A stretch of 64,000 nucleotides of DNA. Source: Candidatus Micrarchaeota archaeon (GTDB lineage Archaea > Micrarchaeota > Micrarchaeia > Norongarragalinales > Norongarragalinaceae). Position numbers and translations under genes: made by a program. This document shows, one piece after another, positions 1-64,000 of this stretch. The stretch is from positions 64,001 to 128,000 of the forward strand of contig JACQQD010000001.1 of the NCBI GenBank assembly GCA_016207165.1. Reading direction: 5' to 3'. How positions within the stretch are numbered: position 1 is the stretch's first letter; each line of letters begins with the position of its first letter. The notes under the pieces are model-generated. The model did no database searches and was not told the origin of the DNA. It saw nothing but the letters and a program-made list of their open reading frames with translations.

Positions 1-397
1 CTCTTTTGGGGTGGCGGGGGTGTGTGTCATGAGCTCTTTGGTTTGAATGTGCCAAATTCCAGGGTTTGGCGATGTTTGGGCGTTTTTGACGGGTTGCTGG
101 CGGGTCTTGGGATGGCGGGCGTTCCGGTCCGTACAACTTTTGGCGGTATACCGCTGCTAGGGGTGGCGGGGGGTTTGGGGCGGTCACGTAGTAAATGGCG
201 TTCGGGCATCCTTGGCGTTGGCCTGCGTCAAATTGTTTTCCGTTGGTTTTGTGTTCGTGGAATTAGGTTCGCATGTCTGCTCTTGCACGCGTTTCTGTGT
301 TTTTTTTTCTCTTGGTTTTTCGGTAACTTCCGGGCTGTTTGTGTTTTTTGACGTGGTGGCTTTCTTTATTGAACGCGGGTGAATCATAGTATTCGGT

Positions 398-3010
398 ATG
401 TCCTTTGATCCGTCGCTGTACCTTCACTCCGAGGTCCTGCATTTGGCAAAGCGGCGGGGGTTTGAGTCTTTTACTTTGGTTCAGCAGAAGGCGTTTCCGG
501 AGGTGGCGGCGGGAAAAAACGTGTTGGTCATGGCGCCGACGGGTTTTGGAAAGACGGAGGCGGCCATGCTGCCGATTTTGTCCAAGTTGGTCCAGGAGAA
601 AGGCGAGGGGGTTCAGTGTCTGTACATTACGCCGTTGCGCGCCTTGAATCGGGACATGTTGTCGCGCATGGAGTTTTTCTGCAAGATGCTGGGGTTGCGC
701 TTGGGGGTGCGGCATGGGGACACGACGGCGTACGAGCGCGTCAAACAAAAAGAGCAGCCTCCCCACGTCTTGATCACTACGCCGGAGAGTCTGGGCGCGC
801 TTTTGGTGGCCGGCATGCGGGACTCTTTGGTCAACGTCCGGTTTGTGGTGGTCGATGAAGTCCATGAATTGGCGTACTCCAAGCGGGGCGTGCAGTTGAA
901 CTTGGCGTTGATTCGGCTGGGGTTGTTGGCCCCGTTTCAAGTCATTGGGTTGTCCGCCACGGTTTCGGCTCCAAGGGACGTGGCGGCGTTTTTGGGGGAA
1001 GGCGTGGGGGTGGTGGACGCGTCGGAGTTGCGGTCGCTGGATTTGTCGGTGGAGTACCCCAAAAAAGCGGTGGCCATGGAAGGGTTGAAACCGGATACGG
1101 CCGCCCGGTTGGTGCGGTTGGAGCAACTCATTGCGTCGCACGGCAAGACGTTGGTGTTCGTCAACACGCGGTTCATGGCTGAAGCGTTGGGGGCCTTGCT
1201 TCGGCCGCTTTTGGGCGAGGATTTTGCTGTTCACCACTCGTCGTTGTCCAAGGAGGCCCGTCTGGAATCCGAGGAGGCGTTCAAGAAAGGGCAACTCAAG
1301 GCCTTGGTCTGCACGTCTTCCCTTGAACTAGGCATGGACATTGGGGACGTGGACTTGGTGGTTCAAGTGGGTTCCCCCCGCCAGGTCACGCGGTTGGTTC
1401 AGCGGGTGGGGCGGTCGGGTCACAAGCATCATTTGACGCCCAAAGGCGTGGTTTTGGCGTTGGATGAGTTGGATGAATTGGAGGCGAAGGTGTTGGTGGA
1501 CTTGGCGCATGCGCGTTTGTTGGAGCCGCAGGCGCCGCGGTTGGGCTGTTTGGACGTGTTGGCGCACCAAATCTGTGGGCTGGCGCTTGAATTTGGCCGC
1601 ATCCGCTTGGAGGGCGTGGTCAAGAACTTTCGGACATCCCGCCTTTATGCCGGGTTGCTGGTTTCTGTTGCTAAAAAGGTGGTCGGTCAGCTGGTTTCGG
1701 AGGGGTTGCTGGCTTTTGACGGCGAGTTTTTGGAGCCGACCAAGCGGACGAAGTTTTACTATTACGAGAATTTGAGCACGATTTCGGATCTCAAGAAGGT
1801 GTTCGTCAAGAACGCGGAGTCCAACAAGAACGTGGCGCTTTTGGATGACGTGTTCGTGTCGAATTATTTGCAGGTTGGCGTCGCGTTCATCGCACGGGGC
1901 CGCGCGTGGCGGGTTTTAAGCATGGTGGACGATGAGTTGGTCGTCGAGCCGTCAAAAGACGTGTCGGCGGCCATTCCGGATTGGGTGGGGGAAGAAATTC
2001 CAGTGGCCCGGGGGGTGGCCGCCAAAGTCGCCGGCGCGCTTTCCGAGGGGTCTACGGCGTTTGGTAAAAAGCAGGCCGCGTTTTTCGTGCCGTCGGCTTC
2101 GGAGTGGGTGGTGGAATCCGAGGGCCCGGTGGTCGTGGTGCACTCTTTTTTGGGCCACCGCGGCAACGAAGCCCTTGCAAAACTGTTGGCGTTTTCTTTG
2201 GCGGCCAAAGGCAAATCGGTTCGGACGCGGGCGGGCGCGTACCACGTCTTGGTTGAATTTGGAAAGTCGGCGGACGCGGAGGCGGTGGCGGCCGTTCTTT
2301 TGGTTTGGCGCCAAAAAAGCGTGGCCGCGTTCCTCAAAACGCATTTGGTGGATTCGCCTTTGTTCGCGTCGCGGTTCGTGCACGTGGCCAAGCGGTTCGG
2401 TTTCCTGCAAAAAGACCGGGACTACCAAGCCGTTTCCGTCAAAAAGTTGGCGGCGGTGATGAAAGATTCCGTGATTGCCGAGGAAGTCTTCGCCGAATTG
2501 TTTTACGAGAAGCTGGACGTTTCAACGCTGGAATCGGCGTTGTCTTCGTTTCGCGTTTCGGTTCGGCCGTCGGGTTTTTCGCCTTTGGCCCGGCACGCCG
2601 TGGCGTTGGGTGGTTTCAGCGAACTGATTACGGCGGCGGAGCCGACGGAGAAGGTGGTGGCCGCGTTTGCCGAGGAATTGCGGTCTAAAAAGATTCAATT
2701 GCATTGCGGGTACTGCAACCAGCGCTTCACGAAATCCTTGGGCTTTTTGGAGGAGGCCCAATGCCTGTTTTGCGGGTCGCCTCGGATTTTTCCGGAGACC
2801 TATTCGGCGAAAAAAGACCAGCGCGTGGTCATGGATTTGGTGGCGGCGTACGGAAAAAACGCGTTGGTTGCGTTGAGTGCGTATGGCGTTGGGCCGGAGG
2901 CGGCCAAGCGCATTCTTTCACGGCTGCACAAGTCGGAGGACGACTTGTTTTACGACTTGCTTCAAGCCCAGAAGGATTTCATTCGGACGAAGAAGTTCTG
3001 GAAGGTCTAG
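398..3010 (+). CDS. lhr: Lhr-family ATP-dependent SF2 helicase
   Basis: APTGFGKT, TPLRALNRD, ITTPESL, DEVH, SAT, HHSSLS, TSSLELGMDIG, QRVGRSGH motifs; IPDWVGE; C-terminal CxxC..CxxC and YGVGP HhH. Confidence 0.93.
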   Translation: MSFDPSLYLHSEVLHLAKRRGFESFTLVQQKAFPEVAAGKNVLVMAPTGFGKTEAAMLPILSKLVQEKGEGVQCLYITPLRALNRDMLSRMEFFCKMLGLRLGVRHGDTTAYERVKQKEQPPHVLITTPESLGALLVAGMRDSLVNVRFVVVDEVHELAYSKRGVQLNLALIRLGLLAPFQVIGLSATVSAPRDVAAFLGEGVGVVDASELRSLDLSVEYPKKAVAMEGLKPDTAARLVRLEQLIASHGKTLVFVNTRFMAEALGALLRPLLGEDFAVHHSSLSKEARLESEEAFKKGQLKALVCTSSLELGMDIGDVDLVVQVGSPRQVTRLVQRVGRSGHKHHLTPKGVVLALDELDELEAKVLVDLAHARLLEPQAPRLGCLDVLAHQICGLALEFGRIRLEGVVKNFRTSRLYAGLLVSVAKKVVGQLVSEGLLAFDGEFLEPTKRTKFYYYENLSTISDLKKVFVKNAESNKNVALLDDVFVSNYLQVGVAFIARGRAWRVLSMVDDELVVEPSKDVSAAIPDWVGEEIPVARGVAAKVAGALSEGSTAFGKKQAAFFVPSASEWVVESEGPVVVVHSFLGHRGNEALAKLLAFSLAAKGKSVRTRAGAYHVLVEFGKSADAEAVAAVLLVWRQKSVAAFLKTHLVDSPLFASRFVHVAKRFGFLQKDRDYQAVSVKKLAAVMKDSVIAEEVFAELFYEKLDVSTLESALSSFRVSVRPSGFSPLARHAVALGGFSELITAAEPTEKVVAAFAEELRSKKIQLHCGYCNQRFTKSLGFLEEAQCLFCGSPRIFPETYSAKKDQRVVMDLVAAYGKNALVALSAYGVGPEAAKRILSRLHKSEDDLFYDLLQAQKDFIRTKKFWKV

Positions 3011-3269
3011 CTTTCCTTGTAAAATGCACGGCGCGCCAGACAGTGGTGTTGGGTGCGCCAAACCGCATGCGGTGCGCGAGTGAGATTCCCTCGCGTTGCC
3101 GTTCTTTGATTACTCGGTCAATCCATATGGGTAGCGAGGCTTCCATGAAGCCGATTTTTCTGCCGGTAAGTCTCGCATACGGAATGTAGACGCCGTGGCC
3201 TTTGACTTGGGCGTAAATCTTGTTTTCTAAAAGAATTTTTCGGAGGGCGTTCGCCGCGTCTTCGGGCAT
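2979..3269 (-). CDS. hypothetical protein
   Basis: 96-aa ATG ORF with TATA-like element upstream; no recognisable motif. Confidence 0.5.
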   Translation of the reverse strand: MPEDAANALRKILLENKIYAQVKGHGVYIPYARLTGRKIGFMEASLPIWIDRVIKERQREGISLAHRMRFGAPNTTVWRAVHFTRKARPSRTSSSE

Positions 3270-3333
3270 GTGGGTTTTGTTTTGCGGCGCGGCATTTATG
3301 GGTTTTCGTTTGGTTTAACCGTGCGGTTTTGTT

Positions 3334-3762
3334 TTACTTGCGCGTTTGCTGCATGCGTCGGTTGTGGACCAAGAGCGCGATTTGGGCTTCGATGTGAGGG
3401 TTGCGGCCGCCTTGCCGGCGGAGGCTGGCCACAGCGTCTTGAAATTCTTCATCCGTATCGGCTCTGGCCGCGTCCAGAAAGTGGCTGGCGTTGAGGTTGG
3501 ACAAGTTGGCGGCATTGGCGGTTCGACCGGCTTGCGTGTTTCCAAGCCCTTGTCGCCGCAATAGGTTCAACAGTTCTTGGGGGCTTCGTGCTCGTCGGAC
3601 TGCGTTGGAGGGAAGCCGCCACGCCGAGTGGTTGGCGGAGGGGCGGGTCGTCGAACGGGTGGGTGGCTGGCTCATGCGCGGGGCTTGAAGAGTGGGTCGC
3701 GTATTTCGTGCGGCGGCGGAATGGTGCGTGGGCGGGCGCCGGGCACTGGTTTTAACGGCCAT
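3334..3762 (-). CDS. hypothetical basic protein
   Basis: 142-aa ATG ORF at the end of the minus-strand run that starts with the Ub-like gene. Confidence 0.55.
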   Translation of the reverse strand: MAVKTSARRPPTHHSAAARNTRPTLQAPRMSQPPTRSTTRPSANHSAWRLPSNAVRRARSPQELLNLLRRQGLGNTQAGRTANAANLSNLNASHFLDAARADTDEEFQDAVASLRRQGGRNPHIEAQIALLVHNRRMQQTRK

Positions 3763-3785
3763 GGTTGGCTTTTTTCTGGCCGGCT

Positions 3786-3911
3786 TTATTTGGTTTTGCT
3801 TTGGTTGGGTGCGGGATGCTTTTCCAGGAAGTCGTAGTCGTCTTCCGTCGGCGGCTTTTTTTCTTCCAAGGCGGGTTCCGTGACGTGCACGATGCGGGGT
3901 TTGCCGTTCAT
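3786..3911 (-). CDS. 41-aa microprotein (MNGKPRIVHVTEPALEEKKPPTEDDYDFLEKHPAPNQSKTK), absent from the ORF track
   Basis: Manual translation; ATG overlaps the TGA of the upstream gene (TGATG coupling). Confidence 0.55.
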   Translation of the reverse strand: MNGKPRIVHVTEPALEEKKPPTEDDYDFLEKHPAPNQSKTK

Positions 3912-4327
3912 CAGTTGTCGGACACCTTTCCAGGCTTGAATTCAGTGGGTTTGGGTTTGCTTTTGGGCGTGCTTGAATACGTCCCCGCGTTTTGCCTCGT
4001 GATTCTCACCAAACCCTTGGCTCGCAGAAGTTCCAGGATTTCGTTGGATTCGTGGAGGGCCAGGGGTTGGTGGAGTTGAATGTATTGGCGTCGGGTGTTG
4101 GGTTCGTCGTACTCCTCGCCCACAACGACGAGTTGGGTTTCCGTTTGGAGGAGGGTCAATTTCTCGTTGATGCCTTCAACGCCGCCCTTGAAGGGGTGGA
4201 GGGTCACCGGAATTTTTACTTGGAGGGCTCCGGACACGGATTGAGTGGCGTGGGCTTGGTTCCAGTGGATTTGTTGAATGTCGCCGTAGCGGTGTAGGTT
4301 CTCGATTTCTCGGATTAGGTTTTTCAC
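3911..4327 (-). CDS. hypothetical protein, possible C-terminal winged helix
   Basis: Start overlaps the E2 stop; EILELLRAKGLVRITR resembles a wHTH helix-to-wing segment. Confidence 0.6.
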   Translation of the reverse strand: MKNLIREIENLHRYGDIQQIHWNQAHATQSVSGALQVKIPVTLHPFKGGVEGINEKLTLLQTETQLVVVGEEYDEPNTRRQYIQLHQPLALHESNEILELLRAKGLVRITRQNAGTYSSTPKSKPKPTEFKPGKVSDN

Positions 4328-4788
4328 AGTCCGACCACCCTCGGCCCTTTGGGTTTGTGTTGCGGCAAGTCTTGGTGTTCCAGGTAGTACCTCGCCGCCT
4401 CTTCGTTCAGGGGGCTTTGGGGGTTGGGGTTCTTGAGCAATTGGATGAGGCCGTTTACGACGCTTACGAGGTTCTGGCCTTCACTCCACTCGTTGACGAG
4501 TTGGATGCACACTACGCCCACGCCTGGGTGGATGTTGGGGTGGAAAATGGGGGTCAGCCAGAACGCCATGAGTCCGCCGGGGTAGGGGTAGTCGCGGTTG
4601 AGTTCAATGCGGACGGAGTGCTGGCTTCGTGGCACGATGGAACCGTTTTGCTGGGCGAGGCCGGGGCCTTGGATGGAGACGGTGTACGTGGTCAAGTCAG
4701 GGGTGACGTCGAATCGGATGCCGGCGGCTCTCATTTCCGCGCACTCGCTTTCCAGGCGTCGCTTCCAGATGGCTTCGGGCAGTTGCAT
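4324..4788 (-). CDS. ubiquitin-conjugating enzyme E2 (UBC fold)
   Basis: KRRLESE helix, DYPY, TPIFHPNI...VCIQLVNEWS (HPN plus catalytic Cys plus W), LLKNPNPQSPLNEEAA. Confidence 0.95.
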   Translation of the reverse strand: MQLPEAIWKRRLESECAEMRAAGIRFDVTPDLTTYTVSIQGPGLAQQNGSIVPRSQHSVRIELNRDYPYPGGLMAFWLTPIFHPNIHPGVGVVCIQLVNEWSEGQNLVSVVNGLIQLLKNPNPQSPLNEEAARYYLEHQDLPQHKPKGPRVVGL

Positions 4789-4795
4789 GCGTTTT

Positions 4796-5287
4796 TCACG
4801 TGGGTTCGACGTTAATGTTTTCCGTGTATCTTTTTAGTTTTTCTGCTTGCCGCAGCCACGTTTTTCGGGTGGGCCGGGCGTGGATTCGGAAATTCACGAC
4901 GGCATTTTCAGGAACGCGCAGGCCGGCGTCTTGTCCCCAGGCGGGCAGGGTGTCTTCAATGCCGATTCCGGTGACTTGGACGCGATGGGTGCCTCCGAGG
5001 TGGCGTTGGAGGCGTTGCTCCAAGTGGCGGCGGATGGCCAGCACGACGTCGGCTTCCTGAGGGGTCGGCATCCAATCTTGTTCTTTGGACGGCGTCCAGG
5101 TGGATGGATTTGAGAGTACCGCGTTTCGGTACGCGTCCTGAATTTTTTTTGGGACTTGTCCCGTCCATCGGGCGGTGGCACGGATGGTGACGTTGAATTC
5201 GTCGCCTTTGGGTACGGCGTCCACGGAAAGAATGGTTGTTTCAGTCAATGGCTTGAACAACAAGAGGCGTTCCAAGGCGCGCAGCAT
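4796..5287 (-). CDS. hypothetical protein between the Ub-like and E2 genes
   Basis: 163-aa ORF with 10-bp and 7-bp gaps to its neighbours on the same strand. Confidence 0.65.
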   Translation of the reverse strand: MLRALERLLLFKPLTETTILSVDAVPKGDEFNVTIRATARWTGQVPKKIQDAYRNAVLSNPSTWTPSKEQDWMPTPQEADVVLAIRRHLEQRLQRHLGGTHRVQVTGIGIEDTLPAWGQDAGLRVPENAVVNFRIHARPTRKTWLRQAEKLKRYTENINVEPT

Positions 5288-5297
5288 GGTGTGGGGT

Positions 5298-5540
5298 TTA
5301 CCCGCCGGTGGGGTCCGGCATCAGCAAAAGCTGGTCGTTTTCCTTGAGTCCCGCTTCTTGGACGGTGACTTCCGGGCCCAGGATCTTGTGGTCGGCTGTG
5401 GCCAACACGAAGCGGTCTTTGAGTTTGAGGCTCTCGGAAAGCACGTCCAAAATCGAGGAAACGGTAAACGCGGGTTCGACGGCAACCACGATTTCCTTTC
5501 CGGACGTCGTGTGCATGATGGTCACGTTGAATTCACTCAT
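5298..5540 (-). CDS. ubiquitin-like beta-grasp modifier, 80 aa, C-terminal GG
   Basis: GAGGTG RBS before ATG 5540; MSEFNVTIMHTTSGKEIVVAVEPAFTVSSI...TVQEAGLKENDQLLLMPDPTGG follows the ubiquitin pattern. Confidence 0.9.
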   Translation of the reverse strand: MSEFNVTIMHTTSGKEIVVAVEPAFTVSSILDVLSESLKLKDRFVLATADHKILGPEVTVQEAGLKENDQLLLMPDPTGG

Positions 5541-5653
5541 GAAGGATTGCACCTCTTTAGCGGTTTTTCTTTTCACTCTTGACTCTTAAATGCGTGTTGG
5601 TCGGCCTCTGGCGCGAAACCTTGATTAACGCCTGCTGGCAAACGGTTCGTATC

Positions 5654-6427
5654 ATGGACAAACCCAAGATCGTGTCGGTGTCCGGCGCGGATTCAGACCA
5701 AACACAGCGGGACGCGTTGGGGGTGCCCCCGTTGCCTGGCGGCGAACCGCAGCCAAAAAGGTCGTCTCCGGAAACCCGACTCGTGGCCCCCCCAAACCTG
5801 CAACGCGGGCAGACGAATCAATCAAGCCTTCAACCCAAGCAAACGGTTCTTCAACCCGCATTTGAATCCGAGTCCGAAATTCCTCCGGAACGAATGACGC
5901 CGGAATCGCCGCTTGTTTCACAACCCGTTTCCAGAACGCAGACGGAATCCGAAGTTTCAATGCCGCGTCCTGTCGCGGAGCCGTCACCATCGAAACCGGA
6001 AAACCCGGAGCAATCCACGCCGGGTGCCACTTCCAAACCGCCGGACCCGCTTGCTGTGGAGCCGGAGCAACCCGTGGTTCAAGTCCGGCCCGTTTTGTCC
6101 GACCCCGTTTCGGCGCCGCCGTGGGTGGCGCGGAACCAGCCGCGTCCGAAAGTGTTTATGCGTCCCGAGTTTGACGACCGCGAGGACGAGGCGTTGGCCC
6201 GCGACTTGTTGTCTGATTCAAAGCCCCGCATCGTGGCCCGCCGGGACGTGGCCCAGGAATACCGTGAACAGGCTTCCCGTGACATTCTGCCACCGTCCCC
6301 GCCTCCGCATCCGTTGACCATGGACGAGCAGCGGGCGCACGCCAAGGGGCTGGCGCAGAAAATCCACGAGGGAAAACAGTCGGAAGGCTTTTTCTCGAAA
6401 CTCAAACGCAGGCTTGGGTGGCCGTAG
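5654..6427 (+). CDS. Pro/Ser/Glu-rich disordered protein with C-terminal amphipathic helix
   Basis: Low-complexity composition; ends GFFSKLKRRLGWP; overlaps the JAMM start. Confidence 0.7.
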   Translation: MDKPKIVSVSGADSDQTQRDALGVPPLPGGEPQPKRSSPETRLVAPPNLQRGQTNQSSLQPKQTVLQPAFESESEIPPERMTPESPLVSQPVSRTQTESEVSMPRPVAEPSPSKPENPEQSTPGATSKPPDPLAVEPEQPVVQVRPVLSDPVSAPPWVARNQPRPKVFMRPEFDDREDEALARDLLSDSKPRIVARRDVAQEYREQASRDILPPSPPPHPLTMDEQRAHAKGLAQKIHEGKQSEGFFSKLKRRLGWP

Positions 6428-6870
6428 CCTTGTACGACGTGTACTTGTCTGCGGACGTGGTGGAAAAAGCCCAAACGCATTTCCGCACCGCCGCGTCCCG
6501 GGGCAAGGAAGCCATGGGCTTGTTGTTGGGGTCCGCCTTCGTCTGGAACGGCAACCCGTATGCCGTGGCGGAACGGTACGTGACGGCGTCCAACGACGCG
6601 ACGGCGGTCAGCGTTCGCTTTTCTCGCGAGGCGTTTTCCGATCTTTCCAAAAAACTCAACGGCTTTCGCGTGGTGGGCTGGACGCACAGCCATCCCGACT
6701 ACGGGTGTTTTCTGTCGTCCACCGACGTGGCGACGCAGGAATCGTTTTTTTCGGAGGACTTCCATTTTGCGTTCGTCGTGGACCCGGTGCGCGGCGAAAA
6801 GAAATGCTTCAAAGTGCGAAACGGTCAAAGCGTGCCCGTGGGTTTCGCCGTGATTCGGAGGAAGCGCTAA
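6418..6870 (+). CDS. JAMM/MPN+ metallo-isopeptidase (Rpn11/CSN5-like)
   Basis: EAMGLLLG and VVGWTHSHPDYGCFLSSTDVATQ give the E..HxH-x7-S-x2-D motif; FVVDPV. Confidence 0.95.
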   Translation: MAVALYDVYLSADVVEKAQTHFRTAASRGKEAMGLLLGSAFVWNGNPYAVAERYVTASNDATAVSVRFSREAFSDLSKKLNGFRVVGWTHSHPDYGCFLSSTDVATQESFFSEDFHFAFVVDPVRGEKKCFKVRNGQSVPVGFAVIRRKR

Positions 6871-7658
6871 TGGAGGAACGGCAGGACGGTGTGTTGGCCT
6901 CCGATGGCGCGGTTCCCAAGCAAGCGCCCAAAACCAGGAAAAAGCGGAAAGCCGCCCAGCGCTTCAAGGTCACGCGGTTTGACAAGGATTTAGTCAAACT
7001 CATTCACGCTGGCACGACGAACCTCAAAGACGCATGCCAACAATTGGGCGTGGACTACGACTCGGCGCGAAGCCGTGCGCTGGCCATGGCGGAAAAAAAG
7101 TGGCTGGTCACCGACCCCTCGCATGCCGACGTGTTCCGCTTGGGTTTGGAGGGCTACAACCAGTTTGCCTCCGTCGTCAAACCCAAAGCCAAGTCATTGG
7201 CGGCCAAGGCGTCGGGGCGGTCGCCGCCCAAGGCGGCGGTCGCCGATTCGGAACCCGTGCCTCCACTGGAAGACGTGGATTCGCTGCCTTCGGCGTCCAA
7301 TGCCGTGGACTTGGCGGACTTGCTCCGCCGGGGCGCGCCCAAGTTGACGTCGGGGGAGCCGACGGATTACGGGTTGCCTGCGCCGTCACCTTCGCTGCCG
7401 GTGCCGCCCGTGACGCAGAAAAACGCCGCGGAAAGCACGGTGTGCGAACTGTGTCGGGCGCCGTTTAAGTTGTCCGTCAAGAATCTGGAGGGCGCCAAGT
7501 ACGCGCACTGTTTCTGCGGGGCCGCGTACCACAAGGACTGCTATCACGCGTTGGTGGAAGGCGGGGGCCGGTGCGCGCGGTGCGGAAGAAAGCTTTCACT
7601 CATCCTGGATCGGCACGCGGATGAGGCCCTCAAAAGCGTCAAGGATTTGTTTGACTAG
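6870..7658 (+). CDS. wHTH + linker + C4HC3 RING-like zinc finger, candidate E3 ligase
   Basis: ATG overlaps the JAMM TAA; C-x2-C-x18-C-x-C-x4-H-x2-C-x10-C-x2-C at the C-terminus; HTH-like N-terminal domain. Confidence 0.8.
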   Translation: MEERQDGVLASDGAVPKQAPKTRKKRKAAQRFKVTRFDKDLVKLIHAGTTNLKDACQQLGVDYDSARSRALAMAEKKWLVTDPSHADVFRLGLEGYNQFASVVKPKAKSLAAKASGRSPPKAAVADSEPVPPLEDVDSLPSASNAVDLADLLRRGAPKLTSGEPTDYGLPAPSPSLPVPPVTQKNAAESTVCELCRAPFKLSVKNLEGAKYAHCFCGAAYHKDCYHALVEGGGRCARCGRKLSLILDRHADEALKSVKDLFD

Positions 7659-7660
7659 GC

Positions 7661-8044
7661 CTATTCTTTTGCTTGAATGGTTACTTTGTGAGTCAGAAAC
7701 GTCAGAAACTCAAGGCCCGAATGGCCGTGGTCGTCGGTATGCAACGACGCAATTACTTGCTTTTTTTTGTTTATGATTTCGACTCGTTTCCGCAGGTATT
7801 CTAGGACTTCGTCCGCCGTTGCAGGGTTTTTTCTACCGCGCCGGGAAGTGATGCTCGCGTCTTCTCCCTCTACCTTGATCTCGGTTCGAACCAGGTTGTT
7901 TCGCCGGAGGTGGGCGAGCCTCGGTAACCCGGAAGACCGGCGCAGGGTTTTTTCTCCCGGGTGACGAATGTATGCGGTCAACGAGTACGTTATTCCGGCA
8001 CGATTTAATCGTCCTATCAGGCTCTTCGTCGCTGCGTACACCAT
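7661..8044 (-). CDS. hypothetical protein
   Basis: 127-aa ATG ORF downstream of E1. Confidence 0.5.
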   Translation of the reverse strand: MVYAATKSLIGRLNRAGITYSLTAYIRHPGEKTLRRSSGLPRLAHLRRNNLVRTEIKVEGEDASITSRRGRKNPATADEVLEYLRKRVEIINKKKQVIASLHTDDHGHSGLEFLTFLTHKVTIQAKE

Positions 8045-8079
8045 GATGACTAATTTTCCAGGGTCTTTAACTGCGTTTC

Positions 8080-8850
8080 TTAGGGATGCACCGGGCACGT
8101 TTTTCTTTTGGGAACCTCGAAGGTTTGCGTTTGCTGGGTTAAGCCGTTGTAGTGCACGTACGTTCCCGCGCCAGAGTTTTGTTGCAACAAGTTGGCCAGC
8201 CAGGCGTTGACTTGCATGGCGGACACCACGGACGTGGTCGTCGGAAGGGCGGGGGTTTTGGGGTCCAGGTAATCCAGGACTTCCCCGACGCAGCTGTACT
8301 TTTTCCACAGCAGTTTGTAGTCGCGGTTGTTCATGCCGCACTCCAGGCATGAAGACGGTTTGGATACGACCTGCAGCTTTCCAAAGAATCCGTTGGTGCC
8401 GCCATCAAACAGGGGCGCGTAATGATAGGTTTGGGCGTTTGTGTGAAGGCGCGCGCCCAGGTTGTCCAAACAACCAAAAACGGCGTCGTGCGTTTGGAAC
8501 GCGGTTTCCGGAATCGTTTCCACGGCCCGGTGGTCCGGCGTGATGGCGGTGTCAGGAAACGTTTTGGCGGCTTTTTCGACGATGACGTCGGCCTTGAATC
8601 GGTGCGTTTGCGCGTCGCTTGAATCAAAGAAGACGCAGCGGTTCAAGTTGGCCGGAACCACGGTGTCAAAGTCAACGACGGTGATCTTTCCGACGCCCAA
8701 TTGAAGCAAGAGCTTGACGGTTTCGTTGCCCAAGGCCCCTGCTCCGATGACCAAGACGTTTTGCTTCCTGATTTTTTCCTGGTCCCATTGCGCAACGCGT
8801 TTTTGGCGGTCGAAGCGGTCCGCGTCCACAACCTTAATTTCAGGCGCCAT
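8080..8850 (-). CDS. ubiquitin-activating E1-like enzyme (ThiF/UBA family)
   Basis: RFDRQ, GAGALG, DFDTV..NLNR, CLDNLGAR, DGGTNGFFG, CLEC, probable catalytic YSC, terminal CPVH. Confidence 0.93.
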   Translation of the reverse strand: MAPEIKVVDADRFDRQKRVAQWDQEKIRKQNVLVIGAGALGNETVKLLLQLGVGKITVVDFDTVVPANLNRCVFFDSSDAQTHRFKADVIVEKAAKTFPDTAITPDHRAVETIPETAFQTHDAVFGCLDNLGARLHTNAQTYHYAPLFDGGTNGFFGKLQVVSKPSSCLECGMNNRDYKLLWKKYSCVGEVLDYLDPKTPALPTTTSVVSAMQVNAWLANLLQQNSGAGTYVHYNGLTQQTQTFEVPKRKTCPVHP

Positions 8851-8863
8851 GCACGCCTTGTAC

Positions 8864-9643
8864 GTGCCAACGTTTTTCTATTCGACGGACGACGCGGCGG
8901 GCGTGAACGCGGCAAACGCGCTGCGCCACGCCCGACTAAACCGGCCCTTGAAAATCAACGGGTTTGCGGCGTGGCGGTTTGACGGGTTTGATTTGGTGGA
9001 AACGGGTTCGCGGACGGTTCAATTCCAGGATGCGGATTTGTTTGAAACGGATTTGGTCGTGTTCTTGTCTCGTCATGCGTCCGCCTCCAAGACTCCGTGC
9101 TTTACGTGTCACGTGACCGGCAATTTTGGGCCCGCCAATCCGGATATGGGCGGGCGGGATGGAACGCTTTCCCGTGCGTCCGCGTTTTGGTTGAAGCGAT
9201 TTTATCTGGCGCTTCAGGAACGCGCGGGCCACGTCTTTTTGGAGGCCACGCACCACGGCCCAACCCTTCAAACGCCGAGTTTGTTCGTGGAAATTGGTTC
9301 GGAAGGGGCCGAATGGAAGAAACCGGAGAACGGCGTGGCGTTGGCCGAATCGGTGCTGGCCGCGTTGTCTCGAAAGGATGAAGGCAAGGCGGCTTTGGGG
9401 TTGGGTGGCGCGCATTACTGTTCCGCTTTCGCTCCGCTGATGCAGGAGGGCTGGGCCTTGTCGCATGTCGCTTCAAAGCATTCCGTGGGTTTTGTGACGA
9501 AGGACCTCGTCAAGCAGGCGGTGGAAAAGACGGTGGAGCCGGTGGAACATGTTTTCCTGGACTTCAAGGGTTTGCCCGCGGAAAAGAAAAAAGAGATTCC
9601 GGCTTGGTGTGAACAACTGGGTTTGGCGTGGGAGCGGGTTTAG
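8864..9643 (+). CDS. dtdA: D-aminoacyl-tRNA deacylase (archaeal DTD2)
   Basis: YSTDDAAG, FLSRHAS, HVTGN, EATHHGPT, FVEIGS, GGAHY; start GTG 8864 or ATG 8849. Confidence 0.9.
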   Translation: MPTFFYSTDDAAGVNAANALRHARLNRPLKINGFAAWRFDGFDLVETGSRTVQFQDADLFETDLVVFLSRHASASKTPCFTCHVTGNFGPANPDMGGRDGTLSRASAFWLKRFYLALQERAGHVFLEATHHGPTLQTPSLFVEIGSEGAEWKKPENGVALAESVLAALSRKDEGKAALGLGGAHYCSAFAPLMQEGWALSHVASKHSVGFVTKDLVKQAVEKTVEPVEHVFLDFKGLPAEKKKEIPAWCEQLGLAWERV

Positions 9644-10491
9644 ATTCGCGGCCGGTATGGGTGCTTGGGGGTTGGTTTTTTGCCTGCGGCGTGGATTCGT
9701 CGCCACGCGACTTTGACGCGGGCCGTGTTGGGAAGCCGGTAGCTTGGCCGGACGTTGAATCGGGTGGGGCGTTCGGCGTTGGTCAGCTCCGCCAGGGGCA
9801 TGTGTTGGTTGATGTCGCTGGCGGTGGCGTTCCAATTGGCTTGCAGGGATTCGTCGGTGTGGTGTTGTTGGTTCAAGTGCTCTCGCCAAAGACGGATGAG
9901 TTCTTCGTCGCTGTAGCGGTCCATGGCCTTGAGTTGTTTTGGCTCGGGAGACGGCATGGGTGGGCCAGTCAGGTGGCGGGTTTGGTGCTGAAAACCGTTG
10001 AAAAGCAAGTTTCTTTTGATGTGGTTCATTTCCACGCGTCGCGTCAACTCCAGGACTTCGCCGCGGGTGAACGGCCGGAAGCCGTGTCGGGCGTAGAACG
10101 ATCGGAGTTCGTCGCTAGAAAGCCTGCGGTCGCCGATGGCTTGCGGATGCAGGTAGAGTGGCACGTTGGATTTCTTGGCCAATTGCACGACGAGACGGAG
10201 CAGTTCGGAGCCGATTCCTTGTCCGCGGTACGCCGGCGCCACGGAGAGCTGGCTTAACTCGACCCATTCGGAACCCGTCTTGGCGAGCATGTGGCCTTCT
10301 CTAGTCCGGAAGCCCGCGTACGCGACCAAATTGCCCGTTTGCAATTCCCGTACTTGGATGACGGGTTCGCCTTGAAAGTCGCCAGACCAGTGCAATAGTT
10401 CTTCCACCACGACTTTCTTCCCGTCCACGGTGGCTTCGGCGATTTTCCGGGTGCGGGCCACGCGGCCCGTCTCCGTGGCTTTTTCTTCCAT
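9640..10491 (-). CDS. GNAT-family N-acetyltransferase with C-terminal extension
   Basis: LSVAPAYRGQGIGSELL and FYARHGF motifs. Confidence 0.8.
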   Translation of the reverse strand: MEEKATETGRVARTRKIAEATVDGKKVVVEELLHWSGDFQGEPVIQVRELQTGNLVAYAGFRTREGHMLAKTGSEWVELSQLSVAPAYRGQGIGSELLRLVVQLAKKSNVPLYLHPQAIGDRRLSSDELRSFYARHGFRPFTRGEVLELTRRVEMNHIKRNLLFNGFQHQTRHLTGPPMPSPEPKQLKAMDRYSDEELIRLWREHLNQQHHTDESLQANWNATASDINQHMPLAELTNAERPTRFNVRPSYRLPNTARVKVAWRRIHAAGKKPTPKHPYRPRI

Positions 10492-10563
10492 GAAGGTGAC
10501 TTATGGGGTTTGATTTCAAAAAACTTTTCATGCGTCAAAGTTCGGTTGCTTTTTCCCCTTGCT

Positions 10564-11679
10564 TTAGTACTGAGAAAGTTTCCTCTGGGTTAAAATCCGG
10601 CTTTTCTTGAGGTATTGGCTCCAAGGCTGTTTCAAGCGTTTTTTCAGTTCTGTTACGGCGTCGTTGAAGTTGGAGGTTTTGAACGGCGGCCGGGTGAAGG
10701 CGTGCCGCACGTTTTCTCGAACCTCCCAAACGCCTACGGGCACGACGTATTTTGGTGAGACTTCTCGGAACACGATGGCGCGCGCCTGCCGCTTCATCTT
10801 GAAAAGCGCTTCCGCGACGCCGAAGCGTCCGGCGTAGTAGCCGCCGCCCTCGCCTTCCGCGTAACGGGTTCGGCCTTCAAACGCCTCGTATTCGTGTGCG
10901 ATGTTGGACTGGTTTTCAAAGGATTCGAATTGCTCGAACTCCCACGCGCCGGGAAGCAAGAGGATTTCGAAGTGGTTGTACAAATAGTTGTTCGAATAAA
11001 TTCGGTACTCGCCGGTTTCGGGAAACCCTCGGATTTGTTCCAGCCACTCTTTGGCAATCATGTCGTCCGTGGCGGTGATGCTCCACTTGGTTGGAACTAG
11101 TTTTCGCTTTTGGCCCAAAATCCCGGCGGACAACAGTTTTTGGACGTAGTGGTAGTCAAACCGCGGCAGCAGTTCGGAAAGCGCATCTTTGACCTTGAGT
11201 TTTTCCTGGATTAACGCGTCGACTTTCTTGGGCACTTTCGGGTTTTCCGTCAGCCGCATGCGCTCCAAAACCCCGGAGGGCCCCATGGGTTGGACGTGTT
11301 CTGAAAACGAGAGGGAAAACCGAGGCGTTTTTTCGAATTGCATTTCCACGTCCAACGGCTTTTGCGCGGCCGCCAGCCAGAACGCTTCTTCCTCGGTGCG
11401 GTGGACGTGTTGGACGGTGAAGCCGCGGGCAAGCAGTGCGCGGTGGCGCAAGAGTTCCGGGTAATTCAGCCCGTACAAGTCCGTGGGCGCATCCAGTACG
11501 CCTTCATCCAGTCCCACCAGGGGCCCGGCGCGAACGGACGGATACCCGTATTCGCCGACGAACACGTTGGGCGGCGAGGGGCCAAACGTGGTCTTGGATA
11601 GCCTCGGCAAAACCTGGTTTTCCAGGTCCCGCATCCACGTCTTGCCCCGGATCCACTCGTACACGGAATCGCGCTGCAT
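10564..11679 (-). CDS. nreA: Nre-family DNA repair protein
   Basis: GPSPPNVFVGEYGYP, LVPTKWSITATDD, GGYYA, PVGVWEVRE; C-terminal PIP box QRKLSQY. Confidence 0.92.
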   Translation of the reverse strand: MQRDSVYEWIRGKTWMRDLENQVLPRLSKTTFGPSPPNVFVGEYGYPSVRAGPLVGLDEGVLDAPTDLYGLNYPELLRHRALLARGFTVQHVHRTEEEAFWLAAAQKPLDVEMQFEKTPRFSLSFSEHVQPMGPSGVLERMRLTENPKVPKKVDALIQEKLKVKDALSELLPRFDYHYVQKLLSAGILGQKRKLVPTKWSITATDDMIAKEWLEQIRGFPETGEYRIYSNNYLYNHFEILLLPGAWEFEQFESFENQSNIAHEYEAFEGRTRYAEGEGGGYYAGRFGVAEALFKMKRQARAIVFREVSPKYVVPVGVWEVRENVRHAFTRPPFKTSNFNDAVTELKKRLKQPWSQYLKKSRILTQRKLSQY

Positions 11680-11725
11680 GACCTGCCTTTTCCACGCCCC
11701 CGTTTAAGCCCTTTTCCAGACCCAA

Positions 11726-11835
11726 CTCTTTTACCAGTCTCTTACAAGCCTCTTACTAGTACCTCACGAGCCTTTTACGGACCACCAATGGCATCTTATT
11801 GGTCTCTTATGCGGTATCTTACAGAGTCCTTGGTA
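11726..11835. repeat. array of about 10 degenerate repeats, 11-bp period, consensus about CTCTTACnAGY
   Basis: Core positions 11731, 11742, 11753, 11764, 11775, 11786, 11796, 11807, 11819, 11830. Confidence 0.8.
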
Positions 11836-11877
11836 TCAGAGGTGCCCCTTATTCGGCCAATACCGGAATCGTAAGTC

Positions 11878-11885
11878 TTTTATAA
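11878..11885 (+). promoter_or_regulatory. TATA box for the AAA ATPase/histone cluster
   Basis: TTTTATAA; the divergent nreA TATA-like element (CTTAAA on minus) is at about 11703-11708. Confidence 0.6.
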
Positions 11886-11907
11886 GGCTCCGACGTATCC
11901 CTTACTT

Positions 11908-11980
11908 GTGCCTGTTGGGCACGAAACATCTGTGGTGGGGAAAGAAAGCCAAGGGGGTTCACGCCCCCTCGGTTTTCTTT
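11908..11980 (+). other. structured 5' leader with two hairpins
   Basis: GTGCC-tgttg-GGCAC (11908-11922) and AAAGAAAGCCAAGGGGG-ttcacg-CCCCCTCGGTTTTCTTT (11941-11980). Confidence 0.55.
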
Positions 11981-12003
11981 TCGGTTTCGGGTGACTTAGT
12001 TTC

Positions 12004-13131
12004 GTGGAAGTTTTTCAAGCCAAGGAAAAAATGCTGGCCAATTTGGGTTGGAGCGAGAACCCGTTTGTCAAGGATTTGCGGTTTTCCGAGAGGGATTACT
12101 TTCTGAAATTTTATTACCCGTTGGAGGCTCAGGAGATCCTCAAGCGCTTGGCTTTTGACGCCAAGGCCTGCCTGTTCTTGGGGCCCAAGGGTGTTGGAAA
12201 GACTTCGGCCATGTATTTTGTGGCGTACGGCTTGCCCAAAGACCAGTTTGACACCGTGATTTTCAAGGAGCCGCCGCAAAGCTTGGAAGAGTTGGCGGAG
12301 CAAAGCGGTTTTGGCCGGCAAGGCTTCTTGGACAAATTGCTCAAAAAGCCGTTTTCCCGGCAGAACCTCGTGGACGCGCTCAAGCGCCACGGCAAGAAAA
12401 TCGTTTTTTTCCTGGATGAGGCGCATTTGGAGAAAAACCATTCGATGTACATGGAGTTCAAGTATCTTTTGGACGACGTGCCGAACTTGCGGCTGGTCTT
12501 GTCCGCGTTAAGCAAGGAGGGTTTTCCCGACTCGCTTCTGCATTTGGTCGGCGAGCCCAACACGTTCTTGCGCCGGAGTTTCACCGGAGGGGAAATGACG
12601 CGGCTGATTTCGCACCGCATTGCGGCGGTCGGCGGGTCGCCGCTCAAGCCGTTTCCGCAGGCGTATTTGGACTCCATGTTGACGGAACAAAACCTGCTGT
12701 CGCCTCGGTACGTGTTTGACGAGCTCAACGCGTTTCTGGCGGGCTTGGCCACCGGGGAGTCCACGTGGAAGGGCGCGGCGGAGTACGCCGGCAACCCGAT
12801 TGTCGAGGCGGCGGTGGCCGCTTCGGTGGGAACCACGCGGTCGCATGCGGAGTGGTGGCCGCAGTTGTCGCCTTCTCAGAGTGCCATCATGGATTATTTG
12901 TTGCAACAGCGCGAGGCGACCCTTCAAGACATCATGAAGGCCACTTCGTTGTCGCAGAACACGTCGTTTAACGCCTTGTACCAGTTGCGGGGCGATGACG
13001 CGGCGGAAAAAAAGCGCAAGCCCAAGGTGCCTTTTCCTTTGGTCAAGGCCAAAAGCGTGAGGGTGGGCGCGCGCAAGAAGAACGTGTACGTGGTGGTGGA
13101 CAAGGTACGAAACCTGTTCACCACGCATTGA
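12004..13131 (+). CDS. AAA+ ATPase (ExeA/AAA_22-like) with C-terminal wHTH
   Basis: GWSENPF, Walker A GPKGVGKT, Walker B FFLDEAH, LSPSQSAIMDYL...wHTH. Confidence 0.85.
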   Translation: MEVFQAKEKMLANLGWSENPFVKDLRFSERDYFLKFYYPLEAQEILKRLAFDAKACLFLGPKGVGKTSAMYFVAYGLPKDQFDTVIFKEPPQSLEELAEQSGFGRQGFLDKLLKKPFSRQNLVDALKRHGKKIVFFLDEAHLEKNHSMYMEFKYLLDDVPNLRLVLSALSKEGFPDSLLHLVGEPNTFLRRSFTGGEMTRLISHRIAAVGGSPLKPFPQAYLDSMLTEQNLLSPRYVFDELNAFLAGLATGESTWKGAAEYAGNPIVEAAVAASVGTTRSHAEWWPQLSPSQSAIMDYLLQQREATLQDIMKATSLSQNTSFNALYQLRGDDAAEKKRKPKVPFPLVKAKSVRVGARKKNVYVVVDKVRNLFTTH

Positions 13132-13147
13132 AGTGGGGGGAGAGACT

Positions 13148-13282
13148 ATGAAGACGTTGAAGCAGGTGGTTGACGAATTGGCGGAAAGCCGGTCGTCGTA
13201 CAAGTTTTCGGTCCAAAACGGGAAAGTCAAGATTGCCGTGGACGGCTTGATGCACTCGTTGCGCAAGCCGTTCTTGGGTTAG
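13148..13282 (+). CDS. 44-aa small protein (MKTLKQVVDELAESRSSYKF...)
   Basis: Manual translation; G-rich RBS; fills the gap between the ATPase and histone genes. Confidence 0.55.
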   Translation: MKTLKQVVDELAESRSSYKFSVQNGKVKIAVDGLMHSLRKPFLG

Positions 13283-13319
13283 TTCCGGTCATCGGTTCTG
13301 AAGGGGAGAGCAGAACGTT

Positions 13320-13541
13320 ATGGCCATTCGACCCACCAGTCTGTCGTTGTTTGACTCCGATGCCTTGCTTCGCCAAGGCGGCGCCGAGCGCGTCGGCGAG
13401 GACGCGTCCCGCAAATTGGCGGAGATTTTGGAGGACAGCGCTCAGCGCATTGTGGTCGATGCCCAGCGCTTGGCGCGCCACGCGGGGAGGAAACGCATTT
13501 TGCGGGAGGATATCCTGTTGGCGGCCCAAATGATCCGCTAG
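13320..13541 (+). CDS. archaeal histone (HMf-like)
   Basis: GAERVGEDA...LARHAGRKRILREDILLA histone-fold signature. Confidence 0.9.
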   Translation: MAIRPTSLSLFDSDALLRQGGAERVGEDASRKLAEILEDSAQRIVVDAQRLARHAGRKRILREDILLAAQMIR

Positions 13542-13568
13542 CTTTTTTGGGGGTGGAGTCTGACGCGT

Positions 13569-14975
13569 TTAGCGGAGTTGCAGTTGGACTTCCACGACTT
13601 GCTTGATTTTTTTCAGGAACGTTTTGACGTTTTCAGGCGTGGCGTCCAACGAGGCGCCGGCGGCCACGGCGTGTCCTCCACCAAATCCTTGGACGTCTTC
13701 CGCCGCTTTTTTCATGGCTTCGCCTAAATCCAGGCCTTGGGTGCACAAGTCTTTGGACCCGCGTCCGGAGGCCTTCAAGGCGCCTTGCTCGTCGACGCTC
13801 AAGCCGATGACGGGCTTGGTGCGTTGGACCAGTCCCGAGGAAAAATACGCTCCGCAGACGACGCCGATGATGGTGTCCGAAATTGTTCCGCGTCCGTCGA
13901 TCAGATAGAATGCGCCGGCGTCCACCGCGTTTTTCTTGGCGAATTCAATGCCTTGTCGGACGGCCAGGCGGTGTTTTTTGAGCAGGTCTTGTGCTTGTTG
14001 CAGGGCTCCGTCTTGGCCCAGGCACGCGCCAATGCCGATTTGGGGCGCGTCGTGGCGCCCGCAGGCGTTCAACAAGGTGGAGAATTCGTAGGCTTCTTTT
14101 CGTTCGGAGCCCTCCGGTTCAAAGGGAAACACGTAGACGTCCCCCACCATTTGCCGGATGAGTTTTTCCTCCACGCCTTGCGCGTACGCGTACTGGATGA
14201 GGGCGGAGGCGAGTTTTTTCCGTTCAAACACGTTGAGTCCGTAGTAGGAAAGCGTTTTTCCGTCGCGGTACGTGGGAACGCCTTCGTTTTTCAGGAATAC
14301 GGCGCAGGCCTTGTCGTCGCCGGTCAAGCCCGGAAGCACGGGTTCGGTGCAGTACGTCAGAAACGACACCAGGGAGCGCGTGACTTTGCCGAACAATTTG
14401 AGGTCGTTGGTGTGCAGGACTTGTCCTTGGTTTACGGCTTCTTGGAACATGCGTTGGTTGAGTCCCTGGAAACCGTTTTGGTCCTGCATGTCGCCGACGG
14501 CTCCGACGATGCCCAGTTGCGCGGAGAGGCCCGTATGACGGAAGCAGTACCAGGCCGTGGAGGCCGAGCAGGCGTCCACGGCTCCGTCAAATTCGAAGTC
14601 ATGGCAGTTGATTCGTTCAATGTCTGAGTCTTTGGAGGGCGGGTGGTGGTCGATGACCACTTTTTTTGGGTTGGACATGCCTTCCACGAGTTCCAGTTGT
14701 CCGGCGCCCAAATCGGTGAAGACCAGTTCCTTGTCCGGCGGGATGGACTTGGCGGAGGCGTCGTCGAGTTTCTTGAGCATCAAGGTCGGCGCGTTTTTGC
14801 CTTTCAACTGAAAGGCTTTTTTGGCCAACGCCGCGGAAGTCAGTCCGTCGCAGTCCAGGTGGTGGACGATGAGCGGGTCCTGAAAGGCCAATGCCCATTC
14901 CCCGATTTGGCGGGCCTTTTTCTCGAAGCCGTCCGCGTCCGGGGAACGGGGCGCCGTTGGCAGCGTGGTTTGCAT
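13569..14975 (-). CDS. RecJ-like DHH/DHHA1 phosphoesterase
   Basis: HHLDCDG, TDLG, IDHH, GAVGD, LLNACGR, SGRG, GGGHAVAAG. Confidence 0.92.
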   Translation of the reverse strand: MQTTLPTAPRSPDADGFEKKARQIGEWALAFQDPLIVHHLDCDGLTSAALAKKAFQLKGKNAPTLMLKKLDDASAKSIPPDKELVFTDLGAGQLELVEGMSNPKKVVIDHHPPSKDSDIERINCHDFEFDGAVDACSASTAWYCFRHTGLSAQLGIVGAVGDMQDQNGFQGLNQRMFQEAVNQGQVLHTNDLKLFGKVTRSLVSFLTYCTEPVLPGLTGDDKACAVFLKNEGVPTYRDGKTLSYYGLNVFERKKLASALIQYAYAQGVEEKLIRQMVGDVYVFPFEPEGSERKEAYEFSTLLNACGRHDAPQIGIGACLGQDGALQQAQDLLKKHRLAVRQGIEFAKKNAVDAGAFYLIDGRGTISDTIIGVVCGAYFSSGLVQRTKPVIGLSVDEQGALKASGRGSKDLCTQGLDLGEAMKKAAEDVQGFGGGHAVAAGASLDATPENVKTFLKKIKQVVEVQLQLR

Positions 14976-15027
14976 GGAGTTTGAACTGGATGAAACCGCT
15001 TAAATGGCTTGGCGTTAAATTCTCGTC

Positions 15028-15285
15028 ATGTCCCGCATTTCCCGCGAGCGCTTCCACAAGATTGCCGAGCAGGTGTTGGGCGTCTTGTACGACTCTTTTC
15101 CCATACCGCTTTCCACGCGAAAAGTCGCCGAGGAAATCGCGCGGGACAACGAGTTCACGTTGAAGGTCCTGCTTTTCTTGGAGCAACAAAAACTGGTGTC
15201 GAAAGTGGACCAGGGCAAGACGGGTTTGCTTGAAAGAACGGTGCGGTGGAAGATTTCTGCGTCGGCCAGAACCAAAATGGGTTGA
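15028..15285 (+). CDS. small winged-helix protein
   Basis: PLSTRKVAEEIARD...LLFLEQQKLV wHTH pattern. Confidence 0.7.
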   Translation: MSRISRERFHKIAEQVLGVLYDSFPIPLSTRKVAEEIARDNEFTLKVLLFLEQQKLVSKVDQGKTGLLERTVRWKISASARTKMG

Positions 15286-15312
15286 CTTCCGAGTGCGACA
15301 ACGCTTAAATAC

Positions 15313-15322
15313 GTGCATGCAC
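15313..15322. promoter_or_regulatory. palindromic operator upstream of the toxin-antitoxin pair
   Basis: GTGCATGCAC directly after TATA-like CTTAAATA. Confidence 0.45.
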
Positions 15323-15344
15323 ACGTTATTTCAGGTGTTTGCAC

Positions 15345-15587
15345 ATGGTTAATGTGACGCTGAGCATTCCGCCAAAGCTCAAGGCGAAGATGTCAAAGAT
15401 GAATTACGTCAACTGGAGTGCGGTTATCCGTTCCATCATCGAGAAAAAGATAGAGGACTTTGAGGTGGCTGAGAAACTATTGTCCAAGAGCCGGTTTTCG
15501 GAGGCGGACCTCAAGAAGTTCATGGTGGGCGTGGACGAGGACTTCCGCCAGGAAGGGCGGAGGCTGTTGGATGAGGCTCACGGTTGA
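15345..15587 (+). CDS. RHH antitoxin (VapB-like)
   Basis: MVNVTLSIP...VNWSAVIR; overlaps the PIN gene. Confidence 0.8.
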   Translation: MVNVTLSIPPKLKAKMSKMNYVNWSAVIRSIIEKKIEDFEVAEKLLSKSRFSEADLKKFMVGVDEDFRQEGRRLLDEAHG

Positions 15588-15984
15588 CGCGAACGTGTTT
15601 TTCGCGGCATTGATTCGGTCTGGCCTTTCTCGGCGCATCCTGTTCCACCCGGACTTGGACCTGTCGTCGCCTTACTTCCTCTTGGACGAGGTTCGCAAGT
15701 ACCGTTCCGTTCTGCTTGCCAAATCGCGTTTGCCGGAAGCCGAGTTTGATGACGCAATGGCCCTGTTTTTGTCCCAGATTGAATTGGTTCCCAAGAACGC
15801 GGTTTTGCCGTACGTGCCGGCGGCATCCCAGTTGGTGGTGGATCCCAAGGACTGGCCGTATTTGGCGTGCGCGTTGGCCAAGGATTCTGAGATCCTTTCG
15901 AACGACCCCCATTTGCACGCCCAAAAGAGGGTAACGGTTTATTCCGTTAATCAGTTGGCCAAGACCCTGAGCCTGATTCGGTAG
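15571..15984 (+). CDS. PIN-domain toxin (VapC-like)
   Basis: VDANVFFAALI, DPKDWPYLACAL, SND. Confidence 0.88.
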   Translation: MRLTVDANVFFAALIRSGLSRRILFHPDLDLSSPYFLLDEVRKYRSVLLAKSRLPEAEFDDAMALFLSQIELVPKNAVLPYVPAASQLVVDPKDWPYLACALAKDSEILSNDPHLHAQKRVTVYSVNQLAKTLSLIR

Positions 15985-16000
15985 CTTGGGGCTTGGCGGC

Positions 16001-17308
16001 TTAAATCTTGATTTGTTCGCCGACGCTTGGAACGTGGATGGAGGCGTTCTTGTGCACGCGCTGGGCGGCTTGGGCGAGTTCTTCGGCTTTTTCTTTTTCG
16101 CCGTGGACGATGAAGACGTCCTTGACGCCCTGGGTTTGGCGGATGAATTGCAAAAGTTCCTGGTGGTCTGAATGCCCGGAGAACTTGGTTTCCGTGATTT
16201 CCATGTGGATGGGCACGACGTGGTCGTCCAGCGTCAACTCGCGGGCGCCGTCGACGAGTTCCCGGCCGCGGGTCCCCTTGGCTTGGTAGCCGACGATCAA
16301 CAGCGTGTTTTCGGGGTGGGGAGCCAAATGCTTTAAGTAGTGCAGGACGGGCCCGCCGTTGAGCATGCCGGAGGTCGCCAGGATGATGGCTTTTTCTTCG
16401 CTCAAGACGTCGCTTCGGTCCTTGGTTTGGGGGATTTTGTAGTGCTCGCTTTTGAAGGGGTCGTCGTCTGAAGTCAGGATGCGGTGCTGGACTTCCCTCT
16501 TCAAATACAAGGCGTTGTGGCGGTAGATGCGCAGGACCTTGTTGACCATGCCATCCAAGTAGATGGGCACGGTTTCCAAAAGCCCTGAACGCATGTAGTT
16601 TTCCAGGGTGAACAAGAGTTCTTGTCCGCGGCCGATGGCAAACGTGGGAATCAATACTTTGCCGTTTCGGTCCAACGTTTTTTGGATGGTTTTCATCAGT
16701 TGCGCCGTGCTGGCCTTCAGCGAGAGGTGCTTGTCGGTTTTGGCGCCGTACGTGCTTTCGATGATGAGGGCGTCGGCGGGGATGCCGGTTTGCGCGCCGT
16801 CCAACAGCCTGGTTTCGCGGAGGTTGATGTCTCCGGTGTACAACAGCGTCTTTTTTCCGGGCAGTTCCAGGCGCGTCATGGCGGCGCCCAGGATGTGTCC
16901 GGCGGGGTAAAGCGTCATGCCGTTGGAGACTTCGTTAAACTCGGTAATCCGCGTGTTTTTCAAGAGTTCCAGGACGTCTTTTTGTTCGTAGGGTGACGCG
17001 CCTTGGTTGATGCGGAGGTAATCCGCTAATAACACTTGGATGAGGTCGCGGGTGGGCTTGGTCATCACGGCTTTGGCGCGGGTTTTCTGGCGGTAGAGGT
17101 AGGGCAAAAAACCGCAGTGGTCCAAGTGGGCGTGGGATAAGACGATGGTGTCCAGGCGCTGGATGTCCCGGGCATCTAAGACGGGGTATTCTTCTTCGTC
17201 TTCGGCTAGTTTCACGCCGCAGTCCAATAGGACTGGTTTTTTTTGTTCCAGCAAGAACGAGGAGCGGCCGACTTCGCCGGCGGCCCCCAGGAAGTGGATG
17301 GTCGTCAT
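16001..17308 (-). CDS. MBL-fold beta-CASP ribonuclease
   Basis: GAAGEVGRS, SHAHLDH, AGHILG, YTGD, ESTYG, SGMLNGG, FSGHSD, VHGE. Confidence 0.93.
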   Translation of the reverse strand: MTTIHFLGAAGEVGRSSFLLEQKKPVLLDCGVKLAEDEEEYPVLDARDIQRLDTIVLSHAHLDHCGFLPYLYRQKTRAKAVMTKPTRDLIQVLLADYLRINQGASPYEQKDVLELLKNTRITEFNEVSNGMTLYPAGHILGAAMTRLELPGKKTLLYTGDINLRETRLLDGAQTGIPADALIIESTYGAKTDKHLSLKASTAQLMKTIQKTLDRNGKVLIPTFAIGRGQELLFTLENYMRSGLLETVPIYLDGMVNKVLRIYRHNALYLKREVQHRILTSDDDPFKSEHYKIPQTKDRSDVLSEEKAIILATSGMLNGGPVLHYLKHLAPHPENTLLIVGYQAKGTRGRELVDGARELTLDDHVVPIHMEITETKFSGHSDHQELLQFIRQTQGVKDVFIVHGEKEKAEELAQAAQRVHKNASIHVPSVGEQIKI

Positions 17309-17425
17309 TTTTTCACCGGGACGCCGAACTGCGAGCCAAATCGCGTTTCGGCGCTGTTGAATGGCTTTGGGCGTGGGGAGCTTTTAAACTCCCTGTTTAA
17401 GTGTTTTGGCGGCCAATGTTTTTTC

Positions 17426-17953
17426 ATGTTGGAGGCGGAGTTGGAGGCGCGGTACCTGCAAAAAATCGTGGAACGCTACAAGGACTACGTCAATCTCAAC
17501 GAACAGAAAAGCATTCCTGACCTCAAGGCGCTGGCGTCTCCCAAGCAGGCTGACGCCGTGCGCCTCGCGGAAAAACTGGGAACCGTGGAGGCGGCCTTTG
17601 ATTTTGTTTCCGCGTTGGACACCGTGCACATGGGTTTGCCGGTGTCGTTTTGGCTGGATTTAAGCGACGTGGTTCAATTGGGGGCGGGCGATGCGTTGGA
17701 CAAGGCGCGGCTGCTTTGCGGCGTGTTGGGGGCGCTGGGGAAAACGTCTTGGATTCGGGTGGTGCGCTTGAGTCAAGGAGGCCAGCACGCCTTGGTGTGG
17801 CTGGACGAGAAACCCGTGCGGGTTTTTGACGCCGTTCACGGGAAAACGTGGACCGGGGACTCCGTTGAAGACGCGTTGGAGCGCTATCCCGTTCCGCACG
17901 CCATCGGAAAGAGCTTGTACGAATTCAACGCGGACGCGTACCGAGAGCTCTAG
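17426..17953 (+). CDS. transglutaminase-like protein, catalytic Cys apparently lost
   Basis: GAGDALDKARLL in place of GDCDD; HALV; FDA. Confidence 0.6.
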   Translation: MLEAELEARYLQKIVERYKDYVNLNEQKSIPDLKALASPKQADAVRLAEKLGTVEAAFDFVSALDTVHMGLPVSFWLDLSDVVQLGAGDALDKARLLCGVLGALGKTSWIRVVRLSQGGQHALVWLDEKPVRVFDAVHGKTWTGDSVEDALERYPVPHAIGKSLYEFNADAYREL

Positions 17954-18201
17954 ATTTTGGAGAGTTTTTGCAGGAACTTTTTGTGCGCCAGCTTGGTGCG
18001 GGCAATGTGTTGTTTGAGGGATTCTTTTCCGGCTAAAATGCGTTCGTGGATGTTGATTTGCTCCTGGATGTGGTCGTTCCAAAGATCCAGAAAGACGTGG
18101 AAGCGTTTTTCGGCGTGCTTGTCTTTTTTGGGCAGGGGTTTGGGTTTATGGCCGGATGCCTTTTTTTTCGCCGCCTTCTTACGGGTTTTTTTCGTTGCCA
18201 T
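17950..18201 (-). CDS. small Lys-rich hypothetical protein
   Basis: 83-aa ATG ORF with TATA upstream. Confidence 0.65.
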   Translation of the reverse strand: MATKKTRKKAAKKKASGHKPKPLPKKDKHAEKRFHVFLDLWNDHIQEQINIHERILAGKESLKQHIARTKLAHKKFLQKLSKI

Positions 18202-18311
18202 GGCATCGCTTACGGAATCTGGGTTTTTAACCTTTCCCCCGATAGGGTTTTAAATCGGGAAGGGTACGTCTTTGTTTCCTGTTTCTGCGTTTTTTTGGGT
18301 GACGAGTTTTC

Positions 18312-18506
18312 ATGGCTAGGAAAGTCAAGTTCGAGGAATTGACCAAGTACGAGAAAGCCCGCATCATGGGGGCGCGCGCCTTGCAGTTGTCCATGGACGC
18401 GCCGCCGCTCATGGACGTGCCGGTGGGCATCATCGACGCCGTGCGCTTGGCGCGCGCGGAGTTCGAAAAGAAGCTGATTCCCCTCCAAGTGCTCCGCGAC
18501 GAGTAG
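18312..18506 (+). CDS. rpoK: RNA polymerase subunit Rpo6/K
   Basis: LTKYEKARIMGARALQLSMDAP. Confidence 0.95.
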   Translation: MARKVKFEELTKYEKARIMGARALQLSMDAPPLMDVPVGIIDAVRLARAEFEKKLIPLQVLRDE

Positions 18507-18551
18507 TTGCCGCAATCAATCAAAACCCCTATAAGCCGCTTTTCCCTCTAG

Positions 18552-19094
18552 ATGCGTACGGGGGTGGCGGGCTTGGTCGCGTCGCAGAAAGTGGCCAAAT
18601 ACTTCTCTGATCGCCTATCCAATGCTCCCTCGCTGTCCAACGTGTTCTCGCTGGTCAAAGACGTGGTCCACCGGGTGCATGGCCGGCGGCGGTCCGGCTT
18701 GATGCTGGGCTTGGGGGAGTTGGGATACGCGGACCAGGGTTTTGTCGGCGCGTATTATCCCGTGGACTCCAACTTGATTGTCGTCAACCAGTCGGTGCTT
18801 GACGTCATCCGGGAAAAGCATCCTCGGCTGTACAACGCGTATTTGTTTCACGTGCTTTTGCATGAGTACGTGCATTCCTTGGGGGTGCACGACGAGGCGC
18901 AGTGCCGAAAGACGGTGGCCGAGATTTGCGCGCAGGGCTTCGGCAAGAAGCATGCCGTGACGCGGTTGGCCGTTGACCCCTCGTTTTTGGCGCCGATTTT
19001 GTACGCCGAGCCCACCACGGCGGAATTCAACATGCAGGCGCCAGTGAATTTGGTCAAGGGTTTTGACGAGGACGCGGCGCGGTACTACTCGTGA
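18552..19094 (+). CDS. zincin-like metallopeptidase
   Basis: LLHEYVHSLGVHDE (HExxH). Confidence 0.75.
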   Translation: MRTGVAGLVASQKVAKYFSDRLSNAPSLSNVFSLVKDVVHRVHGRRRSGLMLGLGELGYADQGFVGAYYPVDSNLIVVNQSVLDVIREKHPRLYNAYLFHVLLHEYVHSLGVHDEAQCRKTVAEICAQGFGKKHAVTRLAVDPSFLAPILYAEPTTAEFNMQAPVNLVKGFDEDAARYYS

Positions 19095-19844
19095 CTATTC
19101 TTTTTGGCTGAACAGCCACGCGGCAAGCCAAAGCATGAGTGCGTTGAACGCCGTTTGAATGGCCAACGCCAGTCCGGGGTCCATGCTGCTTTGGCCCAAC
19201 GCGATGAAGCGCATGAGTTCCACGCCGTACGTCATGGGGTTAAGCGAAGTGGCGGTTTGCAGCCATGGGGGCAACTGGTCCAACGGGTAAAGCGCTCCGG
19301 ACAAAAAGAACATCGGCATCATGATGAAGTTGACGATGAGTTGGAATCCTTGGAAGTCGGTGAGCTTGGCGGCAATGGCCAGTCCCATGGCCGTGAATCC
19401 GAATGCAATCCAGGTCATGGCTAACACCATCAAAACGATTTGGACGGGGTCCAGTTGCACGCCGACCAACAGCGTCAGTACCAAAAGAATGGCGGCTTGA
19501 AACATGGCGGTGGTGGCTCCGCCCAGCGTTCGGCCGATGACCATGCTCGCGCGCGAGACGGGTGCGACCAGGATTTCCTTGAGGAAGCCGAATTGCCGGT
19601 CGTAGACGACGTTGATGCCGGAGAACATGCCTCCAAACAGGAGCACCATGCCGATGACGCCGGGGGCCAAAAACTGGAAGTACGAGAGGCCGCCGCCCAC
19701 GTTCAGGAGCCGGTCAAATCCGGAGCCCAACACCAGCAAAAACAAGAGGGGCGTGCCCAAGCCGCCGATGATGCGGGACTTGTTGCGGACAAAGCGAAGG
19801 ATTTCGCGTTGCCACAAGGTGAGGATGGCTTCGGTTTGGATCAT
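19095..19844 (-). CDS. ABC-2 type permease (DrrB-like)
   Basis: About six TM segments; DRQFGFLKEILVAPVSR; NPMTY. Confidence 0.92.
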   Translation of the reverse strand: MIQTEAILTLWQREILRFVRNKSRIIGGLGTPLLFLLVLGSGFDRLLNVGGGLSYFQFLAPGVIGMVLLFGGMFSGINVVYDRQFGFLKEILVAPVSRASMVIGRTLGGATTAMFQAAILLVLTLLVGVQLDPVQIVLMVLAMTWIAFGFTAMGLAIAAKLTDFQGFQLIVNFIMMPMFFLSGALYPLDQLPPWLQTATSLNPMTYGVELMRFIALGQSSMDPGLALAIQTAFNALMLWLAAWLFSQKE

Positions 19845-20818
19845 TTGCGTCGCCCCGTCATGGCTCGATTGTAGGCTTTGAACCGGTCGCTGGTGCCGGC
19901 TTTTTCGTCGCGGATGCTGTGCCCAGTCAACTCGACGAAGATGTCTTCCAACGTGGGTTTTTTCACGTCGATTTCCGTCAACGCGAGTTTTCTTTTTTCG
20001 GCAATGGACAGCACGCGTTTAAGCGAGCGTTGGGGTTGGCTGGTTTCAATCAAGATCTTTCCGTTCTGGCGCACGGGGTTCATGGCTGAGAGGGCCTGGT
20101 ACAATTCGTCGATTTTTCCGCTGGCCACGTGCAGGGTGGCGTCGCGTTCCTTCAACTTTTTAGGCGTGTCCAGGGCCACGATTTTTCCCTGGTCCATGAT
20201 GGCGATGCGGTCGCAAAGAAAATCGGCTTCCTCCATGTAGTGGGTGGTGAGAATCACGGTGACGCCTTCGTCGCGGTTGAGTTTGCGGATGTACGTCCAG
20301 ATGTGCCGGCGCGTTTGGGGATCCAAGCCCAGGGTCGGCTCGTCCAAAAAAAGGACGTTGGGGTGGTGCATCAAGCCTCGAGCGATTTCCAGGCGGCGGA
20401 TCATGCCGCCCGAATACGTTTTCAACACGTCGTCTTGGCGGGGTTGCAGGCCCACGAGCTTCAATACTTCTTCAATGCGTTTCTTTCGCAGCTCCCAGGG
20501 CATGCCGTACAGGCGGCCGTGCATGTCGAGGTTTTCCCACGCCGTGAGTTCGTCGTCGATGGACTCGTCTTGAAAGACGATGCCGATGCTTTGGCGAACC
20601 AAGTCGGGTTGGGTTTGCACGTCAAATCCGTTGACTTTCGCCGTGCCGCCGGAAGGCGACAACAGCGTGACGAGCATGGAAATGGTCGTGGTTTTCCCGG
20701 CTCCGTTGGGGCCCAATAGCCCAAAGACTTCGCCTTTTTTCACGTGGATGTCCAGTGGATGGACCGCGGTCAACGCGCCAAAGGCCTTGGTCAATTGATG
20801 GGTTTCAATGGCGTGCAC
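19841..20818 (-). CDS. ABC transporter ATP-binding protein (DrrA-like)
   Basis: GPNGAGKT, YSGG, LDEPT, TTHYMEEA. Confidence 0.95.
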   Translation of the reverse strand: MHAIETHQLTKAFGALTAVHPLDIHVKKGEVFGLLGPNGAGKTTTISMLVTLLSPSGGTAKVNGFDVQTQPDLVRQSIGIVFQDESIDDELTAWENLDMHGRLYGMPWELRKKRIEEVLKLVGLQPRQDDVLKTYSGGMIRRLEIARGLMHHPNVLFLDEPTLGLDPQTRRHIWTYIRKLNRDEGVTVILTTHYMEEADFLCDRIAIMDQGKIVALDTPKKLKERDATLHVASGKIDELYQALSAMNPVRQNGKILIETSQPQRSLKRVLSIAEKRKLALTEIDVKKPTLEDIFVELTGHSIRDEKAGTSDRFKAYNRAMTGRRK

Positions 20819-20819
20819 G

Positions 20820-22049
20820 TCACTCGTACCTCAACGCGTCGACGGGGTTCAGCGTGGCGGCGGCGCGGGCCGGCATGAGGCCGGACAATCCGCCGACGAC
20901 GAAGGAAAACGCCAAGGCGCCGGCGACCAGTTCCAAACCCAGGCTGGCGTGGAAGTTGGAAAAGGCGGCTTGTTGAATGGCGACTTCCGCGATTTTGCTG
21001 AGTCCCGCGCCCAAAATCACGCCGGCGACGCCGCCGACCAATCCCAACATGCCGGACTCCATGAGAAACAGCGTGGCGATGTCCGCGTTTTTGGCGCCCA
21101 CGGCTTTGAGGATGCCGATTTCCTTGGTGCGCTCCAAAATCGCGGTGTACATGGTGTTCATGATGCCGATGCCGCCGACCACCAATGAAATGGCGGCGAT
21201 GCCAACCAGCACGAAGGTGACGACGCCAAAAACGGTGTTGAATTGCTCGGTGAGTTGTTCGGGCGTGGACACCGAAAAGGTTTCCTCGCCAACGTCTTGG
21301 TTTTTCAGTTTGCGCAGTTTGTCTTCGATGCGCAGGGCGACGTCGTTGATGGCGGTGCCGTCCTGCACGCGCACCAAAATCATGGACAATAGCTCGGGTT
21401 CGTCGAATTGCTCTCGCATGGCGTCCAGCGGCAAGTAAATGGAGTTGTCGTCGATGTCGTTGCCCAGCGTGTCGTATACGCCGACGACCTGCATGGCGGT
21501 GCCGTCCACTTCCAGGGTGTCGCCCAAGTTTACAAGTCGCGCAAACGCGCCGTCGTGGACGCGAAAGCCGATGACGACTTTGTTCTTGTCGCCGTCGCGC
21601 AGATGCCTTCCTTCTAAGAGGTTGCCGAACTGGGTTTCCTCGAATACGTCTTGCGAGCCGTCGGTGGGCACGCCAATGGCAAACGCGGAGAGCGTCTCGC
21701 GTTTGAACGACGTGCCGACGCTCTTGTAGAGGATGCCTCCGGCCACGTCAACGCCTCGGATGCGTTCAATGGCTTTCCGATCCGTTTCGCTGATGGGCTT
21801 TGCGGTGGTCGCGGATACAAACGGCGTCGCGGCCAAGCCATTGTAGCCCAAGACGGTAATCTTGTCTGCTCCCAGTTTGTTGAACTCGCCTTGGATGGTG
21901 TCTTGGAGTCCTTGGCCCAAGGCCAAAAGCGCCACGACGGTGGCGATGCCGATGAAGATGCCGACGATGGTCAGAAAGCTCCGGAGCCGCCGGTGCGTGA
22001 GGCTCTGGAATGCCAACGCCAAGAAATCGGCTATTTTTTCTTGACCCAC
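20820..22049 (-). CDS. MacB/FtsX-family ABC permease
   Basis: RSFLTIVGIFIGI, GIMNTM..ERTKEIGILKAVGA, NPVDALRYE. Confidence 0.93.
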   Translation of the reverse strand: MGQEKIADFLALAFQSLTHRRLRSFLTIVGIFIGIATVVALLALGQGLQDTIQGEFNKLGADKITVLGYNGLAATPFVSATTAKPISETDRKAIERIRGVDVAGGILYKSVGTSFKRETLSAFAIGVPTDGSQDVFEETQFGNLLEGRHLRDGDKNKVVIGFRVHDGAFARLVNLGDTLEVDGTAMQVVGVYDTLGNDIDDNSIYLPLDAMREQFDEPELLSMILVRVQDGTAINDVALRIEDKLRKLKNQDVGEETFSVSTPEQLTEQFNTVFGVVTFVLVGIAAISLVVGGIGIMNTMYTAILERTKEIGILKAVGAKNADIATLFLMESGMLGLVGGVAGVILGAGLSKIAEVAIQQAAFSNFHASLGLELVAGALAFSFVVGGLSGLMPARAAATLNPVDALRYE

Positions 22050-23218
22050 TTGCGGTACCCCCAGCGTCCCACGAAGAACAAGACGACCAACGCCACCAGT
22101 CCCGTCAGCCAGTCGACTCCGCCTTGCGGCTCCAGTTTGAAGCGCTGGATTTGCTCGTCGGTGTACGTCGGCACGGTGACTTGGATTTTTTCCGTGTAGG
22201 CGTGGTTGTTGGCGTCGCGGTACGTCAGCGTCAAATCCAGGGTGGGACTGGCCTCTCGGACGTACAGGGCATACTCCGCGGTTTCGTAGTCGTCCGACGC
22301 AATGCTGCCGATGTACTGGCTTTTTTGCGTCGTGGTCTCAAAACCATCGCTTTCCGCCAGTTCCAAGTTCAAGAACTGCACGTCTTCCAGGCCGCGGTTG
22401 ACGATGCGGAGCGTCACGGAACCCAGGGTGCCGGGGCGTCGAATGGTGGATTCGGAGAGTTCCACGTCCAGTTTCGGCGACGCGCCCACTTGAATGCCGA
22501 TTTCGCCTTTCTGCGTGTACTTCGTCCCGCCGGTGTCCTCAAACGTGAGGGTGACCGGCACGCGGAGGGGCTTGCTTTCCGCATCCGGGGATACCACCAA
22601 GCCAAACGAAACTGTTTCTTCGGATTGGCCCACCACCAGTCCCACGATCTTCTCGGAACTGCTTTGAACCGGCACGAGCTTGTCGGAGACGTTGAGCGCC
22701 ACGCGGACGTTCTTGAAGTCGGTGCCGCCCAGGTTTTTGAGCACCAGTTCGACGTCCACGCGTTGTCCGGGCTCGACTTTTTCCGGGTTCGTCTTGACGC
22801 GGTCGATGGCGAGGTTGCCGCTTTGCGGCTGGACGTAAATGGAGAAGTTCGAGGCAATGAACGTCGACGTCGCGGTTTGGCAGCCGAAGGTAATCGTGTT
22901 GTTGCCCAGCACCGCGTCGGAGGCCACGCGCAGCGTGTACTTGTTGACCCAACTCTGTCGGCCGGTCAACAGCGGCAGGCTGCGCTCGGCGCTCTGCCCG
23001 GGTTCCAGGGAAAACGGAGACGACGGATCCAGCCGGCACGTCACGTCGCGCTGCGTTTCGCTGGCGTACACGTCCATCCATAACTCGACGTGGCGGCCGG
23101 GCTCCGCGGGATACGGCACGTGCCGCAAGGCATTCAAGGTCAACCCGCCCGACAACGCGGTGGCCGCCGCGGCCCAAAGCGGCGATAACACCAGCAGCAT
23201 CAAAAACACTTTCTTCAT
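22031..23218 (-). CDS. COG1361-type S-layer/Ig-like domain protein
   Basis: Signal peptide, PYPAEPG and PEKVEPG repeats, C-terminal TM; usual partner of this ABC locus. Confidence 0.8.
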
Positions 23219-23901
23219 GGTTTTCCCTCCAGTTTTCCGTCCTTGATTTGGATGATTCTCCGCGTCCTTTTCGCAATGCTTGCGTCGTGGGTGACGAACA
23301 CGACGGTGCGGCCCTGGTCATTGAGTTCGACGAAGAGTTCCAAGATTTCCCCGCCGGTTTTGGAGTCCAAGTTCCCGGTGGGCTCGTCGGCCAGCACGAT
23401 GGCGGGGTCGTTGACAAGGGCCCGGGCGATGGCTACGCGTTGCTGCTCGCCTCCCGAAAGTTCGCCGGGCCGGTGGTTTTTTCTGTGTCCCAAACCCACG
23501 CGTTCAAGCAATGCGTTCACGCGTTCTTGACGCTTTTTTTTCTCCACGCCTTGGAACACCAATGGGATTTCCACGTTTTCGGCGGCGGAAAGCGAGGACA
23601 CGAGGTTGAATTTCTGGAACACGAACCCGATTTTACGGCCTCGGAGGTCCGCCAATTCGTCGGAATCCATTTCGCTGGTGTCGTGGCCGTCCACGACCAC
23701 GCGGCCTTGGGAGGGCACGTCCAGCGCCCCGATGATGTGCATGAGCGTGCTTTTGCCGGAGCCTGAAGGCCCCATGATGGCGGACAGTTCGCCGTTTCGG
23801 ATGGATAAGTCAATGCCGCGCAGCACGGGTACGTCCAGGGTTCCCGTACGGTAGGACTTGTAAATGCCGTGCAATTCCAATGCGTTTACTTTTTTCCGCA
23901 T
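23215..23901 (-). CDS. LolD/MacB-type ABC ATPase
   Basis: [29 protein letters not shown]. Confidence 0.95.
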
Positions 23902-24347
23902 GCGTGCATCATTTTTCGCATCGCTTCTTTCCGTTTTTCGCCCGGCAGGGCCAGAACGCGTTCGTGAAACGCCATGATTTCCTTGAAGGCCTCGGTGGCC
24001 GCGGCCATTTCTTCTTCATCGAAACCGTACGCCACGCGCAAGACGATCGGGCGGACCACCCAGAAGCCCGTTCGGCTTTCCACCATTAATTCCGCCTTCC
24101 GTTGCGCCAGGGCGCGCCGGCCTTTTTGGGTGAGGTGATAGGCAATCGAGCGTCTCCCCTGCCCGATCAATTCGGCGCGGACCAGGCCCTCTTGTTGAAG
24201 CCGTGAAAACAAGGGGTAAATGCTTCCGAAACTCGGCTTCCAATGGCCTTGGGTGAAGTACGCCACGCGTTCGGCAAGCGTTTTGCCCGTCACGCCGCGC
24301 GCCGACTCGTGAAGGGCCAGGGTCTCCAGGAGTCCGGGAATCCGCAT
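23886..24347 (-). CDS. PadR-family transcriptional regulator
   Basis: [21 protein letters not shown]...YHLTQKGR. Confidence 0.9.
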
Positions 24348-24357
24348 GCGCCTTTGT

Positions 24358-24387
24358 TATCGCCTCCGATATATATTGGCTTCGATA
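24358..24387. promoter_or_regulatory. tandem palindromic operators TATCG-N4-CGATA flanking the padR TATA
   Basis: TATCGcctcCGATA (24358-24371) and TATTGgcttCGATA (24374-24387). Confidence 0.6.
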
Positions 24388-24426
24388 CCAATGGGGTTAA
24401 AATGCCGTTTCCCCCCAGTTCAAGGC

Positions 24427-25455
24427 ATGGCGTTAAGCAACCTGGACTGTTTTTACCTGGTGCGCGAGTTGTCGGCGCTTTTTGGGCAGCCGCTGCAAAA
24501 GGCGTTTGCCGCTCCGCCGGTGTTCCGCTTCAAGTTCAAGTCAACCAATTTCGTCGTGCATGTGCCGGACGCCGCCTTTGCCACGGAGGCGCCGCCGGTG
24601 TTCGACGCGCATCCGGGCCCTTGGGCGATGCGGCTTCGCAAACTCGTCAAGGGCCGCTTGGTTCGGGTAGCGCAAGTGGGGTTTGACCGCATCCTGCGCC
24701 TGGATTTTCCGGGGTCGTCGGTGGTCTTTGAATTGTTTGCCGACGGCAACGTGTTGGTGCTGGACGAAAACGGCGTCATCGTCTTGCCGTTGCGTCGGGA
24801 AACCTATGCCGCGCGAACGCTTTCCGCCAAAACGGCGTACCAGGCGCCGCCCATGGACAAAATGCATCCGGCCGAATTCGATGCCGCGAAGCTTCCCGTC
24901 CAGGGGTCGCTGATTTCCGCGTTGTCCAAGTGCGTCAACCTTTCGCCTCTTTACTTGGAGGAGGCGATTCTTCGGGCGGGCCTCAACAAAGTGGTGCCCG
25001 TCACCCAACTTTTGTCGGGTGAAACGCAGGCGCTTGAGGCTTCGTTGTCGGCTTTGTTGGACCAACCCCTGGATGCCCGCGTCTACTTCAAAAACGGCGA
25101 GCCTTTTTTCGCGGCGCCCTTCGCACTCTGGGTTTACCGGGATTTGCCGTGCGAACCCGTTGCCTCGTTTTCCGCCGGCTTGCAGCGCGTCTTTTCGGCG
25201 GGCAAAACGGTGGACGTCCCGGCGGCTTTGGCGGAGAAGCGAAAACACGCGGTGGGAGTACAGCAACGGGAGGCCTTGGCGCGGTTTGGGGAACAAGCCG
25301 CCGAAGCCCGTCAAAAAGCGGAGTGGATTCTTAAAAACGCGACCCTGGTCGAGTGGCTGAAATCCGATGCATCGCTTTCAGAGAAAGACGTCGAAGCGGC
25401 GGTGCCGAACCTCCGGTTCACCCGGAAGAAAAACGAGTTTGAATTCGATTTTTAG
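24427..25455 (+). CDS. NFACT/Rqc2 N-terminal domain protein (no C-terminal NFACT-R seen)
   Basis: MALSNLD, MRLRK, Q.GFDRIL, ELFADGN, HhH. Confidence 0.85.
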   Translation: MALSNLDCFYLVRELSALFGQPLQKAFAAPPVFRFKFKSTNFVVHVPDAAFATEAPPVFDAHPGPWAMRLRKLVKGRLVRVAQVGFDRILRLDFPGSSVVFELFADGNVLVLDENGVIVLPLRRETYAARTLSAKTAYQAPPMDKMHPAEFDAAKLPVQGSLISALSKCVNLSPLYLEEAILRAGLNKVVPVTQLLSGETQALEASLSALLDQPLDARVYFKNGEPFFAAPFALWVYRDLPCEPVASFSAGLQRVFSAGKTVDVPAALAEKRKHAVGVQQREALARFGEQAAEARQKAEWILKNATLVEWLKSDASLSEKDVEAAVPNLRFTRKKNEFEFDF

Positions 25456-25739
25456 GTGCGGAAGCCTTGGGGTTCAGGTTCGCCGGAGATCCCGCGGCGG
25501 TCCACGACCATGACGTCCTTGACGTCCAGCACCGAGCTGTACGGCACCGAGACGAGTCCGTCGGCGTCATGCTGGGCCCGCGCCGCGAAGCTGGAGTCGG
25601 GGTTCGGTTCGATGCTCACGCTTTCCAGTTTCCCGGTGACTTCGTCAAGGTACAAGTCGATGACGCGACCGAGTTCCTCGCCGTCCGTGGTAATCACGCG
25701 TTTACCGGCCAACTGCTTGGCAATGGCGTATTTGACCAT
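25452..25739 (-). CDS. PRC-barrel protein (CdpB-like)
   Basis: LAGKRVITTDGEELGRVIDL..D..TGKL; VPYSSV..VKDVMVV. Confidence 0.85.
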   Translation of the reverse strand: MVKYAIAKQLAGKRVITTDGEELGRVIDLYLDEVTGKLESVSIEPNPDSSFAARAQHDADGLVSVPYSSVLDVKDVMVVDRRGISGEPEPQGFRT

Positions 25740-25853
25740 AAGAAACACCTTCGAGGATAACCTTTCACGGATGCTCTTTAAATAGGTTCTCTTGCCTCAC
25801 CTGCGCACTTTTAAACGTGTGCACCGTAACGGGGTTGGGTTAGGTGATGCGTT

Positions 25854-26129
25854 TTGGGCGTAAAAGATGAAGTCGTGGGCATGCTTTCCATGCTCAAAAA
25901 ACAGGGCTTAAACCCGGTGGACGCCGTTTTTGAAGGAGCCATTGGCGTCAAAGAGGACACGGAACTTTCGTACTTGGACAAGTTGGACGAAAAGCAACTG
26001 GTCTCCGGAGTCATCCGCGTCATTTACACGAATTCCGAGAACCACATCCGTTTTGTAGAGATACCGGTGGGCCAAGGCGGGGAACAACAACTCGAACAGC
26101 AAGCTGGCGGCGGATCCGGCGGGTCCTAG
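25854..26129 (+). CDS. hypothetical protein
   Basis: TTG start with AGGTGA RBS. Confidence 0.6.
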   Translation: MGVKDEVVGMLSMLKKQGLNPVDAVFEGAIGVKEDTELSYLDKLDEKQLVSGVIRVIYTNSENHIRFVEIPVGQGGEQQLEQQAGGGSGGS

Positions 26130-26167
26130 CCTCTTTTTTATACGGCTTGCGCCACCGTTTTTACGCC

Positions 26168-27172
26168 ATGGCTTTCACGTTGACGTTGGAGCAGAAACGC
26201 GAGCGGTCGCCGTACTACTACATTGGGCCGTCCAAGCACGCGGCCGTGCAGACGTGCCTTTGGACGAAGAAAGCGCTGACGGGCGAAGGATTCTGCTATA
26301 AGATGACGTTTTACGGCATCCAGAGCCACCGTTGCATCCAGTGGTCGCCTTGCCCGGTGCACTGCAACTTCGCCTGCCGTTTTTGCTGGAGGGACACGTC
26401 GATTCACTCCCCGCAATGGGAGGGACCGGTCGACGACGCCGAGACGCTGGTGCAGGCCTCCATCGACGGCTTCAACCATTTGCTTAACGGCTACCCTGGA
26501 AACCCCAAGACGGTTCCGAAACGAATGGAACAAAGTCTTGACCCCATCCACACCGCCATCTCGTTGGACGGCGAACCCACCTTGTACCCGGAATTGCCGG
26601 CGCTGATTCGAGCTTTTCACAAGCGGAAAATCACGACGTTTCTAGTCACCAACGGCTCCAACCCAAAAATGCTTCGCCTCTTGGCACAAGAGCAAAGCCT
26701 TCCCACGCAAGTCTACGTTTCGTTGTCGGCGTGGGACGAGGCGTCGTTTCAATCCATCCAAAAACCCCTCCAAACCGGTTTGTGGGACAATTACTTGGAG
26801 TCCTTGGACGTCATGCGGGAAATGGACCACGACCGAAGGGTGCTGCGCATGACGTTGGCCAAGGGCTTGAACATCACGCCGGAGTCCATTACCGGCTTCT
26901 CGGAAATCGTCGGCCGAAGCGGGGCCGAATACGTGGAAGTCAAGTCGTACACGCCCGTGGGCAAAAGCCGGCTGCGCCTGGGGCCCAATTTCGCGCCTTG
27001 CCATCAAGACATGCAGGCCGTGGCCAAGGATCTGGCGGAAAAAACGGGTTACCTCTACACGGCCGAGCACGAACCCAGCCAAGTCGTTTTGCTGTGCCGC
27101 GATGAATCGGCCAAACGCAACCGCATGCTGAAGTTGCGCGAGTTGGTTGGCTCCGAACGCGCTTTTTCGTAG
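26168..27172 (+). CDS. taw1: 4-demethylwyosine synthase (radical SAM)
   Basis: HAAVQTCLWT, CYK..FYGIQSHRC, CNFACRFCWR, SLDGEPTLYP. Confidence 0.95.
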   Translation: MAFTLTLEQKRERSPYYYIGPSKHAAVQTCLWTKKALTGEGFCYKMTFYGIQSHRCIQWSPCPVHCNFACRFCWRDTSIHSPQWEGPVDDAETLVQASIDGFNHLLNGYPGNPKTVPKRMEQSLDPIHTAISLDGEPTLYPELPALIRAFHKRKITTFLVTNGSNPKMLRLLAQEQSLPTQVYVSLSAWDEASFQSIQKPLQTGLWDNYLESLDVMREMDHDRRVLRMTLAKGLNITPESITGFSEIVGRSGAEYVEVKSYTPVGKSRLRLGPNFAPCHQDMQAVAKDLAEKTGYLYTAEHEPSQVVLLCRDESAKRNRMLKLRELVGSERAFS

Positions 27173-27243
27173 GAGTGCCAACCGGAAAATGACCCCGCAT
27201 TTTTTATAGGGGTTTCGCGACGTATTGTCTTAGGGCCCCCGGC

Positions 27244-28680
27244 ATGATGCGGTTTGAATCCACGAAAGACATTCCAATCCCCAAAGACCCGCTTCAACAA
27301 ATCATCGGACAACGGCACGCCGTCCAAATTGCCCGCATTGCCGCCAAGCAACGAAGAAACTTGTTGCTTGTCGGACCACCCGGCATTGGCAAAAGCCTTC
27401 TTGCCCAAGCCATTTCCTATCATTTGGAGCCCCCCAGTCAGGAAGTCAGCGTGCTTCACAACCCGGAGACTCCCGAGCGGCCGCTGGTGGAAGTCAAAAG
27501 CCGGGAACAGTTGGCCAAGGAACGGCGCATGTCCCAGCAAATCCAGGGCCGGGCCGTTACCCCTAAAGACGTGCCGAGTTTCGTCGCCGAACGCCTCGGG
27601 TTTCGCTGCCGCCGGTGCGGAAAACTCTCCGAGTCCCACGAGCGGGCGTGCCCGGCGTGCGGCGTGGACAAGTACGCGGCATCTTTCGGGCAAGGCGTGT
27701 TGAGTGAATACGTGCAGGACGTCAAGCCCCAGAACCGCGTGCACACCACGCGGCTTTTGGACGACGGCCGCGAGGAAGTGGTGGTCTACGAACGCCACGG
27801 CGAGAAAATCCGGGTGTTGGACCAACGCGCCTTGGAGAAATTGGACCAACTCAAGAAGAAAAAGCCTCGGAAAGTCTTGATGCCTTTCAACCGCCAGTCT
27901 TTCGTCATTGCCACCGGCGCGTCCGAGACGGAACTCTTGGGCGACGTACGCCACGACCCCTATGGGGGTCATGCCGGAGTCGGCGTGCAGCCGTATTTGC
28001 GCGTGGTGCCGGGATCCGTTCACGAAGCCCATGAGGGCGTCTTGTTCGTCGACGAATTGTCGGCGTTGGGCGGAATCCAGCGCTTTTTGTTGACGGCCAT
28101 GCAAGAGCGGAAGTACTCCATTGTCGGCCGCAACCCGCACAGCGCCGGCGCGTCGGTGCGTGTGGAGAGCGTGCCGTGTGACTTCATTTTGGTGGCGGCG
28201 TCCAACATCAATGACTTGCCCAACGTGTTGCCGCCGCTTCGCTCCCGCGTCGTGGGCAACGGCTACGAAGTGCTCTTGGATACGACCATGCCGGACACCG
28301 AGGAGAACCGCGACCAGTTGTGCCAGTTCGTCGCCCAGGAGATCGTGAAAGACGGCAAGATTCCGCACGCGTCCGCCGACGCCGTGGACGCCCTGCTGGA
28401 CGAATCCCGCCGCCGGGCGCGTCGCGTTGACGAGTCCGAGAACGCGTTGACGCTGCGGTTGCGCGAATTGTCCGGCGTGATTCGGTTGGCCGGCGACTTG
28501 GCGTGCGCGCAGGGAACCGAATTGATTTCCGCGGAACAAATTTCCGGCGCCATCCACCGCAGCCGCAACATCGAGGAACAACTCCGCGAAAAATACGGTT
28601 CGGTGTGGAAGGCCTCCGCCAAGGAATTCCAAACGCACTTGGAAGAGCGGTCCGCCCAGGACTCGCGGGACGTGGGGTAG
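27244..28680 (+). CDS. LonB-related AAA+ ATPase lacking the protease domain
   Basis: IPKDPLQQIIGQ, GPPGIGKS, LLGDVRHDP, HEAHEGVLFVDE, LTLRLREL; ends without the Ser-Lys domain. Confidence 0.88.
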   Translation: MMRFESTKDIPIPKDPLQQIIGQRHAVQIARIAAKQRRNLLLVGPPGIGKSLLAQAISYHLEPPSQEVSVLHNPETPERPLVEVKSREQLAKERRMSQQIQGRAVTPKDVPSFVAERLGFRCRRCGKLSESHERACPACGVDKYAASFGQGVLSEYVQDVKPQNRVHTTRLLDDGREEVVVYERHGEKIRVLDQRALEKLDQLKKKKPRKVLMPFNRQSFVIATGASETELLGDVRHDPYGGHAGVGVQPYLRVVPGSVHEAHEGVLFVDELSALGGIQRFLLTAMQERKYSIVGRNPHSAGASVRVESVPCDFILVAASNINDLPNVLPPLRSRVVGNGYEVLLDTTMPDTEENRDQLCQFVAQEIVKDGKIPHASADAVDALLDESRRRARRVDESENALTLRLRELSGVIRLAGDLACAQGTELISAEQISGAIHRSRNIEEQLREKYGSVWKASAKEFQTHLEERSAQDSRDVG

Positions 28681-28688
28681 TTTTCCAC

Positions 28689-29258
28689 ATGGCGAAGTTC
28701 AACCTCCGGAAACTTTTTGGAAACTTCAGGCCGCCGGAGCGCGTGCAAGCCCGGCAAAAAATCCGCGGTCTTGTGGCCCAGCGCGACGCGTCGCGCTTGC
28801 GTCATGTCTTTCGCGTGTCGGACTTGTCCCCCAGAGCGCGAAAAGCGTTGGTGGCGGCGTTGGTGGGAACCGCTTTGTTGGGCGCCAGCGCGGCGGGCCT
28901 GTCTTTGCTTTCCAGTCATTTGAACCGCGTCAACCGCCAACTTGACGTTGAAATGCAGCGTCAACAAGTGCAATCCCGGCAACAGGAATTTCGCTCCTAC
29001 CAGAACGAACAAGCCGCGCGTCGGCGCCGTGGGATGCCGGTCCAAACCTTGGACGAATACCACCGAAGCACCTATCAAGTTGCCCCGGAAGCGCCGGATT
29101 GGGTTCCAAAACCCGAACAAACCCCGGCGTTTAAGGCTCCAAAATGGGTGCCTTCCGAAGAAGAGGCTTCGCCTCGCCCGTCGCCTTCAACCCAGCGACC
29201 AGCGGATTTGAGGAAATTGGCTGGCCGGACGCGGCCAAGACGAATGGCAAGACGCTAG
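28689..29258 (+). CDS. hypothetical single-TM protein
   Basis: Hydrophobic segment followed by a Gln/Pro-rich tail. Confidence 0.55.
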   Translation: MAKFNLRKLFGNFRPPERVQARQKIRGLVAQRDASRLRHVFRVSDLSPRARKALVAALVGTALLGASAAGLSLLSSHLNRVNRQLDVEMQRQQVQSRQQEFRSYQNEQAARRRRGMPVQTLDEYHRSTYQVAPEAPDWVPKPEQTPAFKAPKWVPSEEEASPRPSPSTQRPADLRKLAGRTRPRRMARR

Positions 29259-29261
29259 AAC

Positions 29262-29699
29262 TTATTTCTTTTTTTTGTGGTGTTCCACGGCTTTCTGGAT
29301 GAGCGTCTTGTGGTGTTCCACGATGCGTTGGTCGTACTCTTCCAGCGGGACAATGACTTTGCCGGATTGGTAGACCATGACGGCGACGACGGCGACTCCG
29401 AACCAGAACAAGAACGTGGCCGCGGGGCCCAACATGACGCCGAGAAAGTCTTCGTACGTGAACGTGTAGAATCCGCCGAAGCTCGAATCAATGCTCCAAC
29501 CAAACAGTTGCGGCACCAGCGTGGGGTCAATCAAGGCGGCTCGCGCTTTCTCGACTTGGACGAAGAGTTGGTACAGGCTTTCCGCCAGCTTGAGCACGGA
29601 GGCGAACACGAAGAATGCGCCGGCGGTTTTCAACAAGTGCAGTCTTCGGCCGCCGATTTTCAGCCACATGACGCGGTGCAATGCCATAACGGTTTTCAC
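29262..29699 (-). CDS. hypothetical membrane protein
   Basis: Two hydrophobic segments. Confidence 0.7.
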   Translation of the reverse strand: MKTVMALHRVMWLKIGGRRLHLLKTAGAFFVFASVLKLAESLYQLFVQVEKARAALIDPTLVPQLFGWSIDSSFGGFYTFTYEDFLGVMLGPAATFLFWFGVAVVAVMVYQSGKVIVPLEEYDQRIVEHHKTLIQKAVEHHKKKK

Positions 29700-29758
29700 C
29701 TTCTACCCAAGTAACGGTTTGGCGCTTTTAAATACTTGGGAAAGCACTCTGCGTTTTC

Positions 29759-29831
29759 GGGTCCGTAGTCGAGTGGTTAAGACATCTCCTTTACGAGGAG
29801 AGGATCCCCGGTTCGATTCCGGGCGGGCCCA
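29759..29831 (+). tRNA. tRNA-Val(TAC)
   Basis: GGGTCCG/CGGGCCC acceptor stem; TCTCC-tttacga-GGAGA anticodon arm; TTCGATT T-loop. Confidence 0.95.
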
Positions 29832-29884
29832 TTTGCATAAAAATCAACCGAATCTTTAAATCCCGCTCCGTGCAGGTTGTTTCC

Positions 29885-30094
29885 ATGGAGAAAAAGTTCC
29901 ACGTCGTCCTTGAAGCCCAGGAGGAAGGCGGGTTCGTGGCCTATGTTCCGGAGCTTCCAGGGTGCCACACACAAGGCGAGACGAGGAATGAAGCGCTTGA
30001 AAACATTCGGCAAGCCAAGGAGCTGTATTTGGAGACCGTCAAAGGGAGGAAGGCCAGTCTACCGCACGTTGAAGTGCGCCTTCTTCCCGGTTGA
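29885..30094 (+). CDS. hicB: HicB-like antitoxin
   Basis: EEGGFVAYVPELPGCHTQGETRNEALENIRQA. Confidence 0.92.
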   Translation: MEKKFHVVLEAQEEGGFVAYVPELPGCHTQGETRNEALENIRQAKELYLETVKGRKASLPHVEVRLLPG

Positions 30095-30100
30095 TTTTCT

Positions 30101-30196
30101 TTGGCCAAGTTACCGGTGTTGACAGGTCGCCAACTCATTCAAGTTCTCAAACCTTGGAATCCCTCGGCAAGAGTTTTAGGCCCTGGTTTAATTTGA
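30101..30196 (+). pseudogene. hicA: truncated HicA toxin remnant
   Basis: (M)AKLPVLTGRQLIQVLK matches a HicA N-terminus, then diverges and stops at 31 aa without the GSH motif. Confidence 0.65.
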
Positions 30197-30217
30197 TTCA
30201 TCTGCTTTTGTCTTTCC

Positions 30218-30625
30218 GTGTCCAAACCCCCGTTCCCAACCCCTTCCGCTTTGGCCTGCGGGCTTCTGCGCGACGGAGAACGATTCCTGTTTTTGAAGCA
30301 AAAAGACGGCCAGGGAATCGAGCACATTGGTTTTCCATGCGTTTTCGTGTTTCGCGGCGAGGATGCCGTGAAAAAACTTTCGGAAGCGTTTTTGGAACAA
30401 ACCGGGATTGACGGCCATGTCCGCGAAGTCCTTTTGGAGGCAAGGCACAATGCGGGCTCCCGCCGGAAAAAGCGTTTCATTGCGTGCCTGGGGTTCTTGG
30501 TGTCGGCAAAGTCCGCCAACGCAGCCCCCGGCAAAGGCTTCACGGGTTTCGTTTGGCTGTCCTTGAAAGATGCGAAAACACGGAAGCTTTTGCGCTTTGC
30601 GGAATGGATTTTGAGTGGCCGCTAA
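30218..30625 (+). CDS. degenerate NUDIX-fold protein
   Basis: GLLRDGERFLFL, GFP....GED....L..AFLEQTGI (degenerate Nudix box), FVWLS. Confidence 0.6.
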   Translation: MSKPPFPTPSALACGLLRDGERFLFLKQKDGQGIEHIGFPCVFVFRGEDAVKKLSEAFLEQTGIDGHVREVLLEARHNAGSRRKKRFIACLGFLVSAKSANAAPGKGFTGFVWLSLKDAKTRKLLRFAEWILSGR

Positions 30626-30657
30626 GCCCTTAAAACCGCGCTCCGCGTTCTTGTTTC

Positions 30658-31683
30658 ATGGCGTTCGTCATCGCTTCCCATGCCGAGGACATCGCTTCCG
30701 CCAAAAGGCAGGCGCTCGTCGTGAAAGCCGCCGTGTACCGCCACGACGTGGCGTGGAGTCTGCACTCGGATTTTGCGGGGGTCGGCATTTGGGCGAAGGC
30801 GTTTGCCAAGACGTGCGGGTTTGAAGTCTTTTACTCGAACGCCGAAAAACTGCCGGGACCCGCGTTTTCGGGGCCGCACGGAGGCTTCAATGCGGGCTTG
30901 CTTTTGGGTTTTCTGCATGACGCGGGTGTCGTGTGCTTGCGGCACGACGTGGTCTTGCATGAGGCGGCGTTGGATGGCTTGGCTGGAACTCACGCTGGCG
31001 CACTGTTGGGGGCGTGTCACGGCTTTTGCCAGCACCCGGTGGCCGCTCGAACGAAAATCCAAGAGGTTCTTCACAGCGTCAAGGCCGGCGTGGTTTCCAA
31101 GGCGTTTGCCAGCAAGCAGTTGGCCGACGTGGTTTCCGGGAAATGGGATTCCGACGAGTTTCACCCGTGTTTTGACAGCTTGTTCGTCTCGCCGCATGCC
31201 GCGGGGTCGTGTCCGATTCCGCCGTGGAGCGTGGAGCCTTTCTTGTTGTACAGCCAGGTCGCGTACCGGTTCGGAGTTCACGTGGGGCAAGCCGATCGGC
31301 CGTGGACCCGGCACGAACAAAACGTTTCAACGCCCTTGAACGTATTGTGGCGGGATTACCACGCCACGCAGGCGCTGGCGGGAGTCATTCAGTACGTGTT
31401 GGACAAGACGTCGTTTCGGACGGTGTCGGATTACTTGTTGGACGAGGCGGCGACGTCCGTCTTATGGGACGATGAACCGTTTTTGACGTCCAACCTTTTG
31501 GCCGCCGTCTCCGCCGTGGACGAGCCCCTGGCGAAGTCTCTTGACGCCTTGAGCCGGCCAGTGCCGATTCACGCGAAGAACCTCAAGGTTCCCGCGAAAC
31601 TTTTTTTGGAGGCCCAAACGTCTTGGGAGAAAACCCTTCAGCACGCGGGGCAAACCGGGTTGGTCGAGTCGCTTCGGCTTTGA
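30658..31683 (+). CDS. hypothetical protein, possibly degenerate GT-A fold
   Basis: 341-aa ORF with TATA upstream; FNAGLL..VVCLRHDV weakly GT-A-like. Confidence 0.55.
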   Translation: MAFVIASHAEDIASAKRQALVVKAAVYRHDVAWSLHSDFAGVGIWAKAFAKTCGFEVFYSNAEKLPGPAFSGPHGGFNAGLLLGFLHDAGVVCLRHDVVLHEAALDGLAGTHAGALLGACHGFCQHPVAARTKIQEVLHSVKAGVVSKAFASKQLADVVSGKWDSDEFHPCFDSLFVSPHAAGSCPIPPWSVEPFLLYSQVAYRFGVHVGQADRPWTRHEQNVSTPLNVLWRDYHATQALAGVIQYVLDKTSFRTVSDYLLDEAATSVLWDDEPFLTSNLLAAVSAVDEPLAKSLDALSRPVPIHAKNLKVPAKLFLEAQTSWEKTLQHAGQTGLVESLRL

Positions 31684-31727
31684 ATCCGTTGCTATTAACT
31701 AGGGGCTTTGCCTTGGTTTTCTCGGTT

Positions 31728-34508
31728 ATGCGTTTCGTTCCGGCGCTCTGTTTTTTCCTGGCCTTGGTTACGGCCGTTTCCGCTTCGCCTTTGGATGACG
31801 TGGCCGTGCATGCGGCCCAATACGAGCGGGGGGAAACCAGTTTTCTCCAACTCAAGGTGTTGCTGGTGGAAAGCCGCGACGAATTGATGCGGTCCGTGGA
31901 ACGCGACTTGGTCCAAGTCAACCCCGATGACGAGCATTTCCGGGGCTGGCCGAAAGAAGCGGCGGAACGCATCTTGGGCGAACCCACGCGTGTGGAGCAA
32001 TGGGTGTGGATTGAAAACCTCCAGGAAAGCCGTTTTGTCGTTGAAGGCCAGCCCGCGTGGGACCGGGTTTTGTTTGATGGCGAGAAACTGGAGGTGCGCG
32101 TGCGCGCGTTTCCCCATGCCATTGAACAGGGTAACCAATTGCTGCCGTTTTACTGGATTGATTTTGACACGACCTTGAAAACTTCGGAGCCGGATGTCGA
32201 CGTGTTGGCGGAGTTGGAGGCGTTGCGCGTCATGTTTTCGCTGTACCAGCAAACCGGCCAGGGCTTGCCGGACATTGCGAAGAAAGCCGTGGGTTTCGAG
32301 CGGTCGTTTCACGACCGCGATTTTTCCGCGGCCTCTTGTGAGGCGTCTTTGTCGGAACTCTTCAAGCAGTCCCTGCAAGCCGAGGAGCGCCTCATTTGGC
32401 GGGGTCTCTTGTATCAAGGCGCCGACGGGGCGCTTTGGTTGCAGGTCGACGAGCGGCAAAACGAGAACTGGCATGGATTGGACTCGTGGGTGGAAGTCAA
32501 CGTCAATTATCCGTACCACGATGTTCGAGGGGTGGACCGGGAATCCTTCAAAACCCGTCCGGCGTCGGAGCTCTTGGCGTTGTGGAAACAACATGTCGCG
32601 GCGCTTGAACAAAACGGGCCTTCGGATTCAGGTTTTGCGCGTCGCGTGTCGGAAGTCAACGCGTTGGGAAACGTGTTATCCGAGAAAGCCAACGATGTTG
32701 CCGACCCATTCACCGTTGAACAATGGCAGGCGGAACTAGAGTCCGCGTTTGACGCCTACACCACCGGCTTTTCGAAAACCCTGGTGCGCGAGAAAAACGT
32801 GCACATCGCTTTGTTGTCCATGAACCAGACCCGTTCGAACTCCTATTGCCAGCCCGAACACCAGGAATGCGGGTTTTCGGACCGCTGCGAGAACGCGCAA
32901 TGCGTGTTGGACCCCAGTCGCGGACCCCCAGAACCCGAGTTTGAACCTCCGGAATTCGTGGAACCGGTTCCGCCTATTGAACTGCCAGCGCCCGTGTCGG
33001 AACCCGTTGGTTCCGCGCCCACGGAAAACCCCTCGCTTTCGCCGACTCCGTCTGGTTCCCCGGCTGCAAGCCCGACGCCTTCCGTTGAACCCAGTGCCTC
33101 GCCGTCTCCGAGTCCCTCTGCGAGCCCAAGCCCGTCTCCGTCCGCGGAACCATCGTCTTTACCTAGTCCATTTCCAAGTCCGTCGCCCGCCGCCAACTTG
33201 TCCGCCCCAAGACTCTTCACGGGTTTTCTGACGCTTTCGGTTCCCGAAGAACCGGTGAGCTGCAATGCCAACCAGGTGTTCAACCCGGAATTCGGTCACT
33301 GCACGTGTTCCGCAGGATTTTTTGACTGCGACGGGGACTGGATTAACGGCTGCGAGTCGACGGTACAATGTCGTGAGTGTCAAGCGGACGCGGATTGCGC
33401 GCTGGCGCGCTGCGACGGCGACTATTCCACGGTCCGGTTCGTCTGCCGTTCAGGCGAGGCGTTTCAAGAACAGGTGGCGGCCGCGGAATTCGGCGCTTTT
33501 TGCCGGGAGGGCGTTGCGCGCGACGAATTCGGCGCGTGGGTCAGTGCATGGGGCGAAGGGTTCGAGTCCTTTGACCGGTTCAAGCAGGACGCGTGGAACG
33601 AAACGGAGAACCAGTGGTGCCAGCAGGAATTTGAATCGGCTCGGCTGGAGCGCTTGGCGTTGCAGGAAAGTTTGAACGACGAGTTCTTGACGTGGTTTTT
33701 CTCGGAGTTCGTGGACGAAAACGCCCGCGACTTTGAATCGCACGGCCGGTCGGTGCACGCCGTTTTTGACGCACTTCAAAGCGTGAACAGCGAATTGGCG
33801 CGCAGCATGGGCTGCTTGAAAATGACGGAATTGCCCGCCGAATTCAAGCCGGTATCCGTTTCCTTTGATTCCTTGGGGGGCGACGTGACGATTTGGGAAG
33901 AAGTCAAAACCGATGAAGAATTCGGGGAAGGAAAAACGCCCGTGATTTCCCCCTACGTGAAGATGTGGTTTTTCCCGCCCAAGGAAGAGTTCAAGAAGAT
34001 CTTCACGGAAAAAGTCAAGGAAAACTTTGTCGGCCCCACGCCGTCGGAAATCCAGTTCATCCGCCAGGACGAACAAGCCATGGCGAAAATCCGGAGCATT
34101 GCCAACGCGTTTGGCGGCGACGCCCGCATCGTCTTGGAGGTGCGCGACGGCGATGAAGTGGTATTGCGCAATTACAACGTGATCAACGAACGCGACGTCA
34201 TGAAAGTCTCTTTCGTGGATGAAGCGCCGCCGGACGCCAAAGTCACTTTGGTCATCGAATTTGACTTTTTGTATTCCATGATGGAAACCATCATCAAGGA
34301 TTTGGAGGGCGCCCGCACCCAGGGCCCGTGGTGGGAGGACCAATCCGAGCGGCCCCACGAATTCAACGAGGACCTCATCCCCATTCGCATGTTCTTGGGT
34401 TTGGTCGCCGGCATCTTCACCGGCGACATTCAAGTCCAGCCCGTCGACCAACTGCCGGCTGTAATCAGCGTGATTTCGGAATTGATGCAGGTCATGCCGA
34501 AACAGTAG
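31728..34508 (+). CDS. large secreted protein with Ser/Pro linker and Cys-rich module
   Basis: Signal peptide; (SP)n tract; CDGDWINGCE module. Confidence 0.8.
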   Translation: MRFVPALCFFLALVTAVSASPLDDVAVHAAQYERGETSFLQLKVLLVESRDELMRSVERDLVQVNPDDEHFRGWPKEAAERILGEPTRVEQWVWIENLQESRFVVEGQPAWDRVLFDGEKLEVRVRAFPHAIEQGNQLLPFYWIDFDTTLKTSEPDVDVLAELEALRVMFSLYQQTGQGLPDIAKKAVGFERSFHDRDFSAASCEASLSELFKQSLQAEERLIWRGLLYQGADGALWLQVDERQNENWHGLDSWVEVNVNYPYHDVRGVDRESFKTRPASELLALWKQHVAALEQNGPSDSGFARRVSEVNALGNVLSEKANDVADPFTVEQWQAELESAFDAYTTGFSKTLVREKNVHIALLSMNQTRSNSYCQPEHQECGFSDRCENAQCVLDPSRGPPEPEFEPPEFVEPVPPIELPAPVSEPVGSAPTENPSLSPTPSGSPAASPTPSVEPSASPSPSPSASPSPSPSAEPSSLPSPFPSPSPAANLSAPRLFTGFLTLSVPEEPVSCNANQVFNPEFGHCTCSAGFFDCDGDWINGCESTVQCRECQADADCALARCDGDYSTVRFVCRSGEAFQEQVAAAEFGAFCREGVARDEFGAWVSAWGEGFESFDRFKQDAWNETENQWCQQEFESARLERLALQESLNDEFLTWFFSEFVDENARDFESHGRSVHAVFDALQSVNSELARSMGCLKMTELPAEFKPVSVSFDSLGGDVTIWEEVKTDEEFGEGKTPVISPYVKMWFFPPKEEFKKIFTEKVKENFVGPTPSEIQFIRQDEQAMAKIRSIANAFGGDARIVLEVRDGDEVVLRNYNVINERDVMKVSFVDEAPPDAKVTLVIEFDFLYSMMETIIKDLEGARTQGPWWEDQSERPHEFNEDLIPIRMFLGLVAGIFTGDIQVQPVDQLPAVISVISELMQVMPKQ

Positions 34509-34621
34509 CTTGCATTCTTGATGTGGCTCCTGACTCCAAAGCCCTTTTAAACCAATTCTTGCAAACCTTCTTCCTTGGGTTTGGCGGTGGCCGCTTCGCG
34601 GAAATCGTTCGACCTCAAGAT

Positions 34622-34819
34622 GCCGCTGTAGCTCAGCCTGATCGTTTAAACCCGGTTCGGGTTTAAGGCGAGGCTATGGAGAGCGTTCGATTTTCCTGAT
34701 GAGTTTTCATCCGGGAAAGACGAAGCTGAAGACCTGTCCTAGGCAGAAACCGATAGGAACCTGGCCCGTTTGGGTTTGGTTCTCGGTAAGTGCCGTGAGT
34801 TCAAATCTCACCAGCGGCA
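34622..34819 (+). tRNA. tRNA-Phe(GAA) with four introns (34641-34677, 34690-34724, 34732-34748, 34755-34789)
   Basis: Exons join to a 74-nt cloverleaf GCCGCTGTAGCTCAGCCTGGGAGAGCGTTCGGCTGAAGACCGATGTGCCGTGAGTTCAAATCTCACCAGCGGCA; BHB motifs at the junctions. Confidence 0.88.
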
Positions 34820-34901
34820 TTTTTCTTTTCTATTCTATTTTTGGTTTGCCGGTCCAAGCTTATTCTAACCTTTTTATGGTTTGGCGACGTATTTTTTCGT
34901 C

Positions 34902-35687
34902 ATGGCGAATCGTCAAACGGCTTTGATCACCGGCGCGTCCAGCGGCATCGGCTTGGAGTTGGCCAAGGTGTTTGCAGGACACGGGTATGCCTTGGTGTTG
35001 GTGGCGCGTTCGAAAGACGCGTTGGAAAGGGCGGCTGCTTTTCTTCGATCCGAGTTTGACGTAGCCGTTTTCGTGGTGGCCTTGGATTTGTCGGATTCGT
35101 CGGCGCCCAAACGGCTTTTTGACGTGTTGAAGAAAAAGCGGATTGCCGTGGACGTGTTGGTTAACAATGCGGGGTTCGGCTTGCACGGCGAGTTTGTGGA
35201 CACGGATTTGAAGACGGAGTTGTCCATGATTCAAGTCAACGTGTCGGCGTTAACCGCGCTTTGCAAGTGGTTCGTCGGCCCCATGGCCCAAAAAGGTCGC
35301 GGCCGGATTCTCAACGTGGCCTCCACCGCCGCGTTTCAACCCGGTCCCTTCATGGCCGTCTATTATGCGTCCAAGGCGTATGTGCTTTCTTTTTCCGAGG
35401 CGTTGTCCGAGGAACTCCGTGGAACCGGGGTGACGGTGACGGCGTTGTGTCCGGGCCCCACGCGCACGCAATTCCAGCGCCAGGCCCGACTCGGTACCAA
35501 CCGACTTTTTTCAGGTCCCTTGGTCATGGATGCCTCGGACGTGGCGCGCATTGGTTTCAAGGCGTTGATGCGGGGAAAGCCGGTGGTCGTGACGGGTTTT
35601 TTGAACAAGTTGTTTTCGGAGGCCGTGCGTTTTACGCCGCGTCGCGTGGTGCGGCGGTTGGTGCGCAAGGTTCAAGAACGACGTTGA
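34902..35687 (+). CDS. SDR-family oxidoreductase
   Basis: TGASSGIG, NNAGFG, YYASK. Confidence 0.95.
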   Translation: MANRQTALITGASSGIGLELAKVFAGHGYALVLVARSKDALERAAAFLRSEFDVAVFVVALDLSDSSAPKRLFDVLKKKRIAVDVLVNNAGFGLHGEFVDTDLKTELSMIQVNVSALTALCKWFVGPMAQKGRGRILNVASTAAFQPGPFMAVYYASKAYVLSFSEALSEELRGTGVTVTALCPGPTRTQFQRQARLGTNRLFSGPLVMDASDVARIGFKALMRGKPVVVTGFLNKLFSEAVRFTPRRVVRRLVRKVQERR

Positions 35688-35778
35688 ACTCCAACCCTGG
35701 ATTAGGGGGTTGTCGCGTAGCGGCCTGAACGTATTCTTTAAAACGGGGGACGTCGTGGGTTGTGTTGGTGTAGTTTGC

Positions 35779-36192
35779 ATGAAGTGGTTTGGCCTTTTTT
35801 TGCTGTCTTTTTTGGCGTTGGGTTGTGTGCAACCTGGACCGCCCCTCGCGTCGCCGACGCCTTCGCCGGGCGGAAGCCAGTTGGCCAACCCCGCGGCGGT
35901 TCACTGTGCGGCGTTGGGCTATGAAAACAAGATTGCGGACGGGGCTGGAGGCCAATATGGCGTCTGCGTGTTTCCGGACGGTTCGTCCTGCGACGACTGG
36001 GCGTTTCTGCGCGGCGAATGCGGGCAAGCCTTTAGCGCGTGCGCGAAATCCGGGGGACGTCTTGGAGGGGTTTTGATGGGCCCCAACGGCCCCGTGACGT
36101 CCAATTCGACGTGCCAGTTTTCGGATGGCTCGATTTGCGAGGAATCGGATTTGGCGTCGGGTTCCTGCAAGCCGGCGCAGCAATTGCCGTGA
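35779..36192 (+). CDS. DUF333-like Cys-rich lipoprotein
   Basis: Lipobox LALGC; LANPAAVHC...GVCVFPDGSSCDDWAFLRGEC. Confidence 0.85.
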   Translation: MKWFGLFLLSFLALGCVQPGPPLASPTPSPGGSQLANPAAVHCAALGYENKIADGAGGQYGVCVFPDGSSCDDWAFLRGECGQAFSACAKSGGRLGGVLMGPNGPVTSNSTCQFSDGSICEESDLASGSCKPAQQLP

Positions 36193-36279
36193 TTTTCCGT
36201 AATCCGGCAACGCCTTTAAAACCCTTATCGCGCATAAGGTTTTTCCCTTTTTTGGCGAATTTCAAGGCACGAAACAAAC

Positions 36280-36350
36280 GCGACCGTGGTCTAGTGGTAT
36301 GATACGACCTTGCCAAGGTCGAGACCCGGGTTCGATTCCCGGCGGTCGCA
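36280..36350 (+). tRNA. tRNA-Gly(GCC)
   Basis: GCGACCG/CGGTCGC acceptor stem; CGACC-ttgccaa-GGTCG anticodon arm; T-tract downstream. Confidence 0.96.
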
Positions 36351-36676
36351 TTCTTTTTTTTTGGATTCCTTGGAAGACGTTTTAGCGCTTGATGCGCCGC
36401 CGGTACTTGTATTCCGTGGATTCGCCCCAGCGACAGGCGGGGTTCTGCGGTTTTTTCGGTTTGTATGATTTCGCCATGTTTTCTTATGGTGTGGCTAGGT
36501 AATAACCCCTCGGCTTGCGCTGTAACGTACCTAACCGGCTTGCCGATTCCACGAGTGCATCGGGGAACCGTTCAAACCTTTTCTTCGACGAGTTGTTTTG
36601 GTTTTTCCGGTTGAAGGGCAAAAACCGTTTACGAGGCCCACAACCAAATCCGCGCCACCGACCAACGCCAAGAGTT

Positions 36677-37864
36677 TTATCTTGAAAGGCAATCCGAAGC
36701 GTAGCAGGGGCTGTTTTGCCCTTGACTTTTTTCCACGTCGTCGCATACGCCGTCACACCAGATTTTTCCGCCGGGCGGAGCGCCTTGGGCTGGTTGGTTC
36801 AATCCATTGGGTGGCGAGCCGAGGGTTCCGGTGGCGTTGTTGACTTTGTACGTCATCGCGTATGATCCATCGGAAAGACGGACTACGTCGGGGTCGCATA
36901 CGACGCCTCGGACTTGGCCTTGGAAGATGTCGCCTTGTTCTTTGGTGAACGTCGTTGCGTCCGGGGCGAAGGCGGTTTGGATGCCCATGCCGCAGGCGAA
37001 CAACCGGACGCCGTCGGGTGTGGAGATGGCGGAGGGCACGCCGCCGAGGTTTCCGCCGGTAATGGATCTTGCGGTGAACGTCAGTCCGTCGTCGCTGACC
37101 GCCAGTTCTGTGGCCTGGCCCACGGAGTAGTACATGAGCCATTGGCCGTTGTGCTCAATGACGTCGGGGTCGGTGAGGCCCTCGTCTTCAAACCGGGTTC
37201 CCGGTTCCGCGGCGAACGAGATGCCGTCCGTGGAGACGGCGCTGTATACCTTGTGCTTGCCTTCGGCACGGGCGGGGTCGCCGGTTGTGACTTCCGAGCC
37301 GAAAAAGTAGAGGCGAATTCTTCCGTCCTCCAATTGGACGATGCCGGGGTCGACCGCCGCTCCTGCGTTCTGTTTTCCGGTGATGGCCACGACGCCTTGG
37401 TCCGTCCAGGTTTTTCCTTGGTCGCTGGAGTAAAGCACTCGGATGTTCTCGGATCCGGGGGTAATGAATTGCGAGAAGTCCACGTAGTAAATCAGCAGGC
37501 CGCCTGGTTCAAAAGCCCCGGCGGGTTTTTCCAGGCGCAATAGCCCGGGCACCGAGGCTTGTTCGGCGACCCGCGGCCCGGGTTGCCAGTTTTTGCCGTC
37601 TTGCGAGAACGCGATGTACGTTTTGTCGTTCCAGGGGCCGTTGCCTTGGGTTTGGGCGATGGATGGCCGTGGACTGGCGGAAGGCGTGGGGGCTTGAGGC
37701 TTTGTTTCGTCGGAGTCGCAGATTTCGTTGCCGTTTTGGTCTAGACAACAGCTTGTGCCGACCAAGATGTAGGGCGCGTTGCACACGAAAGCGGGGGTTT
37801 GCGTTTGCAGGCATCCGGCCAAGAAGGCGGCCAGCATCACGACAGCAACCCACTTCATGAGCAT
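36677..37864 (-). CDS. lipoprotein with beta-propeller (sialidase/GH43-like repeats)
   Basis: Lipobox FLAGC; CCLDQNGNEICD; repeated SxDGxTW/F Asp-boxes and DP-x-VV motifs. Confidence 0.8.
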   Translation of the reverse strand: MLMKWVAVVMLAAFLAGCLQTQTPAFVCNAPYILVGTSCCLDQNGNEICDSDETKPQAPTPSASPRPSIAQTQGNGPWNDKTYIAFSQDGKNWQPGPRVAEQASVPGLLRLEKPAGAFEPGGLLIYYVDFSQFITPGSENIRVLYSSDQGKTWTDQGVVAITGKQNAGAAVDPGIVQLEDGRIRLYFFGSEVTTGDPARAEGKHKVYSAVSTDGISFAAEPGTRFEDEGLTDPDVIEHNGQWLMYYSVGQATELAVSDDGLTFTARSITGGNLGGVPSAISTPDGVRLFACGMGIQTAFAPDATTFTKEQGDIFQGQVRGVVCDPDVVRLSDGSYAMTYKVNNATGTLGSPPNGLNQPAQGAPPGGKIWCDGVCDDVEKSQGQNSPCYASDCLSR

Positions 37865-37925
37865 ACTTTTTTTTTGAAGTATAAAACCAAAGCGTTTTCT
37901 TGGGCTTCATTCTTTTCCAGTTCCC

Positions 37926-38393
37926 ATGGATGGATTCGCGGTGAAACTGGAGGCGTACATGAAGGCGCACGGCGTTCAAGGAGAGTTGCTGTGGTTTGAT
38001 CAGTCGTGCCATTCCGTGGCCGAGGCGGCGCACGCCGTTGGTGCGCCTGAGTCGGATTTCGTGAAAAACATTTGCATGGTCGCGTCTGACGGAAGGCTGG
38101 TGGTGGCCGTGGTCAAGGGCGAAAATCGCGCCAGCACGACGGCGGTGGGCAACGTGTTGGGTTTGGCGGAGCGGCCGCGGACGGCGACGCCCGACGAGAT
38201 TCTTCAGAAGACGGGTTATCCGTGCGGGGGCACGCCGAGTTTCGGTTATTCCGCCGTTTTCTTGGTGGACGAGCGCGTGTTGGAAAACGAGGTCGTGTAT
38301 TCCGGCGGGGGTTCGACTCAGGCGTTGGTGAAAATGGCGCCGGTGGACTTGCTTTCAGCCAACCACGGTCAAGTGGCCCGGATTCGAAAGTAG
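37926..38393 (+). CDS. YbaK/ProX-family aminoacyl-tRNA deacylase
   Basis: SVAEAA, VKNI, TGYPCGGTPSFG, SGGG. Confidence 0.88.
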   Translation: MDGFAVKLEAYMKAHGVQGELLWFDQSCHSVAEAAHAVGAPESDFVKNICMVASDGRLVVAVVKGENRASTTAVGNVLGLAERPRTATPDEILQKTGYPCGGTPSFGYSAVFLVDERVLENEVVYSGGGSTQALVKMAPVDLLSANHGQVARIRK

Positions 38394-38397
38394 CGCT

Positions 38398-38823
38398 TCA
38401 AGTGAAGTGGATGCGGACGCGGTAGCGTCTTGGTCCCGGGCTTCCGTCGGGGTTTTCCATGTTCATGCCCACGTGGATTTCGTGTTGGATTCCGGGTTGC
38501 ATTTCCCCGAAGGGGTGGATTTGCCCTTTCGTCAATGGCGTGGGTTCTCCGCGTGTTGAGGCCGCTTCCGCCGTGTTTCGGCTGAAGTGATGGTAGTAGA
38601 GCCGCCCGCCGGAAATGACGAAGGCCCCGTGTTCGTTGGAAATGCCTTCAATGCTAGGCTTGATTTCTTCGCCTCCTTGGCTCTTTACGGCGAATCCGAG
38701 GTGGGATTGCGGGTGGCGGCCCATTTTAACGGTGAGGCCGTCGCGCGCGGGTTCCTCGTGGGACGCGTAGGGTTCGTATGTTCCTTTTTGGTTTCTTCGC
38801 TCCACCACGAAGCGCACGTTCAT
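38398..38823 (-). CDS. divergent FHA-domain protein
   Basis: KMGRHPQSHL, ISNEHGAF, FSRNT match the GR / SxxH / N signature. Confidence 0.65.
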   Translation of the reverse strand: MNVRFVVERRNQKGTYEPYASHEEPARDGLTVKMGRHPQSHLGFAVKSQGGEEIKPSIEGISNEHGAFVISGGRLYYHHFSRNTAEAASTRGEPTPLTKGQIHPFGEMQPGIQHEIHVGMNMENPDGSPGPRRYRVRIHFT

Positions 38824-38833
38824 TTTTTCCACT

Positions 38834-39166
38834 TCAGTAGATTCGAGTGCCAATGGGCGCGTCGCCGTCGGGGACCAGCAATTGGATGGATTCGTGGGTT
38901 TCGCCGGCGGCCAAAAGCATGCCTTCGCTTTGCACGCCTTTCATGGTTTTGGGTTCCAGGTTGCAGAGCACCACGATTTTTTTTCCGGCCAGGTCCTCGG
39001 GCGCGTAACGGAGGGCCAGTCCGGCGACCAGGGTTCGGGGCGCTTCTTCGCCGGTGTCCACGGAGAGTTTGAGGAGTTTGTCTGCGCCTTGGATTCTTTC
39101 GGCGGATAGGATTTGGCCGACGCGGATTTCCAGTTTCGAGAAGTCCTCGTATTTGACGGAGTCCAT
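38834..39166 (-). CDS. tRNA-binding OB-fold protein (Trbp111/MetRS C-terminal-like)
   Basis: EDFSKLEIRVG, ADKLL, NLEP..MKGVQSEGMLLAA. Confidence 0.92.
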   Translation of the reverse strand: MDSVKYEDFSKLEIRVGQILSAERIQGADKLLKLSVDTGEEAPRTLVAGLALRYAPEDLAGKKIVVLCNLEPKTMKGVQSEGMLLAAGETHESIQLLVPDGDAPIGTRIY

Positions 39167-39249
39167 CGCGTTTTTCCCTTTGTTCGATTCCTGGGTTTAG
39201 TGCGGCAGAGTGCTTTTGTTTGTTTGGGTTGGCCAGGCGGGTTTGTTTC

Positions 39250-40119
39250 TTACTCCAGGATTTCTACGGCGTCCACCACGCCGTCGCCGTCCTCGTCAAA
39301 GCCTTGAACAACGTGGGCGAAGGGTTCGGTGGAGAGCTTTTTGGGGTGTTTGGACAGGGCCAGCACGGCGGCGCGGGTGGCGTTGTGCGAGAGTCCGGCG
39401 ATGACGAAGAGTTTTTTTCCTTCGGTAAACGGGCTGTCCGCGGATTGGACGACGCCGACGTTGTCGCCGTATTTTTTGTGGGTCAGCGTGGAGTGGATGT
39501 CGAAGGCTTCGGTGAAGCGGATGGGCAAATGCGCGTTGGCTTCGTGCACCAGGGTGTTGACTTTGGGTCCTCCAACTAAAAACAGGTTTTCGTTGCGGAC
39601 GCGGTCCAGCGCTTCCGTGTCCAAGTAGTACAATGGATAGGGGCATTGCGCGTATTGGGAGAGGAAGGCCGAAAGCTCGATGGCGGCGAACTCCGAGCCG
39701 CGGGCGCGGTACGCTCCGTGGGGTTCCGGTGAGCCCACCACCAGGCGGGCGTTAAGCGTCCCGTCCTTTATGAATGCGTCCAAGAAGGCGGGCGGTTTTT
39801 TCGGGTTTTGGGCAAACGGGTGGAATTCCTCCGTCAGCGGCAGGGCGAGGGCTTTGGCGGTGGAAACGTATTGCTTGGCGATGCCTCCGTGCTTTTGTTC
39901 GAACCGCTCCAACTTGATGAGGCCCTCTTTTGAAAGAATGCGCAGGTGGTAGTACGCGGTCTGGGGATGCATGCGGAGCGTTTTGGCCAAGTCGGCGGCG
40001 TACCGAGGCTTTTCCGCCAAGGCCTTTAGAATGCGGAGGCGGTCGGGGTTAAGCACGCCCAACGCGTTTTCGTCGACTTGCAAGGCGTCCAGCGCCATTG
40101 AATCCTTGAGCAGTTTCAT
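39250..40119 (-). CDS. ArsR-type HTH regulator with C-terminal domain
   Basis: NPDRLRILKAL...YYHLRILSKEGLI; VGGPKVN. Confidence 0.85.
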   Translation of the reverse strand: MKLLKDSMALDALQVDENALGVLNPDRLRILKALAEKPRYAADLAKTLRMHPQTAYYHLRILSKEGLIKLERFEQKHGGIAKQYVSTAKALALPLTEEFHPFAQNPKKPPAFLDAFIKDGTLNARLVVGSPEPHGAYRARGSEFAAIELSAFLSQYAQCPYPLYYLDTEALDRVRNENLFLVGGPKVNTLVHEANAHLPIRFTEAFDIHSTLTHKKYGDNVGVVQSADSPFTEGKKLFVIAGLSHNATRAAVLALSKHPKKLSTEPFAHVVQGFDEDGDGVVDAVEILE

Positions 40120-40880
40120 GGCCGCACGTCCTGGATTTGTCGGTGGATGGAACGGCTTGAAGCGATGATGAATGACGTTTTCTCCATGGTTGTGTCAATC
40201 GGTTTTCCGTTGGCTTGCGTGACGATTGCTCCGGCTTGTTTGGCGATGTGGGCGCCGGCGGCGATGTCGTAGGGGTTCACCCGGTAATCAAAGGACGCGT
40301 CGGCGCGGCTGGCGGCCACAAAACATGCCGAAAGCGCGCAGGAACCCAACGACTTGAGACTCATGTGGCGGTCCAGCAACGCGTTCATCCATTGCCTGTT
40401 TTTGGTGAATCCCTCGAGGCTGCGGGTGCAGATTTCCAGGCAGACGACGTCCAGGGTTTGGCTTGGCCGCACGCGCAGGCGTTTTTTGTTCAGGAACGCT
40501 CCACTGGATTCCGCGTAAAAAAGTTCGTCGGTGACGGGGTTTGACACGACGCCAAGAACGGTTTTCCCATTTTGGCCCAAGGCGATGCTGGTGGCAAAAT
40601 AGGGGATGCCGCGGATAAAGTTGGTCGTGCCGTCGATGGGGTCCACGATCCACGTGTATTTTTCTCCGTCGCGTCGGCCGGTTTCCTCGCCCCAAAACCC
40701 GTGGTCCGGGAAACGTCGGGACAAGACCTCGCGGATGGCGTTTTCCGCGGCGTGGTCGGTTTTCGTGACTTCCTCGCCATTTGGTTTTCGGTCTGCGCGC
40801 ACGTTTCGGCCGTACTGGGATTCAATGATTTCTCCTGCGGTTTTGGCGGCTTCCAACGCCACGTCCAAAAATTTAGTCAT
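40116..40880 (-). CDS. inositol monophosphatase family protein
   Basis: GEE, WIVDPIDGTTNF, PYDIAAG. Confidence 0.93.
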   Translation of the reverse strand: MTKFLDVALEAAKTAGEIIESQYGRNVRADRKPNGEEVTKTDHAAENAIREVLSRRFPDHGFWGEETGRRDGEKYTWIVDPIDGTTNFIRGIPYFATSIALGQNGKTVLGVVSNPVTDELFYAESSGAFLNKKRLRVRPSQTLDVVCLEICTRSLEGFTKNRQWMNALLDRHMSLKSLGSCALSACFVAASRADASFDYRVNPYDIAAGAHIAKQAGAIVTQANGKPIDTTMEKTSFIIASSRSIHRQIQDVRP

Positions 40881-40969
40881 TTTAATACTATTTTTATGGT
40901 TTTGTTTAAAATCATATGGTTTGGGGCTAAAAATTTGAGTTTTCGGTTCAGCGGGCTTTATATGCAAAT

Positions 40970-40985
40970 GTAAAGCATACTTTAC
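40970..40985. promoter_or_regulatory. palindromic operator before glmS
   Basis: GTAAAG-cata-CTTTAC just downstream of TTTATAT. Confidence 0.5.
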
Positions 40986-41003
40986 TTTCCTTTTGGGATT
41001 GTT

Positions 41004-42773
41004 ATGTGCGGTATCTTGGGAATTGTTTCAAACAGACCAGTCGGACCCCTGGTTCTTGAGGGGCTCAAGAAACTGGAGTACCGGGGGTACGATTCGTGTG
41101 GAGTTTGCGGAGTCGACGGAGCGCTTCACGTCCGAAAGGGCGTCGGCAAGATTGACGACGTGGAGCAAAAGCACCGACTTAGTGACGTTCCTGGAAACAC
41201 CGTGATTTCCCACACGAGGTGGGCGACGCATGGGGGCGTGACGGATCCCAACGCGCACCCGCACCTGGATTGCCGGGGGGAAGTCGCGGTAGTGCACAAC
41301 GGCATCATCGAAAACTACCAGGAACTGCGCCGAACCCTTCAGGCGAAGGGCCACCACTTCGCTTCGGAAACCGATTCGGAGGCCATTGCGCACTTGATTG
41401 AGTCTGCGGCTTTTGGCTCCCTGGAGGAACGGGTGCAGGCGGCGGTAAAGCAATTGCACGGCAGTTTTGCGTTGTTGGCCGTGTCGGTGCGCGAGCCGGA
41501 TAAATTGGTGGCCGTTCGAAAGGAAAGCCCGATGGCCGTTGGGCTTGGAAAAGAGCACACGTTCGTGGCGTCGGACGTCATGCCGTTTCTTTCGCACACC
41601 AAACAAGCCGTTTTCCTTGAAGACCACGAAATGGCGGTGGTCACGTCCCAAGGCGTCCGGTTTTTGGACAGCCGGTCTGGGCAATCCGTGGAGAAGTCGC
41701 CGAGGACCCTGGAGTGGGATTCCGAATCCGCTTCAAAGGAAGGCTACCCGCATTACATGATCAAGGAGATTTTGGAACAACCGCAGGCTATCCGCAACGC
41801 GTTGCGTCAGGATCCAGAGAAATTGGAGGCCTTTGTGACGTTGCTGAAGGCAAGCCGGGACGTCAAGTTCGTCGCTTGCGGCACGTCGCGGCATGCCGCC
41901 TTGGTGGGGCGGTATGCCTTGAACCAGTTGGCGGGCCAAAGTGCGGAGGCCTACATCGCGTCTGAATTCGATTACTTTGCGGATCAGTGTACAGCCGATA
42001 CGCTTGTGGTGGCGGTGTCGCAAAGCGGCGAGACGGCCGACGTTTTGGTGGGTTTGCGGAAAGCCAAGGCAAAGGGTGCCAAAGTCGCGGCCATTGTCAA
42101 CGTGGCGGGGTCGTCCATTGACCGGGAAAGCGATGTGTGCCTGTACTTGAATTGCGGTCCGGAGATTGCCGTGGCGTCCACCAAGGCGTTTTTGGCGCAG
42201 TTGACGGTGTTCTTCGTGGTGGCGCATGCATTGGCAGGCAAACGTTCAGAAGGCGTGGCCACCATGACCAAGGTGGCCGACCAAGTGGAGGAATTCTTGC
42301 CGAAGTGGGAAACGCAGGCCAACGATTTGGCGGCGTCCTGGTCCGAAGTCCGCCACATGTATTACTTGGCGCGGGGAGTGAATTTTCCGGTGGCCCTTGA
42401 GGGCGCGCTCAAGATGAAGGAAATTTCTTACGTTCATGCGGAAGGCATGCCCGCCGGCGAACTCAAACACGGCACCCTGGCTCTTATCGAGAAAGGCACG
42501 CCGGTGGTGCTGGTCAACCCGAAAGACTACACGTTTTCCGATACGCTATCCAATGGTTTGGAGACCCAAGCCAGGGGCGCCTTTTTGGTGGGCGTTTCGG
42601 ACGAGCAAAACGAGGCGTACGACGCTTTCGTCGAATTGCCGAAAGCGCCGGCATTGTTTTACCCGTTGCTGGCTACCGTTCCAATGCAGTTGCTGGCGTA
42701 TTACGCTTCGGTCAATCGGGGTCTGGATCCAGATCACCCCCGATCGCTTGCGAAATCCGTGACCGTGCGCTAG
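41004..42773 (+). CDS. glmS: glutamine--fructose-6-phosphate aminotransferase
   Basis: MCGI, EYRGYDS, HTRWATHG, SQSGET, LAKSVT. Confidence 0.97.
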   Translation: MCGILGIVSNRPVGPLVLEGLKKLEYRGYDSCGVCGVDGALHVRKGVGKIDDVEQKHRLSDVPGNTVISHTRWATHGGVTDPNAHPHLDCRGEVAVVHNGIIENYQELRRTLQAKGHHFASETDSEAIAHLIESAAFGSLEERVQAAVKQLHGSFALLAVSVREPDKLVAVRKESPMAVGLGKEHTFVASDVMPFLSHTKQAVFLEDHEMAVVTSQGVRFLDSRSGQSVEKSPRTLEWDSESASKEGYPHYMIKEILEQPQAIRNALRQDPEKLEAFVTLLKASRDVKFVACGTSRHAALVGRYALNQLAGQSAEAYIASEFDYFADQCTADTLVVAVSQSGETADVLVGLRKAKAKGAKVAAIVNVAGSSIDRESDVCLYLNCGPEIAVASTKAFLAQLTVFFVVAHALAGKRSEGVATMTKVADQVEEFLPKWETQANDLAASWSEVRHMYYLARGVNFPVALEGALKMKEISYVHAEGMPAGELKHGTLALIEKGTPVVLVNPKDYTFSDTLSNGLETQARGAFLVGVSDEQNEAYDAFVELPKAPALFYPLLATVPMQLLAYYASVNRGLDPDHPRSLAKSVTVR

Positions 42774-42798
42774 ACTTTGTTTGTTGTGTGTGATTTTC

Positions 42799-43428
42799 GT
42801 GACTATCAAAGCCGTGTTATTTGACGTGGACGGCGTGCTGTTGGATTCCGAGGAGGCCTTGGTGCGCATGCATTCGGATGCCTTGGCGCATTTTGGTTTT
42901 CCTCCAGCGTCCCGGGAGGCGATCGTGCGGACCAACGGCCACTTGTTCGTGAATTGTGTCCGGATGCTGGTGCCCGGCATCCCGGATTTTCAGGCCGAGG
43001 CGTACGCGGAATGGACGAATCCGAGGTTCACGTCGCACTACATCCCCGCGTTTTCCAATGCGTTTCCTGACGTGGCAGATGTCTTGCCGGCGTTGTCGGA
43101 CCGTGGAGTTCGTTTGGGGGTGGTGACTAGCCAGAACCGCGCCCAGTTTGCAAGCACGCTCAAGCGCATTGGCTTTAATGGATTTGACGTAGTGGTTACC
43201 GCGGATGACGTTAGGAGGCCCAAACCAAATCCCGAACCCCTTGAAAAAGCGTTGGCGGTTTTGGGCGTAGTCGGGCGCCAAGATGCCGTGTTTGTGGGGG
43301 ACTCTGAAGTGGATGTGCAAACCGGTCGGGTTTCCGGCGTCCAAACCGTGCTGATGGCGCGTCCTTGGAACGCGCATTTGGACGGGCCGCGCCTAAATGG
43401 ATTGTTGGATTTGTTGGAGTGGGTCTGA
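42799..43428 (+). CDS. HAD-family phosphatase
   Basis: FDVDGVL, KPNP, VGDSEVD. Confidence 0.9.
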   Translation: MTIKAVLFDVDGVLLDSEEALVRMHSDALAHFGFPPASREAIVRTNGHLFVNCVRMLVPGIPDFQAEAYAEWTNPRFTSHYIPAFSNAFPDVADVLPALSDRGVRLGVVTSQNRAQFASTLKRIGFNGFDVVVTADDVRRPKPNPEPLEKALAVLGVVGRQDAVFVGDSEVDVQTGRVSGVQTVLMARPWNAHLDGPRLNGLLDLLEWV

Positions 43429-44667
43429 GTGGTGCAATACGTCATTCTCGCCGCGGGCCGTGGAAGCCGTTTGTGGCCCGTTGGAGAGAGCTTGCCCAAA
43501 TGCATGGTGCGGGTTCTTGGAAAACCGTTGCTGGAATGGATTCTGGATGACGTGGTGGGTTTTGCGTCGAAAGTCGTGGTGGTGGTCGGCTACAAAAAAG
43601 AGTTGGTCACGGACTATTTTTCCAAGAAGCCATATTCCAAGAAACTGGTCTTCGTGGAACAGGCGGAACAAAAAGGCACGGGGCACGCGCTTTTGTGTGC
43701 CAAACGCCATGTTTCCGAGTCGTTCGTGACGGTCAACGCCGACAGTTTTTCCGAGCCGGCTTTGTTCGGCTTGATGCGTGAACGCATCGAAAAAAATCCG
43801 ACGCAGTTTTTCGGTTTGTCCAAGTTCGTGGATGACGCGCGGGCCTTCGGATTGTTTGACGTGAAAGACGGCCTCATTGCCGGCATCCGGGAAAAACCGA
43901 AGGAAAAAGTCGCGGGTTGGGTGGGTTTGGGCAATTACTATTTGCCCAAGGAATTCTTCGATTATTTGGAACGAGTGCCGTTGTCGCCGCGGGGCGAGTA
44001 CGAGTTGACGGATGCGTTGGTGGCGTTCTTGAACGCCCAACCCCTTCGTGCCGTGGAATTCCAGGGGTACCGAAGCGAAATCACGTATTTTTGGGACCAC
44101 TTGGACATCAACATCCACGCGTTGGAGCGCCTCATGCCCGAACGCGTGGAGGGCACCATTGAATCCGGCGCCGTCGTGCAGGGAAAACTCTTCTTGGGCA
44201 AGGGCAGCGTGATTCGGGCGGGAACCCGCGTGGAGGGCCCGGCGTACATCGGCGAGAATTGTCTGATTGGTCCGAACGCCTTCATCCGTCGGGGTTCCGT
44301 GATTGAAAACAACTGCCACGTGGGCACGTGCGAAATCAAGAATTCCGTGGTCATGAACGGCGCGAACGTCCCGCACTTTTCTTATGTGGGGGATTCCGTG
44401 CTCTGCGAGGACGTCAACTTGGGCGCGGGTTCCATGATCGCCAACCTTCGGTTTGACAACGAGCCCATCTTGGTGCACTTCAAGCAGGGTTCCGTGGATT
44501 CGGGGCGGAGGAAACTGGGGGCCGCCATCGGTTCCGGCACGAAGGTCGGCGTGAATTGTTCGATTAACTGCGGGGTCTTGATTGGGCACAACTGCCGGAT
44601 TTACCCGGGTGTTCAAGTCAAGCACAACTTGGATAATGAAACCGTGTTCAAGGGCGATGGAAGTTGA
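43429..44667 (+). CDS. glmU: bifunctional sugar-1-P nucleotidyltransferase/acetyltransferase (archaeal GlmU)
   Basis: LAAGRGSRL..PK, GTGHA, SPRGEYELTD, hexapeptide repeats. Confidence 0.9.
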   Translation: MVQYVILAAGRGSRLWPVGESLPKCMVRVLGKPLLEWILDDVVGFASKVVVVVGYKKELVTDYFSKKPYSKKLVFVEQAEQKGTGHALLCAKRHVSESFVTVNADSFSEPALFGLMRERIEKNPTQFFGLSKFVDDARAFGLFDVKDGLIAGIREKPKEKVAGWVGLGNYYLPKEFFDYLERVPLSPRGEYELTDALVAFLNAQPLRAVEFQGYRSEITYFWDHLDINIHALERLMPERVEGTIESGAVVQGKLFLGKGSVIRAGTRVEGPAYIGENCLIGPNAFIRRGSVIENNCHVGTCEIKNSVVMNGANVPHFSYVGDSVLCEDVNLGAGSMIANLRFDNEPILVHFKQGSVDSGRRKLGAAIGSGTKVGVNCSINCGVLIGHNCRIYPGVQVKHNLDNETVFKGDGS

Positions 44668-45968
44668 CGGACGACCCATCCTGTTCGCCGAACGCTTCAA
44701 GTACTTCTTCCAAGGCGAACTTGCTTGAAGACAATTTTTGCAAGGCCTATGATTTCCGGGGGAAATACGGTTCCGAGGCCACGGAGGAAAAGTGTTTCCG
44801 GTTGGGGTTGGCCTGCAATGCCTTTAAGCGGCCGATTGCGTTGGGCATGGATTACCGGGAGCACAACGATTCGCTGGCCAAGGCGTTTCTGCAAGGGTTC
44901 AAGGGCGAGGTGCGTTTTGCCGGCGCCGTGCCGTCGCCCGTGATCGGCTATAACGCCACGGCGTGGGGCGTCGTTTTTACGGCGTCGCATAACCCGGCGG
45001 GGTACAACGGCGTCAAATTCAAGAAACACAAGCGGTGCTTTTTCGAGGGGGAGCTGGCGAAGCTTCGGGAGTGGTACGATGCATCCAACACGCCGTTTTT
45101 GTCCCAGGGAACGCCTTTGCCGGACGTGGATGGATCGCTTCGGCAAACCTATTTGGACGCGTTGCCGGAGTTTGAATCCGGTGTCTACGATTTGGCGGGT
45201 GGAGCCGTGTGCGCGGTCAAAGAGGTTTTCCCGGATTCCGTATTTTTTGATCCGGATCCCGCCTTTGAAAAGCACGCGCCGGAGCCGAAAAGCGGCGCGC
45301 TTTCCGTCTTGCAGAAAAAATCCATTGACTCAAAGAAGGTGGGCTTCGCGTTTGACGGAGACGGCGACCGCTGCGTGGTGGTGGACCGCGGAAACGTGGT
45401 GGACGGCGGTATTCTGGCGGCGTTCATTGCTTCCCGTCATCTGCCCAAAAAAGCGAAGGTGTTGGTGACGTTGGACACGCAAGCCGAAGTGTTCCGATTC
45501 CTGGAGGATGAGGGCTTTTCCGTGGCGTACACGGCGGTGGGGGACGTGTTCCTGTTGAAGGAAATGCTTTCAAGCCAAGCTGATTTTGCCGCCGAGCGGT
45601 CGGGACATTACTCGTTCAAGAAGCACATGCCGGATTCCGACGGGATTTTTGCGGCGGCGTTGTTGTCCGGCACGCGTTTTGGCGAGGTCGCGGACTTTGC
45701 CTTCCAGTTCAAGCAAGTTTCCTTGCAGCAAGAGGCGCGTTTTGCCTTGGACTTCTCAAAACTCAGGGCGCTGGCCGAGGAAAAGGCGGTGCGCGTGGAC
45801 GCGCTGGACGGCGTCAAAGCGGAATTCGAAGATTTCACGTTTTTGGTGCGCGCGTCCAGGACGGAGCCCAAGGTGCGGATCAACGTGGAAGCGGATTCCA
45901 AGGAATTGGCGGAGAAGGGCTTGGCATGGACGTTGGAGGCACTGCACCGTTGCCGGGTTCACTCGTAG
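44664..45968 (+). CDS. phosphohexomutase (GlmM/PMM/PGM)
   Basis: AYDFRG, TASHNP, FDGDGDR, ERSGH, RASRTEP; start uncertain. Confidence 0.92.
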   Translation: MTDDPSCSPNASSTSSKANLLEDNFCKAYDFRGKYGSEATEEKCFRLGLACNAFKRPIALGMDYREHNDSLAKAFLQGFKGEVRFAGAVPSPVIGYNATAWGVVFTASHNPAGYNGVKFKKHKRCFFEGELAKLREWYDASNTPFLSQGTPLPDVDGSLRQTYLDALPEFESGVYDLAGGAVCAVKEVFPDSVFFDPDPAFEKHAPEPKSGALSVLQKKSIDSKKVGFAFDGDGDRCVVVDRGNVVDGGILAAFIASRHLPKKAKVLVTLDTQAEVFRFLEDEGFSVAYTAVGDVFLLKEMLSSQADFAAERSGHYSFKKHMPDSDGIFAAALLSGTRFGEVADFAFQFKQVSLQQEARFALDFSKLRALAEEKAVRVDALDGVKAEFEDFTFLVRASRTEPKVRINVEADSKELAEKGLAWTLEALHRCRVHS

Positions 45969-46801
45969 GGGTTCAGGCCTTCCAAGAATGAATCCAATTT
46001 CTCGCGAACCCATTCGGGGTAACGCGTGTGCGGAAAATGCGTGTTTTTGTCCAAGACGCGGATTTCCGCGTCTCCGTACATCCTCTTAAACTCATCGATG
46101 GGTTCTCGGGTGACGAGGAAGTCTTGTTGCGTGTGCAATACGCACAAGGGCGGCGGGTGGGCGATGGCGGGGGCTTCGGCGGTGTTGAATGCCAGGGAGT
46201 GGTTCTGGAGCACCTTGAGGGTTCCGCCCTTGAACGGGTTGAACAATCCAAGGACTTCCCGGACGCCGAAGCGGCCTTCGGTAAGCAGGTTGAGGGCCTT
46301 GAGTTTGAGCAGTTGCCTTCCGATCCGGTGGGAGAGGCTGGCCCCTGTTATTTCCAAGTCGTGTAGTTCCGCAAGTGTTGCGATGAGTTGCCGCGTTTCC
46401 TCTGGCAGTTTCCGGTAGGAGTTGACCAACGCCAGGGCTTTGACTTGGTTCGGGTGGTCAGCGCAAAATTGTTGGGCGATGACGCCGCCGTCGGAGTGGC
46501 CGACCAGCACGGTCCGTTGTACGCCGAGGCGGTCCAGGATTTTCTTGAGGCCGTCGGCGTGTTCCTGGAGGGTCAACGTGCCGTCGCCCGTGGATTTCCC
46601 GTGGCCGTCGAGGTCGTAGGTGATGACGCGGTAGCCTTTTCGGCGGTAGTGTTCGGCGTACGAGGACCAGTTTTCTTGGCTGGAAAAGCGGCCGTGGACG
46701 AAAACCAGGGTTTGCCGGCCGTTGTTCCCTGTTTTGGAGTCTTTGACGGCCCAGGTGTGGCCTGGCCGAATTTCGACGCGGTGGGTCTTCCAGTTATTCA
46801 T
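45959..46801 (-). CDS. alpha/beta hydrolase
   Basis: FVHG, DLDGHGKS, GHSDGG, C-terminal His. Confidence 0.9.
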   Translation of the reverse strand: MNNWKTHRVEIRPGHTWAVKDSKTGNNGRQTLVFVHGRFSSQENWSSYAEHYRRKGYRVITYDLDGHGKSTGDGTLTLQEHADGLKKILDRLGVQRTVLVGHSDGGVIAQQFCADHPNQVKALALVNSYRKLPEETRQLIATLAELHDLEITGASLSHRIGRQLLKLKALNLLTEGRFGVREVLGLFNPFKGGTLKVLQNHSLAFNTAEAPAIAHPPPLCVLHTQQDFLVTREPIDEFKRMYGDAEIRVLDKNTHFPHTRYPEWVREKLDSFLEGLNPYE

Positions 46802-49013
46802 GCCGCCGTCGTTCCCGGATTTCCTGGAGGAGGTCTTTCATGAATTCTTGCTGTTTTACGCCGTGTTTCTGGGTGCCGTCGCGTTTTCGCACGGAGACGG
46901 TTTTGGATTCCGTTTCCTTTTTGCCGACGACGAGCATGTACGGGACTTTGAAGAGTTGCGCGTCGCGGATCTTGCCTTCGATTTTACCGGAGGAAATGTC
47001 GGCGGTGGCCCGGATGCCGTTTTGTCTGAGTTCGTCGCGGACTTTTTCGGCGTACGCGTTTTCGTGGTCGGTGAGGGCAAGGACGCGGACTTGTTCGGGG
47101 GAAAGCCACGTGGGGAACGAACCGGCGAAGTGTTCGATGAGTATTCCTAGAAACCGTTCAAACGATCCGTAAATGACGCGGTGAAGCATCACCGGGCGTT
47201 TTTTGCCTTGGGGCCCTTCATAGTGCAAGTCAAATCGTTCCGGCATCTGGAAATCCAGTTGGATGGTGCCGCATTGCCACAGTCTTCCCAGCGCGTCCTT
47301 GATTTTGAAGTCAATTTTTGGGCCGTAGAATGCGCCGTCGCCTTCGTTGACTTCGTATTTCTTCTTGTTTTTCTCCAGCGCTTTCTTGAGCGCGGATTCG
47401 GCTTTTTCCCAGAGTGCGGGGTCGCCCATGGCTTTCTCGGGTTTGGTGGAAAGCTCGATGGAGTACGAAAAGCCGAAGGTTTTGTACATGAAGTCGATGA
47501 AGTCGATGAAGTTTTTGACTTCGTCCAGGATTTGATCTTCGGTGACAAACAGGTGCGCGTCGTCTTGGGTGAACGCGCGCACGCGGAACAGTCCACTTAG
47601 AACGCCGGATAATTCGTGGCGGTGGTCAACGCCGTTTTCGGCCAAGCGCAGCGGCAGTTCGCGGTAGGACCTGGGTTTGGTCTTGTACACCAGGATGGCT
47701 CCGGGGCAATTCATGGGTTTGACGGCGTGCGGTACGCCGTCGATTTCCGTGAAGTACATGTTTTCGTGGTAGTGGTCCCAGTGCCCGGATTGCCGCCACA
47801 AGTCTTCGTTGAGAATCAACGGCGTCTTGATTTCCTGGTAGCCGCGCTTTTCGTATTGTTCGCGCAAGAATTTTTCCAGTTCCTTGTAAAGCGTCATGCC
47901 GTTGGGGTGGTAGAAGATGAAGCCCACGCCTTCCTCGTGAATGCTGAACAGGTCGAGTTGTTTGCCGATTTTTCGGTGGTCGCGGGCTTCGGCTTCCTTT
48001 TGGAGTTGCTTGAATTCCAAGAGGGCGTCCTGGTTCTTGAAGACTTGCACGTGCACGCGCTGGAGTTTGGCGTTCTTGGAATTGTTTTTCCAGTACGATC
48101 CCCCGAATTTCGTCAACGCAAAGGCGGAGACGTCTTGCGAGGTCTTGGTGAAGGGCCCCGGCAGGAAATAGGTGTGTTTTCCAAAGCCTTGCACGAGCAC
48201 TTCCTTGGCTTTCGTTTCGGAGAGGGCTTCATTCAGGTACCGGTTTGGCATTTCCGCGTTTTTGCCGGTTTTTTTAAGTTCGATGGGCCACGCTTTTTGT
48301 TGGAGGGCGTGCATGGCAGACTCCAATTGGTTGAGGGTTTCCGGGGACACGCCGGGGCCTTCGAAATCCAGGTAGCCTTCGTTGTCTTTGCCGAAACCGG
48401 TTGTGGCTTTGCCGCCTAACTCGGTTTGAACGGCGTGGGCCAGCAAAAGCAGGGCGGTGTTGCGCCGGGCTTCAAGGGTTTGCGTTGGTTTGAGCGTTTT
48501 GGGGGTGGCGGCGCCGTAGTCCTCGAAAAGCGAGGGGAGTCTGAAGACTTCCGCGTCTTTGCCTCCCAATGTTTTGACTTGGGTTTGCAGGGTTTCCGAC
48601 GTGATGGTCTTTGAGAGTTCCGCCAGTGGGTGGCCCTTGCATTTCAACTCGAATTCCTTGTAGTATCCAAACGGCGATTTTTGCGCGTTGGGAGCGAAGG
48701 CGCGGACCTTGATCAGGAACGAGTCCAGCAGGGTTTGCGCCAGGGCGGGTTTGGCCAACTTGTGGGAGAGGTGGGCGTAGGGGTAGACCAGGACGGAGTC
48801 GGCGTTGACTTCCTTGAAGTTTTTCTGGATTTCAACGACGGCGCGCTCCAGGACGGATTCGTCGTCGCCTTCTTCAAATGAGCTGAACACGACGAGCACG
48901 TTTTCCATGCGGACGCCTTTTTTCTCGTCTTCGCTCAATTCGCCGATGCTTTTGAGCGCCTTCTTTTTGGGTAAGACGTTGATGTAGTCGCAGTGCAGTT
49001 CAAGCAAACGCAT
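46794..49013 (-). CDS. thrS: threonyl-tRNA synthetase
   Basis: RDHRKIG, SGHW, KPMNCP, HELSG.L.GLFRVR.FTQDDAH, AFYGPKID; archaeal editing domain at N-terminus. Confidence 0.96.
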   Translation of the reverse strand: MRLLELHCDYINVLPKKKALKSIGELSEDEKKGVRMENVLVVFSSFEEGDDESVLERAVVEIQKNFKEVNADSVLVYPYAHLSHKLAKPALAQTLLDSFLIKVRAFAPNAQKSPFGYYKEFELKCKGHPLAELSKTITSETLQTQVKTLGGKDAEVFRLPSLFEDYGAATPKTLKPTQTLEARRNTALLLLAHAVQTELGGKATTGFGKDNEGYLDFEGPGVSPETLNQLESAMHALQQKAWPIELKKTGKNAEMPNRYLNEALSETKAKEVLVQGFGKHTYFLPGPFTKTSQDVSAFALTKFGGSYWKNNSKNAKLQRVHVQVFKNQDALLEFKQLQKEAEARDHRKIGKQLDLFSIHEEGVGFIFYHPNGMTLYKELEKFLREQYEKRGYQEIKTPLILNEDLWRQSGHWDHYHENMYFTEIDGVPHAVKPMNCPGAILVYKTKPRSYRELPLRLAENGVDHRHELSGVLSGLFRVRAFTQDDAHLFVTEDQILDEVKNFIDFIDFMYKTFGFSYSIELSTKPEKAMGDPALWEKAESALKKALEKNKKKYEVNEGDGAFYGPKIDFKIKDALGRLWQCGTIQLDFQMPERFDLHYEGPQGKKRPVMLHRVIYGSFERFLGILIEHFAGSFPTWLSPEQVRVLALTDHENAYAEKVRDELRQNGIRATADISSGKIEGKIRDAQLFKVPYMLVVGKKETESKTVSVRKRDGTQKHGVKQQEFMKDLLQEIRERRRHE

Positions 49014-49106
49014 GGTGTTTGGGACCTCTTGGAAATGGATTGTGGGAAATGCCTTAAAGGGGTTGCGCTTCGCTTTTTTAAGTTGCCGTCCCAAGAATTC
49101 ATTTGC

Positions 49107-50201
49107 ATGAAGCGGCGCATTGAACGGCAGATGAAGCGGGCAGGCCGGACGCCGCCTCCTTTTTACCGGCGCTGGTTTTCCAGTTTAACGCAAGGCGCCC
49201 GCGACGCCTTGGCGGCCCTTGGGGCACGGTTGCGCCGCCTCAAGGAAAGAAACAAGGCGGCCCAACGTGTTGAACCCCAAGTGGAGCCGGAGCGTTCTTC
49301 CGTTTCCTCGGGCGCGCAAATCCCCCCAGAACCCACTCCAGAGATGCCGCAAAAATCCCCCGCCTTCGGAATGGCTTCTGCCGATCCAGTAGGCCGCGAC
49401 TTGAGGAGCTTTTTCCATCTGCGTCCGGATGACGTGTTTTCCATGCACGACTTGGAAAGGGAACGCATGATGCACGGACTTGACGAGATGCCGTACCAAT
49501 TGCGCCAGCGGACGGGCACCTCGGTGAGAATTCTTTCCGTGATGCGTGGACTGGACGGCGGGTCGGAGGACCACCAACTATCCATGGTCCTGGCGCGCGC
49601 CATGCATCGTGCGGAGTTCAAGTTCAAGAAAAACACGGCGGAACGCCTCCACGATTTTTTCATCCGGCATCCGCGTGCCATCAACGAGGAACTGGACTTG
49701 CATCCCGAAAGCCGGCGTCTTTACGGTGAAGTGGCCGCGTTGCGTCGGGGGTTGGCCGTCCGGTTGGGTCTCGTGCAAGCCGAGCGAGCGGTTGTTTCTG
49801 AGGGCGAACCGGTTCGTTTGCCGTTTTCCGAGGAGACGTTGGCGCATTTCGGCCGGATTGGCGTTGACCCCGACGTGATTTCCCACATTTTGGCGCACGG
49901 TTTTTCGGTTCAAGGACGTGGGGTTTTTGGCGCTTCGCATTTCAAGAAAAACTTTGTTTTCAACAACGTGCGGAACAAGGTGGGACGAAAGGTCGTGGAT
50001 TCCAGGCCGTACGCGCAAGCCTATGCCGCGGCGTGGAGTTGGTTGACTAGAACCAGCGTGGTGTGGGTGCGCAAGCGCGGTGGCCGGGAGGTCTCCATCA
50101 ACCCGCGGCCGGACACGTTGGTTGATTCGCATGCGCGCCACACGGCGGCGCTGATTGGGGAGTACTTCCGGGGAAAAGACGGGGGCGACTCCAGTGCTTG
50201 A
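49107..50201 (+). CDS. hypothetical protein
   Basis: 364-aa ORF with TTTTTAA upstream. Confidence 0.65.
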   Translation: MKRRIERQMKRAGRTPPPFYRRWFSSLTQGARDALAALGARLRRLKERNKAAQRVEPQVEPERSSVSSGAQIPPEPTPEMPQKSPAFGMASADPVGRDLRSFFHLRPDDVFSMHDLERERMMHGLDEMPYQLRQRTGTSVRILSVMRGLDGGSEDHQLSMVLARAMHRAEFKFKKNTAERLHDFFIRHPRAINEELDLHPESRRLYGEVAALRRGLAVRLGLVQAERAVVSEGEPVRLPFSEETLAHFGRIGVDPDVISHILAHGFSVQGRGVFGASHFKKNFVFNNVRNKVGRKVVDSRPYAQAYAAAWSWLTRTSVVWVRKRGGREVSINPRPDTLVDSHARHTAALIGEYFRGKDGGDSSA

Positions 50202-50277
50202 GTCCGGAAAGAACAAGGTCTGCCGCCGGGGCCACCGTTTTGAGGGGAGCGGGCCCGCGTCCGGCGTGTTGGATAGG

Positions 50278-50613
50278 TTATTTTGGTAAGTTGTCCAAGA
50301 CGCGTTGGGCTTCTTTTCGCAAATTTTCGTGGTGGGCCAGTGCTTCCAGGACGGCGCGCACGTGCTTGGGTTCTTCAAGCGTCAAGAGGAATCCTTGACC
50401 GGTTTTCGCAAAGCCGATGGCCACGTGGCCTCTTCCGTGAGGGTTTAGTTGGCTTTCGATGGTTTCTCCCAATTCCAGTGCGTGTTCGGGTTGGATTCCG
50501 TGGATGTGTATTTTGTGGTTGGAACTTGGCTTTCGTGGTTTTTCGTACGTCAAGCCGGTGGCGGGGCCCACGTGTCTTCTGATTTGTCCGTAGAATTCAA
50601 GGCTGGTTGGCAT
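50278..50613 (-). CDS. hypothetical protein
   Basis: 111-aa ATG ORF downstream of priS. Confidence 0.55.
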   Translation of the reverse strand: MPTSLEFYGQIRRHVGPATGLTYEKPRKPSSNHKIHIHGIQPEHALELGETIESQLNPHGRGHVAIGFAKTGQGFLLTLEEPKHVRAVLEALAHHENLRKEAQRVLDNLPK

Positions 50614-50630
50614 GCTTGTTTCCAGGTTGT

Positions 50631-51752
50631 TCAGGGTATAAACGCTTTTTCCTGGCAGGCCAGATAGATGCCTAGCGGCAGGGGGACTTCAGAGAAGCGC
50701 GCGCGCGGCAGGGTCCAGATTTCGTCCAAGAATTCGAATTTGAGGTCTTGGCGGGCAATCACGGTGGTTTGTTGTCTGGAGTCGAAGGCGAGCACGTCCC
50801 GGATGCGGAATGTTTCGGGGTCTTCCAGGGGCTTTGTGATGAACCCGGTGGAACCGTGGATGGAGCCGGGGACGCGGATGAGGCGGGACAAGTCGTAGGT
50901 GACGGCTTTGTCGGTTTGCACGACTTGGACGTCGGCGATGAGTGATTCGGTGTTGGGTTGTTTGTCTTTTCCCAACAGTGCGCCCCAATGACCGCTGTTG
51001 ATTTGTGAAAGCGCGGGCGCGGGGTCGTCTTGGATGGCGGAAACGGTTTTGCGGGAGAAACCGTAGCGCTTCAACGCGGAGACGTCTTTTTCTTGGATGG
51101 CGCGTCGGACGCGTTGATAGATTTTGGCCGTCCACCCCGTGCTTTGGGAAGAGGGGCCTTGGAGGGTTTCAACGGGTTTGACGTGGTGTTCCAAGTCGTA
51201 AGCGGTTTTCCGAAATAAGGTGGAGGCGTCCAGGCCTTCGGCGGCCACGTATTCGGCGAGTTGGCGTCGGGCGTCTTTGGACAAGTCCATGACGTCGGGG
51301 GACTGGACGTGGACGTGGAATCCTTTTTGCCCGGAGAAAACGAGTTTGGGTTGCTGGAACCCGAAGTCCTCTTCAAGCATTTTCTTGAGCTGGAGGGCTT
51401 GTTGGTGGATGTCCTCCAGGCACGTCCTGCATAGTACGGGTTCGTGGTCGTGTTCTTGTTTGGGGGAATCCAGGTCGAAGACCAAGTCGGCGCCTTGGAA
51501 GCCTTTTTCGCCCATGGGCTGTTTTTCGGGGAATTGGTAGTATGCCAGGGAGTACGACATGTAAAGCGGGGCTTCCTGGCGGACGAATTGCTCGTACTCC
51601 CATGAAGAGATGAAGCCGCGGTGGCGGTAATCGATTTTGCTTTGCCAGCCGAAGCCGAATTCGCGTTGGCTGACGGCCGGAGGAACCGGGACTTTTTTTT
51701 GGTAGAATCCTTGGACGTGGTGTTGGACGAAGCGGCGCTCTTTTTCGTTCAT
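50631..51752 (-). CDS. priS: DNA primase small subunit
   Basis: QREFGF, GADLVFDLD, FSGQKGFHVH, DLSRLIRVPGSIHG. Confidence 0.95.
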   Translation of the reverse strand: MNEKERRFVQHHVQGFYQKKVPVPPAVSQREFGFGWQSKIDYRHRGFISSWEYEQFVRQEAPLYMSYSLAYYQFPEKQPMGEKGFQGADLVFDLDSPKQEHDHEPVLCRTCLEDIHQQALQLKKMLEEDFGFQQPKLVFSGQKGFHVHVQSPDVMDLSKDARRQLAEYVAAEGLDASTLFRKTAYDLEHHVKPVETLQGPSSQSTGWTAKIYQRVRRAIQEKDVSALKRYGFSRKTVSAIQDDPAPALSQINSGHWGALLGKDKQPNTESLIADVQVVQTDKAVTYDLSRLIRVPGSIHGSTGFITKPLEDPETFRIRDVLAFDSRQQTTVIARQDLKFEFLDEIWTLPRARFSEVPLPLGIYLACQEKAFIP

Positions 51753-52492
51753 AGCGCTTCGGAGGCCTCGCAGGCGTCGGCGTACACGTGAAACGCGCCG
51801 GCGCGTTCGAGTTGTTTTTTCGTGGCGGCGCCGCTGAGAACGCCGATGGGCACCGCCTGAGCGTTTTGGGCGGCGATCATGTCGGATTGCGCGTCGCCGA
51901 CGTAGTACGCGTCCGTGGGGTTGACGTCCAGTTGTTTGGCGCAGGCCCAAATCCCGTCGGGGTGCGGTTTTTTTCTGGGCACGTCTTGTTCAGCCAGAAT
52001 GGCGCCGAAAAACCCGTCCAATCCGTGGAACGAAAGCCACGCGCGGTTGAACGCCGTGCCGCCGTTGGAGAACGCGCCGACTTTGTATTTTTTGGTGAAG
52101 TTTTCAAGGGCTTGCCTGGATTTCGGAAGCGGGTGGATGGAGGCGAGGTGGTCGGCGTCGGTTCGGCGGAAGTCGGCTTTGGCGTCCTGCGCGATTCCGT
52201 GTTTGTCGGGGAGGGGGTGTTTTTTCACGGCGTCCGCGATTTTTTCGGGGTTTTCGATGGCGTCTTGCACGTCCACGTTTTCGTCTTGCAATGCGCAAAT
52301 GGCTTCGATGGCGTTTTCCACGAGGTTGTATTCGGTTAATCCCCGTAACCGGTAGGCGTGGTCGGCGGAAGCGGTAACCGCGATGCCTTTCGCGGAAAGC
52401 GCGCGGCGGCAACTGTCCCAGATGGCTTGCCGGTTGTCGCGGAGCACTCCTGAAACGTCCAGGATGACGGCCTTCACGTTTTCTTCCTCCAA
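51749..52492 (-). CDS. HAD-family hydrolase
   Basis: ILDVSGVL, KPHP, YVGDAQSD; start may be GTG 52477. Confidence 0.88.
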   Translation of the reverse strand: MEEENVKAVILDVSGVLRDNRQAIWDSCRRALSAKGIAVTASADHAYRLRGLTEYNLVENAIEAICALQDENVDVQDAIENPEKIADAVKKHPLPDKHGIAQDAKADFRRTDADHLASIHPLPKSRQALENFTKKYKVGAFSNGGTAFNRAWLSFHGLDGFFGAILAEQDVPRKKPHPDGIWACAKQLDVNPTDAYYVGDAQSDMIAAQNAQAVPIGVLSGAATKKQLERAGAFHVYADACEASEAL

Positions 52493-53307
52493 TTCAGGGG
52501 ACAGGCGGGGCAGTACGTGCCTTCGAATCCGTTGTCCATCATGACTTTGCAGGAAAACCCGATGTCGCGATCATACACCCAGTTCAGCGTGCTTTCCCCT
52601 TCGCTTGGCGTGAAGGGTTTGGTGCCGGAACACCGCGAAACGTAGTCTTGCATGAGTTTTTGTGCGGCGTCTTTGGGCACGCCGTCGCGGCGCGCGGCAA
52701 TGCTTAACCCCATGGCGCCGTAGAATCGCTTGCCTTCCGGCGAACCGGTTAGAATGGATTGGATGCAGCCGAGGTCCAAAAACTTTTTGCCGTAGCTTTT
52801 CTTTTTGGGTTGGTCGTCCAATGCGCTGGCTTTGCGTTGGATGGCGTCCGGCACGTCTTGGGCGGCGGAGTCGGTGAATTTTTCGGCGATGGCTTTGCTC
52901 AAAAGGGCGTTGAGTTCCTGGTTGTTGATGGCCACCCGCCCGTCGCGCGCGGTTTGGTGCACGAGGTTCTCGCCGAACCTCAGGTAGTCGGAAAGCGTCA
53001 GCGAATAGCGTTCGCCTTCCGCGTGCAGGCTTTCCAGGAAGGCGCGTCCGACGGAGAGCTGTTCGTTCTTGCGGTTGATGCGTTGGACGTACTCTTCGGC
53101 TTTTTTCTTGGCGTACTTTTTTTTGACGTAGTCGCTCAAGCAACTCAAGAGTGCCTTGGAGAGGGCGTACAATTTGACGTGGCGGCCGGTGTTCTCGTAG
53201 GTGGATTCCGTGACGGGTTGTTTGAGGAACAAAATCGCGGCGTCGATGTCCGCGTCGTTCAGGCCGGGCTCCAGTTGCGCTTTGGCGTCGGGAAGAAACG
53301 GGTACAT
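52474..53307 (-). CDS. priL: DNA primase large subunit
   Basis: MYPFL start; C-terminal Cys cluster (CI..IL.G..EGKR; SC..M; C..CP); adjacent to priS. Confidence 0.78.
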   Translation of the reverse strand: MYPFLPDAKAQLEPGLNDADIDAAILFLKQPVTESTYENTGRHVKLYALSKALLSCLSDYVKKKYAKKKAEEYVQRINRKNEQLSVGRAFLESLHAEGERYSLTLSDYLRFGENLVHQTARDGRVAINNQELNALLSKAIAEKFTDSAAQDVPDAIQRKASALDDQPKKKSYGKKFLDLGCIQSILTGSPEGKRFYGAMGLSIAARRDGVPKDAAQKLMQDYVSRCSGTKPFTPSEGESTLNWVYDRDIGFSCKVMMDNGFEGTYCPACPLNWRKKT

Positions 53308-53409
53308 GATGCATGGGCCCTGTGGCGGCCAAACTATAAATGGTCTTGCGGCGCCGCGGCTTGAATCAAAGCCCGGTGTTTAAATCCGGTTTTTCCTACA
53401 ATCCATGGT

Positions 53410-53862
53410 ATGAAGTGCCCGTACTGCGACCACGAGCAGACCAAGGTGTTGGATTCGCGGGACGCCGAGGACGTGGAAGTCACGCGCCGGCGGCGCGAGT
53501 GCGAGAAATGCCAGAAGCGGTTCACCACGTACGAACGCGTGGAACTCTTGGACTTGCACGTCATCAAGAAAGATGGGCGGAAGGAAAAGTTTTCCCACGA
53601 CAAACTCCTCCACGGCTTGCAAAAAGCGTGCGTCAAGCTGCCGGTTACGCACGAGCAACTCGCGGATTTGGTGGACAAAGTCGAGCGGGACTTGCGGCGG
53701 AGGGCCTCCAGCGAAATTCCTTCGGCCAAAGTCGGCGAGTTGGTGCTCAAGCGGCTGAAGAAACTCAACGAAATCGCGTACATCCGTTTTGCTTCGGTGT
53801 ACCGGAACTTTTCCGACTTGGATTCGTTCGTCGCGGAAGTCAAGAAACTGCAGAGCGAGTAG
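53410..53862 (+). CDS. nrdR: transcriptional repressor NrdR
   Basis: MKCPYC, VLDSR, RRRRECEKC..RFTTYE, ATP-cone, AYIRFASVYR. Confidence 0.97.
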   Translation: MKCPYCDHEQTKVLDSRDAEDVEVTRRRRECEKCQKRFTTYERVELLDLHVIKKDGRKEKFSHDKLLHGLQKACVKLPVTHEQLADLVDKVERDLRRRASSEIPSAKVGELVLKRLKKLNEIAYIRFASVYRNFSDLDSFVAEVKKLQSE

Positions 53863-53864
53863 GC

Positions 53865-55226
53865 ATGCAACGATTTGGCCAAGTGTACCGGCAGGCTGGC
53901 AACATGCTTTTGTTTACGTGCAGTCCTTGGATTGTGGCGTTTGGACGGCCTACTTTCGAGGTGTACGGCAAGGCGGTTTCGCCGTTCGCATATTACTACC
54001 AGGGAACGCGGTTCGTCAACGTGTACGAGAAAAGCCGTTTGGACGAGGTGGCGTACGCCGCTTTAGAAAAGCTGGGTACGCCCCAACGGTTTGAATCGGT
54101 GTACCGCAAATGGTTGGAAATCGCCCGTCGCCTGGATGAACAGTCCTGGTCGATTTACCAAGGCAACTTGGCTTCTTTTGAGTCCATGTGGCGGGAACTT
54201 GTTTCATACTGGGGTCATTCCGTTTTCATCGACTGTTTTGACGCGGGCGTGGACTTTTTGGAAATGAGCCGCATTGCGTCGGAGCATGATTTGTCGCGGG
54301 AAGACATCCAATTGTTGACGACGCCCACGGAGTTGTCGTACTTGCAGGATTATGAACGCGAACTTTCCAACGCCGCGATTTCCGGGAACTTTTCCGAGTT
54401 TTTGCGGACATTTTACTGGTATCCGACCAACTACGTGGATTTCGGCTGCATTTCGGAAGAAAAAGCCAATGCCCTGGCCTCCGCGGCAAAACGGGAAGCT
54501 CAAAAAACGCTGAGGCTTCTTTCCGCCCAAGTCGTTTCGCTTGAAGACCGGCAGAGCGCCTTGTTGGACGACAAAGGCCTTTCGGAGAACCCGTTGTGGC
54601 TGTACCAAAAGTTGGTGGCGTGGCGGGACTTGCGCAAGCGCCTGAATTTTACGGCTTTGTTTGGCTTTGACGTTCTATGTCGGCAATGGCTGAAGGAACA
54701 GGGCATCGATCCGGAGCTTTTCGGAGCGGTTTGGCCTTTTGAGGTCTTGGAAGGCCGCGTCTTGGAGAAGACGCTCAAGGCGCGTCGGGTTCATGGCGTA
54801 CTGGTTTGGGCGGATGTGGATTCGTTTGATTTTCTGGTGGGGCCGGCAGGCGCCAAAAAATTGGCGGAATTGGATGTCGGCCCGAAATCCGAAAAGCTGG
54901 AACTAAGAGGCCAGCCGGCGTGTCTGGGTCGCGTGATCGCGTCGGTGCGGATCGTGAACGACCCGTCGGAAGACTTTCATGCGGGCGAGATCTTGGTGAC
55001 GGCCATGACGCGCCCTGAATTCGTGCCGTTGATGAAGAAAGCGGTAGGCATCATCACGGACGAGGGCGGCATCACCTCGCATGCGGCCGTGGTGTCCCGC
55101 GAGTTGAACAAGCCATGCATCGTCGGAACGCAGGTTGCCACGCGCAAGCTCAGAACCGGTGACGTGGTGGAACTGGACGCGTTTCACGGATTGGTCAGGA
55201 GCGCGCAACTGATTCGTTCGCCCTGA
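53865..55226 (+). CDS. protein with C-terminal PEP-utilising mobile (phospho-His) domain
   Basis: GEILVTAMTRPE, TDEGGITSHAAVVSRE..KPCIVG. Confidence 0.85.
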   Translation: MQRFGQVYRQAGNMLLFTCSPWIVAFGRPTFEVYGKAVSPFAYYYQGTRFVNVYEKSRLDEVAYAALEKLGTPQRFESVYRKWLEIARRLDEQSWSIYQGNLASFESMWRELVSYWGHSVFIDCFDAGVDFLEMSRIASEHDLSREDIQLLTTPTELSYLQDYERELSNAAISGNFSEFLRTFYWYPTNYVDFGCISEEKANALASAAKREAQKTLRLLSAQVVSLEDRQSALLDDKGLSENPLWLYQKLVAWRDLRKRLNFTALFGFDVLCRQWLKEQGIDPELFGAVWPFEVLEGRVLEKTLKARRVHGVLVWADVDSFDFLVGPAGAKKLAELDVGPKSEKLELRGQPACLGRVIASVRIVNDPSEDFHAGEILVTAMTRPEFVPLMKKAVGIITDEGGITSHAAVVSRELNKPCIVGTQVATRKLRTGDVVELDAFHGLVRSAQLIRSP

Positions 55227-55309
55227 CGCGGTTTCCGCCTCTTTTTTCCCGGGGTCTGTCTTTTGCCGTTTCCGCGCGTTTTTATTTGCGGGCGCCGTGA
55301 TGAAGGGTC

Positions 55310-57217
55310 ATGAGCCTGGACGTCAGCCAATTGCCCGTCATTGCGTTGGGCGTCATTACGTTAGTCGCTCTTCTGGTCGGCGTCTTGTTCACGCGCCTGG
55401 GCTTGTCATCGTCGTTGGGCTACATTTTCTCCGGCATTTTTTTGGGGCCCATGGCCTTGGGCTTCATGGTGCCGGGCGAGCCCATCACGCTTTTGTTTGG
55501 CGAGATCGGCGTTTTGATGCTCTTGTTTTACTTGGGCTTGGAGTTGAGCATCGAGAAATTCAAGAAGAACGGCGTGGTGGCGCTGATTTTGGCGTCCGTG
55601 GAAATGGCGACGGCGTTTGTGGCGGGCTTTGCGGTCGCCAAGTTCTTCGGTTTCGGGGATGTGGAGGCCATCGTGGTCGGTTCGCTTTTGCCGGCCACGT
55701 CCACCGTGATCGCGCTGAAATTCATGCTGGAGAAAAAGATTTTGGACCGCTTCGAATCGCAGATTGCCGTGAGCGCCTTGATCATTGAGGACTTCTTCGC
55801 GATTTTGGTCCTGGTTCTTCTGACCAGTTTTTCGGCGGCCACGTCGTTTAACTTCCTGGTTTTAAACGGCTTGTTTTTCGTGGTGGCCATGTTCGTCGTG
55901 GTGCGGCGCTTCTCCCCGTTGGCGTTATCCTACTTGGCCCAAATCGGCCACGAGGACAAGATGGCGTTGTATGCCGTGGGCGTGGGCATCGTGGTGGGCT
56001 ACTTCGGGCAGCTTTTGGGCCTCTCGCCGGCGTTGGGCGCGTATTTTGCCGGGTTTGCGCTGGCGGAGTCCAAGTACGGCGTGCGCATCAAGCGGGAACT
56101 GGGCCTGTTTCGCGAATTTTTCATCCTGTTTTTCTTCGTCTCGTTTGGCGCCACCGTGATCTTTCCGGCGTCCATCACCCTCTACGCGCTTTTGGCGTGC
56201 TTGTTGGTCGCCTACTTGGTGGCCAAGATTCTCGCGTACGGCGTTTTCGGGTCCGCCATTGGGTTGAACACGAAGTCGGCGATCACCACGGGCATGCTCA
56301 TGCTTTCCATCGGCGAGTTCTCCATCATCATTGCCGCCGCCGCGGCCCCCCTGGTGTCCAATCCCGCGGACATCACGGCGTTGGCGTTTCTGTTGACGAT
56401 CACCACTGGCTTTTTGGCGCCGGTGTGCTTTGCGCGCAGCGACCGGATCGCGGACGCGTTTCTCCGCGTCTACCCCAAACGCATCCGGAATGCGTTGTCG
56501 GTGGTGGGCCAGGAAATGCATGCCGTGGAGGCGTTCTCCAAGGCGTTTGAAAAGCCGTTCTGGCGATCGGTGCAGAACCTGTTGGCGAATTTTGTTATCG
56601 CGTTGGCCGTGGTCTACGTGGCCGCGCTTCTCAATACGTACTTCATCTTTCCGGCGTTTCCCGATCTTCCTTCTTCCGCCACCCTGGCGGTGTTGGTGTT
56701 GCCCTTCATCGTGTGGCCGATTTACCGGTCGCTGCAGGAACTGAAATTCCTCGTCGAAACCTTGGTGCGGCACCTGGTTCACCCCGTTTTGGTGGAGCGC
56801 GCATCGGAGTTGTTTGTCGGAACGTTTTTGGCGCTCTCCAGCCTCTTCGTAGCCGCGTGGCTGTACTTCCAGAAGACGCCGCCGCTGTTCATCCTGCTTC
56901 CCGGCGTCTACTTCGTTCTGGCTTTGGTGTTTCTTTCGCGGGCCGTGTGGTCGTTTTTCGACCGGTTGGAATCCGTGGCTTCTTTGGCCGGCGGCGCGGA
57001 CGCGTCCACCCGGCGTTTGGCCAACGCGTTTGACGCGGAAGGCTTGGCCTTGGACCGGTTGAATGACCTGCGGGTCGTGTCCAAGGACAAGATATCCAGC
57101 GCGCTTCGGTCCGGCAAGCCTGGCTTGGCCCGCAAGCGGTTGTCGGATTTCCAAAAAGACCGGTCCCGGTTGCTCCGACCCGCTTCTTTCCGCCGGAGCC
57201 GAAAGCCCCGCCGCTGA
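55310..57217 (+). CDS. CPA2 cation:proton antiporter
   Basis: Multi-TM; EIGVLMLLFYLGLE, TST, IIED, GEFS. Confidence 0.9.
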   Translation: MSLDVSQLPVIALGVITLVALLVGVLFTRLGLSSSLGYIFSGIFLGPMALGFMVPGEPITLLFGEIGVLMLLFYLGLELSIEKFKKNGVVALILASVEMATAFVAGFAVAKFFGFGDVEAIVVGSLLPATSTVIALKFMLEKKILDRFESQIAVSALIIEDFFAILVLVLLTSFSAATSFNFLVLNGLFFVVAMFVVVRRFSPLALSYLAQIGHEDKMALYAVGVGIVVGYFGQLLGLSPALGAYFAGFALAESKYGVRIKRELGLFREFFILFFFVSFGATVIFPASITLYALLACLLVAYLVAKILAYGVFGSAIGLNTKSAITTGMLMLSIGEFSIIIAAAAAPLVSNPADITALAFLLTITTGFLAPVCFARSDRIADAFLRVYPKRIRNALSVVGQEMHAVEAFSKAFEKPFWRSVQNLLANFVIALAVVYVAALLNTYFIFPAFPDLPSSATLAVLVLPFIVWPIYRSLQELKFLVETLVRHLVHPVLVERASELFVGTFLALSSLFVAAWLYFQKTPPLFILLPGVYFVLALVFLSRAVWSFFDRLESVASLAGGADASTRRLANAFDAEGLALDRLNDLRVVSKDKISSALRSGKPGLARKRLSDFQKDRSRLLRPASFRRSRKPRR

Positions 57218-57274
57218 CCCCCGCGTTTCCAACCCGCTTCCGGATGCCTGGCGAGTTCGTCGTTAGACGTAAAA

Positions 57275-57322
57275 ACACTATGGGTGGTGGTTGACTGTTG
57301 TTTTTGATACCATATCTGGGCA
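57275..57322. promoter_or_regulatory. tandem NrdR boxes
   Basis: acaCTATGGGTGGtgg (57275) and ataCCATATCTGGgca (57307), 32 bp apart, next to TTTATA at about 57330. Confidence 0.65.
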
Positions 57323-57423
57323 ATACTTATTTATAGGGGTCAACCGAAATGAACCGGGGCAGTCCGTTTGGGTAGCGGGTGGCCATGCCCTTTCGGGATC
57401 GTTTTCCAGGTGGTGTTTTTTTG

Positions 57424-60279
57424 ATGGAGGCTTCCAAACTTCTCATTTCCAAGCGCAACGGCGACGTAGTCGCCTTCGATTCGGCGCGCATCGAGAACGC
57501 GATTACCAAGGCCGTCATTGCCAGCTCCAGTGACGTGCCCGCGGCGCAGGTTCAAGAGCTCACGCGCGAGATTGTGGGGGAGGTCCGGGAGCGCTTCGTC
57601 GACTTTTTCCCGAACGTGGAAAACATCCAGGACATCGTGGAGAAGCACCTCGTCAAATCCGGCCTTTACGAGGTCGCCAAGTCGTACATTTTGTACCGGG
57701 CCAAGCGCCAGAAAGAGCGTGAGGAAGAACGAAGGAAAAACATCGAAAAGACGTTGTTGGGCAAGCTGACCGTCCAGAAGCGGGACGGGCGGCTGGTATT
57801 GTTTGATTTCCGCAAGTTCAAGGAGGCCGTGGCGCGTCACGCGCGGGATCTGGAGGGCGTGGACGTGGACAAGGTCTGCCACGAGGCCATCAAGAACATT
57901 TACGATGGCGTGCCCACCCAGGAAATCGAGCGGGCCTTGGTGTTGGCGTGCATTTCGTTCATCGAGAAGGACCCGGCCTACGATTACCTGTCCGCGCGCG
58001 TGTTTTTGCAGAAGCTTTACAAGGAAGTCATTGGCCTGTCGGTCACCGAAGGCGTGCTGGAGGCCGGTTACCGCGACGCGTTCGTCCGCGGGATCCGGGA
58101 CGGCGTGTCCCGGGGCCTGTTTGACCCCCGCATGGCGGAATTTGATTTGAAGAAGATGGCGCAGGGCCTTATCGTCGAGCGCGATGGCCTGTTCAAGTAC
58201 ATGGGCATCCAGACGCTGTACGACCGCTATTTTGCGAAGTGGGAAAACCAGCGGCGCGAGTTGCCTCAAGCGTTTTGGATGCGCGTGGCCATGGGTTTGG
58301 CGTTGGAAGAGGAAAACCGTGAGGAAAAGGCGTTGGGGTTCTACGAATTGCTGTCGTCCATGCGCTTCGTCTCGTCCACGCCGACGCTGTTTCACGCCGG
58401 TACCCTGCACCCCCAGCTTTCCTCGTGTTACTTGACGACGGTGGAGGATGATTTGACGCACATTTTCAAGTGCATCGGCGACAACGCCCAACTTTCAAAA
58501 TGGTCCGGGGGCTTGGGCAACGACTGGACGAACGTCCGCGCCACGGGCGCCTGGATCAAGTCCACGGGCGTGGAGAGCCAGGGCGTGGTGCCGTTTCTGA
58601 AGATCGCCAACGACGTGACGGTGGCGATCAACCGTTCCGGGAAACGCCGGGGGGCCACATGCGCGTATTTGGAGACGTGGCACTTGGACATCGAGGACTT
58701 CCTGGATTTGCGGAAGAACACCGGAGATGACCGCCGGCGCACGCACGACATGAATACGGCGAACTGGATTCCCGATCTTTTCATGCAACGCGTTTTAAGC
58801 GATGGGTCCTGGACGCTGTTCACGCCCAACGAGGTGCCGGAATTGCATCACGTGTTTGGCGACGCGTTCAAGAAGAAATACGAGGAATGCGAACTGAAAG
58901 CGCGCGAGGGAAAAATCCGTAAATTCAAGGTGGTCTCGGCGCAAAAGCTGTGGCGCCGCATGCTGTCGAGTTTGTTTGAGACGGGTCACCCGTGGGTCAC
59001 GTTCAAGGATCCCTGCAACATTCGTTCCCCTCAGGACCACGTGGGCGTCGTGCACTCGTCGAACCTCTGCACGGAAATCACGTTGAACACGTCCTCGGAG
59101 GAGACGGCCGTGTGCAACCTGGGTTCCGTCAACTTGGAGCGGCACGTGATTGACGGGCGACTGGACGAGGACCTTTTAGCGGAGACGGTCCACACGGCGA
59201 TTCGCATGCTGGACAACGTCATCGACATCAACTTTTATCCCACCACCGAGGCCAAAACGTCCAACGTGCGCCACCGGCCCATTGGTTTAGGCATCATGGG
59301 CTTTCAGGACGCCTTGTTCAAGTTGGACTTGGCGTTCGAGTCCAAGGGCGCCTTGGAGTTTTCCGGCCGCAGCATGGAGTTTGTTTCTTTCCATGCGATT
59401 TTGGCGTCGTCCCGTCTGGCCCAGGAACGGGGCCCGTATGAGTCCTACCGGGGTTCCAAGTGGGACCGAGGCCTCATGCCTTTGGACACGTTGGACCTCT
59501 TGGAAAAAGAGCGCGGCATGAGGGTGGACGTTTCGCGGCACGCTTCCATGGATTGGACGCCGGTGCGCGAGCACGTGAAGCGACACGGCATGCGCAACTC
59601 CAATACCATGGCCATTGCGCCAACGGCCACGATTTCCAACGTTTCGGGGTGTTTTCCGTCCATCGAACCGATTTACAAGAACTTGTACGTCAAGGCCAAC
59701 ATTTCCGGCGAGTTCACCGTCGTCAACGCGTACCTGGTGGAGGACCTCAAGAAACTCGGGCTTTGGGACCAGGAAATGCTGGACCAACTCAAGTACTACG
59801 ACGGCAGCGTACAAAGCCTTGCGCGCGTGCCGGACCCGCTCAAGGCCAAGTACAAGGAGGCCTTTGAAGTCGATCCGGAGTTCATGATCAAAATGGCGGC
59901 GGAACGCGGCAAGTGGATTGACCAAAGCCAGTCGCTCAACGTGTTTCTCAAGGGCACGTCCGGAAAGCAGTTGTCCGACGTGTACCTGGCGGCGTGGCGC
60001 ATGGGTTTGAAGACCACGTATTACTTGCGGACACTGGCCGCCTCGCAAATCGAGAAGTCGACTCTGGACGCGTCCAAGTTTGGCTTCACCCAGAAGCGCG
60101 AGTACGCGGAAGTGCCGGAACAACCAGACGCCAAGGCGTTCACTGTCCAAGCCGGGCCGGAGGCAGACCGTGCCGTGGTTCACGCCGTAACGCCGCCTCT
60201 GAAGTCCCTGATGCCGGCGTCGGATGCCGCACCCAAGACGTGTTCGATTCTGGACCCGGATTGCGAGGCCTGCCAGTAA
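57424..60279 (+). CDS. nrdA: class I ribonucleotide reductase alpha subunit with two ATP-cones
   Basis: KRNG and KRDG cones, STPTL, LSSCY, SNLCTEI, APTATIS, KTTYY, C-terminal CEAC. Confidence 0.97.
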   Translation: MEASKLLISKRNGDVVAFDSARIENAITKAVIASSSDVPAAQVQELTREIVGEVRERFVDFFPNVENIQDIVEKHLVKSGLYEVAKSYILYRAKRQKEREEERRKNIEKTLLGKLTVQKRDGRLVLFDFRKFKEAVARHARDLEGVDVDKVCHEAIKNIYDGVPTQEIERALVLACISFIEKDPAYDYLSARVFLQKLYKEVIGLSVTEGVLEAGYRDAFVRGIRDGVSRGLFDPRMAEFDLKKMAQGLIVERDGLFKYMGIQTLYDRYFAKWENQRRELPQAFWMRVAMGLALEEENREEKALGFYELLSSMRFVSSTPTLFHAGTLHPQLSSCYLTTVEDDLTHIFKCIGDNAQLSKWSGGLGNDWTNVRATGAWIKSTGVESQGVVPFLKIANDVTVAINRSGKRRGATCAYLETWHLDIEDFLDLRKNTGDDRRRTHDMNTANWIPDLFMQRVLSDGSWTLFTPNEVPELHHVFGDAFKKKYEECELKAREGKIRKFKVVSAQKLWRRMLSSLFETGHPWVTFKDPCNIRSPQDHVGVVHSSNLCTEITLNTSSEETAVCNLGSVNLERHVIDGRLDEDLLAETVHTAIRMLDNVIDINFYPTTEAKTSNVRHRPIGLGIMGFQDALFKLDLAFESKGALEFSGRSMEFVSFHAILASSRLAQERGPYESYRGSKWDRGLMPLDTLDLLEKERGMRVDVSRHASMDWTPVREHVKRHGMRNSNTMAIAPTATISNVSGCFPSIEPIYKNLYVKANISGEFTVVNAYLVEDLKKLGLWDQEMLDQLKYYDGSVQSLARVPDPLKAKYKEAFEVDPEFMIKMAAERGKWIDQSQSLNVFLKGTSGKQLSDVYLAAWRMGLKTTYYLRTLAASQIEKSTLDASKFGFTQKREYAEVPEQPDAKAFTVQAGPEADRAVVHAVTPPLKSLMPASDAAPKTCSILDPDCEACQ

Positions 60280-60410
60280 GGTGAATTGTCATGAGCATCA
60301 TCAACAATCCCAGGACCGCGGGAGGCTCCGCCTCCCCCAGTCCCATGGTCCCCCTGACCCCTCCGACTCAAGGTGAATTGACATGAGCATCATTAACAAT
60401 CCCAAAACCG
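60278..60410 (+). repeat. about 40-bp direct repeat of the nrdB RBS and start, flanking a hairpin
   Basis: AAGGTGAATTG[T/A]CATGAGCATCAT[C/T]AACAATCCCA..ACCG at 60278 and 60370. Confidence 0.9.
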
Positions 60411-61378
60411 ATCCGAACAAGATTCTGCCCATGAAGTACTTGTGGGCGCGCGAGCACTACAAAAGCGGTGTGGCGAACAACTGGGTGCCGGAGGAAGTCT
60501 CCATGCAGAAAGACGTGGAGCAGTGGAAGGATCCAAGCGTCTTGTCGGAAACGGAGCGCCGCATGATTTTGTGGAACCTCGGCTTTTTCTCGACGGCGGA
60601 GTCCCTCACGGCCAACAACATCGTTTTGGCGGTGTACAACCACGTGACGAACCCCGAATGCCGCCAGTACTTGTTGAGGCAGGCGTACGAGGAGGCCGTG
60701 CACACCGACACGTTCATTTACTGCTGTGATACGCTGGGCTTGGATCCCGAGGAAATCTACAACATGTACAAGACCATTCCGTCCATCAAGAAGAAAGACG
60801 ACTTCGTCGTTGACCTGACCAAATCGATTTTCGACCCGCACTTTACCACGGAAGGCACGCAGAACATTCAGGCTTTTTTGCGGGACTTGGTGGGTTTCTA
60901 CGTCATCATGGAGGGCATCTTCTTTTACGCGGGCTTCGCCATGATGTTGGCGCTCAAGCGGCAGAACAAGATGGTGGGCGTGGGCGAGCAGTTCGAGTAC
61001 ATCATGCGGGACGAGAGCCTGCACTTGGCGTTTGGCTGTGACTTGATCAACCAGATCAAGGCGGAATTTCCCCAGGCGTGGACGCAGGAGTTCCAGGACG
61101 AAATCGTTGACTTGGTCAAAAAATCCGTGGTCTTGGAGCAGACGTACGCCGACGACGCGTGTCCGCAAGGGCTTTTGGGCATCAATTCCAAGGAATTCAA
61201 GAAATACGTTGAGTACATTGCGGACCGGCGGCTGTTGAGACTGGACTTGCCGAAGGTCTACAACCGGGAAAACCCGTTTCCCTGGATGAGCACGGCGACC
61301 GACTTGAACAAGGAAAAGAATTTCTTCGAGACGCGGGTCACGGAGTACCAGACCGCCGGATCGCTTGAATGGGATTGA
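60383..61378 (+). CDS. nrdB: ribonucleotide reductase beta subunit, class Ic-type (R2c)
   Basis: FSTAES, EEAVHTDTF, MEGIFFY, RDESLH, NFFETRVTEY. Confidence 0.95.
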   Translation: MSIINNPKTDPNKILPMKYLWAREHYKSGVANNWVPEEVSMQKDVEQWKDPSVLSETERRMILWNLGFFSTAESLTANNIVLAVYNHVTNPECRQYLLRQAYEEAVHTDTFIYCCDTLGLDPEEIYNMYKTIPSIKKKDDFVVDLTKSIFDPHFTTEGTQNIQAFLRDLVGFYVIMEGIFFYAGFAMMLALKRQNKMVGVGEQFEYIMRDESLHLAFGCDLINQIKAEFPQAWTQEFQDEIVDLVKKSVVLEQTYADDACPQGLLGINSKEFKKYVEYIADRRLLRLDLPKVYNRENPFPWMSTATDLNKEKNFFETRVTEYQTAGSLEWD

Positions 61379-61416
61379 CTTTTAGTTTTTTTCTTTTTTC
61401 CCAGGCGAAAAGCACT

Positions 61417-61968
61417 CTAGCTTTTTTTCTTCTTTTTCGCAAGCGCCGGCTGCCTTTCGGTTTTGTGCGTTTTGTCGTGGGAGTCTTCGTGGAAGACGCG
61501 TCGGCCGGAGAGCTTGAGGTTGGCCCAATTCAACACCACGAACGTGACGAAGTACGACGCCATGGCGTGCACGCTGGTCCAGCCGTTGGCGTACGTCAAC
61601 AACTTGTAATCCAAGAGCAGGCCTTCAATGCCGACGCCGACCATGGCCAGCAACAGCGACGTGGACACGACGTACAAGGCGTCGGCGCGGGGCTGCATGA
61701 TGAGGTGGTAGGCCATGCCGGCCAGAATCGCGATGAAGACGACTTGGATGGGAACCGCCCACAGGAACAGGGGGCTTCCAAAGGAAGTCCAGAGCCCGGC
61801 TTGTGCGCCGAAGTTTTCGAACACGAAGTCAGCCAGCGCCAGAAACAATCCGAGGAGAATCGCTTTTTTCAGGGTTTCCGCATTGGGGCGGAGGTAGGCG
61901 ATGATTGTGGCGAGGAGGCCGACTCCCAACGCAAAAAGGTACGTCCACAACGTGATTTCGACGAGCAT
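61417..61968 (-). CDS. multi-TM membrane protein
   Basis: About five hydrophobic segments. Confidence 0.75.
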   Translation of the reverse strand: MLVEITLWTYLFALGVGLLATIIAYLRPNAETLKKAILLGLFLALADFVFENFGAQAGLWTSFGSPLFLWAVPIQVVFIAILAGMAYHLIMQPRADALYVVSTSLLLAMVGVGIEGLLLDYKLLTYANGWTSVHAMASYFVTFVVLNWANLKLSGRRVFHEDSHDKTHKTERQPALAKKKKKS

Positions 61969-62002
61969 GGAAGGCTTACGCGGACTTGGTTTTTAAACCA
62001 TT

Positions 62003-62530
62003 TCAATTGACGTTGATGGTCAGCGTTCCTTTCAGCACGCCGGAGGTCGGCCAGTAATTCGAGATTTTGACTTGGCCTTGCGGCGTGAATTCCACTGTCT
62101 TGGTCTCGCCCACGGCAAAGCGGACGGTTTCAAATGCGTCGCTTTTGACGTCGCCTCCGGCAAAGTAGACGTTGGTGTCCCGCATCTTGATGGTCAGCTT
62201 CAGTGGCACGCCTTTCTTGACGGTGATTTCTCCGGGGTACCACGCGTTGTCGTCGACTTCCACGTACACTCCGGGTTCCGGCGTGGGCGTCTGAGTCGGC
62301 GTCAACGTGGCGGTGGCGTTTGGTTCACTTGCCACTTCCGTTGGTTCGGATGCCGCTTCTGGGCTCGGCGTTTCTGTGGGCGTGGCCGTCACCGTGGGGG
62401 TTTGGGTGGGCGTGACGTCTTCGTGAAGCACGTCTTGGATCGGCGTGGGGGTGGCTTGCGCGCCTCCGGGTGGTTGCACGCAACCGAACAGGAACACGGA
62501 GGCCAAAAGCAATGCGGCGAGCAACTTCAT
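62003..62530 (-). CDS. lipoprotein with Thr/Pro linker and cupredoxin-like domain
   Basis: Lipobox LFGC; YPGEITVKKG..., VEFTP, KGTLTI; Cu ligands absent. Confidence 0.75.
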   Translation of the reverse strand: MKLLAALLLASVFLFGCVQPPGGAQATPTPIQDVLHEDVTPTQTPTVTATPTETPSPEAASEPTEVASEPNATATLTPTQTPTPEPGVYVEVDDNAWYPGEITVKKGVPLKLTIKMRDTNVYFAGGDVKSDAFETVRFAVGETKTVEFTPQGQVKISNYWPTSGVLKGTLTINVN

Positions 62531-62617
62531 GAATCAATTCACTTGTTGGCCCTATGGGGTTTCGTGGTTTAAGTGGGTTTTGTTTTCAGGATCGCGTGGT
62601 TGATTCGCCTCGGCACG

Positions 62618-63313
62618 TCACGTTTTCTTGATGATGTTGCCCCGTCCCTTCTTGATTTTCCGGATGAGGTTTCGGTCCTCCAATTCCGTCAGTTCCATGG
62701 AGACTTTTGCCTCGCTCCAGTCGTTCAAGGCTTTGCGCAGTTCCTTTTGCGCGCAGCGTCCGTTAAAGGAGTCGATGACTCGCAAGACCTTGTTTTGGTC
62801 GGTTGTCAGGGGCGTGTCAATGGGTTTAGCGGGCGTCAAGCCGGGCTGAATTTTGGTTTCCTGGGGCGCACGGGTTTTGTTCCGGTACATCAGGTACGCC
62901 GCGGCGGCCAAGGCCAAAAGCGTCGCCAAGGCGTAGGCCCACCAAGCCGACGATTCGGTTTGCGTGGATGGATTGGTCGGAACGTCGGATGCGTTAAGGA
63001 CCTCTTCCAACAGTTCCGTGTCGTCGTCCACGTCGCCCAACAATATCAAGTCGATGCGGTAGCTTCCCTCCTGGGCTACGGTCACCATTTTTTCCGCCGA
63101 GGCGTTGGCTTGCCGGGCGGACAGAAGGTACGTGCCCGGCCCGACTTGGAATTCATAGGAGCCGTTGACGGCCACGATTTCCTGCAAAGGCGTCGTGTTC
63201 AAAGTCACCAACGCCTGAGTGCTTGGGTTGAGTGACTCGTCGTAGAGGTTTCCGTACAAGACGGATGCCGAAGCCAATCCGCAGAACGCCAACCAGAAAA
63301 ACCATTGCTTCAT
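62618..63313 (-). CDS. membrane-anchored wHTH protein (signal peptide, extracellular beta domain, TM, wHTH)
   Basis: QKELRK...SEAKVS..LTELEDRNLIRKIKKGRGNII. Confidence 0.85.
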   Translation of the reverse strand: MKQWFFWLAFCGLASASVLYGNLYDESLNPSTQALVTLNTTPLQEIVAVNGSYEFQVGPGTYLLSARQANASAEKMVTVAQEGSYRIDLILLGDVDDDTELLEEVLNASDVPTNPSTQTESSAWWAYALATLLALAAAAYLMYRNKTRAPQETKIQPGLTPAKPIDTPLTTDQNKVLRVIDSFNGRCAQKELRKALNDWSEAKVSMELTELEDRNLIRKIKKGRGNIIKKT

Positions 63314-63524
63314 GCAGAACTTCTTTGGCGCGTGCCGCACTTTTAATCCGTCCGTTTTTGCCAAAACGCAGGCTTCCTGAAGCTTTGCTTGCTTTTTTGA
63401 GACTGGGTAAAGCTTTGCGGACTGGTTTTTTCGAAAGAATGTTTTTATACGCCGAATTCCGCAGGTGTCCGGTTTTAATGAAATGCGGCGTTGGGTGCCG
63501 CGTGAACTTCGAGGTGTTGAAGGT

Positions 63525-64000
63525 ATGAAATGGTTGAACGTGGGTTTGATGGCGTTGTTGTTGATTGGAATGGTGGGCTTGGTGGCTGCCGAGGACACCG
63601 GTGCGTCGGCTGGCGGTTCGGCGGATGCTTCCGTGAACGTCAAGCCATCCGCCCGGCCGTTGGGCGCCAAGGTGGCGGATCGCGTCAATGACGTCGCAGC
63701 CAATGCCCGAGATCGGGTTCAAAACGTCCGGGATAACGTCCAGGACCGCGTTAAGGATGTCCGTGAGAACGTGAGGGAGCGTCTGAACGAAGCGGATGAC
63801 CGAAAAGTTCTTGACCGCCAGCAGGCGTTTCGTGATAAGGTGGTTGACCGACAAAACCGGATTCAAGACGGCCTCCAGGAAAAGTTTGGTGACCGTTTGG
63901 AGCAAGTCCGGGAACAGCGCGCCGAGCGCTTGGACGCGGTGAAAGAGAGAATTGCGGACGCGGAAGGCCGGTTGAAGGAGTTTCGAGCCAAATTGAACTT
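63525..64000 (+). CDS. secreted helical-repeat protein, truncated by the window edge
   Basis: GAGGTG RBS; MKWLNVGLMALLL signal peptide; about 11-aa DRVxxV repeats. Confidence 0.75.
   Translation, partial: MKWLNVGLMALLLIGMVGLVAAEDTGASAGGSADASVNVKPSARPLGAKVADRVNDVAANARDRVQNVRDNVQDRVKDVRENVRERLNEADDRKVLDRQQAFRDKVVDRQNRIQDGLQEKFGDRLEQVREQRAERLDAVKERIADAEGRLKEFRAKLN

What the first reader, a model, noticed from the sequence alone, without database searches (positions are those of the whole stretch)
34622..34819. tRNA-Phe(GAA) split by four introns, implying ordered splicing
Seen: exons of 19, 12, 7, 6 and 30 nt join into a normal archaeal tRNA-Phe with one U27-U43 mismatch. Introns of 37, 35, 17 and 35 nt sit at about 18/19, 30/31, 37/38 and 43/44. 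Introns 1, 2 and 4 have clear bulge-helix-bulge cores (AGCC/GGCT, CGTT/GACG, ACCG/CGGT with 3-nt bulges); intron 3 has a relaxed motif. Known: to my knowledge up to three introns per tRNA is the commonly described archaeal maximum. Inference: intron 3 needs the anticodon stem, which forms only after introns 2 and 4 are removed. Standard scanners probably miss this gene.
Basis: partly seen in the sequence, partly recalled or inferred. Interest (0 to 1): 0.85.

Follow-up and report, generated by a model that had tools for sequence, protein, structure and literature searches.

The report
tRNA-Phe gene with four introns
This is a real phenylalanine tRNA gene of a tiny groundwater archaeon that is cut into five pieces by four short introns, one more than reviews give as the archaeal maximum, and relatives carry none to four of them at the same sites.

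Summary
Confirmed. Window 34622-34819 (+) holds five exons (19, 12, 7, 6, 30 nt). Joined by coordinates, they give a 74-nt tRNA-Phe(GAA) that ARAGORN accepts. It matches an intronless tRNA-Phe of a family relative at 68 of 74 positions. ARAGORN and the Rfam tRNA model miss the unspliced gene.

Introns 1, 2 and 4 have strict 3-4-3 bulge-helix-bulge (BHB) motifs. Intron 3, at 37/38, has a relaxed one.

In the 68 genomes of the same order I could read tRNA-Phe in 57:
- 30 with no intron
- 18 with one
- 4 with two
- 3 with three
- 2 with four (this genome and G015, another genus)

The introns recur at 18/19, 30/31 and 37/38, with compensatory changes in the BHB helices.

The genome encodes a three-unit EndA that matches PDB 4fz2 over its full length (E 1.9e-120), plus RtcB and PheRS. 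I found no second tRNA-Phe.

Ordered splicing, with 37/38 last, fits the pairing analysis but is not shown: no RNA data exist. The idea is already in print.

The "maximum of three" is stated in 2014 and 2021 papers. An October 2026 preprint reports up to five in Asgard archaea. This is an extreme new member of a known kind.

The parts
34539..34551 (+). promoter-like box (AAAGCC followed by TTTTAAA), 71-77 nt upstream of the mature 5' end
   Evidence: The same AAAGCC-TTTAAA type box lies 30-38 nt upstream of tRNA-Phe in 9 relatives' loci printed. Reading it as a BRE/TATA promoter is my inference from recalled archaeal promoter rules.
34622..34640 (+). exon 1 (19 nt): acceptor 5' strand, D-stem 5' strand, D-loop up to G18
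34641..34677 (+). intron 1 (37 nt) at 18/19. Strict hBHBh': central helix AGCC/GGCT, bulges TG|A and AT|G, outer helix CTC/GAG
   Evidence: the BHB is part of the minimum-free-energy fold. An intron sits at the same site in 13 genomes, with 51 of 52 central-helix cells paired and one double compensatory change.
34678..34689 (+). exon 2 (12 nt): G19 to G30
34690..34724 (+). intron 2 (35 nt) at 30/31. BHB with central helix CGTT/GACG (one G.U), bulges CG|A and AA|G, 6-bp inner helix, 2-bp outer helix
   Evidence: An intron sits at the same site in 13 genomes, with 52 of 52 central cells paired and a GC-to-AT compensatory change in G015. The BHB register costs 3.3 kcal/mol above the minimum-free-energy fold.
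34725..34731 (+). exon 3 (7 nt): G31 to G37, holds anticodon GAA
34732..34748 (+). intron 3 (17 nt) at the canonical 37/38 site. Relaxed motif: 3-bp central helix CTG/CAG, 3-nt 3' bulge, 4-nt 5' bulge, 3-bp inner hairpin
   Evidence: The identical 17 nt occur in G002. 6 of 8 relatives' 37/38 introns show the same 3-of-4 pattern.
34749..34754 (+). exon 4 (6 nt): A38 to U43
34755..34789 (+). intron 4 (35 nt) at 43/44. Central helix ACCG/CGGT, bulges AT|A and AA|G, 6-bp inner helix, weak outer helix
   Evidence: central-helix probability 0.94-0.99 in every intermediate that still holds it. A counterpart exists only in G015, at 44/45.
34790..34819 (+). exon 5 (30 nt): variable loop, T arm, acceptor 3' strand, discriminator A73; CCA is not encoded
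34820..34842 (+). T-rich tract directly after the gene, a likely transcription stop
   Evidence: Sequence; similar T-rich tails follow the gene in relatives. The function is inferred.

Best explanation
This is the working, and apparently only, tRNA-Phe(GAA) gene of a small-genome archaeon. The organism is probably a Micrarchaeota-like DPANN lineage; that placement is inferred, not tested with marker genes.

The gene is transcribed as a precursor of about 200 nt or more that carries four bulge-helix-bulge introns at 18/19, 30/31, 37/38 and 43/44. The organism's three-unit (epsilon2-type) splicing endonuclease cuts each intron inside the two bulges, and RtcB joins the exons.

Introns 1, 2 and 4 each fold into their own local BHB in the primary transcript and can be removed independently. 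The BHBs of introns 2 and 4 are built from the two strands of the future anticodon stem. That stem is the outer helix of intron 3's weak motif, so it exists only after both are out and re-ligated. Intron 3 (37/38) is therefore most likely removed last. This order would also keep the 7-nt and 6-nt mini-exons attached throughout.

Shown: gene anatomy, BHB motifs, their conservation and covariation, and presence of the enzymes.
Inferred: transcription, the exact cut register, and the order of removal.
For: - The joined exons are called tRNA-Phe(gaa) and are 68/74 identical to an intronless ortholog.
- Strict BHB at introns 1, 2 and 4, relaxed at intron 3.
- The same three sites are occupied in relatives: 13 genomes at 18/19, 13 at 30/31 and 8 at 37/38. 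Exons are conserved, intron interiors diverge, and the helices carry compensatory changes.
- G015, in another genus, also has four introns.
- EndA is one 428-aa ORF aligned to residues 14-387 of 395 of PDB 4fz2 at E 1.9e-120. The listing names the source of that fourth-type enzyme as Candidatus Micrarchaeum acidiphilum. The enzyme type is reported to cut relaxed BHBs (PMC3239211 passages). A match to this EndA (E <= 1e-10), near full-length in most, was found in 65 of 68 genomes of the order.
- RtcB and PheRS alpha are present.
- No second tRNA-Phe: a BLAST of an intronless Phe gave 3 matches in G000, and the other two belong to a Lys-type and an Ile gene. The two ARAGORN 'Phe(aaa)' calls are Arg(GCG) and Pro(CGG). 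A 14-nt anticodon-arm match on C5 lies in non-tRNA sequence.
- The gene sits in a gap between ORFs, with a promoter-like box and a T tract.
- Order of removal: intron 3's outer helix is 1 bp before and 4 bp after removal of intron 2. Intron 4's central helix holds 38-41 with probability 0.94-0.99.
- In C. merolae the anticodon-arm BHB was always processed last (PMC3728597 passages).
Against: - There is no RNA evidence of any kind, so transcription, splice junctions and order are untested.
- The genome is about 90% complete, so an intronless copy could lie in unassembled DNA.
- The product has a U27.U43 mismatch, though the G024 ortholog has the same one.
- Intron 4 allows a second BHB register (CCGA/TCGG, the register used in G015). 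It would give a 76-nt product with a 7-nt variable loop. I reject it only because every Phe ortholog printed shows a 5-nt variable loop.
- RNAfold does not favour the BHB register of intron 2 (probability about 0, +3.3 kcal/mol) or that of intron 3 (+4.1 to +8.5 kcal/mol).
- An enzyme that accepts motifs lacking an outer helix might cut intron 3 early.
- The flanking genes showed no synteny with 12 relatives' loci at 1e-5.
- For G015 my search ranks a 3-intron parse with anticodon TCA slightly above the 4-intron Phe parse (23.5 against 22.5). I prefer the Phe parse on homology alone.
Confidence: 0.85

Rival explanations
1. All four introns are real, but they are removed in no fixed order: the broad-specificity endonuclease cuts intron 3 whether or not the anticodon stem has formed.
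For: The epsilon2 and (alpha-beta)2 enzymes are reported to accept motifs with 1-4 nt bulges or lacking one helix (PMC3239211 passages). Intron 3 keeps a 3-bp central helix and a 3-bp inner hairpin in every intermediate. All four motifs can be enforced together at +10 kcal/mol.
Against: Before intron 2 is removed, the outer helix of intron 3 is a single base pair. Two of its three central pairs use C32 and U33, which also form the outer helix of intron 2. Intron 4's helix occupies 38-41. Cutting intron 3 early would leave a 7-nt exon held by one or two pairs. In C. merolae the anticodon-arm motif was always last (PMC3728597).
Confidence: 0.3
2. The locus is a decaying or silent copy, and the working tRNA-Phe is an intronless or less interrupted gene in the roughly 10% of the genome that was not assembled.
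For: Completeness is 90.2%. No RNA run is available. There is a U27.U43 mismatch. The promoter-like box is about 40 nt further upstream than in relatives.
Against: All stems and the T and D loop signatures are intact. All four splice motifs are intact. The 18/19, 30/31 and 37/38 introns are shared with relatives in which this is also the only Phe gene I found. A second genus keeps a four-intron version. U27.U43 also occurs in G024's two-intron gene.
Confidence: 0.07
3. The gene is real but one or more splice registers differ from the predicted ones. Examples: intron 4 cut in the CCGA/TCGG register, or intron 1 cut one base further in on each side. The mature tRNA would then differ by 1-2 nt in the variable loop or D-loop.
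For: Both alternative registers satisfy my BHB rules. Searches list the intron-1 alternative at equal score. The intron-4 alternative follows from the 5-bp ACCGA/TCGGT helix seen in the minimum-free-energy fold, and G015 uses that register.
Confidence: 0.1
4. The locus is an assembly artefact or a chimera of tRNA fragments.
For: The source is a metagenome-assembled genome, and unitigs break inside the gene in three of four runs.
Against: One contig of run X2 spans 34400-34991 with 0 differences, and overlapping contigs of X3 cover the whole gene. Independent genomes G002 and G015 show the same layout.
Confidence: 0.01

Closest known systems
Multiple-intron tRNA genes of Thermoproteales (Pyrobaculum, Thermofilum, Caldivirga and relatives)
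   Same: [quoted passage not shown] A host endonuclease with broad specificity. Introns placed so close together that one must be removed before the next motif can form (PMC8450103 passage; PMC4033280 passages).
   Different: Those papers give three as the maximum per gene; this gene has four. [quoted passage not shown] The intron transposition described there has no counterpart here: none of the four introns has a similar copy elsewhere in this genome.
Disrupted tRNA genes of ARMAN-2 (Candidatus Micrarchaeum acidiphilum) with epsilon2 EndA
   Same: The endonuclease architecture is the same: E 1.9e-120, aligned over residues 14-387 of 395 of 4fz2. Many tRNA genes are interrupted at non-canonical sites, including T-loop introns (PMC3239211 passages; for this genome).
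   Different: The passages I read mention a tRNA with two introns in the T-loop. None mentions three or four introns in one gene.
Heavily interrupted tRNA genes of Asgard archaea (Atabeyarchaeia, Freyarchaeia and relatives)
   Same: More than three intervening sequences in one tRNA gene: 'up to five in a single gene' (bioRxiv 10.64898/2026.10.13.758758, passage). Over half of the tRNA genes have multiple introns (PMC11291895 passage).
   Different: It is a different archaeal lineage, with a two-paralogue (alpha-beta)2-like EndA. There almost all tRNA genes are interrupted. Here the other 31 genes that my search resolved and ARAGORN accepted carry 0 or 1 intron, and tRNA-Phe is a lone outlier. 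The preprint has no occurrence of DPANN, Micrarchae- or ARMAN.
Ordered processing of multi-intron pre-tRNAs in the red alga Cyanidioschyzon merolae
   Same: Several BHB introns in one pre-tRNA are removed in an order, and the anticodon-arm motif is always last (PMC3728597 passages).
   Different: That is a eukaryotic nucleus with at most three introns, and the order was shown by RT-PCR. Here the order is only predicted. It would be enforced by mutually exclusive pairings rather than by motif stability alone.

Membership tests
Archaeal BHB-intron-containing tRNA gene | Joined exons fold into a canonical cloverleaf with a sense anticodon | tested here: met
   ARAGORN calls the 74-nt product tRNA-Phe(gaa) with 7/4/5/5-bp stems and one U.U mismatch. 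It is 68/74 identical to an intronless ortholog.
Archaeal BHB-intron-containing tRNA gene | Each intron is bounded by two 3-nt bulges on opposite strands, 4 bp apart (or an accepted relaxed form), with the cuts falling at the exon ends | tested here: met
   Introns 1, 2 and 4 pair 4/4 central positions, with inner helices of 6 bp as counted by the script. Intron 3 pairs 3/4 with a 4-nt 5' bulge, within the relaxed forms described in PMC3239211.
Archaeal BHB-intron-containing tRNA gene | The splice motifs are conserved by compensatory change in relatives | tested here: met
   18/19: 13 genomes, 51/52 central cells paired, one CG-to-TA double change. 30/31: 13 genomes, 52/52 paired, one GC-to-AT double change, and the inner helices vary while staying paired. 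Intron 4 has only two genomes, so the test is not informative there.
Archaeal BHB-intron-containing tRNA gene | The host encodes a splicing endonuclease able to cut non-canonical and relaxed motifs, and an RNA ligase | tested here: met
   EndA has PF01974 and PF02778 domains and matches 4fz2 over its full length. RtcB PF01139 scores 479 bits. Activity of this particular enzyme was not tested.
Archaeal BHB-intron-containing tRNA gene | The precursor is transcribed and the mature tRNA carries the predicted junctions | not testable with these tools
   Only DNA runs hold the locus.
tRNA-Phe isoacceptor | Anticodon GAA, discriminator A73 and G20 (identity elements as I recall them, from no call) | tested here: met
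   All three are visible in the joined sequence and in the ARAGORN drawing. PheRS alpha is present.
Obligately ordered multi-intron splicing | One intron's motif cannot form until others are removed | tested here: met
   In silico only. Intron 3's outer helix is 1 bp before and 4 bp after removal of intron 2. Intron 4's central helix uses positions 38-41, and intron 2's uses 25-28.
Obligately ordered multi-intron splicing | Only the predicted processing intermediates are found in cells | not testable with these tools
   No RNA data.

The most novel reading that the evidence does not exclude
Micrarchaeota-like archaea with the three-unit endonuclease are gaining tRNA introns now. The fourth intron was acquired separately, at neighbouring bonds (43/44 and 44/45), in two genera, and it is still polymorphic in the sampled groundwater population. 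The anticodon-stem 3' strand would then be a hot spot where a new BHB can be built. The lineage, with 0 to 4 introns in one orthologous gene, would be a natural time series of intron gain. It would also show an obligatory splicing order that protects 6-7-nt mini-exons.
Probability: 0.25. Interest if true: 0.7.

Novelty: new member of a known kind. Interest (0 to 1): 0.55.

Why it matters
Two widely used sources say archaeal tRNA genes hold at most three introns (PMC4033280, 2014; PMC8450103, 2021). This gene and its G015 counterpart hold four. They occur in a DPANN-type lineage, whereas the only report of more than three that I found is a 2026 preprint on Asgard archaea.

In practice, ARAGORN and Rfam miss the gene. 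An automated annotation built on those two tools would report this genome as lacking tRNA-Phe; tRNAscan-SE 2.0 could not be run here.

In biological terms, one orthologous gene carries 0, 1, 2, 3 or 4 introns across 57 related genomes, at fixed sites. That gives a compact system for studying intron gain and loss. It also offers a natural substrate with 6-nt and 7-nt exons for testing how the epsilon2 endonuclease and RtcB keep order.

Tried and rejected
- RNA evidence: the look-up of sequencing runs listed 4 runs, all DNA, from one groundwater study; no RNA holder was listed. Read laying therefore speaks only to the DNA.
- Sugahara 2007 (PMC1852824) is not held, so its statements on multi-intron tRNAs are cited only through other papers.
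- Literature searches for a four-intron archaeal tRNA found none. The only 'four introns' hit, in PMC3728597, refers to four introns located in T-loops across several genes.
- Second tRNA-Phe: rejected.
- A fifth intron in the leader, suggested by a second GCCGCT at 34590-34595: rejected, because the flanks are not complementary (my reading of the sequence).
- Intron copies elsewhere in the genome (transposition): blastn-short found only self hits at E<0.05.
- Synteny of the flanks with 12 relatives' loci: no tblastn hit at 1e-5.
- My first BHB search used lax filters and produced hundreds of false parses. I replaced it with a scored version.
- The scored search left about ten G000 loci unresolved (ARAGORN -i structures). 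It also failed on G037, G060 and G029. The 'three introns' count for G037 and G060 rests on the spliced alignment plus my manual reading of a 65-nt T-arm insertion.
- The 11 order genomes without a readable Phe gene are G005, G009, G012 (stretch reads N), G016, G020, G028, G044, G048 (contig end), G049, G059 and G061. They are excluded from the 57.
- Class-wide pattern scan (401 genomes): 5 hits, of which 3 are not four-intron Phe genes. The pattern needs exact exon strings, so it undercounts.
- The bacterial-type promoter and terminator scan found nothing and does not apply to archaea.

Full report
**What is there.** I joined the exons by coordinates inside a script. The 74-nt product is called tRNA-Phe(gaa) by ARAGORN, with a 7-bp acceptor stem, 4-bp D stem, 5-bp T stem and a 5-bp anticodon stem whose only flaw is U27.U43. 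CCA is not encoded.

The unspliced gene is invisible to three scans:
- ARAGORN with or without its intron mode;
- the Rfam tRNA model at gathering score and at E<=1 over the genome;
- all Rfam models at E<=10 on a 441-nt slice.

The gene fills most of a gap between a 961-aa ORF that ends at 34508 and an ORF that starts near 34881.

**Is it more than chance?** Four lines say yes.
- The product is identical at 68 of 74 positions to the intronless tRNA-Phe of G021 and at 67 of 74 to that of G033.
- The 198-nt precursor folds to -87.8 kcal/mol against -62.6 +/- 4.4 for shuffles: z = -5.77, with 0 of 200 shuffles as stable.
- I wrote a search that starts at T-arm-like anchors and walks leftwards, allowing jumps over BHB-compatible introns. 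A first lax version gave hundreds of false parses, a warning that five free jumps can make almost anything look like a tRNA. The scored version gave 33 solutions over the whole genome, 32 accepted by ARAGORN. It gave none at 56 anchors in reversed copies of four contigs.
- At this locus it returns the four-intron Phe parse and no ARAGORN-accepted parse with three or fewer introns (7 solutions examined).

**The DNA is sound.** A contig of an independent run spans 34400-34991 without a difference. No run shows an intron-less joint. All four runs are DNA and come from one groundwater study.

**The splice motifs.** I use the rule that the enzyme cuts between the second and third base of each 3-nt bulge. 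I derived this from the canonical 37/38 case; the rule itself is recalled knowledge.
- Intron 1: outer helix CTC/GAG, central helix AGCC/GGCT, bulges TG|A and AT|G, and an inner stem. This exact motif is part of the minimum-free-energy fold.
- Intron 2: central helix CGTT/GACG (one G.U), bulges CG|A and AA|G, a 6-bp inner helix and a 2-bp outer helix. RNAfold prefers a shifted continuous helix, and the BHB register costs 3.3 kcal/mol.
- Intron 4: central helix ACCG/CGGT, bulges AT|A and AA|G, a 6-bp inner helix and almost no outer helix. Its central-helix probability is 0.94-0.99.
- Intron 3, at the canonical site, is relaxed. C32-U33-G34 pair with CAG near the intron's 3' end, A35 is unpaired, so the 5' bulge has 4 nt, and a 3-bp hairpin follows.

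Two register ambiguities remain.
- Intron 1 could be cut one base further in on each side, giving an 11-nt D-loop.
- Intron 4 could use CCGA/TCGG, giving a 7-nt variable loop.

**Relatives.** The order that holds this genome has 68 genomes in the collection. From BLAST with an intronless Phe, spliced alignment and BHB checks I could read a tRNA-Phe gene in 57 of them.

| Introns | Genomes |
|---|---|
| 0 | 30 |
| 1 | 18 |
| 2 | 4 (G024, G027, G004, G011) |
| 3 | 3 (G002, G037, G060) |
| 4 | 2 (G000 and G015) |

Eleven genomes gave no readable gene; they are listed under Tried and rejected.

Within the genus of G000, G001 has only the 18/19 intron. G002 has the 18/19, 30/31 and 37/38 introns, and its 37/38 intron is identical to that of G000. 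G015 belongs to another genus of the same family. It has introns at 18/19, 30/31, 37/38 and 44/45, the last in the CCGA/TCGG register. For G015 my search ranks an alternative three-intron parse with anticodon TCA one point higher. I prefer the Phe parse because its exons match those of the relatives.

Across genomes the motifs hold up:
- the 18/19 motif pairs in 51 of 52 central-helix cells (13 genomes), with one double compensatory change;
- the 30/31 motif pairs in 52 of 52 (13 genomes), with a GC-to-AT double change in G015;
- the inner helices change sequence while staying paired.

A pattern scan of 401 genomes of the class for the intron 3 plus intron 4 layout hit 5 genomes. Only G000 and G015 are four-intron Phe genes. 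The pattern is strict, so this undercounts.

**The rest of this genome.** Of the 32 ARAGORN-accepted genes that my search resolved, 20 have no intron, 11 have one, and only tRNA-Phe has more than one. One search adds tRNA-Gln(CTG), with one 46-nt intron in the T arm. Roughly ten further loci flagged by ARAGORN -i or Rfam were not resolved by my script. ARAGORN's own structures show single insertions of 31, 44 and 75 nt in the three whose intron lengths were printed (Cys, Lys, Tyr). tRNA-Phe is thus a lone outlier, not one case in a uniformly shredded set.

The two 'tRNA-Phe(aaa)' calls of ARAGORN -i are tRNA-Arg(GCG) and tRNA-Pro(CGG). A 14-nt match to the Phe anticodon arm on C5 lies in non-tRNA sequence. 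I found no second tRNA-Phe, but the assembly is 90% complete.

**The machinery.** One ORF on contig C4 (428 aa from the first start) carries the tRNA_int_endo and tRNA_int_endo_N domains. It aligns with residues 14-387 of the 395-residue chain 4fz2_A at E 1.9e-120. The paper listing ties the fourth, three-unit EndA type to Candidatus Micrarchaeum acidiphilum (ARMAN-2). [quoted passage not shown]

A match to this EndA (E <= 1e-10) was found in 65 of 68 genomes of the order, near full-length in most and partial or in pieces in about ten, at 54-81% identity. RtcB and PheRS alpha are present.

I infer a Micrarchaeota-like DPANN archaeon from the enzyme, the 0.4-1.8 Mb genomes of its order and class, and the groundwater source. 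I ran no marker-gene taxonomy.

**How it most likely works.** Introns 1, 2 and 4 each form a local motif in the primary transcript, and all three can be enforced together at +4.4 kcal/mol.
- The motif of intron 2 uses positions 25-28 as its central strand.
- The motif of intron 4 uses positions 38-41.
- Together these are the two strands of the future anticodon stem.

That stem is the outer helix of intron 3's weak motif. It counts 1 bp while intron 2 is in place and 4 bp once it is out. It also competes with intron 4's very stable helix. Intron 3 should therefore be cut last.

A second argument is my own inference. Exon 3 has 7 nt and pairs with the body of the tRNA through G31 alone. If intron 3 were cut before exons 2 and 3 were ligated, that exon would be lost.

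None of this is shown. RNAfold does not favour intron 3's motif in any intermediate (+4.1 to +8.5 kcal/mol). A broad-specificity enzyme may not need the outer helix.

**Comparison with what is known.**
- Multi-intron tRNA genes, relaxed BHBs and their link to broad-specificity endonucleases are well described. PMC4033280 speaks of 'a maximum of three introns'.
[quoted passage not shown] - Ordered removal with the anticodon-arm motif last was shown by RT-PCR in C. merolae (PMC3728597).
- A preprint of October 2026 reports up to five intervening sequences in one tRNA gene of certain Asgard families. It has no occurrence of DPANN, Micrarchae- or ARMAN.
- PMC11291895 reports 228 introns in three Asgard genomes, with per-gene numbers only in a supplement that I could not open.
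- My four searches for a four-intron archaeal tRNA found nothing else.

**Verdict.** The gene is an extreme new member of a known kind: four BHB introns in one tRNA gene, in a lineage with the three-unit endonuclease. It comes with a rare within-family series from zero to four introns. The claim of a record is weakened by the 2026 Asgard preprint. The ordered-splicing idea is sensible, already in the literature as a principle, and untested here.

Noticed in passing
G000:C9:93630-96344 (outside the window): RtcB lies in one 963-aa open frame, with about 1.35 kb inserted between Pfam RtcB profile positions 50 and 48. This looks like an intein.
   Followed up: no
window 34738-34745 against 34636-34640 plus 34678-34680: Intron 3 is complementary over 8 bp to the D-loop sequence that becomes contiguous once intron 1 is removed. 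RNAfold prefers this pairing to the cloverleaf in the last intermediate. It could be chance, a misfolding trap or a checkpoint.
   Followed up: partly
window 34539-34621: The promoter-like AAAGCC-TTTTAAA box is 71-77 nt upstream of the tRNA, against 30-38 nt in nine relatives. The longer leader holds a second copy of the first six bases of the tRNA at 34590-34595. I saw no BHB there.
   Followed up: partly
window 34726-34755: Run X4 holds a 252-nt contig that is identical over these 30 bases and then diverges right after the first base of intron 4. This suggests a co-occurring strain with a different intron 4 or a different insertion there.
   Followed up: no
L026, L032 (tRNA-Phe of G046, G038) and L047, L049-L053 (family f10): T-loop introns of 85 and 136 nt in tRNA-Phe, and several insertions in a tRNA with anticodon GTA, carry similar hairpins of the form CTTTTCTTTT..AAAAGAAAAG. 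This may be a mobile intron family in that family of genomes.
   Followed up: no
G000:C1:33951-34054 and G000:C12:130940-131051: ARAGORN's intron mode calls both loci tRNA-Phe(aaa). With BHB-guided splicing they are tRNA-Arg(GCG) and tRNA-Pro(CGG), each with one intron of 30 or 39 nt.
   Followed up: yes
G000:C7 near 25089 and G000:C6 near 120659: tRNA-Gln(CTG) has a 46-nt intron inside the T arm. tRNA-Leu(GAG) seems to break off after the T-loop in the same way, but my script did not resolve it.
   Followed up: partly
L006 and L009 (G015, G019); window 29759-29831: tRNA-Val(TAC) lies directly upstream of tRNA-Phe in G015, and the near-identical upstream flank in G019 suggests the same there. 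In this genome the two are 4.8 kb apart with a 961-aa ORF between them.
   Followed up: no
G015:C23 and C8; G037:C26; G066:C46: The three-unit EndA appears in two pieces in these genomes: on two contigs in G015 and as adjacent pieces in G037 and G066. This could be assembly breaks, frameshifts or genuinely split genes.
   Followed up: no
L054 (G218:C3): A tRNA-Gly(TCC) of another family in the class carries a single 130-nt intron.
   Followed up: no
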